UHGV virus genome: UHGV-0138922 | Source: a virus | DNA: 36,008 nt | Strand: one strand, 5' to 3' | Shown: one piece after another, positions 1 through 36,008 of the stretch | Numbering within the stretch: the first letter of the stretch is position 1 | Layout of the letters: every line of letters starts with the position of its first letter | Position numbers and translations under genes: made by a program | The notes under the pieces: generated by a model | Told to the model about the DNA's origin: nothing | Seen by the model: the letters and a program-made list of their open reading frames with translations, nothing else | Database searches by the model: none

Positions 1-26
1 CGACAGAGGATAGAAAACTCGTTCAT
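1..26 (-). CDS. ycdY: 5' end of host YcdY-like gene, partial (continues beyond window start)
   Basis: Minus-strand ATG at 24-26 reads MNEFSILCR...; host-like GC content; sits directly downstream of the YcdX-like stop codon. Confidence 0.45.
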
Positions 27-49
27 TAATATATTTCCATTACTAGTAA

Positions 50-391
50 TTAAAGGTCTGCAAATTCCGCAATCGGTGCCATACCGCGAGATTCAAGGAA
101 GTTCAGTAAGCGGCGCGGAGAAACATTCAAAATGCGCTCTGGCGGAAAATCTACCGCGTCGAGGATTTTAAGACACTCTTCAAATTCACCCATGGTAAAC
201 GCGGTGTGAGAATCCGAGCCTAATGCCACCCAACCTCCAGCGTCACGTACCGCTGCGGCTACCGCACGACAATTGTCTTCACTTCCCTTACGTGAGTGTA
301 AAAAAGAGGAATTATTGATTTCCAGCGCCACCTGATGTTTCGCGGCTGCTTCAGCAACGGCTTTAACATCTATTTCATATTTCGGATTGCC
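50..391 (-). pseudogene. ycdX: 3' fragment of PHP-family phosphoesterase gene (YcdX-like), truncated at the prophage junction
   Basis: ORF-track protein from [29 protein letters not shown] through the GSDSH motif to ...PIAEFADL looks like the C-terminal ~115 aa of a PHP-domain protein; the upstream 55 codons of the 170-aa ORF are AT-rich and antisense to gene 431-700; GC content drops sharply near 392. Confidence 0.6.
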
Positions 392-430
392 TAATATCAT
401 GTACCCACAATAACACGAGAGGATACAACG

Positions 431-700
431 ATGAACATTACCAAAGCAATCCATAACTATGCTCGCCGCCGTGGAATCGAACTTCAACTCGAAGATGAGC
501 AGGTTAGATTCTGGGAGACTGAACAAGATTGTGAATGGATGTTCAGCTATTCGATTGCTCAATGTGGTTGCTTGTTCTGGAAAGGTAATGTGTATCTTCC
601 CCGCGATATTAAAGAAGAACTTCCGGCGATGATTGGCACCGATAAGAAGTTAAAGGAAGTCTTAGATTTTATCCACAAAGAGTTTATTAGCAAGAAGTAA
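431..700 (+). CDS. Hypothetical 89-aa Cys-containing protein at prophage end
   Basis: ORF with GAGAGGA ribosome-binding site about 8 nt upstream of ATG 431; followed by a hairpin terminator. Confidence 0.55.
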
Positions 701-710
701 TTTCTAATTT

Positions 711-736
711 GGTGGGTGCAATTCCCACCGCTTTTT
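711..736 (+). terminator. Rho-independent terminator
   Basis: GGTGGG-tgcaatt-CCCACC stem-loop followed by GCTTTTT. Confidence 0.6.
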
Positions 737-753
737 AAACTGGAGAATCAAAC

Positions 754-834
754 ATGTTAGCTTTTATCTCATTCGTGGGAGGTAGTCTCACAACTATGAT
801 TAGTCTTTCTTATCTTGTTGTTAGTATGGGGTGA
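754..834 (+). CDS. Candidate 26-aa hydrophobic micro-peptide (MLAFISFVGGSLTTMISLSYLVVSMG)
   Basis: ATG preceded by GGAG; its TGA stop lies within the ribosome-binding site of the next micro-ORF (possible coupling); not in the ORF track (<60 aa). Confidence 0.3.
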   Translation: MLAFISFVGGSLTTMISLSYLVVSMG

Positions 835-838
835 TCAA

Positions 839-964
839 ATGAAACAATTTCATGATGGCATTTCATCTAAGACATTCAAGAAAGAATATAGCGGATTGTG
901 TATTAACTGGATTGATTTGATTGGTGCGGTTGTGTTTGGTCTGGTAATCAGCATCAACTTTTAA
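839..964 (+). CDS. Candidate 41-aa membrane peptide (MKQFHDGISSKTFKKEYSGLCINWIDLIGAVVFGLVISINF)
   Basis: GGGGTGA ribosome-binding site 5-6 nt upstream of ATG; C-terminal hydrophobic helix; not in the ORF track. Confidence 0.4.
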   Translation: MKQFHDGISSKTFKKEYSGLCINWIDLIGAVVFGLVISINF

Positions 965-1005
965 CGATATAAATATATCGTAATTCATTCAAAGAGGATT
1001 CAATT

Positions 1006-1347
1006 ATGAAAAAGACTATCTACGCAATTATTGTTTCTGTGTGTGTTGGTGGCATCGGTGGATTTGTTTGTGGGTATGACTATTCCGATACTCAACATCA
1101 AGAGACTATCCGGTCAACTAAGGCTGAGATTAAGGATCTGAATCAGGAGATTAGCCAGTTAGAAAATGCTCTCTCACTCAAAGATAGTGAATATAGCGAG
1201 GTTTATGCAGAGAAACAAAAATATTGGAAAGAGAAAGATAATCTCGTCGTTTACGGGATGAAATTGTGTAAGAGCATGAAGGATGAGCGCAGTTGCTTAA
1301 TGGAACTTGCCCTTAAAGGTAACGTGACCATCGACTTCAAAGACTAA
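1006..1347 (+). CDS. Membrane-anchored coiled-coil protein (113 aa), accessory (moron-type) gene
   Basis: N-terminal hydrophobic segment then heptad-like region; AGAGGA ribosome-binding site; 5' region nearly identical to that of the next gene. Confidence 0.6.
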   Translation: MKKTIYAIIVSVCVGGIGGFVCGYDYSDTQHQETIRSTKAEIKDLNQEISQLENALSLKDSEYSEVYAEKQKYWKEKDNLVVYGMKLCKSMKDERSCLMELALKGNVTIDFKD

Positions 1348-1378
1348 TTAAATTCTAATAACAAGAGGAAATTCAATT

Positions 1379-1624
1379 ATGAAAAAGATTATCGCTGGTA
1401 TCGTTCTTTCTTTAGGTCTGGTTGGTGCTGCCACTGCCGATCAATATGTACAGGGTGATAGTGTTAAACGTGCAGCCGTTGTTACTTCCCTGAATCAATT
1501 GTGTAGTGAAATAGCTGTACTGGCTGGTCAACCTAATGATGAAGAACTTATTACCGCGTGTATCTGGAGTCATGTAGAGGATATTAATATTCGTGATGCT
1601 CGACTGAAAGGTAAAAAATACTAA
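1379..1624 (+). CDS. Small secreted protein (81 aa) with signal peptide
   Basis: MKKIIAGIVLSLGLVGAATA-DQ looks like a signal peptide with AxA cleavage motif; AGAGGAAA ribosome-binding site; terminator follows. Confidence 0.6.
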   Translation: MKKIIAGIVLSLGLVGAATADQYVQGDSVKRAAVVTSLNQLCSEIAVLAGQPNDEELITACIWSHVEDINIRDARLKGKKY

Positions 1625-1628
1625 TGAC

Positions 1629-1657
1629 TTACTAACCAATGCCCCTATCGTTATAAT
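1629..1657 (+). promoter_or_regulatory. Candidate integrase promoter (TTACTA-N17-TATAAT) embedded in the terminator
   Basis: -10 TATAAT lies in the loop of the 1641-1670 hairpin, 33 nt upstream of the integrase ATG. Confidence 0.3.
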
Positions 1658-1677
1658 ACGCGGTAGGGGCTTTTTTG
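1641..1677 (+). terminator. Rho-independent terminator
   Basis: GCCCCTA...TAGGGGC stem followed by TTTTTTGTTT. Confidence 0.6.
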
Positions 1678-1689
1678 TTTGGAAATGGT

Positions 1690-3369
1690 ATGAAAACTAA
1701 ACTGTATTCGTATATTCGCTTCTCGTCTATGCGTCAGAATGATGGTTCGAGTTATGAACGACAAATCAGGATGGCTAGAGAGATTGCGGCAAAGTATGAC
1801 CTTGAACTGGTAAATGATTATCAGGATCTGGGTGTATCTGCGTTTAAGGGTGCTAACTCTAAAACAGGGGCGCTATCTCGTTTCCTTGATGCAATTGGTA
1901 GATCCGTTCCTGTTGGTAGCTGGCTATTCATCGAAAACTTGGACCGTTTATCCCGTGCCGATATTGTCAGTGCGCAGGAGTTATTCCTTTCAATCATCCG
2001 TAGGGGAATAACCATTGTTACTGGCATGGATAACAAGATCTACTCGCTGGATACTGTTACCGCTAATCCGATGGACCTGATGTTCTCCATCCTTTTATTC
2101 ATCCGTGGTAATGAGGAAAGCCAGACTAAGCGCAATCGTACTAACTCAAGCGCACTGATTAAGATTAAAGCCCATCAAGAAAATCCCCAGAATCCGGCAG
2201 TGGCAATCGAGGAAGTTGGAAAGAATATGTGGTGGACGGATACCACTTCCGGTTATGTGCTGCCTCATCCGGTGTACTTCCCTGTTGTTCAGGAGATTGT
2301 GGAATTACGGAAGAATGGACGTTCAACCGCCGAAATACTGGATCACCTTAACGAGACTTATACACCGCCACCAGCGGTTAGCAACAAGAAGCATTCAAAA
2401 TGGTCACGGGCAATGGTTGAAAGGTTGTTTCATACCCGCGCTTTGATTGGTATCAAGGAGGTCTCTGTAGATGGCGTTAACTATGAGTTAAAGGATTATT
2501 ACCCTCGTGTTATTGATGACCCTACGTTCTATCACCTTAAGAAAAATATTGGTGCTAGAGCATGGAACTTCGGAGACAAGGAAGAAGTTAAACCGATCCC
2601 CCTGCTTAGTGGTATTGGCCTATTGAAATGTGATCATTGCGGTTGCGCTATGGTTAAAGTGAAGGGAACGAACAAACGTTCTGACCAGTATCGTTATACA
2701 TGTGATGCGACCCGTTCACGTAGACTTGATTGCGAGCATCCAAACTGGAGTTTTCGAGGTGATCAATTAGAGAAAGCTGTATTGCAATTGCTGGCTGATA
2801 AAATCTGGATTGCTGAGGACAAGGCTAATCCGGTTCCGGCGTTGAAAGTACAGGTTGATGAAATATCACGCAAGATTGATAACCTGATTGCCCTTTCTGC
2901 TATGACAGGAGCAACGAAGGAGCTAGCCGATCAGATTACTACCCTCAATAGCGAGCGTGAAACACTCTACAATCAGATCAAGATGGCAGAAGAGGAAATG
3001 TATTCTGTTGACTCTCAAGGCTGGGAGAAGCTCGCAGAATTTGATTTAGAAGATGTTTACAACGAGGAACGACTAAAGGTCCGGTTTAAGATTAAGCAAG
3101 CTCTAAAGCGGATCGGGTGTAGCAGGATTGACAGAAACAAAAACTTGTTTGTACTGGAATACATCGATGGAAAGACCCAGAGAGTTGTAATAGAAAATTC
3201 AAGAGGAACGAGGAAAGGACAAATCTTTGTCGATTTGAAAACTATCAATGATAGGCAGATTCTGGAGAGTAACGGGCTTGTTCTGCATCCATGTTTAGAC
3301 ATGCTGACAGATAAGAACTGGAAACCAGAAGAGGAAATACCAGGTCCATTACAGGAATTTGGAATTTAA
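1690..3369 (+). CDS. Large serine recombinase (phage integrase)
   Basis: N-terminal resolvase-type catalytic motif YSYIRFSSMRQ; long recombinase domain; Cys-rich zinc-ribbon (CDHCGC...YRYTCD...C) and C-terminal coiled coil; ATG 1690 is the likely start (track start 1675 is TTG). Confidence 0.88.
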   Translation: MKTKLYSYIRFSSMRQNDGSSYERQIRMAREIAAKYDLELVNDYQDLGVSAFKGANSKTGALSRFLDAIGRSVPVGSWLFIENLDRLSRADIVSAQELFLSIIRRGITIVTGMDNKIYSLDTVTANPMDLMFSILLFIRGNEESQTKRNRTNSSALIKIKAHQENPQNPAVAIEEVGKNMWWTDTTSGYVLPHPVYFPVVQEIVELRKNGRSTAEILDHLNETYTPPPAVSNKKHSKWSRAMVERLFHTRALIGIKEVSVDGVNYELKDYYPRVIDDPTFYHLKKNIGARAWNFGDKEEVKPIPLLSGIGLLKCDHCGCAMVKVKGTNKRSDQYRYTCDATRSRRLDCEHPNWSFRGDQLEKAVLQLLADKIWIAEDKANPVPALKVQVDEISRKIDNLIALSAMTGATKELADQITTLNSERETLYNQIKMAEEEMYSVDSQGWEKLAEFDLEDVYNEERLKVRFKIKQALKRIGCSRIDRNKNLFVLEYIDGKTQRVVIENSRGTRKGQIFVDLKTINDRQILESNGLVLHPCLDMLTDKNWKPEEEIPGPLQEFGI

Positions 3370-3405
3370 GCGGCCTAAATCGACGTATAACGAGCTAAAA
3401 CAGTT

Positions 3406-3432
3406 AAGGGGTACTTCGTACCCCTTTTTAAT
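3406..3432. terminator. Bidirectional hairpin terminator between convergent genes
   Basis: AAGGGGTAC-ttcg-GTACCCCTT palindrome flanked by A-run and T-run. Confidence 0.6.
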
Positions 3433-3441
3433 TTAATTGCG

Positions 3442-4617
3442 TTAGAGAGCCTCTAAGAGAGTATTAAAGTATTCATCCATTAAATCAGGACTGTCGTCAT
3501 CAATACAGAAAAATTCCGGTTTATTGATGCCGTAGAAGTGAGTATGTAGCTTGAATGTATCGTCATCAAATACATCTTTCGGGGATACCCACATATTAGC
3601 CTCGTCCGGTTGATTGGTTAGGTAGTCATAAACCAGTTGCTGTAAGTGTGGTAACTCATCAATAGTCAGAGTTTCCGACCATCCATCCTTGAAATCTTTG
3701 TAGGGTGCTGCATGAGTCTTGAAGCGTTGTTTTACTTCATGCTCTAAATCAACGGCTTTCCAACCATCCTCAAACTCATGAGTAAAGATTAATCTGTGAG
3801 TGAAGTTGCTCTTTCTGGTTTGCTCTCTCATTCGTTCTTCTGGTTTCCGGGTAGTGATTCCAAATTTAATAAATTTGTCATCTAATAATTGAATGTAGAA
3901 ACTAGCCTTACCCTGATAAGTCCGGTTAGACAGTTGCACCAGTTGGTCTTTAATGCAAAGCGGACAAGTGAAAGAATCAGCACATCTTAAATGAGATTCC
4001 CATTCGTGGTTATGTGTCTTGCAATAGGTTTTAAATTTAACATCCTTTAGGTGTGGGGTGTTTATGATGAATCCTTTGAAGGTGTAAGGCGTACTCTCGC
4101 AACGTGCATTGATGATTGTCTCTTTGTCCTTAATAACTTCATCAAAAGTCTTGCCACTTCTTACCCGTTGGGATTTTTCAGCCATACAGATTTTGCAATC
4201 AAAATCGAAATCATCTTTGAGTGCATGTAATAGAGATGGCGTCATGATTTGATTGTGTTCAGGGCACAAAACACGGGCTTTCGTTCTATTTCGCCCTTTC
4301 CATTCTCCTTGCCATCCGAGGAATTTCTTTCCCTTCTCATTACAACGAGATTCCATTTTCAACCATACAGCCTTTTCAGTCTGGAATAACTCACCCCCGT
4401 TAGTATCTTCCAGTTTGCGTAATTTGTAGTCCTTATATTCTTGTGTATCTAAATTGTAGATTCGAAAGTAAGTGTGATTACCCTTCCACGGTAGGATAAA
4501 TCCACCAAATACGAAAGCAGGTTCCAGTTTAGCGATGATTCGTTGTTGGTACTCTTCCGGCGATAAACCGCGAGTTTTCTTAACAAAAGGAATTTCGGCA
4601 GCGTAAGCAAGTTTCAT
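3442..4617 (-). CDS. Zn-ribbon + GIY-YIG (T5orf172-like) nuclease-domain protein, 391 aa
   Basis: GIY-YIG-like motifs SFYIQ...KFGITTR...E; several CxxC pairs; start moved to the internal ATG at 4617, which has an AGAGGAAA ribosome-binding site (track start 4728 lacks one). Confidence 0.6.
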   Translation of the reverse strand: MKLAYAAEIPFVKKTRGLSPEEYQQRIIAKLEPAFVFGGFILPWKGNHTYFRIYNLDTQEYKDYKLRKLEDTNGGELFQTEKAVWLKMESRCNEKGKKFLGWQGEWKGRNRTKARVLCPEHNQIMTPSLLHALKDDFDFDCKICMAEKSQRVRSGKTFDEVIKDKETIINARCESTPYTFKGFIINTPHLKDVKFKTYCKTHNHEWESHLRCADSFTCPLCIKDQLVQLSNRTYQGKASFYIQLLDDKFIKFGITTRKPEERMREQTRKSNFTHRLIFTHEFEDGWKAVDLEHEVKQRFKTHAAPYKDFKDGWSETLTIDELPHLQQLVYDYLTNQPDEANMWVSPKDVFDDDTFKLHTHFYGINKPEFFCIDDDSPDLMDEYFNTLLEAL

Positions 4618-4676
4618 AGTAGTTTCCTCTAAAATAATAAGCTCACTACTATTTATTAGAGAAAATTGTCTTACTA

Positions 4677-4704
4677 TTGCATTCTCTATCTGAATGTGTA
4701 TAAT
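4677..4704 (+). promoter_or_regulatory. Sigma70-like promoter (TTGCAT-N16-TATAAT)
   Basis: Hexamers read directly from sequence, about 65 nt upstream of gene 4772. Confidence 0.45.
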
Positions 4705-4771
4705 ACGCGACCCTAAATCCCAAACCAACCATATTGAGGTTATGCCTATAAGTTAAAAAAGTGAGGTCTAT

Positions 4772-5341
4772 ATGATTCCAGTAATGGCTAAAGATATTGT
4801 TTTTACTCCTAAATCCTCCCGTGCTGTAACTCCATCGGCATTAGAACAACGCATTCTGACTCACATCAAAGAGAAGGACTTACCGTTAGTCTTTCATGGC
4901 TTTCTGGGTGAGTTTAAAGGGCTTCATTCAAGAATTGCTCTTACATGTACCCGATGCGGCAATAGAGCCGACAAATCAGCTACCAACCTGCTTAATGAAG
5001 GTAAACGCTGTGCATGTCTCAAAAGTGATTACTTTCAATATAAAGCGGGTGTGCCTTATCTCTATGTAATGAAATCAGGGGATATTGGTAAATTTGGTGT
5101 TACAAAGTCAATCATCAAGCGACGCATTAATCTGGGTGTACGCAATCCCGGTCATAACTTTGATATTGTCTTTGCTGGTGAAATGCCATCAATGAAACAT
5201 GCTTTAGCCACTGAAAGAGCAATAAAGAGATTACTGGATGTGGGTATAGGCGGGATTGAATACGGCAAAACTGAAACATTCCACTACTGCAATAAATCAC
5301 TAAACAATATAAAGAATATTGCAAGTGTGGAGTGGAACTAA
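4772..5341 (+). CDS. Zn-ribbon + GIY-YIG nuclease-like protein (189 aa), paralog of 3442-4617
   Basis: CxxC...CxC then PYLYVMKSGDIGKFGVTKS...R...E (GIY-YIG spacing); collinear similarity to the 391-aa protein. Confidence 0.65.
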   Translation: MIPVMAKDIVFTPKSSRAVTPSALEQRILTHIKEKDLPLVFHGFLGEFKGLHSRIALTCTRCGNRADKSATNLLNEGKRCACLKSDYFQYKAGVPYLYVMKSGDIGKFGVTKSIIKRRINLGVRNPGHNFDIVFAGEMPSMKHALATERAIKRLLDVGIGGIEYGKTETFHYCNKSLNNIKNIASVEWN

Positions 5342-6831
5342 TGCAAGATATTAAAATTCATTTTCAAGATTACAGTTTCGTTAAGGTTGATTGCTCTCCT
5401 TCTATCGGAATGGAATTAAGAGATTATTTCTCGTTTGAGGTTGAAGGGGCTAGATTTAGCCCCCGTTACAAGTATTCCGGCTGGGATGGAAAGATAAGAC
5501 TGTTTACGCATGAAAATACCTTGCCAATCGGATTATTGAAAACATTAGGTATCTTCGCTAAAAACATGGGCTATAGCGTATGGGTAGACCCCAGATTGCT
5601 TGAGAAGGAAGATGTAACCAAAGAATCAATTGATTCATGGATTGACTCTTTAGAAGTGTATTCCGGTAGCAATAAAATCAATCCTTACTGGTATCAAAGG
5701 GAGGCAGTATTTCAGGGTATCCATAATCGCCGTAGAATGCTGGTTCTTCCTACCAGTGCCGGAAAGTCATTGATTGCTTGTATGCTGTCTCGTTGGTACT
5801 TAGAGAACTACACCGGAAAGATTCTAATCATTGTCCCGACTACATCGCTGGTGGTTCAAATGAGGGATGATTTTGTCGATTATAGGCTATTCCCTTATGA
5901 AGCAATCCATACAATGATGAGTGGTAGCGGGAAACATCCGGGAGACAGGTTAATCACTGTTTCAACCTGGCAATCAGCTTGCAAGATGCCTCCTGAATGG
6001 TTCCGACAATATGGAATGTTGATAGTTGATGAATCACATCGCGCTAGTGCAAAGAATATCACCAATATCATCAACGGAATGAATCACTGTCAATTCAAGA
6101 TTGGTATGACTGGTTCCCCGAAAGAATCAAAGTGCCATCTCATGCAGTATGTCGGGTTGTTCGGTGATATTCAGAAGATAGTAGCAATCAAGCAATTGAT
6201 GGATGACGGACAAGTTACCCAGCTTAAAATTAATGCTCTCTTCCTTAAGTACAAAGATGAAGAATGTAAAGCAATGCGGGGCAAAGATTATCAGGAAGAG
6301 ATTAAATTCATCAATGCTCATAAGGTAAGGAATAAACTGGCTTGTAATTTGGCCTTAAAACTCGCCAGGAAGCAAGAAAACGTATTTTTGATGTTCCGGT
6401 ACTCTAAGCATGGAAAAATGCTTTATAATGCATTACAGCGCGTTTACGATAAGGTTTATTACGTTTCCAGTGAGATTACCACCGCCGAACGCGATGCCTT
6501 AAAGAAAATGGCTGAAAATGAGAAAGGATTGATTGTAGTTGCTAGCTATGGTGTTTTCTCTACTGGCGTTTCAATTAAGAATCTTCATCATGTTATTTTT
6601 GGTCATCCGGTGAAAGAATCGACCATTGTCCGGCAATCAATAGGACGTGCTCTTAGGAAACATGGTAGTAAGGCAATTGCTGTTGTATGGGATTTGATAG
6701 ATGTGATTTGTTCGAAAGACAAGAAAGGAAAATATACACGCAAGAATTATGCTTTAACTCATGGCCTCCAGAGAATCAATACTTACATATCAGATCGCTT
6801 CGAATATGCCACGAAAACAATCGAGATTTAA
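5341..6831 (+). CDS. uvsW: T4 UvsW-like SF2 (DExH) DNA helicase
   Basis: Walker A LPTSAGKS, motif II LIVDESH, motif III MTGSP, motif VI IGRALRKHG; N-terminal region MQDIKIHFQDYSFVKVDC...WDGKIRLF resembles the UvsW N-terminus as I recall it; ATG overlaps the upstream stop (TAATG); track alternative start is GTG 5332. Confidence 0.82.
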   Translation: MQDIKIHFQDYSFVKVDCSPSIGMELRDYFSFEVEGARFSPRYKYSGWDGKIRLFTHENTLPIGLLKTLGIFAKNMGYSVWVDPRLLEKEDVTKESIDSWIDSLEVYSGSNKINPYWYQREAVFQGIHNRRRMLVLPTSAGKSLIACMLSRWYLENYTGKILIIVPTTSLVVQMRDDFVDYRLFPYEAIHTMMSGSGKHPGDRLITVSTWQSACKMPPEWFRQYGMLIVDESHRASAKNITNIINGMNHCQFKIGMTGSPKESKCHLMQYVGLFGDIQKIVAIKQLMDDGQVTQLKINALFLKYKDEECKAMRGKDYQEEIKFINAHKVRNKLACNLALKLARKQENVFLMFRYSKHGKMLYNALQRVYDKVYYVSSEITTAERDALKKMAENEKGLIVVASYGVFSTGVSIKNLHHVIFGHPVKESTIVRQSIGRALRKHGSKAIAVVWDLIDVICSKDKKGKYTRKNYALTHGLQRINTYISDRFEYATKTIEI

Positions 6832-6836
6832 TAAAT

Positions 6837-6854
6837 AGGGGCTTTAATGCCCCT
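6837..6854 (+). terminator. Hairpin (AGGGGC-tttaat-GCCCCT), weak terminator or attenuator
   Basis: Stem-loop immediately after the helicase stop, followed by a T-rich tract. Confidence 0.35.
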
Positions 6855-6876
6855 TTATTCTACGGAGATTAAAAAA

Positions 6877-7128
6877 ATGATTAGCTTTAAACGTTTTTTG
6901 GTTGAGGCCGCGATCGACGGTTTCATGAGTAAGATTTATTCTTGTAATACTATCGAGGGATTAAATGAACTTGAGGCATATTATGAGAAGCGCAAGAAAG
7001 AAACAGAATTGAAACCTGCTGATGATATTTCGATCCGTGATGCCATCGCCGGACGACGCAAGCAACTGGAAGCGGAGAACGAGCCGGAAGACGATTTTTC
7101 TATCATCAATTTGTGCCAGATAAAATAA
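6877..7128 (+). CDS. Small acidic protein (83 aa)
   Basis: GGAG about 10 nt upstream of ATG 6877 (track start 6847 lacks a ribosome-binding site); followed by a strong terminator. Confidence 0.5.
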   Translation: MISFKRFLVEAAIDGFMSKIYSCNTIEGLNELEAYYEKRKKETELKPADDISIRDAIAGRRKQLEAENEPEDDFSIINLCQIK

Positions 7129-7130
7129 AA

Positions 7131-7153
7131 GCGCCCTTGTGAGGCGCTTTTTT
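7131..7153. terminator. Rho-independent terminator (usable from both strands)
   Basis: GCGCC-cttgtga-GGCGC then TTTTTTT; A-run on the other side. Confidence 0.7.
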
Positions 7154-7173
7154 TGTTATATGTGAATTGATGA

Positions 7174-7527
7174 TCAGCCATTCCATCGAGATTTTTTCGA
7201 CCTGCTATCAATATGCGTAAAGGTTTTATATTTGCCTAAGCCGTATTGAGTAGGATATTTCCCATCAAGATAAGCATGGACAATATCAGGGGAGACACCC
7301 TTGATCACAATGTCAGCCGCACGGCCTCGAACGTGATAGCTGTTGGTTGCACCGCCTACATTCTTGTTATGAGTCGGACAACGGTTCCCACTGTTAATAA
7401 TTACTGGTTTCCCGAAGTGCTCTCGTACATCCTCAAGAATTACCAGTAATTCAGCGTCGATTGTATCATAATCACATTTTCCGCATTTACATTTAAATTC
7501 CTTGCGAGAAAAATGTTTGCTTAACAT
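7174..7527 (-). CDS. Peptidase M15-family (zinc D,D/L,D-peptidase), candidate endolysin
   Basis: SRKEF...CKCGKC...NSGNRCP...SYHVRGRAADI...HID motif pattern typical of Peptidase_M15_3; GGGGGT ribosome-binding site. Confidence 0.7.
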   Translation of the reverse strand: MLSKHFSRKEFKCKCGKCDYDTIDAELLVILEDVREHFGKPVIINSGNRCPTHNKNVGGATNSYHVRGRAADIVIKGVSPDIVHAYLDGKYPTQYGLGKYKTFTHIDSRSKKSRWNG

Positions 7528-7536
7528 ATTACCCCC

Positions 7537-7884
7537 TTAGATCATTTCGAAGATATAACCAATAAAGCGCATACCCTTGATATAATAAGGAGCAGTGCCT
7601 ACACACACCGCGCGTGCATCACCCAGACAGTTAAAGCTATAAGGATTAACTACATCGACTTCTTGCCCTACACGAAAACGATATTTAGGACGTTTAGCCA
7701 ATGTAGCGACACAAAACACGGTCCCTTTTTCATGATCGCGGATACATTCTTTATATTGTTTATGTTTAACTCTCTTCGCCTCAAAATCATGTGTCATGGA
7801 TTCTGGGCTAATGCCATTAATAAAAATACCGGAAAGCTGGTCGACCGGATAAGTAGGAAATTCAGTGAAAATATTTTTAGCCAT
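7537..7884 (-). CDS. Hypothetical protein (115 aa)
   Basis: ORF in the operon, tightly spaced to the peptidase gene. Confidence 0.5.
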   Translation of the reverse strand: MAKNIFTEFPTYPVDQLSGIFINGISPESMTHDFEAKRVKHKQYKECIRDHEKGTVFCVATLAKRPKYRFRVGQEVDVVNPYSFNCLGDARAVCVGTAPYYIKGMRFIGYIFEMI

Positions 7885-7922
7885 GTTATACCCCCATAAG
7901 ATTCTATGAGGGTATTTATGGA

Positions 7923-17865: not shown

Positions 17866-17890
17866 AAAAGCCACCCCGAAGGATGGCTTA
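17866..17890 (-). terminator. Strand-specific rho-independent terminator (UUCG loop)
   Basis: Minus-strand RNA AGCCAUCC-UUCG-GGGUGGCU (one G.U wobble, a C.A mismatch on plus strand) followed by a U-run. Confidence 0.7.
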
Positions 17891-17894
17891 AAAA

Positions 17895-18017
17895 TTATTT
17901 GGTCTTGCGGCCTCGTTTTGCTGTGGCTTTCGCCGTAACTTCTTCTACTTCTGGAATCACTACAGCTTCATGTTCTGGTAGCGGTTCAGGTTCTGGTAAA
18001 TGAAGTTCTTCGTTAGT
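17895..18017 (-). CDS. Putative UGA-readthrough C-terminal extension of major tail protein (40 codons: TNEELHLPEPEPLPEHEAVVIPEVEEVTAKATAKRGRKTK)
   Basis: In frame with the upstream gene after UGA, no internal stop, UAA stop 4 nt before the terminator hairpin; similar in peptide and nucleotide blocks to the capsid extension. Confidence 0.5.
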   Translation of the reverse strand, partial: TNEELHLPEPEPLPEHEAVVIPEVEEVTAKATAKRGRKTK

Positions 18018-18494
18018 TCAACCGCCAGTGGTAAACACTTCCTGTTTCAGCGGAGCACCATCAACAGCAAAGGTAAACTCTTTAGTTACCACTTCTTCAT
18101 CGCCACCGTTCATAGCAACTTTAGAAATAAAGCCGTTGTAAGCGATACGAATACCAGTCTGTTTGCCAGCGTCCACATAATATTCTACTTTGATTTGGCA
18201 GCGAGTGCCGTCTTCGGCAGCTTTTGCGAGCTTCTCGTGTACCGCATCACCTGGGATATAGTTAACGGTCAGAGTCAGATCTTCAACGTTCAGTTTACCA
18301 ACCAGCTTACGGTTATACTGAGAAGAATAGCTCTTAACTTCTACCGTCCCGCGAGACAAAGAATATTCAGGAAAACCAGCGCACTCTTTAATTTCTTCGT
18401 ATGCTTCATCAGCAAGATCGGTATTAGTGGTATCAGCGTGATAGAACAGACTTACCAGACCACCAGTAAAAATATCTTTGAATTGTTGAGACAT
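18018..18494 (-). CDS. Major tail (tube) protein
   Basis: 158 aa, immediately upstream of the G/T chaperones and tape measure gene; paralogous to the N-terminal part of 21920-22753. Confidence 0.6.
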   Translation of the reverse strand: MSQQFKDIFTGGLVSLFYHADTTNTDLADEAYEEIKECAGFPEYSLSRGTVEVKSYSSQYNRKLVGKLNVEDLTLTVNYIPGDAVHEKLAKAAEDGTRCQIKVEYYVDAGKQTGIRIAYNGFISKVAMNGGDEEVVTKEFTFAVDGAPLKQEVFTTGG

Positions 18495-18567
18495 ATAATT
18501 ACCCCTTAATTGAATTTGTTATAACGGGGGAACTAGTCCCCCGACTTTTATTATTTAGTTGATGTTA

Positions 18568-21500
18568 TTATTCGTTTTCTACCCAGATTTCACGCGGAAC
18601 GAAGTTAGAATCTTGAATGTTCTTAAAGATTTTACCGCTAGAGTGAAGTTGGATTTTAATCCATCCACCGTTACCAGCCAGGTAATAGTTCCCGTCATTG
18701 GCAAAACGGATAAAATGGTTAAATCCTGCGGCGTCAAGAATCCACACATTACGGAAGCGGAGATCTTGTGGTAAACCTCCGGTCTGGGTATTACCAGGGA
18801 GAGTACCGGACCAGATTTTAGTACAACCTTTCGTCTTTTTGATATAACGACCGTCAAAGTTACCGTAATCAGTTGGTGTAACTCGACCAGTTACGTTTAC
18901 TGCTTTGTTTGCGGTGATTGCACCGGAAGTAAAACGCATTACTGCCACATTGTTAGCATATACATCTAAAATACCGTCGCCGTTTTGCTTAAAGCCAGTA
19001 TCACTATCACCCAAAACAATTGAGTTGCCACCTAATCCATTAGCAACGTTTACACCAAATGCGCTAATTTGCGGGGTAGTAACCTTACCAGAAACGTTCA
19101 AGTTTTGTGCGTTGATTTGTCCATTTACACTAAACTGAATCGCTGTAGTTCCTGGACCACCTGCACGCTGTGTATAGAAGTGCCAACCGCTTTCATCAGC
19201 CCACTCTAAAACCTGTTTACGATCAGCATTACCCCAAACACGACAGTTAAACGAGGATTGTGCTGTACCTTTACCCCATGTCAATTTACCACCAACTTCA
19301 AAGTCTCCTAAGAAGTTTGCTTTCAATCCACCAGTAGCCATATTACGCTCGGTGCTGAAATGACGTCCTTTGCTATCTTCCACATACAGGACGTTATCAC
19401 GACCGTTACTGCTATCACCCCAATGGTTAAAGCGAATAAAATCGCGGGATTGTCCAGCAAGTCCGGCTTCCATCGTTATATGCTGTCCAGTATTATATAA
19501 GTTACCGCCAGTATAAACATGTCCACCAAATCTAGCTGCTTTGCTTGCACCTTCTAAGGTCAATGCGGATTTATTGGAATCACCACCTAAATTAACGTTA
19601 CCGGAACTAAATTCATAAATGAATGGACGGTTTCCAGTCCAGCTACCCCATTTATCATTTTCGGCAGTAGACAGAAGATAGGTTTTAACACCATCATTTC
19701 GCCAGAATGCACCGTAATTACCGTAAATCATACGATATGCATCAGCGTTAGTTGAAATATATTGCCCGTTGGTATGGACAATTTTTGTTGCACCAACATT
19801 AAGAGAGATCTGACCGCTTTGTTCTAACGCAAAGTTGTTTTTACCAGCATCACTATAGATCTGGAATGCGTTAGTGTCGGCATTACCAAAACCAAACCAT
19901 GATTGACGAACGTTAGCACCGTTACGACGATCCCAATATTCAACAAGGTTACTATTCCCTGTCTGGCGTTCTAAACGAATATTACCACCATCAAGAACAG
20001 CACGACCAGTTTGCAGCGTGCGGTCGGTAATTTTAAGAACTTCGTTTGAGTCAGTAGTGCCAGTAGCTAGGCGGTACATGCTACCCTGAACAGTTTCATG
20101 CCAAATAGTATGACCTGATTTACTACGGAACTGACGAAGATATTTTTTACCATCACCAGTATCATTACACAAACTGATAATATCGTAAGTTCCCTGTGTA
20201 TTATCATCAAAACGAATAGTTCCGGCTTTGTTCTCTGTGTTAAACATGGTAATTACTTTACCATCAGTAACACCAGTGGACGGCTTAACGAGAGTTATTT
20301 CAGGAACGTCATGTACCGTCAGTGTAACATCGTTAGTTTTACCATATTCGACAATAACGTTATCAGTATAACGACCGTAGTTAACGTAGATATCGTAGTT
20401 ATCACCGGAAGTGTTAACCGCAAATACTTGATGAATATTTTTAGCATTTCGACGATAAGCCGCAATACTAACGCCTTTCGGGTTATTGTTACCGGAACGG
20501 ATAACAATTTCTACAAAATCAACCTGATCATAGGAGTTAACGTTATAGCCGTTACCACCGAAGATACGAAGCATTACCATTCGACCATTCTGTGGGATCG
20601 TGGCGGTTGCAATCTTGAAATAACCACGAGAAGCATCACCAGCAGGAACAGACATTTTAACGTTCTTAATGAACATCTGGTCTACTGCGGCCTTGCTATA
20701 CACACCCAATTCATCGGGAGTCGGCTTATCCCCTTCGTGATACATGCGGTAACTGAATCGCTTATTACCATCTTTATCAAAGCCATAGGTTTTAACCTGA
20801 GATGAGCTAGACCCATAATGGAACTCAAAACCGCGACCGTGAGCTTTACCGCCAGAATGAGGAATGTTCAGGATCAAGTTACCCCATCCTTCGGCATTAT
20901 TCGGACGAAACGCACCAAAATAATCAAGGTTACGTGCGCCAGCATCATCAAAGTAGTTAGCTGTTTTGGTTAACAGATACCCGTGATGATAGGTATTGGT
21001 ATTCTTCTTGATGTAAATTGCATCGTTGCTACCTTCAATACCATCAATTCGCTGGTTAGCTGCGGCAATCGCTGCATCGGTGGCAGATTTATTTTGGTCT
21101 ACCTTGTTGTTAATTGCGGTGTGGTTGCTATTAACAGTGCCAGTAAGGTTACTGATTTTAGTATCAGCGTCTTTCTTGTTATTTGCTACCGTGGTTTCAA
21201 TAGCCGATTTGTTGGACGCAACCGTGCTAGTTAAGCTAGAGATCTTGCTATCAGCATCAGACTTGTTAGCGGTAACAGTCTTAGTTAAGTTGCTAACGTT
21301 AGTGTTAGTGGTATCAACTCGGCTATTAATTGCGGTGTTATTGTCAGTAACCGTAGTGGTTAAAGCTGTGATTTTGTTGTCCGCATCTCGTTTGTTATTA
21401 GCTACGGTAGTTTCAATAGCTGATTTGTTTGCCGAAACTGTCCCCGTAAGGTTATTGATCTTGGTGTCAGCGTCGGTTTTATTTGCCGTGACTGTCTGGG

Positions 21501-21846
21501 TTAAGTTACTAACAGTGGTGTTAGTAGCATCAATGCGCTTATTGGTTGCGGTGTCTTTAGTGGTAATGGTGTTATTCAGTTCAGATTTAGCGGTAGCCAG
21601 AGCGTTAGCAGCTTCGGTTTTATTTGCCGCGATAGTAGAATCAGTAGTTTTCTTGTTATTGTCTACTTTTGTGTTTAAAGCATTATGACTTTCAGGAGAA
21701 ACACTTACTTGAACTACTGCGTTATTTTTATCTTTGGTATAAATTACATGGTCTGCCATCTGAATAGCGATTTCACCGACCTGTAATTGTTCCGGCGTTG
21801 GCTTTTTACCAGCCGTCTGTGTGCGTTTAAATTGGATTGATTGCAT
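18568..21846 (-). CDS. Tail fibre protein (1092 aa) with N-terminal Thr/Asn-rich repeat shaft
   Basis: N-terminal KPTPEQLQVGE-type motif, tandem ~66-aa repeats, Gly-rich C-terminal region; GTGAGGTG ribosome-binding site. Confidence 0.7.
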   Translation of the reverse strand: MQSIQFKRTQTAGKKPTPEQLQVGEIAIQMADHVIYTKDKNNAVVQVSVSPESHNALNTKVDNNKKTTDSTIAANKTEAANALATAKSELNNTITTKDTATNKRIDATNTTVSNLTQTVTANKTDADTKINNLTGTVSANKSAIETTVANNKRDADNKITALTTTVTDNNTAINSRVDTTNTNVSNLTKTVTANKSDADSKISSLTSTVASNKSAIETTVANNKKDADTKISNLTGTVNSNHTAINNKVDQNKSATDAAIAAANQRIDGIEGSNDAIYIKKNTNTYHHGYLLTKTANYFDDAGARNLDYFGAFRPNNAEGWGNLILNIPHSGGKAHGRGFEFHYGSSSSQVKTYGFDKDGNKRFSYRMYHEGDKPTPDELGVYSKAAVDQMFIKNVKMSVPAGDASRGYFKIATATIPQNGRMVMLRIFGGNGYNVNSYDQVDFVEIVIRSGNNNPKGVSIAAYRRNAKNIHQVFAVNTSGDNYDIYVNYGRYTDNVIVEYGKTNDVTLTVHDVPEITLVKPSTGVTDGKVITMFNTENKAGTIRFDDNTQGTYDIISLCNDTGDGKKYLRQFRSKSGHTIWHETVQGSMYRLATGTTDSNEVLKITDRTLQTGRAVLDGGNIRLERQTGNSNLVEYWDRRNGANVRQSWFGFGNADTNAFQIYSDAGKNNFALEQSGQISLNVGATKIVHTNGQYISTNADAYRMIYGNYGAFWRNDGVKTYLLSTAENDKWGSWTGNRPFIYEFSSGNVNLGGDSNKSALTLEGASKAARFGGHVYTGGNLYNTGQHITMEAGLAGQSRDFIRFNHWGDSSNGRDNVLYVEDSKGRHFSTERNMATGGLKANFLGDFEVGGKLTWGKGTAQSSFNCRVWGNADRKQVLEWADESGWHFYTQRAGGPGTTAIQFSVNGQINAQNLNVSGKVTTPQISAFGVNVANGLGGNSIVLGDSDTGFKQNGDGILDVYANNVAVMRFTSGAITANKAVNVTGRVTPTDYGNFDGRYIKKTKGCTKIWSGTLPGNTQTGGLPQDLRFRNVWILDAAGFNHFIRFANDGNYYLAGNGGWIKIQLHSSGKIFKNIQDSNFVPREIWVENE
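21140..21565 (-). repeat. Tandem coding repeats (~200 bp unit, ~2 copies, with ~22-codon sub-periodicity) inside the fibre gene
   Basis: Protein repeats VSNLTQTVTANKTDADTKINNLTGTVSANKSAIETTVANNKRDADNKITAL... / VSNLTKTVTANKSDADSKISSLTSTVASNKSAIETTVANNKKDADTKISNL... Confidence 0.7.
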
Positions 21847-21874
21847 CTAATCACCTCACATAAAACAGGAATAA

Positions 21875-21892
21875 GGGAGGCGTTAACCTCCC
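21875..21892 (-). promoter_or_regulatory. Intergenic hairpin (GGGAGG-cgttaa-CCTCCC) upstream of the fibre gene, possible attenuator
   Basis: Palindromic GC stem between the 277-aa gene stop and the fibre ribosome-binding site. Confidence 0.3.
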
Positions 21893-21919
21893 CGCGTCAT
21901 GTTTTATTTAGAGAAGTGA

Positions 21920-22753
21920 TCAGTATTCCCCGAAGTCGATTCTATCAGTCTTAGCAACCGCATTAATTTCGGCTGGCGTTGGCTTCTCATTTGTTGTATA
22001 GACTTTAATCCATTCCGATTTTCCGTTGTCCTGAATATTTCGTACCCGCAAACGTGGAGCACCGGAAGTATTACACGTTAATTGCCATGCGCCATGCTCA
22101 TTAGCTTGAAGATGAATTAACGATGTATCAGCACCATAAGGGTTAGTGCTAGCCGTTCCTTTGTAGGTTACGAAGCGGTTTCCTGTCAGAGATTCACTAT
22201 CAATAGGTCCGGTGAAAGGATTTACACCAGCGCCCAGACCAAAATCACCCTGACGCAAGATCCGGCCTTCGGTTGCAATACCCCTTGCAAGAATCCCGCC
22301 ATCTGGTTCTAGTTTGAATTCCATAGTTACAGCTTTGTTATCACCGCCACGAGTTTTATGGCTAGTGACATAAGCATCATAAATGACATAGTAACCAGTG
22401 TTAGCAGCACTATAGCCAGAGTTCACAACATAGAACATTCTAAAGCGCAAAGGTGTTTTATCCTCTACGGCTTTCATCAACATTGCTTGATGTTCGTCGT
22501 CAAGAACACGGTTTACTGTGAGCGTAGTCGGTTCAAGTTTGCGATAGCCAGCCAGCTTACCAGTCGCATCATGATCATACTCTTCGTAAGTCTCGATCTC
22601 GGTTGATTCTGTCAGCGTAGGAAAGGCTGCGATGTTCTCCATACCACTAAAGCTAGGATCGAAAAAGTCGACCTGATTGTCTAGCTGGTTAGAGATCGAC
22701 ACTTCAACATGCGACCCCGTAAAAATATCTAAGTTATCATGTGTAATATTCAT
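21920..22753 (-). CDS. Tail tube-like protein with extra C-terminal domain (277 aa), paralog of the major tail protein
   Basis: Shares DIFTG, LTLTVN and VDG/EPDG blocks with 18018-18494; C-terminal ~120 aa additional. Confidence 0.55.
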   Translation of the reverse strand: MNITHDNLDIFTGSHVEVSISNQLDNQVDFFDPSFSGMENIAAFPTLTESTEIETYEEYDHDATGKLAGYRKLEPTTLTVNRVLDDEHQAMLMKAVEDKTPLRFRMFYVVNSGYSAANTGYYVIYDAYVTSHKTRGGDNKAVTMEFKLEPDGGILARGIATEGRILRQGDFGLGAGVNPFTGPIDSESLTGNRFVTYKGTASTNPYGADTSLIHLQANEHGAWQLTCNTSGAPRLRVRNIQDNGKSEWIKVYTTNEKPTPAEINAVAKTDRIDFGEY

Positions 22754-22762
22754 TATTACCCC

Positions 22763-23185
22763 TTAAAAACGCGCTAGATAAGAAAATTTAAGACTAAGTG
22801 TCCCAACGATACCCCCATCACTAGAATCATCGTCATAATCGGTATTAGAAGCGACTGGAGTTATATCTGAAATGGAGAAGCCCAAATCTTTAAAACGTGG
22901 GTTATCTGGCTGAATCTGGATTATCTGGCAAATACCCTCATGAATTTTCGTTTCATGAATCTGAGAATATAATTGCATTTCGATAACGCATTCAGCTTGC
23001 ATTGCATTACCACCACGGACCCTAGTGTAAGTCTCATTCATTCCGGTAATCCAACACACCACGTCATCGCTAAAACCAGTTTGAGTTTGTTCTACGTTTA
23101 AAGCCAGACCTAGATCTTGTTCGATAATATCCTGTAAAGCACGTTTAATCTTAAGACGTGGCATATTATTAACGGTAGCGAGCAT
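22763..23185 (-). CDS. Head-tail joining / neck protein (putative)
   Basis: Position between capsid and tail genes; AGGGGGTG ribosome-binding site supports the internal ATG near 23185. Confidence 0.4.
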   Translation of the reverse strand: MLATVNNMPRLKIKRALQDIIEQDLGLALNVEQTQTGFSDDVVCWITGMNETYTRVRGGNAMQAECVIEMQLYSQIHETKIHEGICQIIQIQPDNPRFKDLGFSISDITPVASNTDYDDDSSDGGIVGTLSLKFSYLARF

Positions 23186-23459
23186 GAGCACCCCCTGCTA
23201 AAGTGATAAAGCAATCAGTGGTATTATCACCATTGCGCTTAATGTATTGAACTTTGAAACGCTGACTTTCTACAATGACAATATCACCTTGCTTTAAATC
23301 TCCCTCACGACAGAATAAGAATTCTGTTTCTGTCATTACCCCTTGTTCGTCGGTAGTAGTAATTTCATGGTAAGCACGAATTGATTTACCACCTTCCACC
23401 ACAAAAACAGGAGCACTCTTAAACATTCGATTTAATTGTGATTCTGATAATTTGAACAT
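23169..23459 (-). CDS. Head-tail adaptor / head completion protein (putative)
   Basis: First gene after the capsid terminator; GGGGGTG ribosome-binding site before the ATG. Confidence 0.4.
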   Translation of the reverse strand: MFKLSESQLNRMFKSAPVFVVEGGKSIRAYHEITTTDEQGVMTETEFLFCREGDLKQGDIVIVESQRFKVQYIKRNGDNTTDCFITLAGGAHARYR

Positions 23460-23495
23460 AGTCACCCCCTTTTATGGAGTATTTACATACAAAAA

Positions 23496-23517
23496 AGCCC
23501 CACCGTTAGGCAGGGCT
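23496..23517 (-). terminator. Strand-specific rho-independent terminator
   Basis: Minus-strand RNA AGCCCUGCC-UAAC-GGUGGGGCU with two G.U wobbles, followed by a U-run. Confidence 0.65.
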
Positions 23518-23522
23518 AATTA

Positions 23523-23609
23523 TTATTTTGCTTTCGGCGGGCGACCCGCCTTTTTAGCTGTGGCTTTCACCGTAACTACCGGAATTTCTTCCGGCAATTC
23601 TTCGTTATT
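23523..23609 (-). CDS. Putative UGA-readthrough C-terminal extension of the capsid polyprotein (28 codons: NNEELPEEIPVVTVKATAKKAGRPPKAK)
   Basis: In frame after UGA, UAA stop immediately before the terminator; parallels the major tail extension. Confidence 0.5.
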   Translation of the reverse strand, partial: NNEELPEEIPVVTVKATAKKAGRPPKAK

Positions 23610-25613
23610 TCATTCAGCGCCAATCTGAAGAACTTTCAGAGCTTCCGGCTGAGTAACAACATAATCCAGATCTACCCAGATACGCGGAACGATAGCAGAC
23701 TGTGCACGGTAGGTAGTGTCGTCCATATCCAATTCCAGACCGCCCCACTCACCGATAGTGATGCCGGAGAAGTCACCCAGAACGATGTGATCTGCCGGAA
23801 TAACACCAGAAGTAACTACTTCGTAACCAGCCAGTTTGCCGTTTTCGATGATATAACCGGAAACGCCGTTATCTTTCAGGGTAGATTCCAGTTCGGCAGC
23901 AGTTGCACCGCTCATCGCAAACTTGATCGCCTGAGCAGGAACGCCAGCGTCGGTCAGTTTAGCAATTTCTTTCAGGAAATCTTTGTAAGAGAAAGCAGCT
24001 TTCTTCTCAACGCGGCTAGCGTCTACCAGTTGCTTAACCAGACCAGCCGGACCACGAGCATTTTCTTTGTCAGACAGAATCAGTTGTTCCAGTTTGATAC
24101 GAACAGCTTTGTTAATGTGGTCAGTGATCAGGGTAGCGATACCCGGAACGGTTTTCAGAGACTGACGGCTAATCGGGTTGCCACCAGCGAAAGTCTTAGG
24201 AGACAGTTTCACGTTCGCAAATTCAGCTTTGCTTTCCGGCGCAGCACCGTTTTCATCAACGAAGCCGAAAGCATCAACGCTGGATTTAGTCATTTTTGGA
24301 ATAGCAGTCGGAGAAGTCAAGCCACTATAAACAGTCACACCCAGACGACCCAGAACAGATTCCGGCATCAGCATTTCGATGTAGGATTCAGTCATCAGTT
24401 TTTCGTCGGTGATAGCAGTCAGATCGGCTTTGGTGTTACCAGCAGCAGCAGCACGCATAGCAGCAGCCGGAACGAATACAGAGCCACCACGAGCAGCACG
24501 ACCACGCTGCATAGTTGCAGTAGCAGCCATTGCAGAAAACTCGGCTTCGTTAGCACCCAGAGCTTCACCATCTACCAGAGAGCGAATTACGTTGTTCAGG
24601 TCAAAAGTTTTTTCCATTTTAGAGTCCTTAATTTGTTCGTTATTACGTTGAGCATTGGTAATGTTATTTAGTGCCTTAGTGCGGAATGCTTCCGGCGTCA
24701 TATCTTTAACTGCCAATGCGCGTTTTAATTCTTCGTCGTCAATATTTAGTTCGCGTGCAATTTCGCGAATTTCTAATTCGTCTTCTTCGGAACGTTCAGC
24801 CACTTCAATTTTTTCTTCTTCAACCGGAGCAGCTTCACGTTCTTCTGTCATTTCTTCTTCTTCCCGAACAGTTCCACGATCATCATCAGAACTTTCAGAA
24901 TGTTCAGCGTCTTTTCCGTCTTCGAGATTTTCATTTTCTTCATTCTCTTCAACTTGGCGCTCTTGAGTTTCTTCTACTTCCGGTTCTTTATTTTCTTCTA
25001 CCGGAGTTTCTTCAACCTGAGCGACTTCTTTTTCTTCGTCTTTAACTTGTTCGATTTGTTCTTTAGTCATATCGCGTTTAGCCTCCAAATTAACTGTGAT
25101 AGTATTTAGAGAGCGATTTAGACCGACAGAATCGTCTGCGGGCACAGACACCCATGAAATCTCATGAGGAATCCACTTAGTAACAATCAATTGTCCTTTA
25201 GCGTAATCGATGTGATATTCTTTAATGTCATAACCGACAGAAATTTTTTCCATCGTACCTTCAATGACTTTATTACGAATATCATTAGCCAAAGTACCAT
25301 GCTTAGAGAATTTAACAGTAGCACGGCCTACTTTATCCGCATCGATTCGAGCGTTACAGACAACACCAATGTGATTATCGAAATTATGATTGAACAGCAA
25401 CGGAGCGTTATTATTCAGGCGAGACAGATCAACCGCTTCCGGTGTATGTAACAGAATTTCATCTAATACCACCATCTCTTGATTTTGCTCATCCCAGAAT
25501 TGGCGCTGGTAAGGCTGTTCACTGGAGAAAGCAATTTCAAATTCGTATTGATCGTTATGCCCTTCGTTAATAACTCCACCGTAACCGTTAAGATCGCGGC
25601 GAAATTTAAGCAT
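23610..25613 (-). CDS. Prohead protease - acidic scaffold-like linker - HK97-fold major capsid protein (single 667-aa ORF)
   Basis: N-terminus resembles HK97-type prohead protease (LLFNHNFDNHIG, ISVGYD, HEISWVSVPAD); ~150-aa Glu-rich linker; C-terminal ~330 aa HK97-like capsid domain; AAGGTGA ribosome-binding site. Confidence 0.8.
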   Translation of the reverse strand: MLKFRRDLNGYGGVINEGHNDQYEFEIAFSSEQPYQRQFWDEQNQEMVVLDEILLHTPEAVDLSRLNNNAPLLFNHNFDNHIGVVCNARIDADKVGRATVKFSKHGTLANDIRNKVIEGTMEKISVGYDIKEYHIDYAKGQLIVTKWIPHEISWVSVPADDSVGLNRSLNTITVNLEAKRDMTKEQIEQVKDEEKEVAQVEETPVEENKEPEVEETQERQVEENEENENLEDGKDAEHSESSDDDRGTVREEEEMTEEREAAPVEEEKIEVAERSEEDELEIREIARELNIDDEELKRALAVKDMTPEAFRTKALNNITNAQRNNEQIKDSKMEKTFDLNNVIRSLVDGEALGANEAEFSAMAATATMQRGRAARGGSVFVPAAAMRAAAAGNTKADLTAITDEKLMTESYIEMLMPESVLGRLGVTVYSGLTSPTAIPKMTKSSVDAFGFVDENGAAPESKAEFANVKLSPKTFAGGNPISRQSLKTVPGIATLITDHINKAVRIKLEQLILSDKENARGPAGLVKQLVDASRVEKKAAFSYKDFLKEIAKLTDAGVPAQAIKFAMSGATAAELESTLKDNGVSGYIIENGKLAGYEVVTSGVIPADHIVLGDFSGITIGEWGGLELDMDDTTYRAQSAIVPRIWVDLDYVVTQPEALKVLQIGAE

Positions 25614-25655
25614 TTAATCACCTTTAATTAATTGGGGGCATTGCGCCCCCGTTGG

Positions 25656-27170
25656 TTATTGGGGATCGGCTGGGGAATTTTTTTCTTCACCCTCGCCATT
25701 AACGATAATATTTAGTGCGCTCTTTTCGGCTTGAATCTCTGAGAATACTTTTTCAGGATCATCACCACGTTCAAGAATAACAGCAGTACGTGATTTAAGA
25801 CCATTTTGAATTAAAGCAATCTCGGCGTTTACGTCTTTAATAGGATCGACGGATTCAAAACGCGGACGAATAATAGTAGTGTTATCGATAATATGAGGAA
25901 TTGCAGTAATACGAATCGGAACAATACCACGCGCGGAATAATGGCGTAGATACGCTTCAAAAATTGGCAATACCACTGTTTCAATTAATTTGTTTTGCAG
26001 TGCTTTAATGCGGTTACGCTGAGTTAATTCACCAAAACGTGCGGCTGAGTAGTTGATCTGTGAACAATCTCCTGTTAAGCCCTGTTTGAACACGCCTAAG
26101 CCCATTGATACGCTAGTGAACATCGCATCATTGAAGCTGTTAAAGTCATCGCCATTTTGCGATGATTGAATGCTCTTGATTGTTGCCCCTTCCGGCAATT
26201 CCTGAATAGTACCCGGTGCAAAGTCCTGTACTACTTCCGGCGCTTGATATTGTTCATCCTCTTCACCAGTATCAAAATCGTCACCGGAATCTTTAGGACG
26301 TTCAATAAAGCCCATAGAACTAGCCGCAATACGTTTCTGGACGATCGCGGTTTCGCGGAACGCTTCTTGATGCGCAATATCCTTAATCACTGGCAGGAAG
26401 TCAGTCACACCACGTAAACTTTCCGCGCACAGTGGCTGGTAGTAGTGGCACACCTGAGAAGCATCTACGCGATAATTTTCGCCAGTGTAGGTCTGAGTCA
26501 GTAGATTGATTTTTCTAAACCAGTATGCTACAGGGCGCATTGTGTCTACGTCATACTCAATCCCCTGATAGATCGCACGTTCTTTGCTTATTTCACGACT
26601 AAGCGACCAGTCGCACCTATCAGCAGACAGAATAGAAACTTGTAACTCATTGTTCTCTTTGGTTAAAACGATGAAGCATTCTCCACCCTGAACACGTTCA
26701 GATTCTGCCATTGCCAGCATTTCACGGAAGTTAAAGCGACCGTTGCGAGAGAAGCGTTTAGCACTCTGCGCCCACTTCCAGAAAGCATTCTCGATCTGCT
26801 TATTCAGTGCGGTGTCAAGTTTGCCATTTGATTTAACGATTGATGGTTTCGGATCAAGCCCCGTACCAACAACTTGGTCAACGATATACTGCTTGTATCG
26901 CTTACCTACAGCATTGTTTATAGCCAGAGTACGACCCTGATCATAAAGGCGCTTACCGTTCGATTTGAGAGCCTTATTGAAGGTTCCTGTAATGGTGTCT
27001 TGTTGAAGCTGTCCATCAATGCGATCACCGACTAAGCCCAAAGAACGCTTAGACAAATCTTTCTGGAATTTTTCTACTTGTTTGTCGATAAAGATTTTTT
27101 GTTGTTGCTGGCGGTGATTAGTTTTAACTGGAGTTTCTACCGCCTTTTTGCGTCGAAAAAGATTAAACAT
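25656..27170 (-). CDS. Portal protein
   Basis: 504 aa, between terminase and capsid genes; AAGGGGT ribosome-binding site. Confidence 0.75.
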   Translation of the reverse strand: MFNLFRRKKAVETPVKTNHRQQQQKIFIDKQVEKFQKDLSKRSLGLVGDRIDGQLQQDTITGTFNKALKSNGKRLYDQGRTLAINNAVGKRYKQYIVDQVVGTGLDPKPSIVKSNGKLDTALNKQIENAFWKWAQSAKRFSRNGRFNFREMLAMAESERVQGGECFIVLTKENNELQVSILSADRCDWSLSREISKERAIYQGIEYDVDTMRPVAYWFRKINLLTQTYTGENYRVDASQVCHYYQPLCAESLRGVTDFLPVIKDIAHQEAFRETAIVQKRIAASSMGFIERPKDSGDDFDTGEEDEQYQAPEVVQDFAPGTIQELPEGATIKSIQSSQNGDDFNSFNDAMFTSVSMGLGVFKQGLTGDCSQINYSAARFGELTQRNRIKALQNKLIETVVLPIFEAYLRHYSARGIVPIRITAIPHIIDNTTIIRPRFESVDPIKDVNAEIALIQNGLKSRTAVILERGDDPEKVFSEIQAEKSALNIIVNGEGEEKNSPADPQ

Positions 27171-27180
27171 GATTTACCCC

Positions 27181-27675
27181 TTATCGCGTAAGACGTAATT
27201 TGATATTTTTAATCGGGCTAATTCCCTGCTTACGTCGTTCGGCTTGAATTAATTTAGATAACTGACGTTCATAATCAGTCTTCAATTGCTGGAGAACACC
27301 CAATGACTCATAGGCGAATGAGTTCCCTTTTATTGTCATTGCAGATAATGCGGCTTCGTCCCCAGATAAACGGGCGAAAATAACTTGCTCGATTAAGGCG
27401 ATAGTTTCCCGCAGATATTCTTTTTTGGATTGTTTGGCAAAGACTGGCAATACAGTTAATTCCTGCATTGATACCAGTTCTTCTTCCAAAGTTATTACGA
27501 TGGTATATTTACCTATCTCGAACGAGAGAGTTTTAATCTCATGATTAGCCGGAGTATCATCAACCTGATAAATGATACCTTTACTATTTCCTACCTGAAT
27601 TGTTACACCCTCTTCATTCGCCAGCGTGACTTTTTCGCCTTTACGAATTACTAAGGGAATTAGTTCTAAACTCAT
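27181..27675 (-). CDS. Hypothetical head-module protein (164 aa)
   Basis: Sits between terminase and portal genes (lambda W position); AAGGGGT ribosome-binding site. Confidence 0.5.
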   Translation of the reverse strand: MSLELIPLVIRKGEKVTLANEEGVTIQVGNSKGIIYQVDDTPANHEIKTLSFEIGKYTIVITLEEELVSMQELTVLPVFAKQSKKEYLRETIALIEQVIFARLSGDEAALSAMTIKGNSFAYESLGVLQQLKTDYERQLSKLIQAERRKQGISPIKNIKLRLTR

Positions 27676-27718
27676 AATTACCCCTTATTTAATTGTTATT
27701 GGATTAACAATATTTAGG

Positions 27719-27745
27719 AGTAAGCCGCCCCGAAGGACGGCGAGT
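27719..27745 (-). other. Stable UUCG-loop RNA hairpin without U-tract, between terL and the next gene
   Basis: Minus-strand RNA GCCGUCC-UUCG-GGGCGGC (one G.U wobble); resembles the two late terminators but lacks the U-run. Confidence 0.35.
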
Positions 27746-27747
27746 TA

Positions 27748-29655
27748 TTAGAACGATGTTACCCAGCTACGGCCTCTATTTGGGCGTCTGGCGATGTTTT
27801 GACGTTGTGGTCGTGTGATTGGCTTAGTTTCTTCGATTTGCTCGTCAGATTGCGTTTTAGGAGCTTCTACGGATTCTTCGACAACACGGTTTAAGCTGTC
27901 TTTCATTGCAATGAGTTTATCCCATGACATTTTTGAAAGAACGTAGCGAGAAGCAGCATAGCTATAAACCAGACAGTCGAGAGCCTCGTTTCGGGTACTA
28001 CCTGGATTTTTCACCCAACGAACACCAGTAGTAGTACGCTTGATGGATTCACTCAAAAGCTGATCGAGATAATCATCAGGAACGGTTTCTGATATTTCTA
28101 GGCCGATATGAGGATTGTCTTTCAGGTTTCTAACCAGCATTTCACGAACAGCGGATTTACCAACGTTAACACCCAACATAAGCAATTCATGACCACCTGT
28201 GCGGGTAGGTTTAACCGGAATCACTGGAGCATTACCAGATGAACTACCTTTGATAGCGTGTAGGTTCTTCCACTTACCGCAAATACGGTATCCGGCTTGA
28301 GTGAATCGACCGTTTGATGTATCGAGGAAGCTGGCGAGCATTGGTACACGTTCACCATTAACGTTATAGAATTTGGTTTTCTTGAAGTTAACCAGGCGAT
28401 CCCATACAGGTGATTCATATCGTTCACAGTTATGATCGTAAAAGCTGCGGTGATCCAGAATGTAAACCTTATCTTTCGCTACACCTAAGATGGTAGATTC
28501 TGCGCGATCCAATTGCTGGTCAATTCCTGAGCACAAGAAAATTACGTCATCAGGGATATTCTCGATAGAAACATCTGTTTTGAGTTGTTCCAGTTCATTG
28601 GCTTCTACGGCAGTGTCCTGATCATCGTATACCTTACCTAACACGGTGTTATAAAATGATTGTAAATCAAAGGATTGCCACGCATGACTAAAATCAACCA
28701 CACAAGCGCGAATCGTGCTAAAAGGTGAATACAGACGACTGATCCAGAATCCTGCTACTTCACTTTCACGGGTTGCTCTCCACTCGCCTTGCGCTACTGC
28801 CCTGATTCGTTCCCCTTCGGTCCATGCGTTCTTACAGTGGGGGCAAATATAACGAGCGGTATCAGGATCAGGTAAGTTCTTACCATCAATGTTACGCCAT
28901 TCAAATTGAACGTTTTCCCACTCGATCACCTGGTGTTCCCCGCAATGCGGACACGGAACAAAAAACATACGCATGTCGCTTGATAACCATTGCTGGTTAA
29001 TGCTTCCGAGCTTACTGGTCGGGGTACTGGATACGACTAATCGACCTTCATCCCCAAAGGTAGTTAAACGGTTAGCAGCCAGTGCCACCGGATCACCTTC
29101 TTCTGAGGCTGTGGCAGCATCGATTTCGTCAAGTAATCCAACCTTTGCGGTCTTACCACGTAGGGTTGATGGACTGGTAAGCGATACCATGTACAGGAAG
29201 TGATTCGTTTTTAGCTGTAGCTGGTTATTGTTGTTAACCGCATTGCGATCATTCTTGTCTGTAACCACGTCTTTTAATGCATCACATGCTTCGATAGACG
29301 GTCGGATCTTACCAGCGAGATATTGAGACATTTCTTTAGCGGTTGATTGTCCGATAATCATATTGCATGGATCGTTAGCCATCTGGTTAAACAGGATACC
29401 GTTTAGGATGGTAGTTTTTCCGATCTGCGCACTGGTCATCAGAACATACTTTTTCTTGTTCTCAAGGAAAGGAGCATCAATCATGCCTTTCTGGAATGAC
29501 AGCAATTTAACTTTATCCCCAGCTTGAGGACCATCTACCAGCACCATATTCGCTTCGCACCATTCCGATGGAAGGAGTTTAGGCGGTGGCGTAATATATT
29601 TTGCGGCATTTCTAAGAATTCTTTTTAGTTTTGTTTTGTTCGAAATTAGTTTCAT
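27748..29655 (-). CDS. Terminase large subunit (lambda gpA family)
   Basis: Walker A-like TSAQIGKTT, conserved CPHCG zinc-ribbon motif, 635 aa; GAGGGT ribosome-binding site. Confidence 0.88.
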
Positions 29656-29698
29656 TCAAATACCCTCATTACGAAATATGAAGGTATTTATTAAATTG

Positions 29699-29727
29699 TT
29701 GATATTTTGATAAATATGGGTATTAAG
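29699..29727 (+). promoter_or_regulatory. Candidate promoter (TTGATA-N16/17-TATTAA) for gene 29743
   Basis: Hexamers in the divergent intergenic region. Confidence 0.3.
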
Positions 29728-29742
29728 ATTTAAGGGGGGTGT

Positions 29743-30345
29743 ATGCTAATTAACCAACAACAAAGGGATGAATTAGATTTAGCCTTATCTTGTACCGATC
29801 ATGAATATCGTTTGCCAGTCAAGCATAAGCATTTAAAAACCGACTACACAACATCCGGTTTTAGCCGTGAGGAAGCGAAAGAGATTTTAATAGAGTTTTA
29901 CCGCGATAATGGTTATACAGACGTTCACAACTTCTTTAAGAAGCATAGAACATCACATACAGAGTTTCGGAGAGTCCGAGATTGGTTTGATTTTGATATC
30001 AAGCGGTTTTACAGGATTGATGACGGTCCGGTCTATCGGTTGCAATGGAAGCCGATCCGAGAAGTGTTGAAACAGAAGAGATTGAATCACGCTGTTACAC
30101 GCTATCGTAACGAGGCATTCAAGAAAGGCTATGGTGATACAAGGGAATTGTTTGTAGAACTCGCTAACGTGCGTTATAGCCACTATTACAACGATCCTAA
30201 AGGATTCTTCGAAGTGCTTCGCAAGGTTGATATTAGTCGGGGTACATACTATTCACGGTTGAAGAAGTACGGGATTAAGGCAGAGTTCTTCATGACCGTT
30301 GACGACTCACCGATGTTCAAGATAAAATGTAAGTCCTCTAAATAA
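29743..30345 (+). CDS. DNA-binding protein with C-terminal HTH-like domain (200 aa); possible small terminase or regulator
   Basis: AAGGGGGG ribosome-binding site; C-terminal ISRGTYYSRLKKYGI motif shared with two small paralogs. Confidence 0.55.
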   Translation: MLINQQQRDELDLALSCTDHEYRLPVKHKHLKTDYTTSGFSREEAKEILIEFYRDNGYTDVHNFFKKHRTSHTEFRRVRDWFDFDIKRFYRIDDGPVYRLQWKPIREVLKQKRLNHAVTRYRNEAFKKGYGDTRELFVELANVRYSHYYNDPKGFFEVLRKVDISRGTYYSRLKKYGIKAEFFMTVDDSPMFKIKCKSSK

Positions 30346-30380
30346 TATTGAGAATTCACTATTGTTTGGAGGAAACTACT

Positions 30381-30605
30381 ATGACTACTAAAGCTACTCG
30401 CGGACGTCCTTGCCGTTTTGATCGTGAACAACTGGCAGCGATTGTAAAAGCGTACTATCAAGCACCGAAAGGTAAAGCTGAAAAAGAGCAAGTATTGAGT
30501 GAACACGGTATTTCAATCGCTCAATTCTACAAATCACTCCATAAAGTTGATTTGAAATTCTTTGTTCAGGTTGACGGTGAAATGGTAGAAGCAACAGGAA
30601 TTTGA
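30381..30605 (+). CDS. Small HTH-like protein (74 aa), paralog family member
   Basis: MTTKATRGRPCRFDREQLAAIVKAYY...EHGISIAQFYKSLHKV; GGAGG ribosome-binding site upstream of ATG 30381. Confidence 0.55.
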   Translation: MTTKATRGRPCRFDREQLAAIVKAYYQAPKGKAEKEQVLSEHGISIAQFYKSLHKVDLKFFVQVDGEMVEATGI

Positions 30606-30613
30606 TTCTCTAG

Positions 30614-30640
30614 GCCAATCCTTCGGGGTTGGCTTTTTTT
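30614..30640 (+). terminator. Rho-independent terminator (UUCG loop)
   Basis: GCCAATCC-ttcg-GGGTTGGC followed by TTTTTTT. Confidence 0.65.
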
Positions 30641-30654
30641 ATACCTACAGATAC

Positions 30655-30679
30655 AAAAAAGCCCCTGAAATTCAGGGGC
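30655..30679 (-). terminator. Rho-independent terminator for the Rha-like operon
   Basis: GCCCCTG...CAGGGGC palindrome; on the minus strand followed by a U-run (plus-strand A-run 30655-30660). Confidence 0.6.
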
Positions 30680-30687
30680 AAAAATTA

Positions 30688-31515
30688 TTACAGTCCGAAG
30701 TGTTCCAGTGATCCAGCATTCTGACGAATCAGCAAAGCAGTATTATTGACGATTGCTCGTGAGTTGTTAGGTTGTGGCAATTTCAAAGTTGCTGCCTTTT
30801 CTTCTTCAAGCAATCCGAGTTTTACGAGATGCGGGATAGCATCAGCAGTGAACTCGATCTGACCGTGTGCTGACATACGAGCGAACATATAGCCAGGAGG
30901 AAGCAGATCATAGCCGTTAGGCTTACCAGAAGCATCCAGACGACGCTCAAGAACACCAGCAGCACATAATCCTTTCAGAATCATTTGTACCTTCACAGAG
31001 CCTCGTTTTTCGCCCAGAAGACGGGTTAAGCTGTGTGTGTCGATTGCTTTACGTACATGCAATTCAACCAGTTGATTCTTTTCCTGAATCAGTTGTTCGT
31101 TTGCAGCTTCCAGTTCCATTGCCTCGCGAATCCAATCGAGCTTAGTCATGTTTGCGTATGGGTTGACTTGCTGAGAACGCAGTTTTTCATTTTCTTCTTT
31201 CAGTCGTTTCCATTCCTGAATAACAACCATTCGACGCTTAACATCGTAACCAGTGACAAGAGTCAGTGTCAGTTCTTCATCTAAATGATATTCGGTTTGT
31301 TCTCGTCCACACTGATCAAGATAGGTGCGCTCAAAACTGAGCACATCTAATTCCAGAGCATCGAGCATGGATTTAATATCACGTTTAACGTTTTTGTGTT
31401 CTTTTCCGGTAAATTCAGCGATCTGACGAGAAGACATGGTCAGCGGTTTGGTGTTATCAACAACCAGAGACACGGAAGCAGTTTTAGTAGTATTCATAAC
31501 GGTAACAGTATTCAT
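30688..31515 (-). CDS. Rha-family regulatory protein / antirepressor-like
   Basis: N-terminal LTMSSRQIAEFTGKEHKNVKRDIKSM resembles the Phage_pRha motif; coiled-coil middle; AAGGGGAA ribosome-binding site. Confidence 0.7.
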   Translation of the reverse strand: MNTVTVMNTTKTASVSLVVDNTKPLTMSSRQIAEFTGKEHKNVKRDIKSMLDALELDVLSFERTYLDQCGREQTEYHLDEELTLTLVTGYDVKRRMVVIQEWKRLKEENEKLRSQQVNPYANMTKLDWIREAMELEAANEQLIQEKNQLVELHVRKAIDTHSLTRLLGEKRGSVKVQMILKGLCAAGVLERRLDASGKPNGYDLLPPGYMFARMSAHGQIEFTADAIPHLVKLGLLEEEKAATLKLPQPNNSRAIVNNTALLIRQNAGSLEHFGL

Positions 31516-31604
31516 AGTATTAATTCCCCTTAAACGGTTTAATGATTTGGTCCTCCTAGTTCCGGCATCACCACCGGAACAATTTTATTTATAATAGAAA
31601 TTTA

Positions 31605-31937
31605 TTACCAATCGATTTCTACCTGATCTTCTTCATAATAAGGAATCGCATATTCATAACGCCAGTTTTCGATGATTTCACGTTCTTCATTAGTAAGAAG
31701 GTGATTGCTAACTGGAGTCGCATTGTGATTACCAGCTTCGAATTGTTCGCGAACTTCCAGCATTGCATGAATACCAGTTAAGGACATCAGATCAAACGGA
31801 ACATGCATACTACGGGAGATTGTTTCACGGGATACGCCCCAATCATTTTCTACATGGCTAGGGCTTACAGAAACGGTTTTGCCGGAGATTTTAACAGTCC
31901 AGTCATACAGGGATTTAGTGATGGTAAATTCTTTCAT
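31605..31937 (-). CDS. Hypothetical early protein (110 aa)
   Basis: First ORF downstream of a consensus sigma70 promoter; AGAGGATG ribosome-binding site. Confidence 0.55.
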   Translation of the reverse strand: MKEFTITKSLYDWTVKISGKTVSVSPSHVENDWGVSRETISRSMHVPFDLMSLTGIHAMLEVREQFEAGNHNATPVSNHLLTNEEREIIENWRYEYAIPYYEEDQVEIDW

Positions 31938-31993
31938 GTTACATCCTCTTTACAAATCTAGGTCAAATAGGTTCAAAGTTGTCAAGTGCGATA

Positions 31994-32022
31994 ATCATAA
32001 AAAAGTCAGAAATATTTGTCAA
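31994..32022 (-). promoter_or_regulatory. Strong sigma70 promoter (TTGACA-N17-TATGAT)
   Basis: Minus-strand TTGACAAATATTTCTGACTTTTTTATGAT, about 50 nt upstream of gene 31937. Confidence 0.65.
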
Positions 32023-32056
32023 TACCCCTTGACAAGTTGCCAAAGGGTTGACCTCA

Positions 32057-32530
32057 TTAGAGCATTTCTAAGCCATCGTGATAGCCGTAGAAGCCATTCT
32101 GAGAAGAGAAACAGATAGGAGCATAATCATCATCTTCGTCGTCTTCATCTTCGTCATAATCGTTTTTAGGGGCTTCCTGAGCGGTTTCTTTACCGTAGTT
32201 AAACATGGCTTCGTCAATCTCTTGAAGGGTTACGAAACTACCCAAATCCACATCACCGAAACGGACTTCGAACGGCAGATCATCACGAACAATAATTGCT
32301 GGTAGATTCTGGTACTTCGCACGATCTTGATCGGTGAAGCAGTTAACTACGATAGTAGGTTTCTTGTTCTTACAAAACGAATACCAAGCACTAGAAAAGC
32401 TGGATTCATCGGAATCAAAAAGGATGTTATAACCACGTTCAACGAAGATCTTCATTAAACGGTCATTGTGAAAGCTATCTGCATCCAGACCTAACAGGAT
32501 GAAAGGAGTAGTAGTCTTGTTCTTGTACAT
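32057..32530 (-). CDS. Hypothetical protein with strongly acidic C-terminal tail (157 aa)
   Basis: AGAGGA ribosome-binding site before ATG 32530 (track start 32566 lacks one); DYDEDEDDEDDDY tail. Confidence 0.55.
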   Translation of the reverse strand: MYKNKTTTPFILLGLDADSFHNDRLMKIFVERGYNILFDSDESSFSSAWYSFCKNKKPTIVVNCFTDQDRAKYQNLPAIIVRDDLPFEVRFGDVDLGSFVTLQEIDEAMFNYGKETAQEAPKNDYDEDEDDEDDDYAPICFSSQNGFYGYHDGLEML

Positions 32531-32570
32531 AGTTGGTAATCCTCTAAAAGAAAGTGAATCAAACAAATTA

Positions 32571-32846
32571 CACTAGTATTTATAACGAGAATTTTTTATC
32601 TATTTGGAAGTGATTGGTATTCAGTCTGGCTAAAGCCATCCTTCATGTACTAGAACAAGAATTATACAAAACAAATTTTCTTCTATAATAATATTATATA
32701 ATAGTTCTTCGTTTTGATTAAATGATCATCAAACCAGTATTGACGCTCTCCAGAGCGTCTGCGAAGCAATCTATTACCTTCTAGTATTATCAAAGTGATT
32801 CCAACTACCTTTCTAGTAACCAGTTAGTAATCATCTAGTATTAAAT
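32571..32846. promoter_or_regulatory. Cluster of five CTAG-containing sites ([A/T]CTAGTA[A/T]), candidate operators
   Basis: ACTAGTAT 32571, TACTAGAA ~32650, TCTAGTATTA 32781, TCTAGTAAC 32812, TCTAGTATTA 32835; the first overlaps a candidate -10 for gene 32530. Confidence 0.4.
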
Positions 32847-32869
32847 CCCTTTCTAAGAAAATCCTTTCA

Positions 32870-33000
32870 AAAGTGAGTGAACGCCGTAGGCGTGAACGTG
32901 AGCGAAGCGAACTATCCAATCCCTTTCGAATCCTGCTTGCAGGTCTTAGAAGGTGTTGGTGGGCGCTACGCGCACGGCTACGCCGTATTCTTTTTGTGAG
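32870..33000. other. GC-rich hairpin-dense non-coding element (possible small RNA or recombination/packaging site)
   Basis: ACGCCGTAGGCGT, GCGCTACGCGC and ACGGCTACGCCGT hairpins; direct repeats GTGAGCGAAGCGAAC / GTGAGAGAAAGCGAAC; local GC far above surroundings. Confidence 0.35.
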
Positions 33001-33118
33001 ATCTTTCTTGAACGCTAGTGAGAGAAAGCGAACAAAAAGGAGAACGTTAGTTCGAGTTTTATATTCTATGGTCTGTGTGGTCAAATGCTTTTGCAAATCA
33101 TACACTTACGTGATTGAA

Positions 33119-33240
33119 GTGTAGGGTTAGTGTAGGTGTGTAGGTTTCATAGTGTAGGTTTGGACATGTTCTAGTGTAGGTTTACTGGCTAGTGTAGTGT
33201 AGGCCAATCCCTTTCATGTGTAGGTTTGTAGTGTAGGTTT
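33119..33240 (+). repeat. Iteron array: 8 direct copies of GTGTAGG(TTT)
   Basis: Copies start at 33119, 33130, 33138, 33152, 33174, 33197, 33218, 33231. Confidence 0.8.
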
Positions 33241-33330
33241 TTCATCAAAAATTTTGATAAAAAATTCTTGTATATTATTTAACCAAAAAATCATCAAAAA
33301 TCGCTGTAAGTTAATGATTTAAAAGGAATT
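33241..33330. promoter_or_regulatory. AT-rich tract with ATCAAAAATTTTGAT palindrome and repeated ATCAAAAAT half-sites
   Basis: Perfect 15-bp palindrome at 33244-33258; half-site copies near 33292 and 33395. Confidence 0.55.
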
Positions 33331-33354
33331 GTCAAAAGGTCACCGTGCTATAAT
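33326..33354 (+). promoter_or_regulatory. Promoter with extended -10 (TGcTATAAT)
   Basis: TG at 33346-47, TATAAT at 33349-54; weak -35 GAATTG/TTGTCA. Confidence 0.55.
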
Positions 33355-33434
33355 AGGTTATAAAGGTTGATAATCCTGATCAGCCGTTTTCACACAAAAA
33401 TTTTGATAGTCATTTCTCGCCTAGATCATGGGTA

Positions 33435-33463
33435 TTGACAATAGTCAAGAACTATTTTATACT
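33435..33463 (+). promoter_or_regulatory. Sigma70 promoter (TTGACA-N17-TATACT)
   Basis: Hexamers read directly; about 340 nt leader to gene 33806. Confidence 0.6.
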
Positions 33464-33805
33464 TTTTCTCACTGGTGGGGGTTGAAATTTTCAAAACAAT
33501 CCCCATATAGATGATAGGCAAGAATTTCTCTTGTATAAATACATGCATGAAAATGATTGTTCACTTCTGAAATCTCCAGATTCACTGTTAATTCATACAG
33601 CACTGGTTAGATATACAGTGCTTTTTCGGTTGAATAATGTACGAATTGATTAATTATTAATCTTCTCTTTAGCAATTCGTGCTCCCACTGATCGGATATA
33701 CAGTAGTTTTACAGGGTTTTTCGAAAATCATTTTATAAATAGATATGTCGAGAGCGAAAAGCTCTTTTTAAAGTTTTCATTATTCCACAATTGAGGATTC
33801 TACTT

Positions 33806-33985
33806 ATGGCTAGACCTGTTAAATTTACCCGTGAAATGATTGTTGATATTGCTAAACGCTTTTATGGTGACACTGAACGAGGCGGTGAGAACTTCTTTAA
33901 GAAGGAAGGAATTGATAGAAGCGGATTCTACAAACTAATGAAGAAATACGAGATTCAAGTAAAGATTAACGTTCAAGTTTGTTAA
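33806..33985 (+). CDS. Small HTH-like protein (59 aa), paralog family member
   Basis: MARPVKFTREMIVDIAKRFYGD...EGIDRSGFYKLMKKYEI; GAGGA ribosome-binding site before ATG 33806. Confidence 0.55.
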   Translation: MARPVKFTREMIVDIAKRFYGDTERGGENFFKKEGIDRSGFYKLMKKYEIQVKINVQVC

Positions 33986-34028
33986 TCACCTTTCACTGAG
34001 AATTATATGATGGCTTTAAAAATAAAAA

Positions 34029-34057
34029 AGCCTCCCTGTTGGCGCAAGGAGGCTTTT
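34029..34057 (+). terminator. Rho-independent terminator
   Basis: AGCCTCC...GGAGGCT stem followed by TTTT. Confidence 0.55.
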
Positions 34058-34103
34058 GGTATGAAACATTAAAAACTAACACAGAGTATTCAGGAGTATT
34101 TAT

Positions 34104-35129
34104 ATGAAAAATTCTAAGCGCATCACCTTCAACCTGTTCATCAAATCCAATGGCAAACTGAACATTACTGTTATGGAAGGTAAAGCAAGCAAACAAGACA
34201 AATCCTTTGAAGTAGTATCCGGTAAGACTCTGACCGAAATGCGTCAGAATGCTGGCATCAAAGACGGTGCTGAATGGCAGATCACTAACCGTTTCGACAA
34301 ACGTCACGTTAAACCTACACTGGTAGAAGGTGAATCCGTTTATTGCTTCGCTCGTGCTGTTAAAGCTGATGAGACTTACTATCTCGCTGTTGTTAAAACT
34401 GCTTCCGGCTTCCGTGCTGTAATGCATCACAAGAGCAAGCGTAACGAATACGGTGTAGAGACCCAGGAAGTTGCAAAACGCTTCCGTACTGTTGCTACTG
34501 AATCCACTGTAAAGGATGTTTCTGGTACTGTTAACACCGCTAAAGGTGGTTCCTTCTACAACCATGCATTACAGGTTACTTCCTCCTTCTTCTGCAAAAA
34601 AGAAGCACAGAAAGAAGTTGCTCCGGTGGTAGTTGAAGAAGTTAAAGAAGAAGTTGCAGTGGTTGAATCTTCCGAAGTTGAAGCACTGAAAGCTGAACTG
34701 ACAGCAGTTAAAGCGGAAAATGCTTCCCTGAAAGAAGAAAACGCATCTCTGAAAGCAGAACTGGCAGCACAGGAAACCACTTTCGAAGCAGCGGTTGAAG
34801 TTGAAGCAGTTGAAGAAAAATCCATTGATGAAGAACTGGAAGAACTCCTTAACTATCGCTGGGGTAACGGTGAAGTAGAAGAACAGGAAAACGAGAAAGA
34901 AGCTGATCCGGTAGTAGTTCCGGTTGAAGTTGAAGCAGAATCCGCACCAGTTACTAACTTTGAAACCCTGCGCAATAACTTTATGGCTAAATTCAAAACT
35001 ACTTGGGAAGATACCGAAGAAGAACAAGAAGATATTGAAGTAAACGAAGACGAGATCCGAGAAGCACAGATGGCACTGCATGACGCTATCTATGACACTA
35101 ACTACAGCGCCTACGCATACGCAGCTTAA
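34104..35129 (+). CDS. Acidic coiled-coil protein (341 aa) with host-optimised codon usage; function unknown
   Basis: CAGGAG ribosome-binding site; codons dominated by CGT/CTG/GGT/TTC/AAC/GAA unlike neighbouring phage genes; C-terminal half Glu/Ala/Val-rich heptads. Confidence 0.65.
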   Translation: MKNSKRITFNLFIKSNGKLNITVMEGKASKQDKSFEVVSGKTLTEMRQNAGIKDGAEWQITNRFDKRHVKPTLVEGESVYCFARAVKADETYYLAVVKTASGFRAVMHHKSKRNEYGVETQEVAKRFRTVATESTVKDVSGTVNTAKGGSFYNHALQVTSSFFCKKEAQKEVAPVVVEEVKEEVAVVESSEVEALKAELTAVKAENASLKEENASLKAELAAQETTFEAAVEVEAVEEKSIDEELEELLNYRWGNGEVEEQENEKEADPVVVPVEVEAESAPVTNFETLRNNFMAKFKTTWEDTEEEQEDIEVNEDEIREAQMALHDAIYDTNYSAYAYAA

Positions 35130-35143
35130 TCGAGGGTGAATCT

Positions 35144-35386
35144 ATGATGAATCAAAACAAAGAATTTCTGGGTAATCTGATGTTAGAAATTACCAAAATG
35201 AAAGAGCGTATGGCAAAGATGGAATCAGAGATTAAATCACTTAAAGCTGATAACGCCGCATTACGAAAGAGTTTAAAACTGATTGATGAGACTAATGCGG
35301 TTATGATGGATCATGTATTCCCTGAATGGCGAAATGAAACTAAACCTACACAACATAAGAAACCTACACTTCGGATTGTTGCATAA
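35144..35386 (+). CDS. Small leucine-zipper-like protein with basic C-terminus (80 aa)
   Basis: GAGGGTG ribosome-binding site; the C-terminal KPTQHKKPTL is encoded by two inverted iteron copies. Confidence 0.55.
   Translation: MMNQNKEFLGNLMLEITKMKERMAKMESEIKSLKADNAALRKSLKLIDETNAVMMDHVFPEWRNETKPTQHKKPTLRIVA
35342..35369 (-). repeat. Two inverted iteron copies (AAACCTACAC on plus strand)
   Basis: Exact reverse complements of GTGTAGGTTT at ~35342 and ~35360; another at 34311-34320; TAGGTTAGGTTT at ~35421. Confidence 0.7.
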
Positions 35387-35391
35387 AAAAA

Positions 35392-35415
35392 GGGAGTCCC
35401 ATTTAAGAGACTCCC
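35392..35415. terminator. Hairpin terminator (T-run on minus-strand side, A-run on plus)
   Basis: GGGAGTC-ccatttaaga-GACTCCC; minus-strand reading is followed by UUUUUUU. Confidence 0.5.
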
Positions 35416-35673
35416 TATAGTTAGGTTAGGTTTGCACAACAAAGATGAGGTTATAATGAACATAATGCTACATTATTCTTTAAAGCCAGAAAATAACCGC
35501 CCCTTTCGAGGCGGGAGGATTAATACTCAATCTATACTTGTTATGTTTTTATGATGTATAGATCACTGACTATGAAAACACTGTACTGGAGTTGTGTTTT
35601 ATGGCTTTTAATCGGGAATCCTCAAAGAAGATCCCCTGTTAATAACCATAAGGAGAAAAGGCAGATTACACTA

Positions 35674-35958
35674 TTATTTAGTACGCTTGAAAATGTGATT
35701 CAAAACGACAAACAGACAGTAAAACCAAAATGCGATTAACAACACATGAATTGATGAAGTCGGTTTAAAATCAAATAAGAACATCGCCAGACAATCCACC
35801 GTAAAGGAAATTACTTCGACAATCGCAAACAAACTAGCAATTCCACAAAACGCGCCTAAAAACAATTCCCAACGTTCTTTTTCATTGGTGGACAGTTTGA
35901 AAGCAGAAACGATAGAAAGAACAACGATGATCACGAGATAAGTTAAGAAAGTAGCCAT
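35674..35958 (-). CDS. Integral membrane protein (94 aa, about 3 predicted transmembrane helices)
   Basis: AGAGG ribosome-binding site before ATG 35958; hydrophobic segments LVIIVVLSIVSAF, FLGAFCGIASLFAIV, VLLIAFWFYCLFVVL. Confidence 0.5.
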   Translation of the reverse strand: MATFLTYLVIIVVLSIVSAFKLSTNEKERWELFLGAFCGIASLFAIVEVISFTVDCLAMFLFDFKPTSSIHVLLIAFWFYCLFVVLNHIFKRTK

Positions 35959-36008
35959 TAGTATTTTGCCTCTAGTTAGACAAACATCCTCTAAAAATTC
36001 AAATCAGA

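What the first reader, a model, noticed from the sequence alone, without database searches (positions are those of the whole stretch)
29743..33985. Three paralogous HTH-like proteins surrounding the regulatory region
The C-terminus of the 200-aa protein (PKGFFEVLRKVDISRGTYYSRLKKYGI), the 74-aa protein (EHGISIAQFYKSLHKV) and the 59-aa protein (EGIDRSGFYKLMKKYEI) share an RP-x-F-x-RE...GI-x-R/A-x-FYK motif reminiscent of winged-helix/transposase-type HTH domains. Three copies within 4 kb flanking the iteron/operator region suggests a family of site-specific DNA binders (regulators, excisionase-like recombination directionality factors or terminase small subunits).
Basis: partly seen in the sequence, partly recalled or inferred. 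Interest (0 to 1): 0.45.

Follow-up and report, generated by a model that had tools for sequence, protein, structure and literature searches.

The report
Paralogous small HTH proteins in prophage
Three genes of an uncharacterised E. coli prophage encode copies of one small DNA-binding (helix-turn-helix) module, four copies in all because the largest protein holds two; they belong to a family with no database entry, their targets are unknown, and comparison of related prophages argues that two of them (A and C) do not bind the nearby DNA repeats.

Summary
A (29743-30345, 200 aa), B (30381-30605, 74 aa) and C (33806-33985, 59 aa) are homologous: shuffle z 4.3-11.4 and hhalign probabilities 85-97%. 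All three are under purifying selection (dN/dS 0.09-0.14).

No Pfam, PHROGs or NCBIfam family is matched. An exhaustive profile search of 1.84 billion proteins gave 14 hits.

The family is confined to one group of Escherichia, Shigella, Salmonella and Proteus prophages integrated in ycdX by a large serine integrase. A C-like gene also occurs in a T4-like phage.

Mosaic comparison of 38 related loci with the window shows that iteron type follows the downstream 341-aa protein exactly. It does not follow C or A, so the implied iteron link fails for those two.

A always lies head-to-head with the gpA-type large terminase, which has no recognisable small subunit. C always precedes the iteron-linked protein. 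B is dispensable.

The most likely roles are small regulators or accessory DNA binders. A as an unusual terminase small subunit remains open.

The parts
29743..30345 (+). Gene A, 200 aa. It has a conserved N-terminal helix (res 3-16) followed by two tandem copies of the HTH+beta module. It is transcribed divergently from TerL.
   Evidence: ORF. Homologues in Escherichia, Salmonella and Proteus at 42-89% identity, all named 'hypothetical'. AF2 pLDDT 75, pTM 0.66. dN/dS 0.14. Adjacent and divergent to TerL in every lineage examined.
29860..30042 (+). A, module copy 1 (about res 40-100): helices 42-56, 61-67 and 72-82; strands 86-92 and 97-99.
   Evidence: BLASTP second HSPs to B and C. AF2 secondary structure. 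hhalign vs the B/C profile: probability 97%, E 7e-11.
30139..30321 (+). A, module copy 2 (about res 133-193): helices 134-147, 152-161 and 166-175; strand 180-186.
   Evidence: hhalign vs B/C: probability 96%, E 3e-9.
30381..30605 (+). Gene B, 74 aa: a disordered basic arm (TRGRPCRF), three helices (15-27, 32-41, 46-55) and a beta-hairpin (61-64, 67-70). It forms an operon with A.
   Evidence: AF2 pLDDT 80. The helix-3 sequence GISIAQFYK is conserved in nearly all complete B homologues. B is absent from Salmonella L004 and from L046.
30612..30643 (+). Intrinsic terminator that closes the A-B operon. A second terminator on the opposite strand (30679-30661) closes the Rha operon.
   Evidence: Terminator scan.
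29656..29742 (.). 87-bp spacer between the TerL and A start codons. Its roughly 60-bp core is identical in loci whose A proteins are only 47% identical. Short versions in L004 and L046 contain the perfect palindrome ATATTTATAAATAT. No consensus sigma-70 promoter was found.
33806..33985 (+). Gene C, 59 aa. The arm MARPVKFTRE is invariant or nearly so in C homologues, including the one in a T4-like phage. C is an HTH with a C-terminal strand, and is the first gene of the operon that continues with the 341-aa protein.
   Evidence: dN/dS 0.09.
33750..33769 (+). Short hairpin plus T5 run directly upstream of the C ribosome-binding site. Equivalent hairpins precede C or C-like genes in L002, L004, L040 and L042.
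   Evidence: Read from sequence. The terminator scan did not flag it.
34104..35129 (+). The 341-aa protein downstream of C (not a paralogue). Its type co-varies perfectly with iteron type, so it is the probable iteron-binding protein.
   Evidence: Its N-terminal ~90 aa are homologous to the protein that follows the C-like gene in the T4-like contig (E 5e-10). All homologues are named 'hypothetical'.
33119..33237 (+). Eight GTGTAGG(TTT) iterons. They are context only; the covariation data indicate they are not the target of A or C.
   Evidence: (15 copies in the window against 2.1 expected).
27748..29655 (-). Large terminase subunit (gpA ATPase and nuclease domains), the first gene of the roughly 22-kb head-tail-lysis strand. 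No recognisable small-subunit gene lies beside it.
   Evidence: Pfam 1.6e-56 and 2.6e-44; PHROG 15 at 1.7e-137. The downstream 164-aa protein is a head-tail joining protein, not TerS.

Best explanation
A, B and C are products of gene duplication within one prophage lineage. All are built from a single module of about 55-60 residues: an optional basic Arg-Pro arm, a three-helix HTH and a beta-hairpin. A is a fused tandem pair of this module.

I read them as DNA-binding regulatory or accessory proteins placed at two control points of the phage.

- C is the fixed first cistron of a portable cassette. The cassette runs: structured GC hairpins, iterons, promoter, leader ending in a hairpin plus T-run, C, then the iteron-specific protein. 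C most likely controls or assists that cassette, in the way Cro/CII-like or plasmid Cop-like small regulators do, rather than recognising the iterons itself.
- A is fixed back-to-back with the large terminase gene at the head of the late strand, and B is its dispensable companion. A most likely binds DNA in the service of late-operon expression or packaging.

Shown: homology, predicted fold, selection, gene order, and lack of covariation with the iterons. Inferred: DNA binding itself, and every functional assignment.
For: Homology and duplication.

Fold:
- AF2 models of B (pLDDT 80) and A (pLDDT 75) show three helices plus a hairpin, twice in A.

Sequence:
- Weak, consistent resemblance to HTH_Tnp_1 and HTH_7.
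- Weak resemblance to the NtrC/Fis-type helix 'GIsrstlYrklkklgI'.
- Remote profile hits are arrays of the same HTH module.

Real genes: dN/dS 0.09-0.14. They are conserved in 58 of 5426 complete E. coli genomes and in Salmonella and Proteus.

Position:
- A is divergent from TerL in all seven lineages examined.
- C immediately precedes the p341-like gene everywhere. This includes a T4-like phage contig, where iterons and GC hairpins lie upstream again, and an unplaced contig.

Not iteron binders.
Against: No DNA target has been identified.
- The recognition helices of A vary strongly between types (for example DISRGTYYSRLKKY vs DISWTTFRQRIRKY), yet the TerL-A spacer stays identical. A is therefore unlikely to read that spacer in a type-specific way.
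- C cassettes are exchanged independently of both leader types upstream of C, so an operator in the leader is not indicated either.

The invariant N-terminal peptides (MARPVKFTRE in C, MLINQxxRDELELALSC in A) could equally be protein-protein contact sites.
Confidence: 0.45

Rival explanations
1. A is the missing terminase small subunit (or cos/pac-recognition factor) of this gpA-type packaging system. Its two HTH modules would bind the packaging site and its invariant N-terminal helix would contact TerL. Expression would come from a bidirectional late promoter shared with TerL, as the P2 TerS gene M sits in the operon divergent from TerL (recalled from knowledge of P2, not tested here).
For: - No TerS is recognisable anywhere near TerL. 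The gene after TerL is a head-tail joining protein.
- A is the only universally present gene next to TerL, in every lineage, with a 69-88 bp spacer. B is dispensable, so only A qualifies.
- In the relative with the closest TerL (the DCP80 record, 43% identity), two small unrelated genes occupy the upstream position. They have no homologue in the window, which is compatible with non-orthologous replacement.
- The spacer palindrome ATATTTATAAATAT gives the same element on both strands.
- A is 200 aa, a size typical of TerS.
Against: - No hit to any TerS family in Pfam, PHROGs or NCBIfam.
- The model shows no long helical oligomerisation domain.
- A type and TerL type assort independently. The same A type occurs with TerL variants that are 58-59% or 95-100% identical to the window's TerL, and a 47%-identical A occurs with a 95%-identical TerL.
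- A is on the opposite strand to TerL.
Confidence: 0.25
2. B or C is the recombination directionality factor (excisionase) for the large serine integrase at 1675-3369.
For: - A large serine integrase is present (Resolvase, Recombinase and Zn_ribbon_recom domains; PHROG 95 at 2e-63) and no RDF is annotated.
- From my own knowledge, known RDFs of serine integrases are small, diverse proteins without a common family. A 59-74 aa protein in an early operon would fit.
Against: - No match to excisionase or RDF families.
- Neither gene is adjacent to int.
- The integrase region is a single type (87-98% DNA identity) across genomes, while C occurs in three types at 47-58% identity and B in two types at about 70%.
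- B is absent from some complete-looking prophages.
- C-like genes occur in a T4-like lytic phage; no integrase appears in the 13.6-kb stretch examined around the gene.
Confidence: 0.07
3. The paralogues are the iteron-binding proteins of the origin-like region, that is, replication initiators or centromere binders. This is implicit in the first reader's title.
For: - The genes flank the iteron block.
- C is the first gene downstream of the iterons, resembling the tubC-tubR or parC-parR layouts (recalled, not tested).
- C-like genes again follow iterons in the T4-like contig.
Against: - Of the 33 related loci in which C lies beyond the 150-169-aa gene, 31 also hold a p341-type gene; with the window these make 32. 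In all of them iteron type follows p341 type: 16 with type a and GTGTAGG, 15 with type b and CAGGGGCAA, and 1 Salmonella locus with CACGGACAA.
- The same 60-aa C type sits with GTGTAGG iterons in L023, L025 and L033-L035, and with CAGGGGCAA iterons in L002, L007, L010 and others.
- A is identical in L002 and L003, whose iterons differ.
- B lies 2.5 kb away and was not tested for covariation with iteron type.
Confidence: 0.03

Closest known systems
[not shown]
   Same: - A basic (G)RP arm precedes a compact three-helix HTH.
- Helix 3 has the form S-x-x-T/F-[FY]-[YR]-x-[LM]-K.
- These are the only Pfam families that several members touch (5 and 4 of 27 members).
   Different: - Scores are far below the gathering thresholds: 13 bits against 24.1, best E 0.017-0.059.
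- These are free-standing proteins with no catalytic domain.
- They carry a C-terminal beta-hairpin that those domains lack.
Fis/NtrC-type C-terminal HTH (for example the Aquifex NtrC1 DNA-binding domain, PDB 3e7l, 4fth, 4l5e)
   Different: The match covers only 22 residues, with E 0.3-0.4 against the PDB. No Pfam HTH_8 hit was reported. There is no AAA+ or Fis context.
Monomeric two-HTH DNA binders (MarA/Rob/SoxS, Myb R2R3, CENP-B, and the two-repeat protein 2lvs_A)
   Different: - A's two units are clear sequence duplicates, each with its own beta-hairpin.
- The relative orientation of the two units is only a prediction (pTM 0.66).
Lambda Nu1 and other terminase small subunits
   Same: The position next to a gpA-type TerL, a size of about 200 aa, and an HTH-type DNA-binding unit.
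   Different: - Opposite strand to TerL.
- No family hit and no fold hit.
- No oligomerisation helices in the model.
- No covariation with TerL.
Small first-cistron regulators of phage early or replication operons (lambda Cro/CII, P2 Cox, 186 Apl; recalled, not tested by sequence)
   Same: C is a roughly 60-aa HTH protein. It is encoded first in the operon, behind a leader that holds a boxA-like sequence and a terminator-like hairpin, and directly before the origin-specific protein. This parallels cII before O behind nutR-tR1 in lambda.
   Different: There is no sequence or family relationship. No operator has been identified. Here the iterons lie upstream of the operon, not inside the initiator gene.

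Membership tests
Winged-helix / tri-helical HTH fold class | Three-helix bundle with a helix-turn-helix, followed by a beta-hairpin 'wing' | tested here: met
   [not shown]
Pfam HTH_Tnp_1 (IS3-type transposase HTH) and HTH_7 (resolvase HTH) | Score at or above the Pfam gathering threshold | tested here: not met
   B scores 13 bits against a cut-off of 24.1. The best E among the 27 family members is 0.017 for HTH_Tnp_1 and 0.059 for HTH_7.
Terminase small subunit | Match to a TerS family or fold | tested here: not met
   [not shown]
Terminase small subunit | Gene adjacent to the large-subunit gene and co-inherited with it | tested here: inconclusive
   A is adjacent to TerL in all lineages, but on the opposite strand. 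A type and TerL type assort independently.
Terminase small subunit | Binds the cos/pac site, forms a ring oligomer and stimulates TerL | not testable with these tools
   This needs biochemistry. The cos site of this phage has not been located.
Excisionase / recombination directionality factor | Family match (HTH_17, Xis, AlpA and similar), or linkage and covariation with the integrase | tested here: not met
   No family hit. The integrase is a single type while B and C types vary. A C-like gene occurs in a T4-like phage.
Iteron-binding initiator or centromere-binding protein | Protein specificity type co-varies with iteron sequence | tested here: not met
   Iterons follow p341 type in all 32 informative loci (the window included). 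C and A are uncoupled from iteron type. B was not tested.
Cro/CII/Cox-like early regulator (functional class) | Small HTH protein as first cistron of an early operon, binding operators at early or lysogenic promoters | tested here: inconclusive
   The position criterion is met for C. No operator that co-varies with C type was found.

The most novel reading that the evidence does not exclude
Two novel readings are not excluded.

(a) A is a new kind of terminase small subunit for gpA-type terminases. It would be a monomer or pseudo-dimer of two duplicated winged-HTH modules, encoded divergently from TerL.

(b) C together with the 341-aa protein, the iterons and the GAGCGNAGCGA-loop hairpins forms a previously undescribed portable origin or segregation-type cassette. 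The cassette moves between temperate enterobacterial prophages and T4-like lytic phages, and C is its conserved small DNA-binding subunit.
Probability: 0.25. Interest if true: 0.55.

Novelty: new member of a known kind. Interest (0 to 1): 0.3.

Why it matters
On its own this is a modest result. It defines an unannotated, lineage-restricted HTH family that could be given a name, a domain boundary and a profile, and it corrects the architecture of its largest member to a tandem duplication.

It gains value as an entry point to a prophage group found in about 1% of complete E. coli genomes, in which almost every early gene is 'hypothetical'. In that group:
- the TerS is missing;
- the repressor and late regulator are unknown;
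- an iteron cassette is shared with a T4-like phage.

Knowing that the iterons belong to the 341-aa protein rather than to A or C narrows the experiments needed to assign the origin, packaging site and switch of this phage group.

Tried and rejected
**Searches that found nothing**
- DNA search of the region against the phage and plasmid collections: no match.
- tblastn of A, of the T4-like C-homologue and of its neighbour against 50,697 phage records: no match.
- A genome-contig scan with the A alignment: nothing.
- Foldseek of the A model against BFVD: best E 0.21.
- Literature search for 'ycdX', 'prophage' and 'serine recombinase' together: none of the ten best-ranked papers contains 'ycdX'.
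- Rfam on 32500-33850: only a sub-threshold STnc250 hit at 24 bits against 42.

**Ideas tested and dropped**
- The T4 oriE, repEA and repEB idea. T4 oriE does have iterons (PMC3016281). However, repEA and repEB are tiny ORFs antisense to gene 5. The module in the T4-like contig lies between genes 3 and 2, so there is no evident relationship. The primary paper was not held.
- GGGTATT as a common operator. It is enriched (9 against 3.8 expected), with 4 copies in the control region. Two of these are the shared GGGTATTGACAA -35 regions of the two strong promoters, and one is the TerL Shine-Dalgarno sequence. No link to the paralogues was found.
- TATAAATA as a promoter class. There are 6 copies, all intergenic, but the count is not significant (8 of 100 shuffles reach it).
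- Contig ends as evidence for cos. Four contigs end at different points in the non-coding region, so these are assembly breaks.
- Covariation of A type with the spacer or 5'UTR, and of C type with its leader: none found.


Full report
**Context**

The window is a chromosomal prophage of the E. coli type.
- Bases 1 to about 695 are host DNA (ycdY and the start of ycdX). They match 5411 of 5426 complete E. coli genomes.
- The rest matches 58 of 5426 genomes; the best is FDAARGOS_1267 at 97%. There the prophage ends against a truncated ycdX.
- Nothing similar exists among 50,697 phage records or 72,556 plasmids at the DNA level.

Gene content:
- a large serine integrase (1675-3369);
- CapR/MUG113-type endonuclease genes;
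- a UvsW-like helicase and UvsW.1;
- an endolysin;
- a long minus-strand tail-head block that starts with a gpA-type large terminase at 27748-29655.

The finding lies in the early/control region to the right of TerL. Its order is: A(+), B(+), then Rha/Ant-like (-), a 110-aa gene (-) and a 169-aa gene (-), then 1.2 kb of non-coding DNA, then C(+), a 341-aa gene (+) and an 80-aa gene (+).

Yes. Pairwise local alignments of B, C and the two halves of A all exceed shuffled controls (z 4.3 to 11.4). Profile-profile comparison of family alignments gives probabilities of 85-97%. HMMs built from any one member find the others, and find nothing else in a six-frame translation of the window.

BLASTP of B or C against A gives two separate matches, at residues 40-93 and 133-187. 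The AlphaFold model of A repeats the same pattern of three helices and a hairpin twice.

All three genes evolve under purifying selection, with median dN/dS of 0.09-0.14 over 146-242 locus pairs.

**What is the module?**

The model of B (pLDDT 80) has a disordered basic arm (TRGRPCRF), helices 15-27, 32-41 and 46-55, and a hairpin at 61-70.

At the sequence level:
- Pfam gives only sub-threshold HTH_Tnp_1 and HTH_7 hits.
- The PDB profile search touches NtrC-type HTHs and a two-repeat HTH protein at E 0.1-0.4.
- PHROGs and NCBIfam give nothing.

An exhaustive profile search of 1.84 billion representative proteins returned 14 hits. Apart from family members, these are proteins made of arrays of similar HTH repeats. 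The kind of domain is ordinary, but the family is undescribed and narrowly distributed. Word-indexed searches found only 'hypothetical' proteins from Escherichia, Shigella, Salmonella and Proteus.

**Gene order**

In seven divergent lineages A is always divergent from TerL, with a 69-88 bp spacer, and C always directly precedes the 309-380 aa protein. B follows A except in two lineages that lack it.

A C-like protein (64 aa, identical MARPVKFTRE arm, E 2.7e-8) lies in a T4-like phage contig between gene-3-like and gene-2 homologues. It is preceded by GC hairpins and AGCGATTAC iterons. It is followed by a protein homologous to the N-terminal part of the 341-aa protein (E 5e-10).

A more remote member on a 1.1-kb contig shows a hairpin plus T-run before the gene. 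The protein after it shares a coiled-coil stretch with p341 and has a broadly similar N-terminus.

C is therefore part of a cassette that travels between phage backbones.

**Do the paralogues bind the iterons?**

I fetched 34 IMG/VR loci to add to four others, typed every gene, and counted iterons. Thirty-two loci, the window included, were informative for the link between iterons and the 341-aa protein.
- GTGTAGG iterons occur only with type-a 341-aa proteins (16 loci).
- CAGGGGCAA iterons occur only with type-b proteins (15 loci).
- A Salmonella locus has CACGGACAA iterons with a third type.

C is uncoupled. The 60-aa C type occurs with GTGTAGG iterons in L023, L025 and L033-L035, and with CAGGGGCAA iterons in L002, L007, L010 and others. 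Since C lies between the iterons and the 341-aa gene, the perfect linkage of the two flanking elements points to selection. I take the 341-aa protein to be the iteron binder.

A is identical in L002 and L003, which have different iterons. A and C are thus not the iteron-specificity determinants. B was not tested in this way.

**Other covariation tests were negative**

- A type is independent of TerL type.
- The core of the TerL-A spacer is identical between loci whose A proteins share 47% identity and have different recognition helices.
- C type is independent of the two leader types upstream of it; the exchange point lies at the hairpin just before C.
- The integrase region is a single type while B and C types vary.

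No cis element could be assigned to any paralogue.

**Interpretation**

I commit to DNA-binding regulatory or accessory proteins (confidence 0.45).
- C acts as the small first-cistron regulator or cofactor of the iteron cassette.
- A (with optional B) acts as a factor tied to the late/packaging operon.

The main rival (0.25) is that A is the missing terminase small subunit. In favour: no TerS is recognisable, A is the only universal neighbour of TerL, and the small genes upstream of the nearest relative's TerL (the DCP80 record) have no homologue here. Against: there is no family or fold support, the strand is opposite, and A does not co-vary with TerL.

An RDF role (0.07) and iteron binding (0.03) are unlikely.

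**Verdict**

This is a new, unnamed member of a very common protein kind, of moderate-to-low interest in itself. The surrounding control region is more unusual than the proteins.

Noticed in passing
window 33119-33237 and 34104-35129: Iteron sequence co-varies perfectly with the type of the 341-aa protein across 32 informative loci: GTGTAGG with type a, CAGGGGCAA with type b, CACGGACAA in Salmonella. The protein has a variable N-terminal domain, an acidic coiled coil and a conserved C-terminal MLHDxMYxTN motif. It is probably the iteron-binding initiator or a similar factor. All homologues are named 'hypothetical'.
   Followed up: yes
L040 4893-6625 (T4-like phage contig), compared with window 32870-35129: The whole cassette recurs between gene-3-like and gene-2 homologues of a T4-like phage: GC hairpins, iterons, promoter, C-like gene and a p341-N-terminal-like gene. 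It appears to be a portable module shared by lytic and temperate phages.
   Followed up: partly
window 32780-33050; L005 (DCP80) 360-1030: This is element-rich non-coding DNA with CCTTTCTAGTA-type CTAG repeats and small GC hairpins. The motif GAGCGNAGCGA (window 32900-32910) is found in 36 of 46 loci. In L002, L004 and DCP80 it forms the loop of hairpins whose stems differ. In DCP80 the same kind of DNA lies directly upstream of the small genes and the gpA TerL, so it could be packaging-related (cos) or origin-related.
   Followed up: partly
window 33667-33683 and 33750-33769: The 17-mer CTTTAGCAATTCGTGCT, which contains a boxA-like CTCTTTAGCAA, is exact in 33 of 46 loci, including Salmonella. 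It is followed by a conserved hairpin plus T-run just before C. The layout recalls a nut site followed by a terminator, which suggests antitermination or attenuation control of the C operon.
   Followed up: partly
window 32027-31994 (-) and 33430-33463 (+): Two near-consensus divergent promoters share the 12-mer GGGTATTGACAA at the -35 region. The rightward promoter overlaps a TTGACA-NN-TGTCAA palindrome that is conserved in related loci. The leftward promoter lies in TTGTCAA-N6-TTGACAA. These are likely operators of an unidentified repressor.
   Followed up: partly
window 29656-29742: The core of the TerL-A spacer is 100% identical between loci whose flanking genes have diverged to 47% (A) and 59% (TerL) protein identity. 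Short versions hold the perfect palindrome ATATTTATAAATAT, which carries TATAAATA on both strands. No consensus sigma-70 promoter for the 22-kb late strand was found.
   Followed up: partly
window 1-700: The window begins in host DNA (ycdY at 50-562 on the minus strand, plus part of ycdX). The left prophage junction is near 695. The prophage interrupts ycdX and uses a large serine integrase.
   Followed up: partly
window 27748-29655 and surroundings: No terminase small subunit gene is recognisable next to the gpA-type large subunit. The downstream 164-aa gene is a head-tail joining homologue.
   Followed up: partly
L005/L047 (phage DCP80, PQ671644.1): The record is filed as a T4-like Gaprivervirus. 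However, it starts with a lambda-like TerL, portal and capsid block related to this prophage, and it contains two rIIA genes in opposite orientation. It may be a chimeric assembly or a true hybrid.
   Followed up: no
window 32057-32566 (-): The 169-aa protein (probable start at ATG 32530) has an alpha/beta-looking N-terminal part and a very acidic tail (DYDEDEDDEDDDY...). It matches no family and is highly variable between loci (38-99% identity). It is a candidate immunity or anti-defence determinant.
   Followed up: no

What the first reader, a model, noticed from the sequence alone, without database searches (positions are those of the whole stretch)
32571..32846. Cluster of CTAG-containing sites upstream of the acidic-tail gene
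Five occurrences of [A/T]CTAGTA[A/T] lie within 280 bp, two as TCTAGTATTA. CTAG tetramers are generally depleted in enterobacterial and many phage genomes, so clustering suggests function, e.g. operators for a repressor. The first site overlaps the candidate -10 of the 32530 promoter.
Basis: partly seen in the sequence, partly recalled or inferred. Interest (0 to 1): 0.4.

Follow-up and report, generated by a model that had tools for sequence, protein, structure and literature searches.

The report
Conserved CTAG-box protein-binding array in prophage
Three of the five CTAG sites are the cores of a conserved ~16-bp box repeated in the control region of an uncharacterised E. coli prophage, most likely docking sites for a phage regulator of its leftward promoters; the other two sites are lineage-specific.

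Summary
The CTAG cluster is real. Five CTAG lie at 32573-32838, and 5 of the window's 8 CTAGTA hexamers fall in 268 bp (random placement P<1e-6; CTAG alone P about 0.06). Only four sites match [A/T]CTAGTA[A/T]; the fifth is TCTAGTAC on the minus strand.

The window is an E. coli prophage integrated in ycdX, present in 58 of 5426 complete genomes. The sites lie in a 1.26-kb gap between divergent operons.

Sites 32781, 32813 and 32835 sit in a ~100-bp island (32774-32876). It stays 80-96% identical where the flanks have been replaced, and it recurs in Salmonella and Proteus relatives. There CTAG is the core of a box, AATC(C/A)CTT(T/C)CTAG(A/T)A, found in both orientations and as a perfect 20-bp palindrome in one relative.

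A 9-bp version of the box sits at the -35 position of two leftward promoters that share TCGTTATAAA: one before the acidic gene and one before a terminase-small-subunit-like gene.

Site 32573 lies at the predicted transcription start, not the -10, and is variable. Site 32650 lies in a lineage-specific insertion.

Best reading: an array of binding sites for a phage transcription factor. Whether it represses or activates is unresolved, and the binder is unidentified. Ordinary in kind, in an unstudied phage family.

The parts
32774..32876 (.). Conserved island that holds CTAG sites 3-5. It is bounded by direct copies of AAAGTGA (32792 and 32870).
   Evidence: BLAST keeps this block at 80-96% identity in relatives whose flanks do not align. 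Alignments. Present once per prophage in 52 of 5426 complete E. coli genomes and never annotated.
32772..32787 (+). Box U1, TATTACCTTCTAGTAT (a degenerate box with CTAG 32781). In most relatives this position is CTTTCTAGAAAG, and in L011 it is the perfect 20-bp palindrome ATCACTTTCTAGAAAGTGAT.
32792..32802 (+). AAAGTGATTCC, the reverse-orientation half box (reverse complement ATCACTTT). It is invariant in the island alignment.
32804..32819 (+). Box U2, ACTACCTTTCTAGTAA (CTAG 32813). This CTAG is present in all 17 distinct island variants.
   Evidence: It is the top PWM score in the window, but it was part of the training set.
32820..32830 (+). CCAGTTAGTAA, a conserved spacer element that is also present in the Salmonella and Proteus relatives.
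32834..32843 (+). TCTAGTATTA (CTAG 32835). Kept in 15 of 17 island variants (CTGG in two). The same CATCTAGT(A/T)T context is repeated to the right of the island in relatives that carry CAGGGGCAA iterons.
32844..32859 (+). Box U3, AATCCCTTTCTAAGAA. It has CTAAG here, but CTAG (AATCCCTTCCTAGAAA) in the Salmonella relative.
   Evidence: Second-best PWM score in the window and not in the training set..
32860..32876 (+). AATCCTTTCAAAAGTGA, a convergent pair of half boxes with a shortened centre and no CTAG.
32606..32614 (-). 9-bp box ATCACTTCC at the -35 position of the leftward promoter of the acidic-protein gene.
   Evidence: The composite [ATCMCTTYC]-N21-[TATAAA] occurs once in the whole window. 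It is conserved in relatives.
32573..32584 (-). TATAAA -10-like hexamer (32584-32579), followed by TACTAG. CTAG site 1 lies at the predicted transcription start.
   Evidence: TATTTATAA is invariant, but the CTAG is present in only a few lineages.
32645..32667 (+). CTAG site 2 (32650). It lies inside an inverted copy of the first 23 nt of the acidic gene, in a ~65-bp insertion found only in the window's own lineage.
   Evidence: Inverted repeat I3. Absent from other relatives.
32916..32927 (+). CCAATCCCTTTC box among GC-rich hairpins.
33204..33215 (+). CCAATCCCTTTC box inside the iteron array. The same 12-mer (14-mer GCCAATCCCTTTCA) lies upstream of the TerS-like gene just beyond the window end.
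32057..32530 (-). Acidic-stretch protein gene (157 aa). It is the first gene of the leftward operon, followed by a 110-aa protein and a Rha-family protein.

Best explanation
The CTAG sites at 32781, 32813 and 32835 are parts of an array of binding sites for one sequence-specific, phage-encoded DNA-binding protein. The array consists of U boxes, consensus AATC(C/A)CTT(T/C)CTAG(A/T)A, plus a related CATCTAGTWT element.

The array sits in the divergent early-control region of an E. coli ycdX prophage. A shortened 9-bp box (ATCMCTTYC) lies at the -35 position of two leftward promoters that share the -10 region TCGTTATAAA. One precedes the acidic-protein operon (predicted start about 32572). The other precedes a terminase-small-subunit-like gene just beyond the window end.

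The inferred mechanism is this. The factor binds the promoter-proximal box to switch these promoters, either activating promoters that lack a -35 or occluding them. The upstream island of full, higher-quality boxes acts as a cooperative or looping anchor, or as a reservoir.

The most plausible binders are members of a phage-specific family of small helical, HTH-like domains. This family is present as hth59 (33806-33985), hth74 (30381-30605) and twice in p200 (29743-30345). hth59 lies in an operon preceded by three LexA-like boxes, so the switch may be SOS-driven.

Shown: the sites, their clustering, their conservation, the box consensus, and the shared promoter architecture. Inferred: protein binding, the direction of regulation, and the identity of the binder. 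Sites 32573 and 32650 are probably not part of the array.
For: Clustering: 5 of the 8 CTAGTA in 36 kb lie within 268 bp (P<1e-6).

Conservation: the island 32774-32876 is the only block inside the gap kept in distant relatives. The middle CTAG is kept in 17 of 17 distinct variants and the right-hand CTAG in 15 of 17.

Longer box: the same box with a CTAG core recurs in Salmonella and Proteus relatives with the same gene order. Their gaps hold 8 of 17 and 9 of 22 PWM hits in about 10% of the locus. In L011 the box is a perfect 20-bp palindrome.

Window scan: ATCMCTTYCTAGWA at up to 3 mismatches gives 30 hits against 19 expected. Seven are in the gap, and 4 of the 5 best are in the gap. ATCCCTTTC occurs 3 times in the window, all in the gap, against 0.85 expected. 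A fourth copy lies upstream of the TerS-like gene.

Promoter architecture: [ATCMCTTYC]-N19-24-[-10] occurs once in the window, at the acidic-gene promoter, and once before the TerS-like gene. Both carry TCGTTATAAA. Across all fetched loci the pattern is found essentially only at these two places.

Host factors: no IHF, CRP, DnaA, FNR or TrpR consensus lies in the island.
Against: There are no binding or transcription data.

The island lies 200-260 bp from the promoter core and holds no convincing, conserved sigma-70 promoter of its own (and manual checks).

Box spacing and symmetry differ between relatives, and the palindrome of the relatives is split by 7 bp in the window.

No protein allele co-varies with the island variants, so the binder cannot be assigned.

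The PWM was built partly from the sites it then finds.
Confidence: 0.5

Rival explanations
1. The island is an accessory part of a replication origin. It would bind a conserved host or phage replication factor next to the initiator's iterons.
For: About 250 bp to the right lie 8 GTGTAGG iterons (33119-33237) followed by an AT-rich stretch. Iteron type co-varies exactly with the N-terminal domain of the 341-aa protein: GTGTAGG with p341-N at 98-100% identity, and CAGGGGCAA, CGGGGA or CTAGGGAT with other proteins. The island stays constant next to this swapped cassette. GC-rich triloop hairpins and GCGAAGC mini-hairpins flank it.
Against: No DnaA or IHF consensus is present. The same box sits at the -35 position of two promoters, one of them 3 kb away before the TerS-like gene. 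An origin role would not predict that. The iteron-binding protein has no recognisable initiator fold or family.
Confidence: 0.15
2. The boxes are recognition sites for the small terminase subunit, like the R sites of lambda cosB, so the region serves DNA packaging.
For: An exact CCAATCCCTTTC box lies about 110 bp upstream of a gene that matches PHROG 57, 'terminase small subunit' (E 8.5e-17). That region is GC-rich and partly symmetric. TerL is of the lambda gpA type. From my memory of the lambda sequence, its R sites (CGTTTCCTTTCT) resemble the box; this was not tested.
Against: The TerS-like gene is about 3.3 kb from the island, and TerL is 3 kb away on the other side. The box before the TerS-like gene sits exactly 23 nt upstream of a -10-like TATAAA, matching the acidic-gene promoter, which is a promoter geometry. 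The TerS-like protein has no Pfam Nu1 hit and no PDB hit to lambda Nu1. Contigs that end in or at the edge of the gap end at different positions (about 32525, 32709, 32852 and 33140), so there is no fixed genome end.
Confidence: 0.1
3. The CTAGTATT sites are duplicated promoter starts. On the minus strand each reads as a -10-like hexamer followed by ACTAG: TATAAATACTAG, GATAATACTAG and TTTAATACTAG. The cluster would then be a set of tandem leftward promoters or their remnants.
For: The scan finds TAGAAA-18-GATAAT at 32815-32786 on the minus strand. TTGAAA-19-TTTAAT ends at 32840. Three sites share CTAGTATT.
Against: These hexamers are not kept in relatives. The GATAAT element is absent from the most common island form, and the Salmonella sites have no -10. 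Spacers of 18-19 nt and weak hexamers do no better than shuffles: 5 promoter-like sites found against 6.1 expected.
Confidence: 0.1
4. There is no specific function. CTAG is simply not avoided in AT-rich non-coding DNA, so a cluster arises by chance.
For: For CTAG alone the scan P is about 0.057. The gap matches its Markov expectation (9 observed, 6.7 expected), and another cluster of four exists at 22653-22824. Sites 32573 and 32650 are poorly conserved.
Against: The three island sites are conserved, and the box recurs in three genera. CTAGTA clustering has P<1e-6.
Confidence: 0.05

Closest known systems
Activator boxes that replace the -35 element, such as phage T4 MotA boxes at middle promoters and phage Mu C/Mor sites at late promoters
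   Same: Both have a conserved phage-specific box at about -35 to -44, a good -10, and no usable -35 hexamer. Here this occurs at two promoters of the same phage.
Lambda-type repressor operators with distant auxiliary sites (OL/OR looping; the flanking sites of coliphage 186 CI)
   Same: Both have several related sites, one of which overlaps a promoter core, and stronger sites at a distance. One relative carries a perfect 20-bp palindrome.
   Different: No CI-like gene lies next to the sites. The sites do not co-vary with any protein among relatives, whereas the neighbouring iterons do. Most boxes are asymmetric and occur in either orientation.
MarA/SoxS/Rob marbox: an asymmetric ~20-bp site read by a monomer with two HTH units
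   Different: There is no AraC-family sequence signature. The structural match is not significant.
E. coli TrpR operator (CTAG-centred half sites, GNACTAGT)
   Same: CTAG is the core of the recognised sequence, and ACTAGT or TCTAGT recurs.
   Different: The TrpR-type arrangement GNACTAGTNNNCTAGT is absent. The conserved flanks (AATCMCTTY) are unrelated to it.
Lambda cosB R sites bound by the small terminase subunit Nu1
   Same: Both involve short CCTTTC-containing boxes. One box here lies upstream of a small-terminase-like gene in a phage with a gpA-type large terminase.
   Different: The main cluster is not next to either terminase gene. The protein is not detectably Nu1. The geometry is that of a promoter.

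Membership tests
Phage repressor operator array (lambda-like immunity region) | Sites overlap the core (-35/-10) of the regulated promoter | tested here: inconclusive
   A 9-bp box overlaps the -35 position of the acidic-gene promoter (32606-32614) and of the TerS-like promoter. The CTAG island itself lies 200-260 bp upstream and holds no conserved promoter.
Phage repressor operator array (lambda-like immunity region) | Dyad-symmetric sites fit for a dimer | tested here: inconclusive
   There is a perfect 20-bp palindrome in L011 and a 16/20 palindrome in L004-type relatives. In the window the halves are split by 7 bp, and most boxes are asymmetric.
Phage repressor operator array (lambda-like immunity region) | A cognate repressor gene lies next to the sites, and sites and protein co-vary among heteroimmune relatives | tested here: not met
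   No CI/Cro-like family is found in the flanking genes. The boxes are constant, while acid157, p110, Rha, hth59 and hth74 alleles assort freely.
Iteron array of a replication origin | Many direct repeats of one unit that co-vary with the initiator protein | tested here: not met
   That description fits the GTGTAGG repeats at 33119-33237 and the p341 N-domain, not the CTAG boxes.
TrpR operator | GNACTAGT half sites in the TrpR spacing | tested here: not met
   The pattern search found none in the window.
cosB (small-terminase R sites) | Sites lie between the nicking site and the small-terminase gene, and the genome ends map beside them | tested here: inconclusive
   One box lies before the TerS-like gene. 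The island is 3.3 kb away. Contig ends in or at the edge of the gap are scattered. Virion ends cannot be tested with these tools.
-35-replacing activator box (MotA or Mu C type) | A conserved box at about -35 to -45, with a good -10 and a poor -35, at several promoters of one phage | tested here: met
   Searches find two promoters, both with TCGTTATAAA and box-to--10 spacers of 21 and 23 nt (20-23 across the relatives). The architecture is almost unique among the fetched loci.
-35-replacing activator box (MotA or Mu C type) | A factor that binds the box and is needed for transcription | not testable with these tools
   This needs binding and transcription assays.

The most novel reading that the evidence does not exclude
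An undescribed family of small HTH-like domains is present in three genes of this prophage: hth59, hth74, and twice in p200. Its members read the CTAG-cored box and compete at the -35 position of the phage's leftward promoters. In this reading the LexA-controlled copy (hth59) turns the promoters on after DNA damage, and the constitutively expressed copies hold them off. That would be a lysis-lysogeny switch built from paralogues, without a CI-type repressor.
Probability: 0.15. Interest if true: 0.6.

Novelty: new member of a known kind. Interest (0 to 1): 0.35.

Why it matters
This prophage family occurs in about 1% of complete E. coli genomes, including O55:H7 and ETEC strains, and has relatives in Salmonella and Proteus. 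Almost every gene around its control region is annotated 'hypothetical', and no isolated phage in GenBank is close to it.

The work defines three things that give a concrete entry point for working out how this family decides between lysogeny and lysis:
- the box AATCMCTTYCTAGWA;
- the two promoters that carry a shortened box at -35;
- the neighbouring LexA boxes and the swappable iteron/protein pairs.

It also shows that, in a CTAG-poor genome, local CTAG clusters can point to real binding sites, although the tetramer is only the core of a longer signal. In kind, it is an ordinary cis-regulatory array.

Tried and rejected
Searches that found nothing:
- Near and distant DNA searches of GenBank phages.
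- Rfam, where only sub-threshold chance-level hits appeared and none lay in the island.
- Host-factor consensus scans for IHF, CRP, DnaA, FNR and TrpR in the island.
- Two literature searches, on ycdX prophages and on CTAG operators.

Ideas considered and set aside:
- A sigma-70 promoter inside the island. Candidates exist in the window but are not conserved.
- A small RNA running from the island to the terminator-like hairpin at 32974-32996. No credible conserved promoter was found, and the 5' part differs between relatives.
- cos in the gap. The TerS-like gene is elsewhere and contig ends are scattered.

Protein work that did not resolve the binder:
- Protein families for the flanking genes: none found.
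- p341-N has almost no divergent homologues, so no useful alignment could be built.
- The p200 model gave no significant fold match.
- Correlating island variants with protein alleles to find the binder gave no correlation.

Full report
OBSERVATION

The region holds five CTAG tetramers, at 32573, 32650, 32781, 32813 and 32835.
- The stated 8-mer [A/T]CTAGTA[A/T] matches four of them, all on the + strand.
- The fifth carries CTAGTA only on the minus strand, with flanks T and C.
- TCTAGTATTA occurs twice, at 32780 and 32834.

CTAG is depleted in the window: 61 observed against 95 +/- 9 in shuffles.

Five CTAG in 276 bp is the window's maximum, but as a scan statistic it is only borderline (P about 0.057). 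A cluster of four exists at 22653-22824.

The non-coding gap 32531-33790 as a whole is CTAG-rich. It has 7.1 per kb against 1.5 per kb elsewhere, and it matches its Markov expectation.

The hexamer is more telling. Five of the eight CTAGTA in 36 kb lie within 268 bp. Random placement gives P<1e-6, although the motif was chosen after looking.

CONTEXT

The window is a temperate tailed-phage genome. Its recognisable genes are:
- a large serine integrase (1675-3369);
- helicase, lysis, tail and head genes;
- a lambda-gpA-type large terminase (27748-29655, minus strand);
- a Rha-family protein (30688-31515, minus strand).

No GenBank phage is close to it.

It is an E. coli prophage. Fifty-eight of 5426 complete genomes carry a relative. 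The best match (98.8%) is in strain FDAARGOS_1267, where the element splits ycdX.

The finding lies in a 1.26-kb gap between two operons.
- The leftward operon holds the acidic 157-aa protein (start 32530), a 110-aa protein and Rha.
- The rightward operon holds hth59 (33806-33985), a 341-aa protein (34104-35129) and an 80-aa coiled-coil protein.

None of these proteins except Rha belongs to a described family.

CONSERVATION

Thirty-nine related loci were fetched from IMG/VR, then more from assemblies and from E. coli genomes.

BLAST shows that distant relatives keep only three blocks of the gap:
- the promoter-proximal 115 bp;
- an island at 32774-32876 (80-96% identity);
- the region before hth59.

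In the island alignment the CTAG at 32813 is present in all 17 distinct variants. The CTAG at 32835 is present in 15 of 17. A third CTAG always lies to the left, at a variable offset.

The other two sites behave differently.
- The CTAG at 32573 is present in only a few lineages, although the adjoining TATTTATAA never varies.
- The CTAG at 32650 lies in a ~65-bp insertion confined to the window's own lineage. That insertion contains an inverted copy of the first 23 nt of the acidic gene.

The island occurs once per prophage, in 52 E. coli genomes, and is never annotated.

THE REAL MOTIF

Homologues of p200 led to syntenic prophages in Salmonella enterica and Proteus columbae. Both have the same large gap.

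Their gaps carry the same element, in both orientations. Examples are:
- AATCACTTCCTAGAA (twice) and ACTACCTTTCTAGAAAGGATT in Proteus;
- AATCCCTTCCTAGAAAATCCTTTCAAG, AATCCCTTCTAGTA and TTCTAGAAAGGATTT in Salmonella.

In E. coli relatives the left-hand site is CTTTCTAGAAAG. In L011 it is the perfect 20-bp palindrome ATCACTTTCTAGAAAGTGAT.

CTAG is therefore the core of a box of about 16 bp, AATC(C/A)CTT(T/C)CTAG(A/T)A.

The window's copies are partly degenerate:
- U1 at 32772;
- U2 at 32804;
- U3 at 32844, with CTAAG in place of CTAG;
- a convergent half-box pair at 32860-32876;
- CCAATCCCTTTC at 32916 and 33204;
- reverse half boxes at 32551, 32607, 32792 and 32870.

Enrichment in the gap is 6- to 14-fold, depending on the threshold. 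The caveat is that the matrix was built partly from these sites.

No IHF, CRP, DnaA, FNR or TrpR consensus is present in the island.

LINK TO PROMOTERS

On the minus strand, the 9-bp box ATCACTTCC (32614-32606) lies 21 nt upstream of TATAAA (32584-32579). There is no usable -35 hexamer.

The CTAG at 32573 then falls at the predicted transcription start, not in the -10.

The composite [ATCMCTTYC, up to 1 mismatch]-N19-24-[-10 of at least 5/6] occurs once in the whole window.

It occurs once more just beyond the window's right end. There it lies upstream of a 185-aa gene that matches PHROG 57, 'terminase small subunit'. That copy has an exact ATCCCTTTC, and the same TCGTTATAAA is shared with the acidic-gene promoter.

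Across all fetched loci the pattern is found essentially only at these two places.

Two leftward promoters of the phage therefore share a box at the -35 position. This geometry fits a factor-dependent promoter such as T4 MotA or Mu C/Mor promoters (comparison from established knowledge). It could equally be an occluding repressor site.

CANDIDATE BINDERS

hth59, hth74 and two segments of p200 are paralogues of one small domain (alignment A1).
- The third helix (xxFYKxLKKY) is conserved across hth59, hth74 and the second p200 domain.
- hth59 and hth74 have a basic N-terminal arm containing RP: ARPVKF in hth59 and RGRPxRF in hth74.

The AlphaFold model of p200 (20 sequences, pLDDT 75) shows two repeats of three helices plus a hairpin.
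- Foldseek found nothing.
- This is compatible with DNA binding but proves nothing.

No protein allele co-varies with the island variants, so the binder cannot be assigned.

NEIGHBOURING FEATURES

Eight GTGTAGG iterons (33119-33237) followed by an AT-rich stretch lie about 250 bp to the right.

Iteron type co-varies exactly with the N-terminal domain of the 341-aa protein.
- Relatives that are otherwise 100% identical in acid157 and hth59 carry CAGGGGCAA iterons and a different protein.
- CGGGGA and CTAGGGAT types also exist.

This cassette looks like an initiator/origin pair, or else a specificity module. The CTAG island is constant beside it.

Three LexA-like boxes (33585, 33603, 33688) lie between strong rightward promoters (TGcTATAAT, with its -10 at 33349-33354, and TTGACA-17-TATACT at 33435-33463) and hth59. 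The Salmonella relative has a near-consensus LexA box at the same place.

VERDICT

The cluster is real, and three of its five sites belong to a conserved array of protein-binding boxes.

'Operators for a repressor' is one of two live readings. An activator box is at least as likely, because both promoters lack a -35.

Rival readings are less well supported:
- origin accessory site;
- terminase recognition site;
- tandem promoters;
- chance.

In kind this is an ordinary cis-regulatory array, but it sits in an unstudied and fairly common E. coli prophage family.

Noticed in passing
window 33119-33237 (iterons) and 34104-34613 (p341 N-domain); L016, L032, L043, L048: There are eight GTGTAGG direct repeats followed by an AT-rich stretch. 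Iteron type co-varies perfectly with the N-terminal domain of the 341-aa protein about 900 bp away. Relatives carry CAGGGGCAA, CGGGGA or CTAGGGAT arrays together with different proteins. This looks like a swappable initiator/origin pair or specificity module.
   Followed up: partly
window 33585-33600, 33603-33618, 33688-33703: Three CTG-N10-CAG LexA-like boxes lie within 120 bp, out of 9 such sites in the window. They sit between the rightward promoters and hth59. The Salmonella relative has TACTGTATGAATATACAGTA at the same place. The hth59-p341 operon is probably SOS-controlled.
   Followed up: partly
window 33806-33985, 30381-30605, 29743-30345: A phage-specific family of small helical domains is present in three genes: hth59, hth74, and twice in p200. 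It has no Pfam, NCBIfam or PDB sequence match. p200 and hth74 form an opposite-strand pair between the Rha gene and the large-terminase gene.
   Followed up: partly
window 32645-32667 against 32508-32530: There is an inverted copy (83% complementary) of the first 23 nt of the acidic-protein gene, with its third codon changed from AAG to TAG. It sits in a ~65-bp AT-rich insertion found only in the window's lineage. It could pair with the start codon region if it is transcribed.
   Followed up: partly
window 32742-32759, 32761-32767, 32881-32893, 32902-32908, 32963-32986: GC-rich hairpins with 3-nt loops (GTA, TAC) and two GCGAAGC mini-hairpin motifs flank the island. This is the densest such stretch in the window. 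Relatives have different sequences but the same kind of hairpins (GAA and GCA loops). The hairpin at 32974-32986 is followed by a T run and looks like a terminator on the + strand.
   Followed up: partly
L046 10491-11048 (minus strand), about 80-640 bp beyond the window's right end: The gene that matches 'terminase small subunit' (PHROG 57) lies at the prophage's right end, next to the ycdX junction. It is more than 6 kb from the large-terminase gene. Its conserved upstream block holds the inverted repeat CGGGGT-N22-ACCCCG, which could be cos.
   Followed up: partly
window 33238-33264 and 33395-33407: The palindrome CAAAAATTTTG, within TTTTTCATCAAAAATTTTGATAAAAAA, occurs twice about 150 bp apart, flanking the first rightward promoter. 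It is kept in relatives that share this promoter region.
   Followed up: no
window 40-49: TTACTAGTAA is a perfect 10-bp palindrome.
   Followed up: no
whole window: At 41% G+C this prophage is far below the E. coli average. Its only GenBank phage relative, at about 35-43% protein identity in TerL, the tail-tip protein and the TerS-like protein, is the 141-kb Escherichia phage DCP80.
   Followed up: partly
window 32713-32733: TTTGATTAAATGATCATCAAA is an inverted repeat (TTTGAT...ATCAAA). It is conserved in nearly all relatives between the promoter block and the island. It may be a further binding site.
   Followed up: no

What the first reader, a model, noticed from the sequence alone, without database searches (positions are those of the whole stretch)
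33119..33330. Eight-copy GTGTAGGTTT iteron array abutting an AT-rich tract and palindromic operators: candidate replication origin or regulatory hub
Eight direct copies of a 10-bp motif sit within 120 bp at irregular 8-23 bp spacing. They are followed directly by a ~90-bp tract that is >80% AT and contains a perfect 15-bp palindrome ATCAAAAATTTTGAT, and then by two promoters. Iterons next to an AT-rich unwinding element is the classical architecture of iteron-controlled origins. The same tract could instead be a terminase small-subunit recognition site or a transcription-factor array.
Basis: seen in the sequence. Interest (0 to 1): 0.7.

Follow-up and report, generated by a model that had tools for sequence, protein, structure and literature searches.

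The report
Swappable repeat array with cognate protein
The eight GTGTAGG repeats are real and are almost certainly the docking sites of an uncharacterised 341-residue protein encoded 0.9 kb downstream in a common E. coli prophage; repeats and protein are exchanged together between related prophages, which fits a replication origin with its initiator best but does not prove it.

Summary
Eight same-strand copies of GTGTAGG (five are exact GTGTAGGTTT) lie in 33119-33240. This is the strongest 7-mer cluster in the window: 8 copies against 2-4 in 200 simulations. Three more exact copies lie inverted in the downstream genes. The window is an E. coli prophage inserted in ycdX.

In related prophages the array is present only where the 341-aa and 80-aa proteins (34104-35386) are present too. 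This held in 11 viral contigs, in Providencia and Logan relatives, and as matching counts (18 and 18) in complete E. coli genomes. Other relatives carry, at the same position, a different repeat array together with a diverged homologue of the 341-aa protein. A 46%-identical homologue goes with a shifted motif, GTGCAGGG. The small helix-turn-helix protein p59 and the terminase small subunit do not co-vary, so the packaging-site idea is rejected.

The AT-rich tract is not an obligatory partner. Relatives with the same array lack it, and there the array abuts a sigma-70 promoter. No DnaA or IHF sites were found.

The 341-aa protein has no known family or fold.

My best reading is a new iteron/initiator-type module, with the function inferred. 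The main rival is a type-specific transcription or immunity control array.

The parts
33119..33240 (+). Type-A repeat array. Eight GTGTAGG(TTT) units in one orientation plus a partial unit at 33192, with start-to-start spacing of 8-23 bp.
   Evidence: In 9 related sequences the repeat cores vary less than the spacers: 2 of 56 core columns vary against 10 of 63 spacer columns, Fisher p=0.03.
32876..33118 (+). Left part of the type-specific cassette. It is replaced together with the array in other types. It contains a long imperfect hairpin (32889-32985) followed by a T-run (to 32995) on the + strand.
   Evidence: Homology breakpoints at w32876 and w33243 against L020. Fold results. Terminator-like call. 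Analogous GC-rich hairpin plus T-run in types B, C and D.
34311..34320 (-). Exact inverted copy of GTGTAGGTTT inside the p341 gene (codons KPTL).
   Evidence: Invariant in 8 type-A loci. Also present in the Providencia homologue L144, absent in L145, L146 and L135.
35342..35369 (-). Two exact inverted copies (35342-35351 and 35360-35369) at the 3' end of the p80 gene. They encode KPTQ and the KPTL of the conserved C-terminal PTLRIVA.
34104..35129 (+). p341, the inferred array-binding protein. It has a basic N-terminal alpha+beta domain (about residues 1-165, pI 9.7), a coiled coil (about 190-232) and an acidic C-terminal part (pI 4.1) that ends ...AYAYAA.
   Evidence: Co-variation with the array. 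Domain layout. No family or fold match.
35144..35386 (+). p80, a coiled-coil protein ending KKPTLRIVA. It co-varies with the array and corresponds to the C-terminus of the larger 'second proteins' of types C and D.
33241..33330 (.). AT-rich tract (81% A+T) holding the palindrome ATCAAAAATTTTGAT (33244-33258). It is conserved across array types, is not part of the type-specific cassette, and is absent from some relatives.
33346..33463 (+). Rightward promoters of the p59-p341-p80 operon. P1 is an extended -10 promoter (TGcTATAAT, 33346-33354). A second copy of the palindrome lies at 33393-33407. P2 is TTGACA-17-TATACT (33435-33463), with the palindrome TTGACAATAGTCAA over its -35.
   Evidence: The TTGAC-N4-GTCAA palindrome is conserved in L020, L011, L135 and L145.
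33470..33805 (+). Untranslated leader of about 335 nt. It has a 5' hairpin (33477-33505), a terminator-like hairpin (33601-33625) and the conserved box CTTTAGCAATTCGTGCT (33667-33683).
33806..33985 (+). p59, a small helix-turn-helix protein and first gene of the operon. It does not co-vary with the array.

Best explanation
The array is the set of cognate DNA sites for the basic N-terminal domain of p341. Array and protein (with its partner p80) form one functional module, split into two cassettes (32876-33243 and 34104-35386). The two cassettes are exchanged together among otherwise near-identical E. coli prophages.

Most likely the module is the phage's replicon. p341 would be made from the early rightward operon (P1/P2), bind the direct repeats as an oligomer held by its coiled coil, and use its acidic C-terminal part to bring in replication proteins of the host or phage (for example the UvsW-type helicase), so that replication starts at or beside the array. 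The inverted copies, in the downstream genes here and in the leader of some relatives, would serve feedback control, as control iterons and operator half-sites do in iteron plasmids.

Shown: the array is non-random; array type and p341-family type are strictly linked across an independently assorting spacer; the motif shifts with a diverged DNA-binding domain.

Inferred: that p341 itself binds the repeats, that binding initiates replication, and all partner contacts.
For: 1. The array is present only where p341 and p80 are present. This holds in 8 of 8 loci among L001-L022 and in no locus lacking them. Three further viral contigs, with a TerL of only 52-58% identity, also have both. The array is found in 18 complete E. 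coli genomes and full-length p341+p80 in 18.

2. At the same position other relatives carry different arrays with diverged p341 homologues. Type B has TTTTGCCCCTGAA x7-9 with a 313-318-aa protein. Type C has about 18 CGGGGA units. Type D has CTAATACCGGGGGA x7.

3. Specificity drifts with the protein. Homologues at 67-77% N-domain identity keep GTGTAGG x7-8, including one in Providencia. The 46% homologue has 5x AGTGCAGGG.

4. The 860 bp between the two cassettes (AT tract, promoters, leader, p59) assorts independently of array type. The linkage is therefore held by function, not by proximity.

5. Type B units are spaced 21-22 bp apart, the classical iteron period.

6. The p341 N-domain is basic and its C-part very acidic. 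No other initiator, primase or loader is detectable in the prophage; only a UvsW-like helicase is found.

7. Palindromic operators that would serve ordinary promoter control exist separately and are shared by all array types.

8. p341 lies downstream of strong promoters, one with a palindrome over its -35, and behind a structured leader. That is the position of an early lytic gene rather than a maintenance repressor.

9. L145 and L146 carry an inverted pair of repeat cores in the leader just after P2, like the autoregulatory half-iteron sites of Rep proteins.
Against: There is no experimental or sequence-homology link of p341 to replication. It has no Pfam, PHROG, NCBIfam or PDB-sequence-independent fold match, and only 6 hits among 1.8 billion representative proteins.

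The module never occurs on plasmids in PLSDB.

The repeats in the window are short (7-10 bp) and irregularly spaced, unlike textbook iterons.

The AT-rich tract is not conserved next to the array in relatives and is not the least stable stretch of the window. There are no DnaA boxes or IHF consensus sites in 32567-33806.

The one constant neighbour of all arrays is the promoter of the operon that encodes the cognate protein. A purely transcriptional role would explain that equally well.

The intensity of diversification (five types within one phage lineage) is also typical of immunity regions.
Confidence: 0.45

Rival explanations
1. The array is a type-specific transcription or immunity control site. 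p341 would be a repressor or autoregulator (p80 its modulator) that binds upstream of the early rightward promoters and, by oligomerising and looping to the inverted sites, sets the lysis-lysogeny state. The different array/protein types would be heteroimmunity groups.
For: Every array, of every type, lies directly upstream of the promoter(s) of the operon encoding the cognate protein. In leader variants without the AT tract, the last unit is 13-41 bp from a near-consensus -35.

Inverted core pairs sit in the leader of L145 and L146, and at the promoter of L008.

Cassette-like diversification of a DNA-binding protein with its sites is the pattern of lambdoid and Mu/D108 immunity regions (established knowledge).

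The layout of N-terminal DNA-binding domain, coiled coil and a C-terminus ending in -AA/-LVA recalls the Mu repressor, which is controlled by ClpXP (from memory, not tested).

No CI-like repressor was recognised anywhere in the prophage.
Against: The units are direct repeats, 7-18 per array, and do not overlap the core promoters in the window; the array ends 105 bp before the P1 -10.

Separate palindromes, including one over the -35 of P2, are conserved across all array types and look like the real operators.

p341 is transcribed from the strong promoters it would repress, behind a 335-nt leader with terminator-like hairpins. It is not on a divergent maintenance transcript.

The distance from array to promoter varies from 13 to about 170 bp among relatives, which argues against a fixed activator or repressor geometry.
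Confidence: 0.3
2. The array is a partition-type centromere (parC-like). p341 and p80 would build a nucleoprotein complex on it to segregate or anchor phage DNA.
For: Arrays of short direct repeats upstream of the operon promoter, with autoregulation by the binding protein, are the layout of R1 parC/ParR and of omega-type sites (established knowledge). Type C units show an 11-bp phase.
Against: No ParA/ParM-type NTPase is in the operon or elsewhere. The element integrates through a large serine recombinase into ycdX, and all 53 matches in complete E. coli genomes are chromosomal, none on plasmids.
Confidence: 0.05
3. The array is a packaging recognition site (cosB/pac-like) read by the terminase small subunit.
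For: The large terminase is lambda gpA-type, and lambda cosB contains repeated gpNu1 sites (established knowledge).
Against: The Nu1-like TerS gene lies outside the window next to attR, 2.3 kb beyond p80 and on the other strand. TerS is 94-96% identical between type A and type B phages, and TerL swaps independently of the array.
Confidence: 0.02

Closest known systems
Iteron origins with a cognate initiator (P1 oriR incC-repA-incA, F ori2-repE, pSC101, and lambda ori iterons with O protein)
   Same: Several same-orientation repeats sit next to the gene for a specific binding protein. Further copies lie beyond the gene in the other orientation, as with P1 incA. Inverted core pairs occur near the promoter in some relatives, like Rep autoregulatory sites. 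Initiator and site specificity are exchanged as a unit between related replicons. The type B relatives show a 21-22 bp period.
   Different: The units in the window are only 7-10 bp and irregularly spaced. The protein has no detectable Rep/winged-helix or lambda O homology or fold. No DnaA or IHF sites are present, and the AT-rich partner is not conserved. The array is separated from the protein gene by an independently assorting promoter, leader and p59 segment. Types C and D have two arrays and two proteins.
SaPI/PICI replicons (Rep helicase with an island-specific ori made of short iterons flanking an AT-rich stretch)
   Same: Short (6-8 bp), irregularly spaced iterons, with strict Rep-ori specificity that differs between otherwise related elements (from memory of the published SaPI work).
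   Different: SaPI Rep is a recognisable helicase with a primase partner, and the ori lies just 3' of rep. Here the protein has no NTPase motifs, and the array lies upstream of the operon, in a full-size phage.
Mu/D108 repressor and multi-site operator region
   Same: Many short sites lie between divergent early transcription units. The protein has an N-terminal DNA-binding domain, a leucine-zipper-like coiled coil and a C-terminal tail that could control stability. The cassette differs between sister phages.
   Different: The Mu repressor is transcribed divergently from the early promoter and its sites overlap the promoters. Here the protein lies within the operon downstream of the promoters and the sites lie upstream of them. 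No sequence or fold similarity was detected.
R1 parC/ParR and pSM19035 omega heptad arrays
   Same: An array of short direct repeats lies immediately upstream of the promoter of the operon that encodes the binding protein.
   Different: There is no partition NTPase, the lifestyle is integrative, and the units are neither contiguous nor evenly phased in the window.

Membership tests
Iteron-type replication origin | Three or more direct repeats of one motif in the same orientation, far above chance | tested here: met
   Eight GTGTAGG units in 122 bp against an expected 0.006, and a maximum of 2-4 in 200 simulations.
Iteron-type replication origin | A specific binding protein is encoded next to the repeats, and its specificity changes with the repeats | tested here: met
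   Array type and p341-family type are strictly linked across five types. Binding itself is inferred.
Iteron-type replication origin | Units of about 17-22 bp at a regular spacing of about two helical turns | tested here: not met
   In the window the core is 7-10 bp and the spacings are 11, 8, 14, 22, 23, 21 and 13 bp. The feature is met only in type B relatives, which have 19-21 nt units at 21-22 bp.
Iteron-type replication origin | An adjacent AT-rich DNA-unwinding element that is a constant partner of the repeats | tested here: inconclusive
   The window has an 81% A+T tract at 33241-33330. It is absent beside the same array in L005 and L144, and beside the related array in L135. It ranks only fourth among unstable 60-90 bp stretches.
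Iteron-type replication origin | Host-factor sites (DnaA boxes, IHF) in the origin | tested here: not met
   No TTATCCACA (up to 1 mismatch), TTWTNCACA or WATCAANNNNTTR in 32567-33806.
Iteron-type replication origin | The initiator belongs to a known Rep or lambda O family, or has a winged-helix fold | tested here: not met
   No hit in Pfam, PHROGs or NCBIfam. Foldseek against PDB and BFVD gave no match with E below 0.02, using a model whose N-domain has pLDDT 75-92.
Iteron-type replication origin | The fragment supports autonomous replication when the protein is supplied | not testable with these tools
   This needs cloning into an origin-less vector.
Lambda-type cosB / terminase small-subunit site | The site lies next to cosN and the TerS gene and is matched to the TerS type | tested here: not met
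   TerS lies outside the window by attR. TerS is 94-96% identical across array types A and B.
Partition centromere (parC/ParR type) | Repeat array upstream of an operon that also encodes a ParA/ParM NTPase, on an extrachromosomal replicon | tested here: not met
   No NTPase is present. The element is an integrated prophage and every match is chromosomal.
Repressor-operator immunity region | The sites overlap or bracket the regulated core promoters, and the repressor is made from a separate maintenance transcript | tested here: inconclusive
   The array lies upstream of, and does not overlap, P1 and P2. p341 lies inside the operon driven by them. However, inverted cores occur in the leader or promoter of L145, L146 and L008.

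The most novel reading that the evidence does not exclude
p341-family proteins are a previously unrecognised class of phage replication initiators with a new DNA-binding fold. They read short, loosely spaced iterons and work with a second coiled-coil protein that carries a conserved C-terminal PTLR(I/L)VA peptide. Origin specificity would be carried on two physically separate cassettes that recombine as a pair, giving at least five 'replicon types' within a single very common E. coli prophage lineage.
Probability: 0.35. Interest if true: 0.65.

Novelty: new variant of a known kind. Interest (0 to 1): 0.5.

Why it matters
This prophage lineage is widespread. The type B protein alone is indexed in 2262 blocks of the assembly collection. 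No isolated phage in the phage collection resembles it, and its whole early region consists of proteins with no assigned function.

The array/protein co-variation gives a first, directly testable protein-DNA assignment in that region. It also provides natural specificity swaps (types A, A', B, C and D) that could be used to dissect recognition by a domain with no known fold.

If the module is the replicon, it would add a new initiator family and a set of orthogonal origin/initiator pairs for E. coli. If it is an immunity determinant, it would define heteroimmunity groups of a common prophage.

Tried and rejected
**Searches that found nothing**
- Near-identical DNA in the phage collection: none.
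- tblastn of p341 against phages and plasmids, and of the type C second protein against phages: none.
- Rfam on the whole window: none.
- Pfam, PHROGs, NCBIfam and PADLOC on p341, p80, p59, p156/p169, p110, p200, p85 and p94: only coiled-coil noise.
- HMMER of the p341 N-domain against 1.8 billion representative proteins: 6 hits. Four are family members or fragments and two are low-complexity repeat proteins.
- Literature searches found no paper on this prophage.

**Structure**
- The single-sequence AlphaFold model was useless (pLDDT 45).
- A 12-sequence alignment gave a usable N-domain.
- Foldseek against PDB and BFVD found no fold.

**Ideas rejected**
- TerS recognition site.
- p59 as the cognate binder.
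- The single type B unit in the window at 30671: it is half of a bidirectional terminator stem.
- Conservation of the three inverted sites as independent proof: 40% of all 10-mers in these genes are invariant among the nine sequences.
- The GTGTAGGTTT pairs in other viral contigs, such as giant-virus MAGs: they lack p341 and are unrelated tandem repeats.
- GC skew as an origin marker: it simply follows gene orientation.

Full report
**1. What the window is**

The window is most of a temperate siphovirus-type prophage of Escherichia coli.
- It carries a large serine recombinase (1675-3369).
- It has a UvsW-like helicase with UvsW.1 (5332-7128) and an M15 endolysin.
- Tail, head and portal genes lie on the minus strand, together with a lambda gpA-type large terminase (27748-29655).
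- Bases 50-562 are the C-terminal part of host ycdX.

In E. coli FDAARGOS_1267 (98% identical) the element sits inside ycdX. There it continues 1.4 kb beyond the end of the window, with a Nu1-like small terminase next to attR. No isolated phage in the phage collection is similar.

**2. The observation**

Eight GTGTAGG units, all on the + strand, lie in 33119-33240. Five are exact GTGTAGGTTT, and a ninth partial unit is at 33192.
- Composition predicts 0.006 copies in such a stretch.
- It is the strongest 7-mer cluster in the window, 8 copies against a maximum of 2-4 in 200 simulations.
- The following 90 bp are 81% A+T and contain ATCAAAAATTTTGAT.

Two promoters follow. P2 is near-consensus. 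P1 is best read as an extended -10 promoter.

Three further exact 10-mers lie inverted at 34311, 35342 and 35360, inside the genes for the 341-aa and 80-aa proteins. Only 0.08 exact copies are expected in the whole window on both strands.

**3. Comparative evidence**

Twenty-two viral contigs with a TerL of 77-100% identity were fetched.
- The array is found in exactly the eight that also encode p341 and p80, at 90% identity or more.
- Three further contigs with a different TerL have both as well.
- In complete E. coli genomes the array occurs in 18 genomes and full-length p341+p80 in 18.

Relatives without p341 carry a different array at the same place.

| Type | Repeat unit | Protein(s) |
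|---|---|---|
| B | TTTTGCCCCTGAA x7-9, mostly at 21-22 bp | single 313-318-aa protein |
| C | about 18 CGGGGA units, plus three TGTAGGT units | 337-aa and 333-aa proteins |
| D | CTAATACCGGGGGA x7, plus about twelve TGTACA units | 371-aa and 363-aa proteins |

The first proteins of all types are distant homologues of p341. They share a variable basic N-domain, a coiled coil and an acidic C-part. The second proteins of types C and D end in RPTLRLVA, as p80 ends in KKPTLRIVA.

The motif tracks the protein.
- Homologues with 67-77% N-domain identity, including one in Providencia, keep 7-8 GTGTAGG units.
- A 46% homologue has five AGTGCAGGG units.

Homology breakpoints fall at the edge of the array (w33241-33243) and at w32876. 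Within type A the repeat cores vary less than the spacers.

**4. What does not belong to the module**

The 860 bp between the array and p341 holds the AT tract, promoters, leader and p59. It occurs in at least two unrelated versions that assort independently of array type.
- In L005 (type A), L008 (type B), L135 and L144 the AT tract and its palindrome are absent.
- There the array lies 13 to about 170 bp upstream of a sigma-70 promoter.

Where the AT tract is present, it is conserved in sequence across array types. That points to a protein site rather than a mere easily melted stretch.
- It is only the fourth least stable stretch of the window.
- No DnaA or IHF consensus is present.

TerS does not co-vary with the array. 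Neither do p59, p169, p110 or Rha.

**5. The protein**

The p341 N-domain (about residues 1-165) is modelled with pLDDT 75-92 as an alpha+beta domain with long beta-hairpins. It matches nothing in PDB or BFVD by Foldseek, nor any profile library. Its family has only a handful of members among 1.8 billion representative proteins. The module is absent from plasmids.

**6. Interpretation**

The linkage of two cassettes across an independently assorting spacer, together with the motif drift, makes 'cognate binding sites of p341' a strong inference, which I put at about 0.85.

What the complex does is less certain. I favour a replicon (origin plus initiator), for these reasons:
- The sites are many, direct and one-directional.
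- The commonest type has the classical 21-22 bp iteron period.
- Extra copies lie beyond the genes or as inverted pairs near the promoter, as in iteron plasmids.
- p341 sits in an early-operon position behind strong promoters that carry their own palindromic operators, shared by all types.
- The prophage has no other recognisable initiator.

Against this reading: there is no homology to any initiator, no conserved unwinding element and no host-factor sites. The one invariant neighbour of the arrays is the promoter of their own operon, which a type-specific regulatory or immunity function would explain as well.

Partition and packaging readings fail their defining features.

**7. Verdict**

The array is a real, selected feature. 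It is a new variant of the iteron/cognate-protein theme, carried by an uncharacterised but common E. coli prophage lineage. The protein-site assignment is well supported. The replication function is a hypothesis at roughly even odds against its rivals, and simple experiments can test it.

Noticed in passing
window 50-562 (-), and L134 13451-13855: The window starts inside host ycdX. The prophage is inserted in ycdX of E. coli by a large serine recombinase (1675-3369). Its Nu1-like small terminase and attR lie beyond the window end, so TerS and TerL are 6.5 kb apart in separate transcription units.
   Followed up: partly
window 5332-7128 and 3442-5341: A T4 UvsW-like helicase with its UvsW.1 partner sits in a temperate siphovirus. 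Next to it are two CapR/MUG113 (T5orf172-type) proteins. No primase, loader or polymerase was detected.
   Followed up: partly
window 33244-33258, 33393-33407, 33435-33448: The palindromes ATCAAAAATTTTGAT (two copies) and TTGACAATAGTCAA (over the -35 of P2) are unique to this region and are conserved across all array types that share this leader version. They are the likelier operators for a conserved dimeric regulator. Their half-site resembles a Hin hix half-site (from memory).
   Followed up: partly
window 33806-33985, 30348-30605, 29743-30345: p59, p85 and both halves of p200 are paralogs of about 60 aa. Each has an N-terminal (G)RPxKF arm followed by a helix-turn-helix. None has a family assignment.
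   Followed up: partly
window 33470-33805: The operon has a 335-nt untranslated leader (fold z-score -2.4). It has a 5' hairpin (33477-33505), a terminator-like hairpin (33601-33625) and a box CTTTAGCAATTCGTGCT (33667-33683). The box is kept in every leader version and is duplicated in L005, L008 and L135. This may be an attenuation or antitermination device.
   Followed up: partly
window 32889-32995: A long imperfect hairpin of about 95 nt is followed by a T-run on the + strand. It lies inside the type-specific cassette just left of the array. Analogous GC-rich hairpins with T-runs occur in types B, C and D. It could be a terminator shielding the array, a small RNA, or a priming signal.
   Followed up: partly
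window 32779-32870: Three TCTAGTA units and AAGTGAT-type units lie near the likely leftward promoter of the p156/p169-p110-Rha operon. Similar units are conserved in all types.
   Followed up: no
window 35118-35129 and 35366-35386: p341 ends in ...NYSAYAYAA, and the -AA ending is kept even in 46-67% homologues. p80 and the second proteins of types C and D end in PTLR(I/L)VA. Both endings resemble ssrA-like C-terminal degradation tags or partner-binding tails. This was not tested.
   Followed up: no
L145 2402-2433 and L146 2402-2441: In relatives with 72-77% N-domain identity to p341, an inverted pair CCTACAC-N18-GTGTAGG sits in the leader just downstream of P2. In the window that place is taken by an unrelated hairpin.
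   Followed up: partly
window 30640-30685: A bidirectional terminator lies between p85 and Rha. Its stem (GCCCCTGAA/TTCAGGGGC) is identical to the type B repeat unit.
   Followed up: partly
window 22908-22998: ARAGORN calls a 91-nt tRNA-Glu on the + strand inside a minus-strand structural ORF. It is probably a false positive.
   Followed up: no

What the first reader, a model, noticed from the sequence alone, without database searches (positions are those of the whole stretch)
34311..35436. Inverted iteron copies inside downstream coding sequences
The exact reverse complement of the iteron (AAACCTACAC) occurs at 34311-34320 inside the 341-aa gene and twice at about 35342 and 35360, where it encodes the basic tail KPTQHKKPTL of the 80-aa protein. 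A related TAGGTTAGGTTT lies near 35421. A given 10-mer is expected about 0.07 times by chance in 36 kb on both strands. Direct array upstream and inverted copies downstream bracket genes 33806-35386, which suggests looping or autoregulation by one binding protein.
Basis: seen in the sequence. Interest (0 to 1): 0.5.

Follow-up and report, generated by a model that had tools for sequence, protein, structure and literature searches.

The report
Extra repeat copies inside phage genes
Three exact reverse copies of a prophage's 10-base repeat really do sit inside two downstream genes, written into lysine-proline-threonine codons by unusual codon choices, but only the E. coli branch of this phage family has them, so they look like recently evolved, optional binding sites and not a core part of the system.

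Summary
AAACCTACAC occurs 8 times in 36 kb (0.07 expected). Five exact copies lie in a direct array at 33138-33240, which has 8 copies counting degenerate ones from 33119. Three inverted copies lie at 34311, 35342 and 35360. No other exact copy exists in the window.

The window is an E. coli prophage inserted in ycdX. Relatives carry at least four repeat types at the same position: GTGTAGGTTT, TTCAGGGGCAA, CGGGGAT and TAGTGCAGGG. Only the basic N-terminal domain of the 341-aa protein changes with the repeat type, so that protein is the best candidate binder. This rests on covariation alone.

All three in-gene copies read AAA-CCT-ACA (K-P-T). They use rare codons in the most codon-optimised gene of the prophage. 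Given the peptides, the chance of three exact sites is about 2e-5.

Salmonella relatives have the same repeat and the same HVKPT peptide but use other codons and have no inverted copy. Two other repeat groups also lack them. The third copy is broken in 8 of 16 E. coli loci.

Best reading: young, dispensable auxiliary sites for the array-binding protein, probably for feedback on its own operon. Whether the array is a replication origin or a transcription control platform is unresolved. TAGGTTAGGTTT at 35422 is unrelated.

The parts
33119..33240 (+). Direct array of the repeat (T)AGTGTAGGTTT. There are five exact 10-mers (33138, 33152, 33174, 33218, 33231) and degenerate copies at 33119, 33130 and about 33198. 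Start-to-start spacings are 11, 8, 14, 22, 23-24, 20-21 and 13.
   Evidence: The array is conserved in 16 E. coli loci and 5 Salmonella loci.
34311..34320 (-). Inverted copy 1, inside the 341-aa gene. It encodes K70-P71-T72 plus the first base of L73, using the gene's only CCT codon and one of its two ACA codons.
   Evidence: It is exact in all 16 E. coli group-A loci. In Salmonella the same peptide is encoded AAA CCG ACC CTG and similar, which does not match the repeat.
35342..35351 (-). Inverted copy 2, in the tail of the 80-aa gene (T-K-P-T-Q). It lies in a 6-residue stretch that the Salmonella homologues lack.
   Evidence: It is exact in all 16 E. coli group-A loci.
35360..35369 (-). Inverted copy 3, in the tail of the 80-aa gene (K-K-P-T-L). 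It overlaps the conserved C-terminal peptide (K/R)PTLR(I/L/V)VA.
   Evidence: It is polymorphic: CCT is CTT (Pro to Leu) in 8 of 16 loci.
34104..35129 (+). 341-aa gene ('big'), the candidate array-binding protein. It has a basic N-terminal domain of about 170 aa (pI 9.8), an acidic coiled-coil half (pI 4.1) and a conserved C-terminal helix. It has the highest optimal-codon fraction in the prophage (0.84).
   Evidence: The N-domain type tracks the repeat type in all loci compared. Codon use. Charge. No family or fold match.
35144..35386 (+). 80-aa coiled-coil protein with a basic tail. It is present in every group-A locus and in the Salmonella loci. Larger proteins with the same tail replace it in groups C and D, and group B has no such gene.
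33806..33985 (+). 59-aa basic protein, first gene of the operon. It is not the specificity determinant, because the same allele occurs with repeat types A and B.
33241..33345 (.). Conserved AT-rich stretch (76% A+T) that abuts the last repeat in groups A, B and C.
33346..33354 (+). TGCTATAAT, which reads as an extended -10 promoter element. It is conserved in relatives.
   Evidence: Read from the sequence. This is a consensus match only.
33435..33463 (+). Sigma-70-type promoter TTGACA-17-TATACT (11 of 12 matches), upstream of a leader of about 340 nt and the three-gene operon.
   Evidence: It is conserved in relatives.

Best explanation
The three in-gene 10-mers are real extra copies of the repeat that forms the upstream array. 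They are most likely recognised by the same phage protein, the product of the 341-aa gene. Its basic N-terminal domain is the only thing that changes whenever the repeat changes.

In the E. coli branch of this prophage family, pre-existing Lys-Pro-Thr codons in that gene and in the tail of the next gene were converted into exact repeat copies. This happened through synonymous codon changes and a small insertion.

The copies most probably act as weak auxiliary binding sites. Through them the protein could feed back on its own operon, either by blocking RNA polymerase inside the transcribed region or by looping to the array.

They are an optional, recently evolved layer and not part of the conserved core.

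Shown: the statistics, the codon anomaly, the covariation and the lineage restriction. Inferred: that the 341-aa protein binds the repeat, and that binding at the in-gene sites changes expression.
For: - The motif is confined to this region: 8 copies against 0.07 expected.
- All three in-gene copies share orientation and reading frame, and two extend to 11 nt.
- Given the peptides and window-wide codon usage, the probability of three exact sites is 1.8e-5. The 7 other KPT tripeptides in the prophage all use other codon combinations.
- The 341-aa gene has the strongest codon optimisation of 35 genes (0.84). Even so, the site uses its only CCT (1 of 5 Pro codons) and one of only 2 ACA (of 24 Thr codons).
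- Copies 1 and 2 are exact in 16 of 16 E. coli loci.
- Four repeat types occupy the same position. Across 24 loci the N-domain of the 341-aa protein is the one gene product found in all four groups whose type tracks the repeat type. Within group A the 80-aa gene also co-occurs with the repeat, but group B has an array and no such gene. The 59-aa protein, Rha, the upstream acidic protein and TerL assort independently.
- The closest N-domains (47% identity) go with the closest repeats: TAGTGTAGGTTT against TAGTGCAGGGTT.
- The N-domain is basic, with pI 9.8.
- In sister lineages, extra repeat copies sit next to or just downstream of the operon promoter. This fits a regulatory use of stray copies whose position is evolutionarily fluid.
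Against: - Salmonella relatives have the same repeat array and the same HVKPT(L/M) and KPTLR peptides, but no inverted copy at up to 1 mismatch in any gene.
- Groups B and D have none. Group C has only one short, statistically weak match.
- Copy 3 is destroyed by a nonsynonymous change in 8 of 16 E. coli loci.
- Invariance of copy 1 is uninformative. Only 7% of columns vary in that gene segment, so a 10-nt window is invariant by chance about 47% of the time.
- The sequence in the Salmonella sister clade (AAACCGACCC) matches the repeat at 8 of 10 positions, so only two synonymous differences separate it from copy 1.
- No DNA-binding fold or family could be assigned to the 341-aa protein.
- There are no binding or expression data.
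Confidence: 0.45

Rival explanations
1. The array is the phage replication origin and the 341-aa protein is its origin-binding organiser. On this view the in-gene copies are replication-control repeats. They would titrate or pair with the origin in cis, in the manner of the downstream repeat clusters of P1 (incA) and F (incC) or the distant single repeats of R6K. They would not be transcription feedback sites.
For: - The direct repeats favour spacings of 11, 20-23 and 41 bp in all four groups.
- The array abuts a conserved 76% A+T stretch and strong promoters.
- The prophage encodes no recognisable initiator, primase or polymerase, only UvsW and UvsW.1 helicase parts.
- A variable N-domain on a more conserved C-terminal part mirrors the way lambda O varies with its repeats (own knowledge).
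- Control repeats in P1 are dispensable for replication (own knowledge), which fits the lineage-restricted presence here.
Against: - No conserved DnaA boxes, IHF sites or GATC clusters were found.
- No winged-helix Rep fold or family was detected.
- The repeats have a core of only 7-12 bp, against 17-22 bp for classical plasmid repeats (PMC4980987).
- Codon use predicts a protein more abundant than the major capsid protein, which is unusual for an initiator.
- Stray copies in sister lineages cluster around the operon promoter, and group D has a sigma-54-type promoter downstream of the array. Both point to transcription.
Confidence: 0.2
2. The in-gene copies have no function. K-P-T peptides that are needed for protein reasons happened to lie close to the repeat sequence. 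Drift at synonymous sites then produced exact matches that spread with the successful E. coli lineage.
For: - The peptides occur without the sites: HVKPT and KPTLR(I/L/V)V(A/G) are found in Salmonella and in groups C and D with other codons.
- The Salmonella sister-clade sequence at copy 1 already matches at 8 of 10 positions.
- Copy 3 is decaying.
- The copies are absent from all other lineages.
- E. coli loci are closely related (7% variable columns), so their agreement largely reflects shared descent.
Against: - Three independent exact 10-mers, all in the same orientation and frame, have a conditional probability of about 2e-5.
- They use rare codons in the most codon-optimised gene of the prophage.
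- Two of the three extend to 11 nt.
- Copy 2 lies in an inserted 6-codon stretch that begins with a fresh exact copy.
Confidence: 0.22
3. The inverted copies act at the RNA level. A transcript through the array would carry repeated GUGUAGGUUU, which is complementary to AAACCUACAC in the operon mRNA. This would give antisense control like the RNA-based immunity of P4 or P1 c4 (own knowledge).
For: - There is perfect 10-11 nt complementarity at three mRNA sites.
- A conserved structured element with a terminator-like end lies just left of the array.
Against: - That element ends in a hairpin plus T-run at about 32995, before the array.
- The predicted promoters lie downstream of the array.
- Repeat spacing at multiples of the DNA helical repeat and covariation with a basic protein domain point to recognition of duplex DNA.
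- The complementarity is absent in every other lineage.
Confidence: 0.06
4. The array is the terminase recognition site (like lambda cosB) and the 341-aa protein is the missing small terminase subunit. The in-gene copies would be extra packaging signals.
For: - The large terminase is of the lambda gpA type and no small subunit is annotated.
- The 341-aa protein has the layout DNA-binding domain, coiled coil, conserved C-terminal helix.
Against: - Two large-terminase types, 59% identical to each other, assort independently of repeat type and of the 341-aa protein.
- The gene lies 4.5 kb from the terminase gene on the other strand, in a separate operon.
- There is no similarity to any terminase small subunit family.
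Confidence: 0.05

Closest known systems
P1 plasmid replicon (incC origin repeats, repA, incA control repeats) and mini-F (incB, repE, incC). Recalled from own knowledge, not tested here.
   Same: A cluster of direct repeats lies upstream of the gene for the repeat-binding protein, and further copies of the same repeat lie downstream. The downstream copies are dispensable for the core function and serve control.
   Different: The downstream copies here are only three, lie inside coding sequences as K-P-T codons, and occur in a single sub-lineage. The repeat is about 11 bp, not 19 bp. The protein has no detectable Rep or winged-helix similarity. An origin function is not established.
R6K gamma origin with distant single or half repeats at the alpha and beta origins, contacted by pi-mediated looping. 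Recalled from own knowledge. The general properties of such repeats are taken from PMC4980987.
   Same: One large repeat array plus isolated copies about 1-2 kb away, one of them close to or within the initiator gene. This arrangement suggests protein-mediated looping.
   Different: There is no evidence that the in-gene copies are origins. They are not conserved among relatives. The protein family is unrelated.
Lambda O protein and the ori-lambda repeats, as specificity modules among lambdoid phages (own knowledge; see also PMC7466680)
   Same: A variable N-terminal DNA-recognition domain covaries with the repeat sequence, and repeat copies lie inside a coding sequence.
   Different: In lambda the whole origin lies inside the O gene. 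Here the array is intergenic, about 0.9 kb upstream, and only stray copies are in genes. There is no sequence or fold similarity to O.
Mycobacteriophage L5 'stoperators' (asymmetric repressor sites inside transcribed regions; own knowledge)
   Same: Asymmetric sites lie within transcription units in one orientation relative to transcription, and could stop elongation when bound.
   Different: L5 has about 30 sites spread over the genome. Here there are 3 sites in one operon and none elsewhere.

Membership tests
Repeat-type (iteron) replication origin with cognate initiator | Several direct repeats in helical register | tested here: met
   There are 8 copies in the window. Spacings cluster at 11, 20-23 and 41 bp across four repeat groups.
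Repeat-type (iteron) replication origin with cognate initiator | An adjacent AT-rich unwinding region | tested here: inconclusive
   A conserved stretch of 76% A+T abuts the array. The test was by composition only, and the same stretch carries promoter elements.
Repeat-type (iteron) replication origin with cognate initiator | A repeat-binding initiator of the Rep, winged-helix or O type encoded nearby | tested here: not met
   Covariation identifies a nearby candidate binder. It matches no Rep or O family and no winged-helix fold. The structural model has low confidence (pLDDT 56).
Repeat-type (iteron) replication origin with cognate initiator | Host-factor sites (DnaA boxes, IHF sites) | tested here: not met
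   No conserved DnaA box or IHF consensus was found in 8 intergenic regions.
Repeat-type (iteron) replication origin with cognate initiator | Supports initiation of replication | not testable with these tools
   This needs marker-frequency analysis or a plasmid replication assay.
Downstream control repeats (P1 incA or F incC type) | Copies of the origin repeat beyond the binding-protein gene, bound by the same protein | tested here: inconclusive
   Exact sequence copies are present. Binding was not tested.
Downstream control repeats (P1 incA or F incC type) | Conserved among relatives that share the repeat | tested here: not met
   They are absent in 5 Salmonella loci with the same array. The third copy is broken in 8 of 16 E. 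coli loci.
Repressor-operator immunity module | Sites overlap the regulated promoter, and the protein is a recognisable repressor-type DNA-binding protein | tested here: not met
   The array ends 106 bp before the nearest predicted -10 element. The protein has no HTH or repressor family hit. However, sister lineages have single copies next to or just downstream of the promoter.
L5-type stoperators | Many asymmetric sites dispersed genome-wide, oriented with transcription | tested here: not met
   There are no copies outside 33.1-35.4 kb.
Terminase recognition site (cosB or pac) with small terminase | The DNA-recognition subunit is co-inherited with the large terminase | tested here: not met
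   Large-terminase types assort independently of repeat type and of the 341-aa protein type.
Type II partition centromere (parC and ParR) | An adjacent motor ATPase gene | tested here: not met
   No ParM, ParA or TubZ-like gene is present in the prophage.

The most novel reading that the evidence does not exclude
An orphan protein family has a variable basic N-domain, an acidic coiled coil and a conserved C-terminal helix, and its codon use predicts very high abundance. Together with its phased repeat arrays, it would define a previously undescribed origin-organiser or immunity module in the ycdX- and hicB-integrating prophages of E. coli and Salmonella, with at least four exchangeable specificities. 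On this reading, the E. coli branch shows new binding sites for such a protein arising inside coding DNA through selection on synonymous codons.
Probability: 0.25. Interest if true: 0.6.

Novelty: new variant of a known kind. Interest (0 to 1): 0.4.

Why it matters
If the in-gene copies are functional, they are a clean natural example of regulatory protein-binding sites being written into coding sequence by synonymous codon choice. A sister clade (Salmonella) provides a built-in control: it keeps the same peptides and the same repeat but lacks the sites.

More broadly, the comparison uncovers a modular pairing of repeat array and protein, with at least four specificities, in a common but undescribed family of enterobacterial prophages. 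The prophage was found in 63 of 5426 complete E. coli genomes. The protein has no known family or fold. Its function, whether origin organiser or transcription control, could be tested directly with the candidate binder and sites named here.

Tried and rejected
- **Known phage.** No nucleotide or protein match for the region in 50,697 phage records.
- **The 59-aa protein, the upstream acidic 169-aa protein or Rha as the repeat binder.** Rejected, because their alleles assort independently of repeat type and the 169-aa gene is missing in some group-A loci.
- **The 80-aa protein as the binder.** Unlikely, because group B has an array but no such gene.
- **Peptide-only explanation of the copies.** Rejected, because the same peptides are encoded differently in Salmonella and in groups C and D.
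- **TAGGTTAGGTTT as a related site.** Rejected.
- **Terminase link.** Rejected by independent assortment.
- **Rfam.** No RNA family found at gathering or E-value thresholds.
- **Host-factor sites.** None found.
- **Searches that found nothing.** Scans of the genome, viral and metagenome collections for the divergent homologues P0121 and P0123. Those loci were instead obtained through exact-protein look-ups.
- **Corrected assumption.** I first assumed the window was a circular phage genome. It starts in host ycdX.
- **Literature.** Searches for a described ycdX prophage found nothing relevant.
Full report
**1. Observation**

AAACCTACAC occurs 8 times in the 36,008-base window. Dinucleotide-preserving shuffles give a mean of 0.07 and never more than 1. 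Five copies on the - strand form a direct array of GTGTAGGTTT at 33138-33240. Degenerate copies at 33119, 33130 and about 33198 bring the array to eight. Three copies lie on the + strand at 34311, 35342 and 35360, as reported.

No other exact copy exists in the window. At 2 mismatches the motif is at chance level (35 found, 32.5 expected).

All three in-gene copies have the same orientation and the same reading frame, AAA-CCT-ACA-C, which encodes Lys-Pro-Thr. They fall at K70-T72 of the 341-aa ORF (34104-35129) and in the tail ...ETKPTQHKKPTLRIVA of the 80-aa ORF (35144-35386). Two of the three extend to the 11-mer AGTGTAGGTTT, which is the longer consensus of the array.

**2. Context**

The window is a temperate siphovirus prophage of E. 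coli. Bases 50-562 are the 3' part of the host gene ycdX.

The prophage genes identified are:
- a large serine recombinase
- two CapR/T5orf172 proteins
- a UvsW helicase with UvsW.1
- lysis, tail and head genes
- a lambda-type portal and gpA-type large terminase
- a Rha protein

No initiator, primase, polymerase or CI-like repressor was recognised.

The array lies in a 1.24-kb non-coding region (32567-33805) between a leftward operon and a rightward operon. The leftward operon holds a 169-aa acidic protein, a 110-aa protein and Rha. The rightward operon holds a 59-aa basic protein, the 341-aa protein and the 80-aa protein.

To the right of the array come, in order:
- a 76% A+T stretch
- a TGCTATAAT element
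- a TTGACA-17-TATACT promoter at 33435-33463
- a leader of about 340 nt

There is no match in 50,697 phage records. Related prophages occur in 63 of 5426 complete E. coli genomes, inserted in ycdX or in hicB.

**3. Which protein goes with the repeat**

Relatives carry different repeats at exactly the same position:
- Group A (E. coli) and group A' (Salmonella): GTGTAGGTTT
- Group B: TTCAGGGGCAA, 7-9 copies, mostly 21-22 bp apart
- Group C: CGGGGAT, 16-20 copies, often 11 bp apart
- Group D: TAGTGCAGGG, 4-6 copies

Spacings in all groups cluster at 11, 20-23 and 41 bp. This fits binding to one face of duplex DNA.

A whole-prophage comparison of the window with a group-B prophage shows most proteins at 90-100% identity. 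The 341-aa protein has no detectable match, and the 80-aa gene is absent.

Across 24 loci, only the N-terminal 170 residues of the 341-aa protein track the repeat type. They are 99-100% identical in all 16 E. coli group-A loci. They are about 25% identical or less between groups A, B and C. They are 47% identical between A and D, whose repeats differ at only two positions: TAGTGTAGGTTT against TAGTGCAGGGTT.

The other candidates fail this test:
- The 59-aa protein occurs as the same allele with repeats A and B.
- The 169-aa protein is missing in some group-A loci.
- Rha alleles assort freely.
- The two large-terminase types, 59% identical to each other, also assort freely.

Group B has an array but no third gene, so the 341-aa protein is the common factor.

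The N-domain is basic (pI 9.8) and the C-terminal half is acidic (pI 4.1).

The family is tiny, with 6 hits among 1.84 billion representatives. It has no family or fold assignment. The structural model is reliable only for residues 10-115.

That this protein binds the repeat is therefore an inference from covariation. It has not been shown.

**4. Are the in-gene copies more than a peptide effect?**

The peptides are older than the sites. The tail motif (K/R)PTLR(I/L/V)VA is shared by the third-gene products of groups C and D. There it is encoded CCT ACT CTA and CCG ACC CTG.

Five Salmonella loci provide the key control. Their 341-aa homologues are 78% identical at the nucleotide level in the N-domain, and third-position identity at conserved residues is 0.65. 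They have the same GTGTAGGTTT array and the same HVKPT(L/M) peptide. They encode it AAA CCG ACC CTG, AAG CCA ACC CTG or AAA CC(A/G) ACC ATG. They have no inverted copy, at up to one mismatch, in any gene.

Their 80-aa homologues end ...QEKPTLRLVG or ...KKRVPKLRIVA and also carry no copy. The E. coli tail has six extra residues (KPTQHK) that begin with a fresh exact copy.

Within the window, the 341-aa gene is the most codon-optimised of 35 genes, with an optimal-codon fraction of 0.84 against 0.71 for the major capsid protein. Even so, the site uses its only CCT codon and one of only two ACA codons among 24 Thr codons.

Seven other KPT tripeptides in the prophage use other codons. With window-wide codon frequencies, the probability of three exact sites given the peptides is 1.8e-5.

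The DNA-level signal is therefore real. It belongs to the E. coli branch only.

**5. Limits on function**

- Copies 1 and 2 are exact in 16 of 16 E. coli group-A loci. These loci are closely related, with 7% variable columns, so this says little.
- Copy 3 carries CCT to CTT (Pro to Leu) in 8 of 16 loci.
- Groups B and D have no inverted copies.
- Group C has one 13-of-14 match inside its third gene. With a 6-7-bp core this is statistically weak.

The arrangement of an array plus inverted downstream copies is therefore not a conserved design.

On the other hand, stray copies are common near the operon promoter in sister lineages. Salmonella loci have direct copies about 70 bp upstream of the TTGACA-17-TATAAT promoter and immediately downstream of it. 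One E. coli locus has a copy about 30 bp upstream of the -35 element. One group-D locus has a copy between a sigma-54-type promoter and the sigma-70 promoter. This recurrent but positionally fluid pattern fits auxiliary regulatory sites for the array-binding protein.

**6. Mechanism**

My best reading (confidence 0.45) is as follows. The in-gene copies are young, optional auxiliary binding sites for the 341-aa protein. They allow feedback on its own operon, either as a roadblock inside the transcribed region or by looping to the array. Inverted orientation is what a simple U-shaped loop would align in parallel. That last point is inference.

The rivals are:
- The same binding serves replication control at an origin, like P1 incA or R6K (0.2).
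- The copies are neutral coincidences carried along by a successful lineage (0.22).
- The array transcript pairs with the mRNA at the RNA level (0.06).
- The sites are packaging signals (0.05).

What the array itself does remains open. The origin reading is favoured by phased repeats next to an AT-rich stretch and by the lack of any other initiator. The transcription reading is favoured by the promoter-proximal stray copies, the sigma-54 promoter in group D, the absence of DnaA and IHF sites and the very high predicted abundance of the protein.

**7. Comparison with known systems**

The layout resembles the P1 and F replicons and R6K: an array, the gene for the binder, and further copies downstream (own knowledge; general properties from PMC4980987). 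The covariation of N-domain and repeat resembles lambda O and its origin.

Membership in the classical Rep-and-repeat family is not supported. There is no Rep or winged-helix similarity, the repeats are short, there are no host-factor sites, and replication could not be tested. Membership in the L5 stoperator, cosB or parC families failed defining tests.

**8. Verdict**

The finding is a new variant of a known kind: extra copies of a repeat outside the main array, here embedded in codons and lineage-specific.

The more durable result is the pairing of repeat array and protein, with four specificities, in an undescribed prophage family. Interest is moderate (0.4).

Noticed in passing
window 50-562 (- strand): This ORF is the 3' part of the host gene ycdX (PHP-domain phosphatase, E 6.5e-46). 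The window therefore starts in host DNA, and the prophage is inserted in ycdX by a large serine recombinase (1675-3369). Some relatives sit in hicB instead.
   Followed up: partly
window 34104-35129: The 341-aa gene has the highest fraction of E. coli optimal codons of all 35 genes (0.84, against 0.71 for the major capsid protein). This predicts a very abundant protein. It has a basic N-terminal half (pI 9.8), an acidic C-terminal half (pI 4.1) and no known family or fold.
   Followed up: partly
window 32883-32995 (+ strand): A conserved GC-rich element of about 110 nt lies just left of the array. It folds into a closed structure with a variable inner hairpin (2 compensatory pairs in 4 sequences) and ends in a hairpin plus T-run. 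It may be a small RNA. There is no Rfam match.
   Followed up: partly
window 29743-30345, 30378-30605, 33806-33985: The 59-aa protein (MARPVKFTRE...) has paralogues in the same prophage: a 75-aa protein and two repeats inside a 200-aa protein next to the terminase gene. Their function is unknown. Their alleles assort independently of everything tested.
   Followed up: partly
L024 3286-3301; L025 3230-3245: Group-D relatives carry a near-consensus sigma-54 promoter (TGGCACGGTnTTTGC) between the repeat array and the operon. None is present in the window or in groups A, B or C.
   Followed up: partly
L031 3266 and 3391; L029 3405 and 3427; L019 2214; L024 3311: Sister lineages have single extra repeat copies flanking or just downstream of the operon promoter. 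Most are in direct orientation.
   Followed up: yes
L007 2100, L008 2392, L009 2057, L010 2371: In some loci the group-B array is followed by a remnant group-A copy (exact GTGTAGGTTT plus two TGTAGG). This is a trace of array replacement by recombination.
   Followed up: no
window 27748-29655 and relatives: The large terminase exists in two types that are only 59% identical, within prophages whose portal and neighbouring genes are 92-97% identical. The types assort independently of repeat group.
   Followed up: yes
window 35118-35129 and 35372-35386: The 341-aa protein ends ...YAYAA and the 80-aa protein ends ...LRIVA. Relatives end ...LRLVA and ...LRVVA. These resemble ssrA-like C-terminal degradation tags (own knowledge) and may mark unstable proteins.
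   Followed up: no
window 33245-33258 and 33394-33407; 32844, 32918, 33204: Two further repeated motifs occur in the control region. One is a near-palindrome, TCAAAAATTTTGA, present twice and 149 bp apart. The other is AATCCCTTTC, present three times, once inside the array.
   Followed up: no
window 33597-33627 and 33750-33775: The 340-nt leader before the 59-aa gene contains two hairpins followed by T-runs, which look like attenuators or terminators. It also contains a conserved motif, CTCTTTAGCAATTCGTGCTCCC, which is present twice in some relatives.
   Followed up: no
window 22908-22998: ARAGORN calls a 91-nt 'tRNA-Glu' on the + strand inside a - strand structural ORF. This is probably a false positive.
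   Followed up: no
window 5332-7128 and 3442-5341: A T4-type UvsW helicase with a separate UvsW.1 gene, and two CapR/T5orf172 (homing-endonuclease-like) proteins, are present. These are unusual in a 37-kb temperate siphovirus that has no recognisable initiator.
   Followed up: no

What the first reader, a model, noticed from the sequence alone, without database searches (positions are those of the whole stretch)
34104..35129. Acidic 341-aa protein with host-like highly-expressed codon usage behind two strong promoters
This gene uses CGT, CTG, GGT, TTC, AAC and ACC codons almost exclusively, unlike the AT-biased codons of neighbouring phage genes. It is preceded by an extended -10 promoter and a TTGACA-N17-TATACT promoter. 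It encodes a ~190-aa globular N-terminal part followed by a long Glu/Val/Ala-rich coiled-coil (EVEALKAELTAVKAENASLKEENASLKAELAA). It could be an abundant early protein such as a DNA mimic, anti-defence or host-takeover factor, or a recently acquired host-derived gene.
Basis: partly seen in the sequence, partly recalled or inferred. Interest (0 to 1): 0.55.

Follow-up and report, generated by a model that had tools for sequence, protein, structure and literature searches.

The report
Abundant iteron-matched DNA-binding prophage protein
This gene is real and is built for ribosomal-protein-level expression; comparison with related prophages suggests it encodes the protein that recognises a block of repeated DNA sites next to it, most likely to start phage DNA replication, and it is not a DNA mimic or a gene borrowed from the host.

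Summary
The 341-aa ORF (34104-35129, +) is real. Its N-terminal half is under strong purifying selection. Its codon adaptation index is 0.75 against weights taken from 30 E. coli ribosomal/EF genes. That is above the median of that reference set (0.68) and above the capsid (0.62) and tail-tube (0.65) genes. Relatives only 22-48% identical keep the bias (0.65-0.77). Both promoters exist but lie 640-750 bp upstream, before a 59-aa ORF and two hairpins.

The window is a ~37-kb prophage integrated in ycdX. It has no isolated relative and no recognisable replication initiator or repressor. No sequence or fold search gave a real match, and the AlphaFold models were poor.

In 34 related loci this slot always holds a 313-377-aa protein. 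Each has a variable N-terminal domain (at least 5 types), a leucine zipper and an acidic linker. Four of six tail types end in -AA. Each N-terminal type goes with its own iteron array 0.7-1 kb upstream (33/33 concordant). Conserved, independently recombining DNA lies between the two.

Best reading: an abundant, probably ClpXP-labile, iteron-specific DNA-binding protein (~0.65), most likely the origin-binding initiator (~0.35-0.4). Host origin and small terminase are rejected; DNA mimicry is unsupported.

The parts
33117..33240 (+). Iteron array: 8 direct copies of (A)GTGTAGG(TTT), with start-to-start spacing of 11, 8, 14, 22, 23, 21 and 13 bp.
   Evidence: The 12-mer with up to 2 mismatches occurs 14 times in the window against 2.9 +/- 1.8 in shuffles. 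The array is replaced by a different iteron type wherever the N-terminal type of the protein differs.
33241..33305 (.). AT-rich stretch (about 85-88% A+T) with the palindrome ATCAAAAATTTTGAT; the palindrome recurs at 33395-33409.
   Evidence: The AT-rich stretch is not conserved in the other cassette types.
33346..33354 (+). Extended -10 promoter-like site, TGcTATAAT.
   Evidence: Read from the sequence. It lies in a stretch absent from L014 and L015.
33435..33463 (+). Promoter TTGACA-N17-TATACT. Its -35 hexamer overlaps the palindrome TTGACAATAGTCAA (33435-33448), a likely operator.
   Evidence: 11 of 12 matches. It is conserved about 371 nt before the 59-aa ORF in most related loci, as TTGACA-NN-TGTCAA.
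33470..33775 (+). Leader of about 300 nt. It has two copies of the hairpin CACTGGTTAGATATACAGTG + T-run (33601-33625 and 33686-33710), then a hairpin + T-run at 33750-33769.
   Evidence: The elements are conserved across cassette types. The function is unknown; attenuation or antitermination is my inference.
33806..33985 (+). 59-aa ORF, first gene of the operon (MARPVKFTRE...EGIDRSGFYKLMKKY). It looks like a small HTH protein.
   Evidence: The HTH reading is my own resemblance judgement; there is no HMM hit. Its sequence types cross-cut the iteron types.
34026..34057 (.). Conserved hairpin between the 59-aa ORF and the 341-aa gene. The strong T-tract is on the minus strand; only 2-4 T follow it on the plus strand.
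   Evidence: Compensatory stem changes occur in L004, L015 and L017.
34092..34096 (+). Shine-Dalgarno sequence AGGAG, 7 nt before the ATG.
34104..34670 (+). Codons 1-189: basic (pI 9.4), beta-rich N-terminal domain, the proposed iteron-recognition module.
   Evidence: dN/dS is 0.00-0.03 among E. coli variants. Eleven of its 59 invariant positions are K/R. Its type is concordant with the iteron type in 33/33 loci. AlphaFold confidence is low (pLDDT about 50).
34671..34805 (+). Codons 190-234: leucine-zipper coiled coil (EVEALKAELTAVKAENASLKEENASLKAELAAQ).
   Evidence: Predicted helix 190-234. Only zipper-type HMM noise matched. Heptad-sized indels occur between variants. A zipper is present in all five N-terminal types.
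34806..35111 (+). Codons 235-336: acidic Glu/Val/Pro-rich linker and short C-terminal helices (...LHDAIYDTNYS).
   Evidence: The C-terminal half (residues 190-341) has pI 4.1, dN/dS about 0.42, and carries all the indels. The LHDxxYxTN(Y/F)S motif is shared with G-type proteins.
35112..35126 (+). Last five codons, YAYAA: an ssrA-like C-terminus (the E. coli ssrA tag ends YALAA).
   Evidence: the AY repeat number varies but the end is always -AA. Four of six unrelated tail types end in -AA. A terminal Ala-Ala is the key feature of ClpXP C-terminal degrons (PMC10862746). Degradation has not been tested.
34311..34320 (-). Exact iteron 10-mer inside the gene. It encodes Lys-Pro-Thr using the otherwise avoided codons CCT and ACA.
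   Evidence: It is conserved in all E. coli T-type loci examined and absent from L017.
35144..35386 (+). 80-aa coiled-coil ORF, the last gene of the operon, ending KKPTLRIVA. It contains two exact iteron 10-mers on the minus strand (35342-35351 and 35360-35369).
   Evidence: The second gene differs between cassette types or is missing, but keeps the C-terminal (K/R)PTLRxV(A/G).
35391..35514 (-). Two minus-strand terminators (35416-35391 and 35514-35497). They end the convergent operon (small terminase, then the 94-aa membrane protein) and mark the right border of the 59/341/80 operon.

Best explanation
The gene encodes a very highly expressed, modular, sequence-specific DNA-binding protein. 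It belongs to the core of an uncharacterised family of prophages that integrate in ycdX in E. coli, Shigella, Salmonella and Edwardsiella.

Shown here:
- The ORF is real and its N-terminal half is under strong purifying selection.
- Codon adaptation is at ribosomal-protein level, and every divergent relative keeps it.
- Two physically separate variable DNA cassettes, the N-terminal part of this gene and an iteron array 0.7-1 kb upstream, always change together. The DNA between them recombines independently.

Inferred:
- The basic N-terminal domain binds the phased iterons at 33117-33240 and the extra copies at 34311, 35342 and 35360.
- The leucine zipper makes dimers or higher oligomers, so many bound copies can build a nucleoprotein complex.
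- The acidic linker and C-terminal helices recruit a partner.
- The YAYAA end makes the protein a ClpXP substrate, so its level follows transcription from the operator-controlled promoter at 33435-33463.

Most likely role: the phage's origin-binding replication initiator, an analogue of the lambda O-some or of P1/F Rep-iteron replicons. The prophage has no other candidate initiator, and in the E. coli T type the iterons flank the gene in inverted orientation, as in those replicons.

My probabilities: iteron-specific DNA binding about 0.65; replication initiator about 0.35-0.4. The confidence value given for this entry (0.4) is for the whole statement, initiator role included.
For: Expression.
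- CAI is 0.752 against an empirical E. coli reference. That is higher than the capsid and tail-tube genes, with z = 10.3 against the back-translation null.
- Homologues score 0.65-0.77 in all five N-terminal types.
- The Shine-Dalgarno sequence is strong, and the near-consensus promoter with a palindrome is conserved.

Real protein.
- dN/dS is 0.00-0.15 in the N-terminal half and about 0.42 in the C-terminal half.

Core gene.
- All 34 loci anchored on the 59-aa ORF carry a 313-377-aa ORF with the same architecture in this slot.

Co-variation.
- N-type T goes with GTGTAGG (14 loci), C with GTGCAGG (2), G with TTCAGGGGCAA (15) and type 5 with CGGGGA (2). That is 33/33 concordant.
- 59-aa type 4 sits between three different matched pairs, and 59-aa type 2 between two.
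- blastn shows two disjoint non-homologous cassettes. In T against type 5 they are separated by 815 bp at 83% identity; in T against G, by 345 bp at 94.5%.

Iteron properties.
- All copies are direct repeats, 5-13 per array, spaced 11, 21-23 or 41 bp apart.
- Extra exact copies lie on the minus strand at 34311, 35342 and 35360. They are conserved in the E. coli T-type loci and are encoded with non-preferred codons.
- G-type loci have one lone exact 11-mer 2.5 kb away.

DNA-binding character.
- The N-terminal domain has pI 9.1-10.0 in four types (7.0-8.5 in the others) and many invariant K/R residues.

No other initiator.
- Pfam and PHROGs over the whole prophage find only a UvsW-type helicase with UvsW.1, an endonuclease-like pair and a serine recombinase.

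Degron.
- Four of six tail types end in -AA, and YAYAA differs from ssrA's YALAA at one position.
Against: - No homology or fold match to any initiator or DNA-binding family was found, and the AlphaFold models are poor (pLDDT about 50). DNA binding is therefore inferred only from co-variation and charge.
- An AT-rich unwinding element next to the iterons occurs only in the window type, and there are no consistent DnaA boxes.
- Known initiators are usually made at low levels, so ribosomal-protein-like codon adaptation is unexplained.
- The independent recombinant combinations are few (about 7), because many loci are near-identical.
- G-type proteins end ...SYCQ and type 4 ends ...MFA, so the degron is not universal.
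- The extra T-type sites are absent from L017.
- Type 4 (L030) has no clear iteron array.
- Two hairpins lie between the promoter and the gene, so expression from that promoter is assumed, not shown.
Confidence: 0.4

Rival explanations
1. It is the specificity-determining transcription regulator of the switch region, either an immunity repressor or an activator. It binds the iterons between the divergent early promoters, and the cassette types correspond to hetero-immune phage types.
For: The same co-variation applies. The array lies between a leftward operon (169 aa, 110 aa, Rha) and the rightward promoters. No CI-like repressor was recognised anywhere in the prophage. In L014, L017 and the G-type loci, single iteron-like sites sit next to or inside a promoter.
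Against: In the window and most other types the array ends more than 100 bp upstream of the -35 hexamer and does not overlap a promoter. The conserved operator-like palindrome at the -35 is the same in all cassette types, so it cannot carry type specificity. Five to thirteen phased direct repeats are more typical of origins or centromere-like sites than of operators; that comparison is my own knowledge. Very high expression is unusual for a repressor.
Confidence: 0.2
2. This is the first reader's idea: an abundant early host-takeover or anti-defence protein whose acidic half acts as a DNA mimic or decoy, like Ocr or ArdA.
For: Very high predicted expression. The C-terminal half (residues 190-341) has 43 acidic residues among 152. 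That half evolves faster, with indels (dN/dS about 0.42).
Against: There is no hit in PADLOC, Pfam, PHROGs or NCBIfam. The acidic part is Glu/Val/Pro-rich and modelled as disordered, not as a folded mimic. The conserved, constrained part is the basic N-terminal domain. The gene is a core, position-fixed gene whose N-terminus tracks a DNA repeat, which a decoy would not need.
Confidence: 0.1
3. It is an RNA-binding regulator. It recognises the repeat as RNA (AAACCUACAC) in a leftward leader transcript and in its own mRNA, and autoregulates the way T4 gp32 and RegA do.
For: All three extra T-type sites are oriented so that the rightward mRNA carries the same motif that a leftward transcript of the array would carry. 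The lone G-type site has the matching orientation too. Abundance suits a stoichiometric RNA binder.
Against: No leftward promoter was found to the right of the array; the best leftward promoter-like site lies to its left (32815-32786). The orientation agreement has roughly a 1 in 16 chance of arising at random. The 11/22-bp phasing fits binding to one face of duplex DNA.
Confidence: 0.07
4. It is a single-strand DNA-binding or recombination protein working with the phage UvsW helicase. It would resemble gp32 or gp2.5: abundant, with an acidic tail.
For: High codon adaptation and a basic core followed by an acidic tail. The predicted order beta-beta-beta-alpha-beta-beta is compatible with an OB fold. 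UvsW and UvsW.1 are present in the prophage.
Confidence: 0.05
5. It is an ordinary virion, scaffold or decoration protein, or the small terminase.
For: Its CAI is as high as or higher than that of the capsid and tail tube. An N-terminal DNA-binding domain followed by a coiled coil and a C-terminal tail is also the layout of small terminases. In the first four loci the terminase large subunit appeared to co-vary with it.
Against: A separate Nu1-like small terminase sits at the right end of the prophage (phrog_57, E = 2e-15). The terminase co-variation breaks in L020. The gene lies outside the late operon, in the control region. There is no structural-protein HMM or fold match.
Confidence: 0.03

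Closest known systems
Lambda O protein with ori-lambda iterons (the lambdoid replication module O-P)
   Same: An N-terminal domain that determines iteron specificity. Initiator type and iteron type are exchanged together among related phages. The second gene of the module varies. The protein is unstable through ClpXP. The lambda facts are from my own knowledge. The co-variation, the variable second gene and the -AA end were observed here.
   Different: No sequence match to Pfam Phage_rep_O or to any other family. The iterons lie upstream of the operon, not inside the gene. A leucine zipper and a long acidic linker are present. Codon adaptation is extreme. The putative degron is C-terminal, whereas lambda O is recognised near its N-terminus.
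Iteron replicons of P1 (oriR-repA-incA) and mini-F (incB-repE-incC)
   Same: Phased direct repeats of about 11/22 bp lie upstream of the gene, and further copies lie downstream in the opposite orientation. This was seen here for the E. coli T type. The P1 and F layouts are from my own knowledge.
   Different: Those Rep proteins are winged-helix proteins made in small, rate-limiting amounts. No Rep HMM matches here, the predicted N-terminal domain is beta-rich, and predicted expression is very high. This element is an integrated prophage, not a plasmid.
SaPI / PICI Rep-ori specificity pairs
   Same: Matched Rep and iteron types that differ between related elements (my own knowledge), as with the five types here.
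   Different: SaPI Rep is a helicase. This protein has no NTPase motif or helicase HMM.
Phage phi29 p6, T4 gp32 and T7 gp2.5 (very abundant early DNA-binding proteins with acidic tails)
   Same: Predicted abundance, a basic DNA-binding part followed by an acidic C-terminal part, and multimeric nucleoprotein complexes. The properties of these known proteins are from my own knowledge.
   Different: Those proteins bind without strict sequence specificity. Here the specificity cassettes argue for site-specific binding. No homology was detected.
T7 Ocr / ArdA DNA mimics
   Same: Acidic, probably abundant and early.
   Different: No homology. The acidic region is predicted to be disordered. The constrained part is basic, and the gene is tied to a DNA repeat.

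Membership tests
Highly expressed E. coli-adapted genes (codon adaptation) | CAI in the range of ribosomal-protein and elongation-factor genes, clearly above the genomic background. | tested here: met
   0.752 against a reference median of 0.683, ordinary host genes at 0.378 and window genes at 0.423 +/- 0.094. Expression itself was not measured.
Lambda O-type replication initiators | Sequence membership (Pfam Phage_rep_O or a related HMM). | tested here: not met
   No hit in Pfam, PHROGs or NCBIfam for any of the five N-terminal types.
Lambda O-type replication initiators | Iterons whose sequence type matches the initiator's DNA-binding domain type. | tested here: met
   33/33 loci are concordant across four iteron types, with independent recombination of the DNA in between. 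Binding itself was not tested.
Lambda O-type replication initiators | An AT-rich unwinding region adjacent to the iterons. | tested here: inconclusive
   Present in the window (33241-33305, 85-88% A+T) but not consistently in L017, L014, L039 or L048.
Lambda O-type replication initiators | Required for, and sufficient with its origin to drive, phage DNA replication. | not testable with these tools
   Needs a deletion with complementation and a test of autonomous replication.
Iteron-plasmid Rep proteins (RepA / RepE / pi, winged-helix) | Rep_3 / RepA-type HMM or a winged-helix fold. | tested here: not met
Iteron-plasmid Rep proteins (RepA / RepE / pi, winged-helix) | Direct repeats phased at about 11/22 bp, with further copies flanking the rep gene. 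| tested here: met
   Spacings are 11, 21-23 and 41 bp. Inverted copies at 34311, 35342 and 35360 are conserved in E. coli T-type loci. They are absent from L017.
SSB / gp32 / gp2.5-type ssDNA-binding proteins | An OB-fold core recognisable by HMM or by structure. | tested here: not met
DNA-mimic anti-restriction proteins (Ocr, ArdA) and other anti-defence families | Sequence or fold membership. | tested here: not met
   PADLOC gave only a coiled-coil-type hit to LmuB (E = 6e-4). No Pfam or PHROG match was found, and BFVD had no match with E <= 0.001.
Terminase small subunit | It is the only DNA-recognition subunit candidate, and it co-varies with the large terminase. | tested here: not met
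   A separate Nu1-like small terminase is present (phrog_57, E = 2e-15). The TerL type and the tail type of the 341-aa homologue do not track each other in L020.
ClpXP substrates with an ssrA-like C-terminal degron | A C-terminal Ala-Ala with a non-polar or aromatic context. | tested here: met
   The end is YAYAA, against ssrA's YALAA. Four of six tail types end in -AA. The degron rules are from PMC10862746.
ClpXP substrates with an ssrA-like C-terminal degron | ClpXP-dependent instability in vivo. | not testable with these tools
   Needs half-life measurements in wild type against clpX or clpP mutants, and with AA changed to DD.

The most novel reading that the evidence does not exclude
This would be a previously undescribed class of phage origin- or control-region organisers. 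Two apparently unrelated beta-rich DNA-recognition domains (the T/C/type-5 group and the G/type-4 group) are swapped as cassettes in step with iteron cassettes. Each is fused to a common leucine zipper, an acidic linker and, in four of six tail types, an ssrA-like tail. The protein is made at ribosomal-protein-like levels. It would serve as the sole replication initiator of a widespread enterobacterial prophage family that otherwise carries only a T4-type UvsW helicase.
Probability: 0.3. Interest if true: 0.65.

Novelty: new variant of a known kind. Interest (0 to 1): 0.5.

Why it matters
This prophage family is found in about 1% of complete E. coli genomes (63 of 5426 for this cassette type alone). 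It also occurs in Shigella, E. albertii, Salmonella and Edwardsiella. It has no studied relative and no recognisable replication or immunity genes.

If the proposal holds, the matched pairs of N-terminal domain and iteron array would form a natural set of orthogonal protein-DNA recognition pairs. That would identify the element's origin or switch. It would add DNA-binding folds with no known relatives. It would also pose a concrete question: why does a site-specific DNA-binding protein need ribosomal-protein-level synthesis together with a degradation tag?

If the proposal fails, the gene is still the most strongly codon-adapted gene of the phage, and its function would remain open.

Tried and rejected
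1. Homology and fold searches all gave no real match.
   - Pfam, PHROGs, NCBIfam and PADLOC were run on the protein, its neighbours and all other N-terminal types.
   - PDB sequence and profile searches found nothing.
2. The phage collection had no DNA or protein match. Species-representative genomes had none either.
3. Small-terminase idea: rejected. It was prompted by an apparent iteron / 341-aa / TerL co-variation in four loci. A fifth locus broke that pattern, and a Nu1-like small terminase was found elsewhere in the prophage.
4. Leader-peptide idea (MMALKIKKPP... across the hairpin): rejected. The frame is broken by A-tract length changes, and the start codon is lost in L009 and L010.
5. 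Cis-antisense RNA from a minus-strand promoter at the gene start (TGAACA-N18-TAGAAT, 34140-34111): the -10 hexamer is not conserved in L014 or L015. The idea is left open only as an explanation for the minus-strand terminator.
6. Origin hallmarks: DnaA boxes, GATC clusters and an AT-rich element are not consistently present.
7. Rfam found nothing above chance in 32000-36008.
8. Literature searches for a ycdX prophage, or for a UvsW plus serine-recombinase prophage, found nothing relevant.
9. hhalign between the two N-terminal groups showed no detectable relationship.
Full report
**1. The observation**

The ORF 34104-35129 (+) is present as described: ATG start, 341 codons, TAA stop. An AGGAG Shine-Dalgarno sequence lies 7 nt upstream of the ATG.

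Codon usage is the classical E. coli high-expression set:
- GTT/GTA 36 of 38
- GCT/GCA 36 of 39
- ACT/ACC 22 of 24
- TCC/TCT 17 of 20
- CGT/CGC 11 of 12
- GGT/GGC 13 of 13
- CTG 12 of 16
- GAA 50 of 54
- TTC 11 of 14
- AAC 14 of 19

With Sharp-Li weights recalled from memory, the CAI is 0.696, the highest of 35 window genes. Because those weights came from memory, I rebuilt them from 30 MG1655 ribosomal-protein, EF-Tu, EF-G and rpoA genes. The results were:
- The gene scores 0.752.
- The reference genes themselves span 0.547-0.841, with a median of 0.683.
- Nineteen ordinary host genes have a median of 0.378.
- The other window genes average 0.423 +/- 0.094.
- The next highest are the tail tube (0.653) and the protease-capsid fusion (0.624).
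- The gene lies 10.3 sd above back-translations of the same protein made with the phage's pooled codon usage.
- The bias is even along the whole gene.

G+C (43.5%) and GC3 (0.37) are those of the phage. This is selection among synonymous codons, not a foreign compositional patch.

- Thr is mostly ACT rather than ACC.
- Both promoters exist (TGcTATAAT at 33346-33354; TTGACA-N17-TATACT at 33435-33463). They are 750 and 640 bp upstream, ahead of a ~300-nt leader, a hairpin with T-run (33750-33769), a 59-aa ORF (33806-33985) and a second conserved hairpin (34026-34057).

I found no convincing promoter directly in front of the gene. It is most simply the second gene of a 59-aa / 341-aa / 80-aa operon.

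**2. Where it sits**

The window is almost a complete ~37-kb prophage. Near-identical DNA lies in the chromosomes of 63 of 5426 complete E. coli genomes. In strain FDAARGOS_1267 it splits ycdX.

From left to right the element carries:
- a large serine recombinase;
- an endonuclease-like pair;
- a T4-type UvsW helicase with UvsW.1;
- an endolysin;
- tail, head, portal and lambda-GpA-type large terminase genes, all on the minus strand;
- a Rha-family regulator and two small unknown genes;
- a 1.2-kb non-coding control region;
- the 59/341/80 operon on the plus strand;
- a convergent operon with a 94-aa membrane protein and a Nu1-like small terminase, just beyond the right end of the window.

No CI-type repressor, replication initiator, primase or polymerase was recognised anywhere in the element. 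The closest isolated phage shares only 43% amino-acid identity in terminase and capsid. The 341-aa protein has no match at all in the phage collection.

**3. The protein**

- Residues 1-189 are basic (pI 9.4).
- Residues 190-341 are very acidic (pI 4.1).
- AlphaFold predicts a beta-rich N-terminal domain, a long helix at 190-234 (a leucine zipper) and a disordered Glu/Val/Pro-rich linker, followed by short terminal helices. Confidence is low (mean pLDDT about 50) in both runs.
- Among E. coli variants the N-terminal half is almost invariant (dN/dS 0.00-0.03; 0.13 against a 77%-identical relative). The C-terminal half evolves faster (about 0.42) and carries every indel, including heptad-sized ones and changes in the number of terminal Ala-Tyr repeats.
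- An exhaustive search of 1.8 billion representatives found only two other full-length clusters, 77% and 46% identical. Both occupy the same slot of related prophages in Salmonella and other enterobacterial assemblies. They too have the highest CAI of their loci (0.67-0.77).

A recent host origin is therefore excluded.

**4. The informative result: two cassettes that change together**

About 0.9 kb upstream of the gene lies an array of eight direct repeats, (A)GTGTAGG(TTT), at 33117-33240, with spacings of 11, 8, 14, 22, 23, 21 and 13 bp.

I anchored on the conserved 59-aa ORF and on the leftward 169-aa gene, and collected 34 related loci. All of them carry, in the same slot, a 313-377-aa ORF with a high CAI (0.65-0.77), a zipper near residues 190-235 and an acidic linker.

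The N-terminal ~130-190 residues fall into at least five types that are 18-48% identical or less. By hhalign they form two groups with no detectable relationship to each other.

Each N-terminal type has its own iteron:

| N-terminal type | Iteron | Copies per array | Loci |
|---|---|---|---|
| T | GTGTAGG | 6-9 | 14 |
| C | TAGTGCAGG | 5-6 | 2 |
| G | TTCAGGGGCAAA | 6-9 | 15 |
| Type 5 | (A)CGGGGA | 13 | 2 |

That is 33 of 33 concordant. The single type-4 locus, from Edwardsiella tarda, has no clear array.

The two variable parts are physically separate.
- Between a T and a type-5 locus, only a ~460-bp iteron block and the large ORF (with the second gene that follows it) are non-homologous. 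The 815 bp between them, holding the promoter, the leader and the 59-aa gene, is 83% identical.
- Between T and G, a 345-bp stretch at 94.5% identity separates the two cassettes.

The 59-aa gene types cross-cut the pairs. One 59-aa type sits between T, G and type-5 pairs, and another sits between C and G pairs. Recombination therefore occurs in the conserved middle, yet no mismatched pair is seen. That is what direct recognition of the iterons by the N-terminal domain would predict.

The independent combinations are few (about seven), so this is strong circumstantial evidence, not proof.

Further exact T-type 10-mers lie on the minus strand at 34311 (inside the gene) and at 35342 and 35360 (end of the 80-aa gene).
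- About 0.16 matches to the 12-mer with at most one mismatch would be expected by chance in the whole window (my estimate; one search gives the observed matches).
- They are conserved in all E. coli T-type loci checked.
- They encode Lys-Pro-Thr with CCT and ACA, codons this gene otherwise avoids.
- G-type loci have a lone exact 11-mer 2.5 kb away.

**5. What it most likely does**

The best-supported statement is that this is an abundant, oligomerising, iteron-specific DNA-binding protein and a core gene of the phage.

For its role I favour origin-binding replication initiator, for these reasons:
- The phage has no other candidate initiator.
- Phased direct repeats at about 11/22 bp, in one orientation, are typical of origins.
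- In the E. coli T type the gene is flanked by iterons in inverted orientation, as in the P1 and mini-F replicons (my own knowledge).
- The module has a variable second gene: 80, 74, 286 or 333 aa, or none. Wherever present it ends (K/R)PTLRxV(A/G). This recalls the variable partner gene of lambdoid O-P modules.

The C-terminus YAYAA differs from the ssrA tag's YALAA at one position, and four of six otherwise unrelated tail types end in -AA. A terminal Ala-Ala is the key feature of ClpXP C-terminal degrons in E. coli, although not sufficient by itself (PMC10862746). Strong synthesis combined with rapid turnover would tie the protein's level tightly to transcription from the conserved promoter. 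The -35 hexamer of that promoter overlaps a palindrome (TTGACA-NN-TGTCAA) shared by all cassette types.

Points against the initiator reading:
- The AT-rich stretch next to the array is specific to the window type.
- There are no DnaA boxes.
- Such high expression is not typical of initiators.
- G-type proteins lack the -AA end.

**6. Rivals**

- *Switch-region transcription regulator or immunity determinant.* It explains the same co-variation. However, the arrays mostly do not overlap promoters, and the operator-like palindrome does not vary with type.
- *RNA-binding regulator.* It is suggested by the orientation of the extra sites, but no promoter that would transcribe the array was found.
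- *DNA mimic or anti-defence.* No positive support.
- *SSB-like.* Contradicted by the site-specific cassettes and the absence of any OB-fold match.
- *Small terminase.* Rejected.
- *Structural protein.* No support.

**7. Novelty and verdict**

The codon-usage observation is correct and robust. The promoter statement is only loosely correct.

This appears to be a new, homology-less variant of a known kind of system: a phage specificity protein matched to an iteron array, most likely an initiator-origin pair. Its unusual features are:
- ribosomal-protein-level codon adaptation;
- two unrelated N-terminal recognition domains on a common zipper and acidic chassis;
- a probable ssrA-like degron.

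Interest is moderate (0.5). The question is directly testable with gel shifts, cassette swaps, replication assays and stability measurements.

Noticed in passing
window 1-36008; L001/L002 (NZ_CP069522.1 2920025-2957116): The window is nearly a whole ~37-kb prophage inserted in ycdX by a large serine recombinase (1675-3369). It has no isolated relative; the best is Escherichia phage DCP80, at 43% amino-acid identity in terminase and capsid.
   Followed up: partly
window 5332-7128: A T4-type UvsW helicase (UvsW_N, ResIII and Helicase_C domains) and a UvsW.1 gene sit in a temperate prophage with no recognisable initiator, primase, polymerase or CI-type repressor. In a relative, PGAP annotates a 55-aa 'UvsY' on the opposite strand at the equivalent place.
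   Followed up: partly
L001:23096-23653 (just right of the window); L039:5409-5978: The Nu1-like small terminase (phrog_57, E = 2e-15) sits at the far right end of the prophage on the minus strand. It is about 6 kb from the large terminase and in a different operon.
   Followed up: partly
window 32875-32995: A GC-rich block is conserved across relatives. It has the hairpins ACGCCGTAGGCGT and ACGGCTACGCCGT followed by a T-run (terminator-like on the plus strand). It could be a small RNA or a protein-binding site. There is no Rfam match.
   Followed up: no
window 33470-33775: The long leader after the conserved promoter contains two copies of the hairpin CACTGGTTAGATATACAGTG + T-run (33601-33625 and 33686-33710), then a hairpin with T-run just before the 59-aa ORF. 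These elements are conserved even where the iteron cassette differs. This suggests attenuation or antitermination control.
   Followed up: partly
window 34026-34057: This hairpin is conserved with compensatory changes in the relatives compared (T and C types), but its long T-tract is on the minus strand. It looks like a terminator for leftward transcription through the 341-aa gene. No conserved antisense promoter was found.
   Followed up: partly
window 32057-32566 and 31605-31937 (minus strand): The first two genes of the leftward operon also have high CAI (0.57 and 0.61). The 169-aa protein has an acidic tail with a conserved ...DDDDYAPxxFSS...GY......ML end and no known family.
   Followed up: no
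window 35144-35386; L017:11040-11264; L015:11070-11930; L048:4814-5815: The gene after the 341-aa ORF differs completely between cassette types (80, 74, 286 or 333 aa; absent in the G type and type 4). It always ends (K/R)PTLR(I/L/V)V(A/G), an ssrA-variant-like non-polar C-terminus or a docking peptide.
   Followed up: partly
window 32780-32850: A second set of short repeats (TCTAGTA, 3-4 copies; 4 copies of a 23-mer in L052) lies near the best leftward promoter-like site (32815-32786). It is present in L052, which carries a different iteron type, and is a possible operator for a conserved regulator.
   Followed up: no
window 33993-34565 and 34569-35081 (minus strand): Long antisense ORFs of 190 and 170 aa lie opposite the gene. 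They are a by-product of its codon bias (few stop codons arise on the complementary strand), not genes.
   Followed up: no
window 23610-25613 (minus strand): The major capsid protein is a 667-aa fusion of a Peptidase_S78 prohead protease with an HK97-type capsid domain.
   Followed up: no
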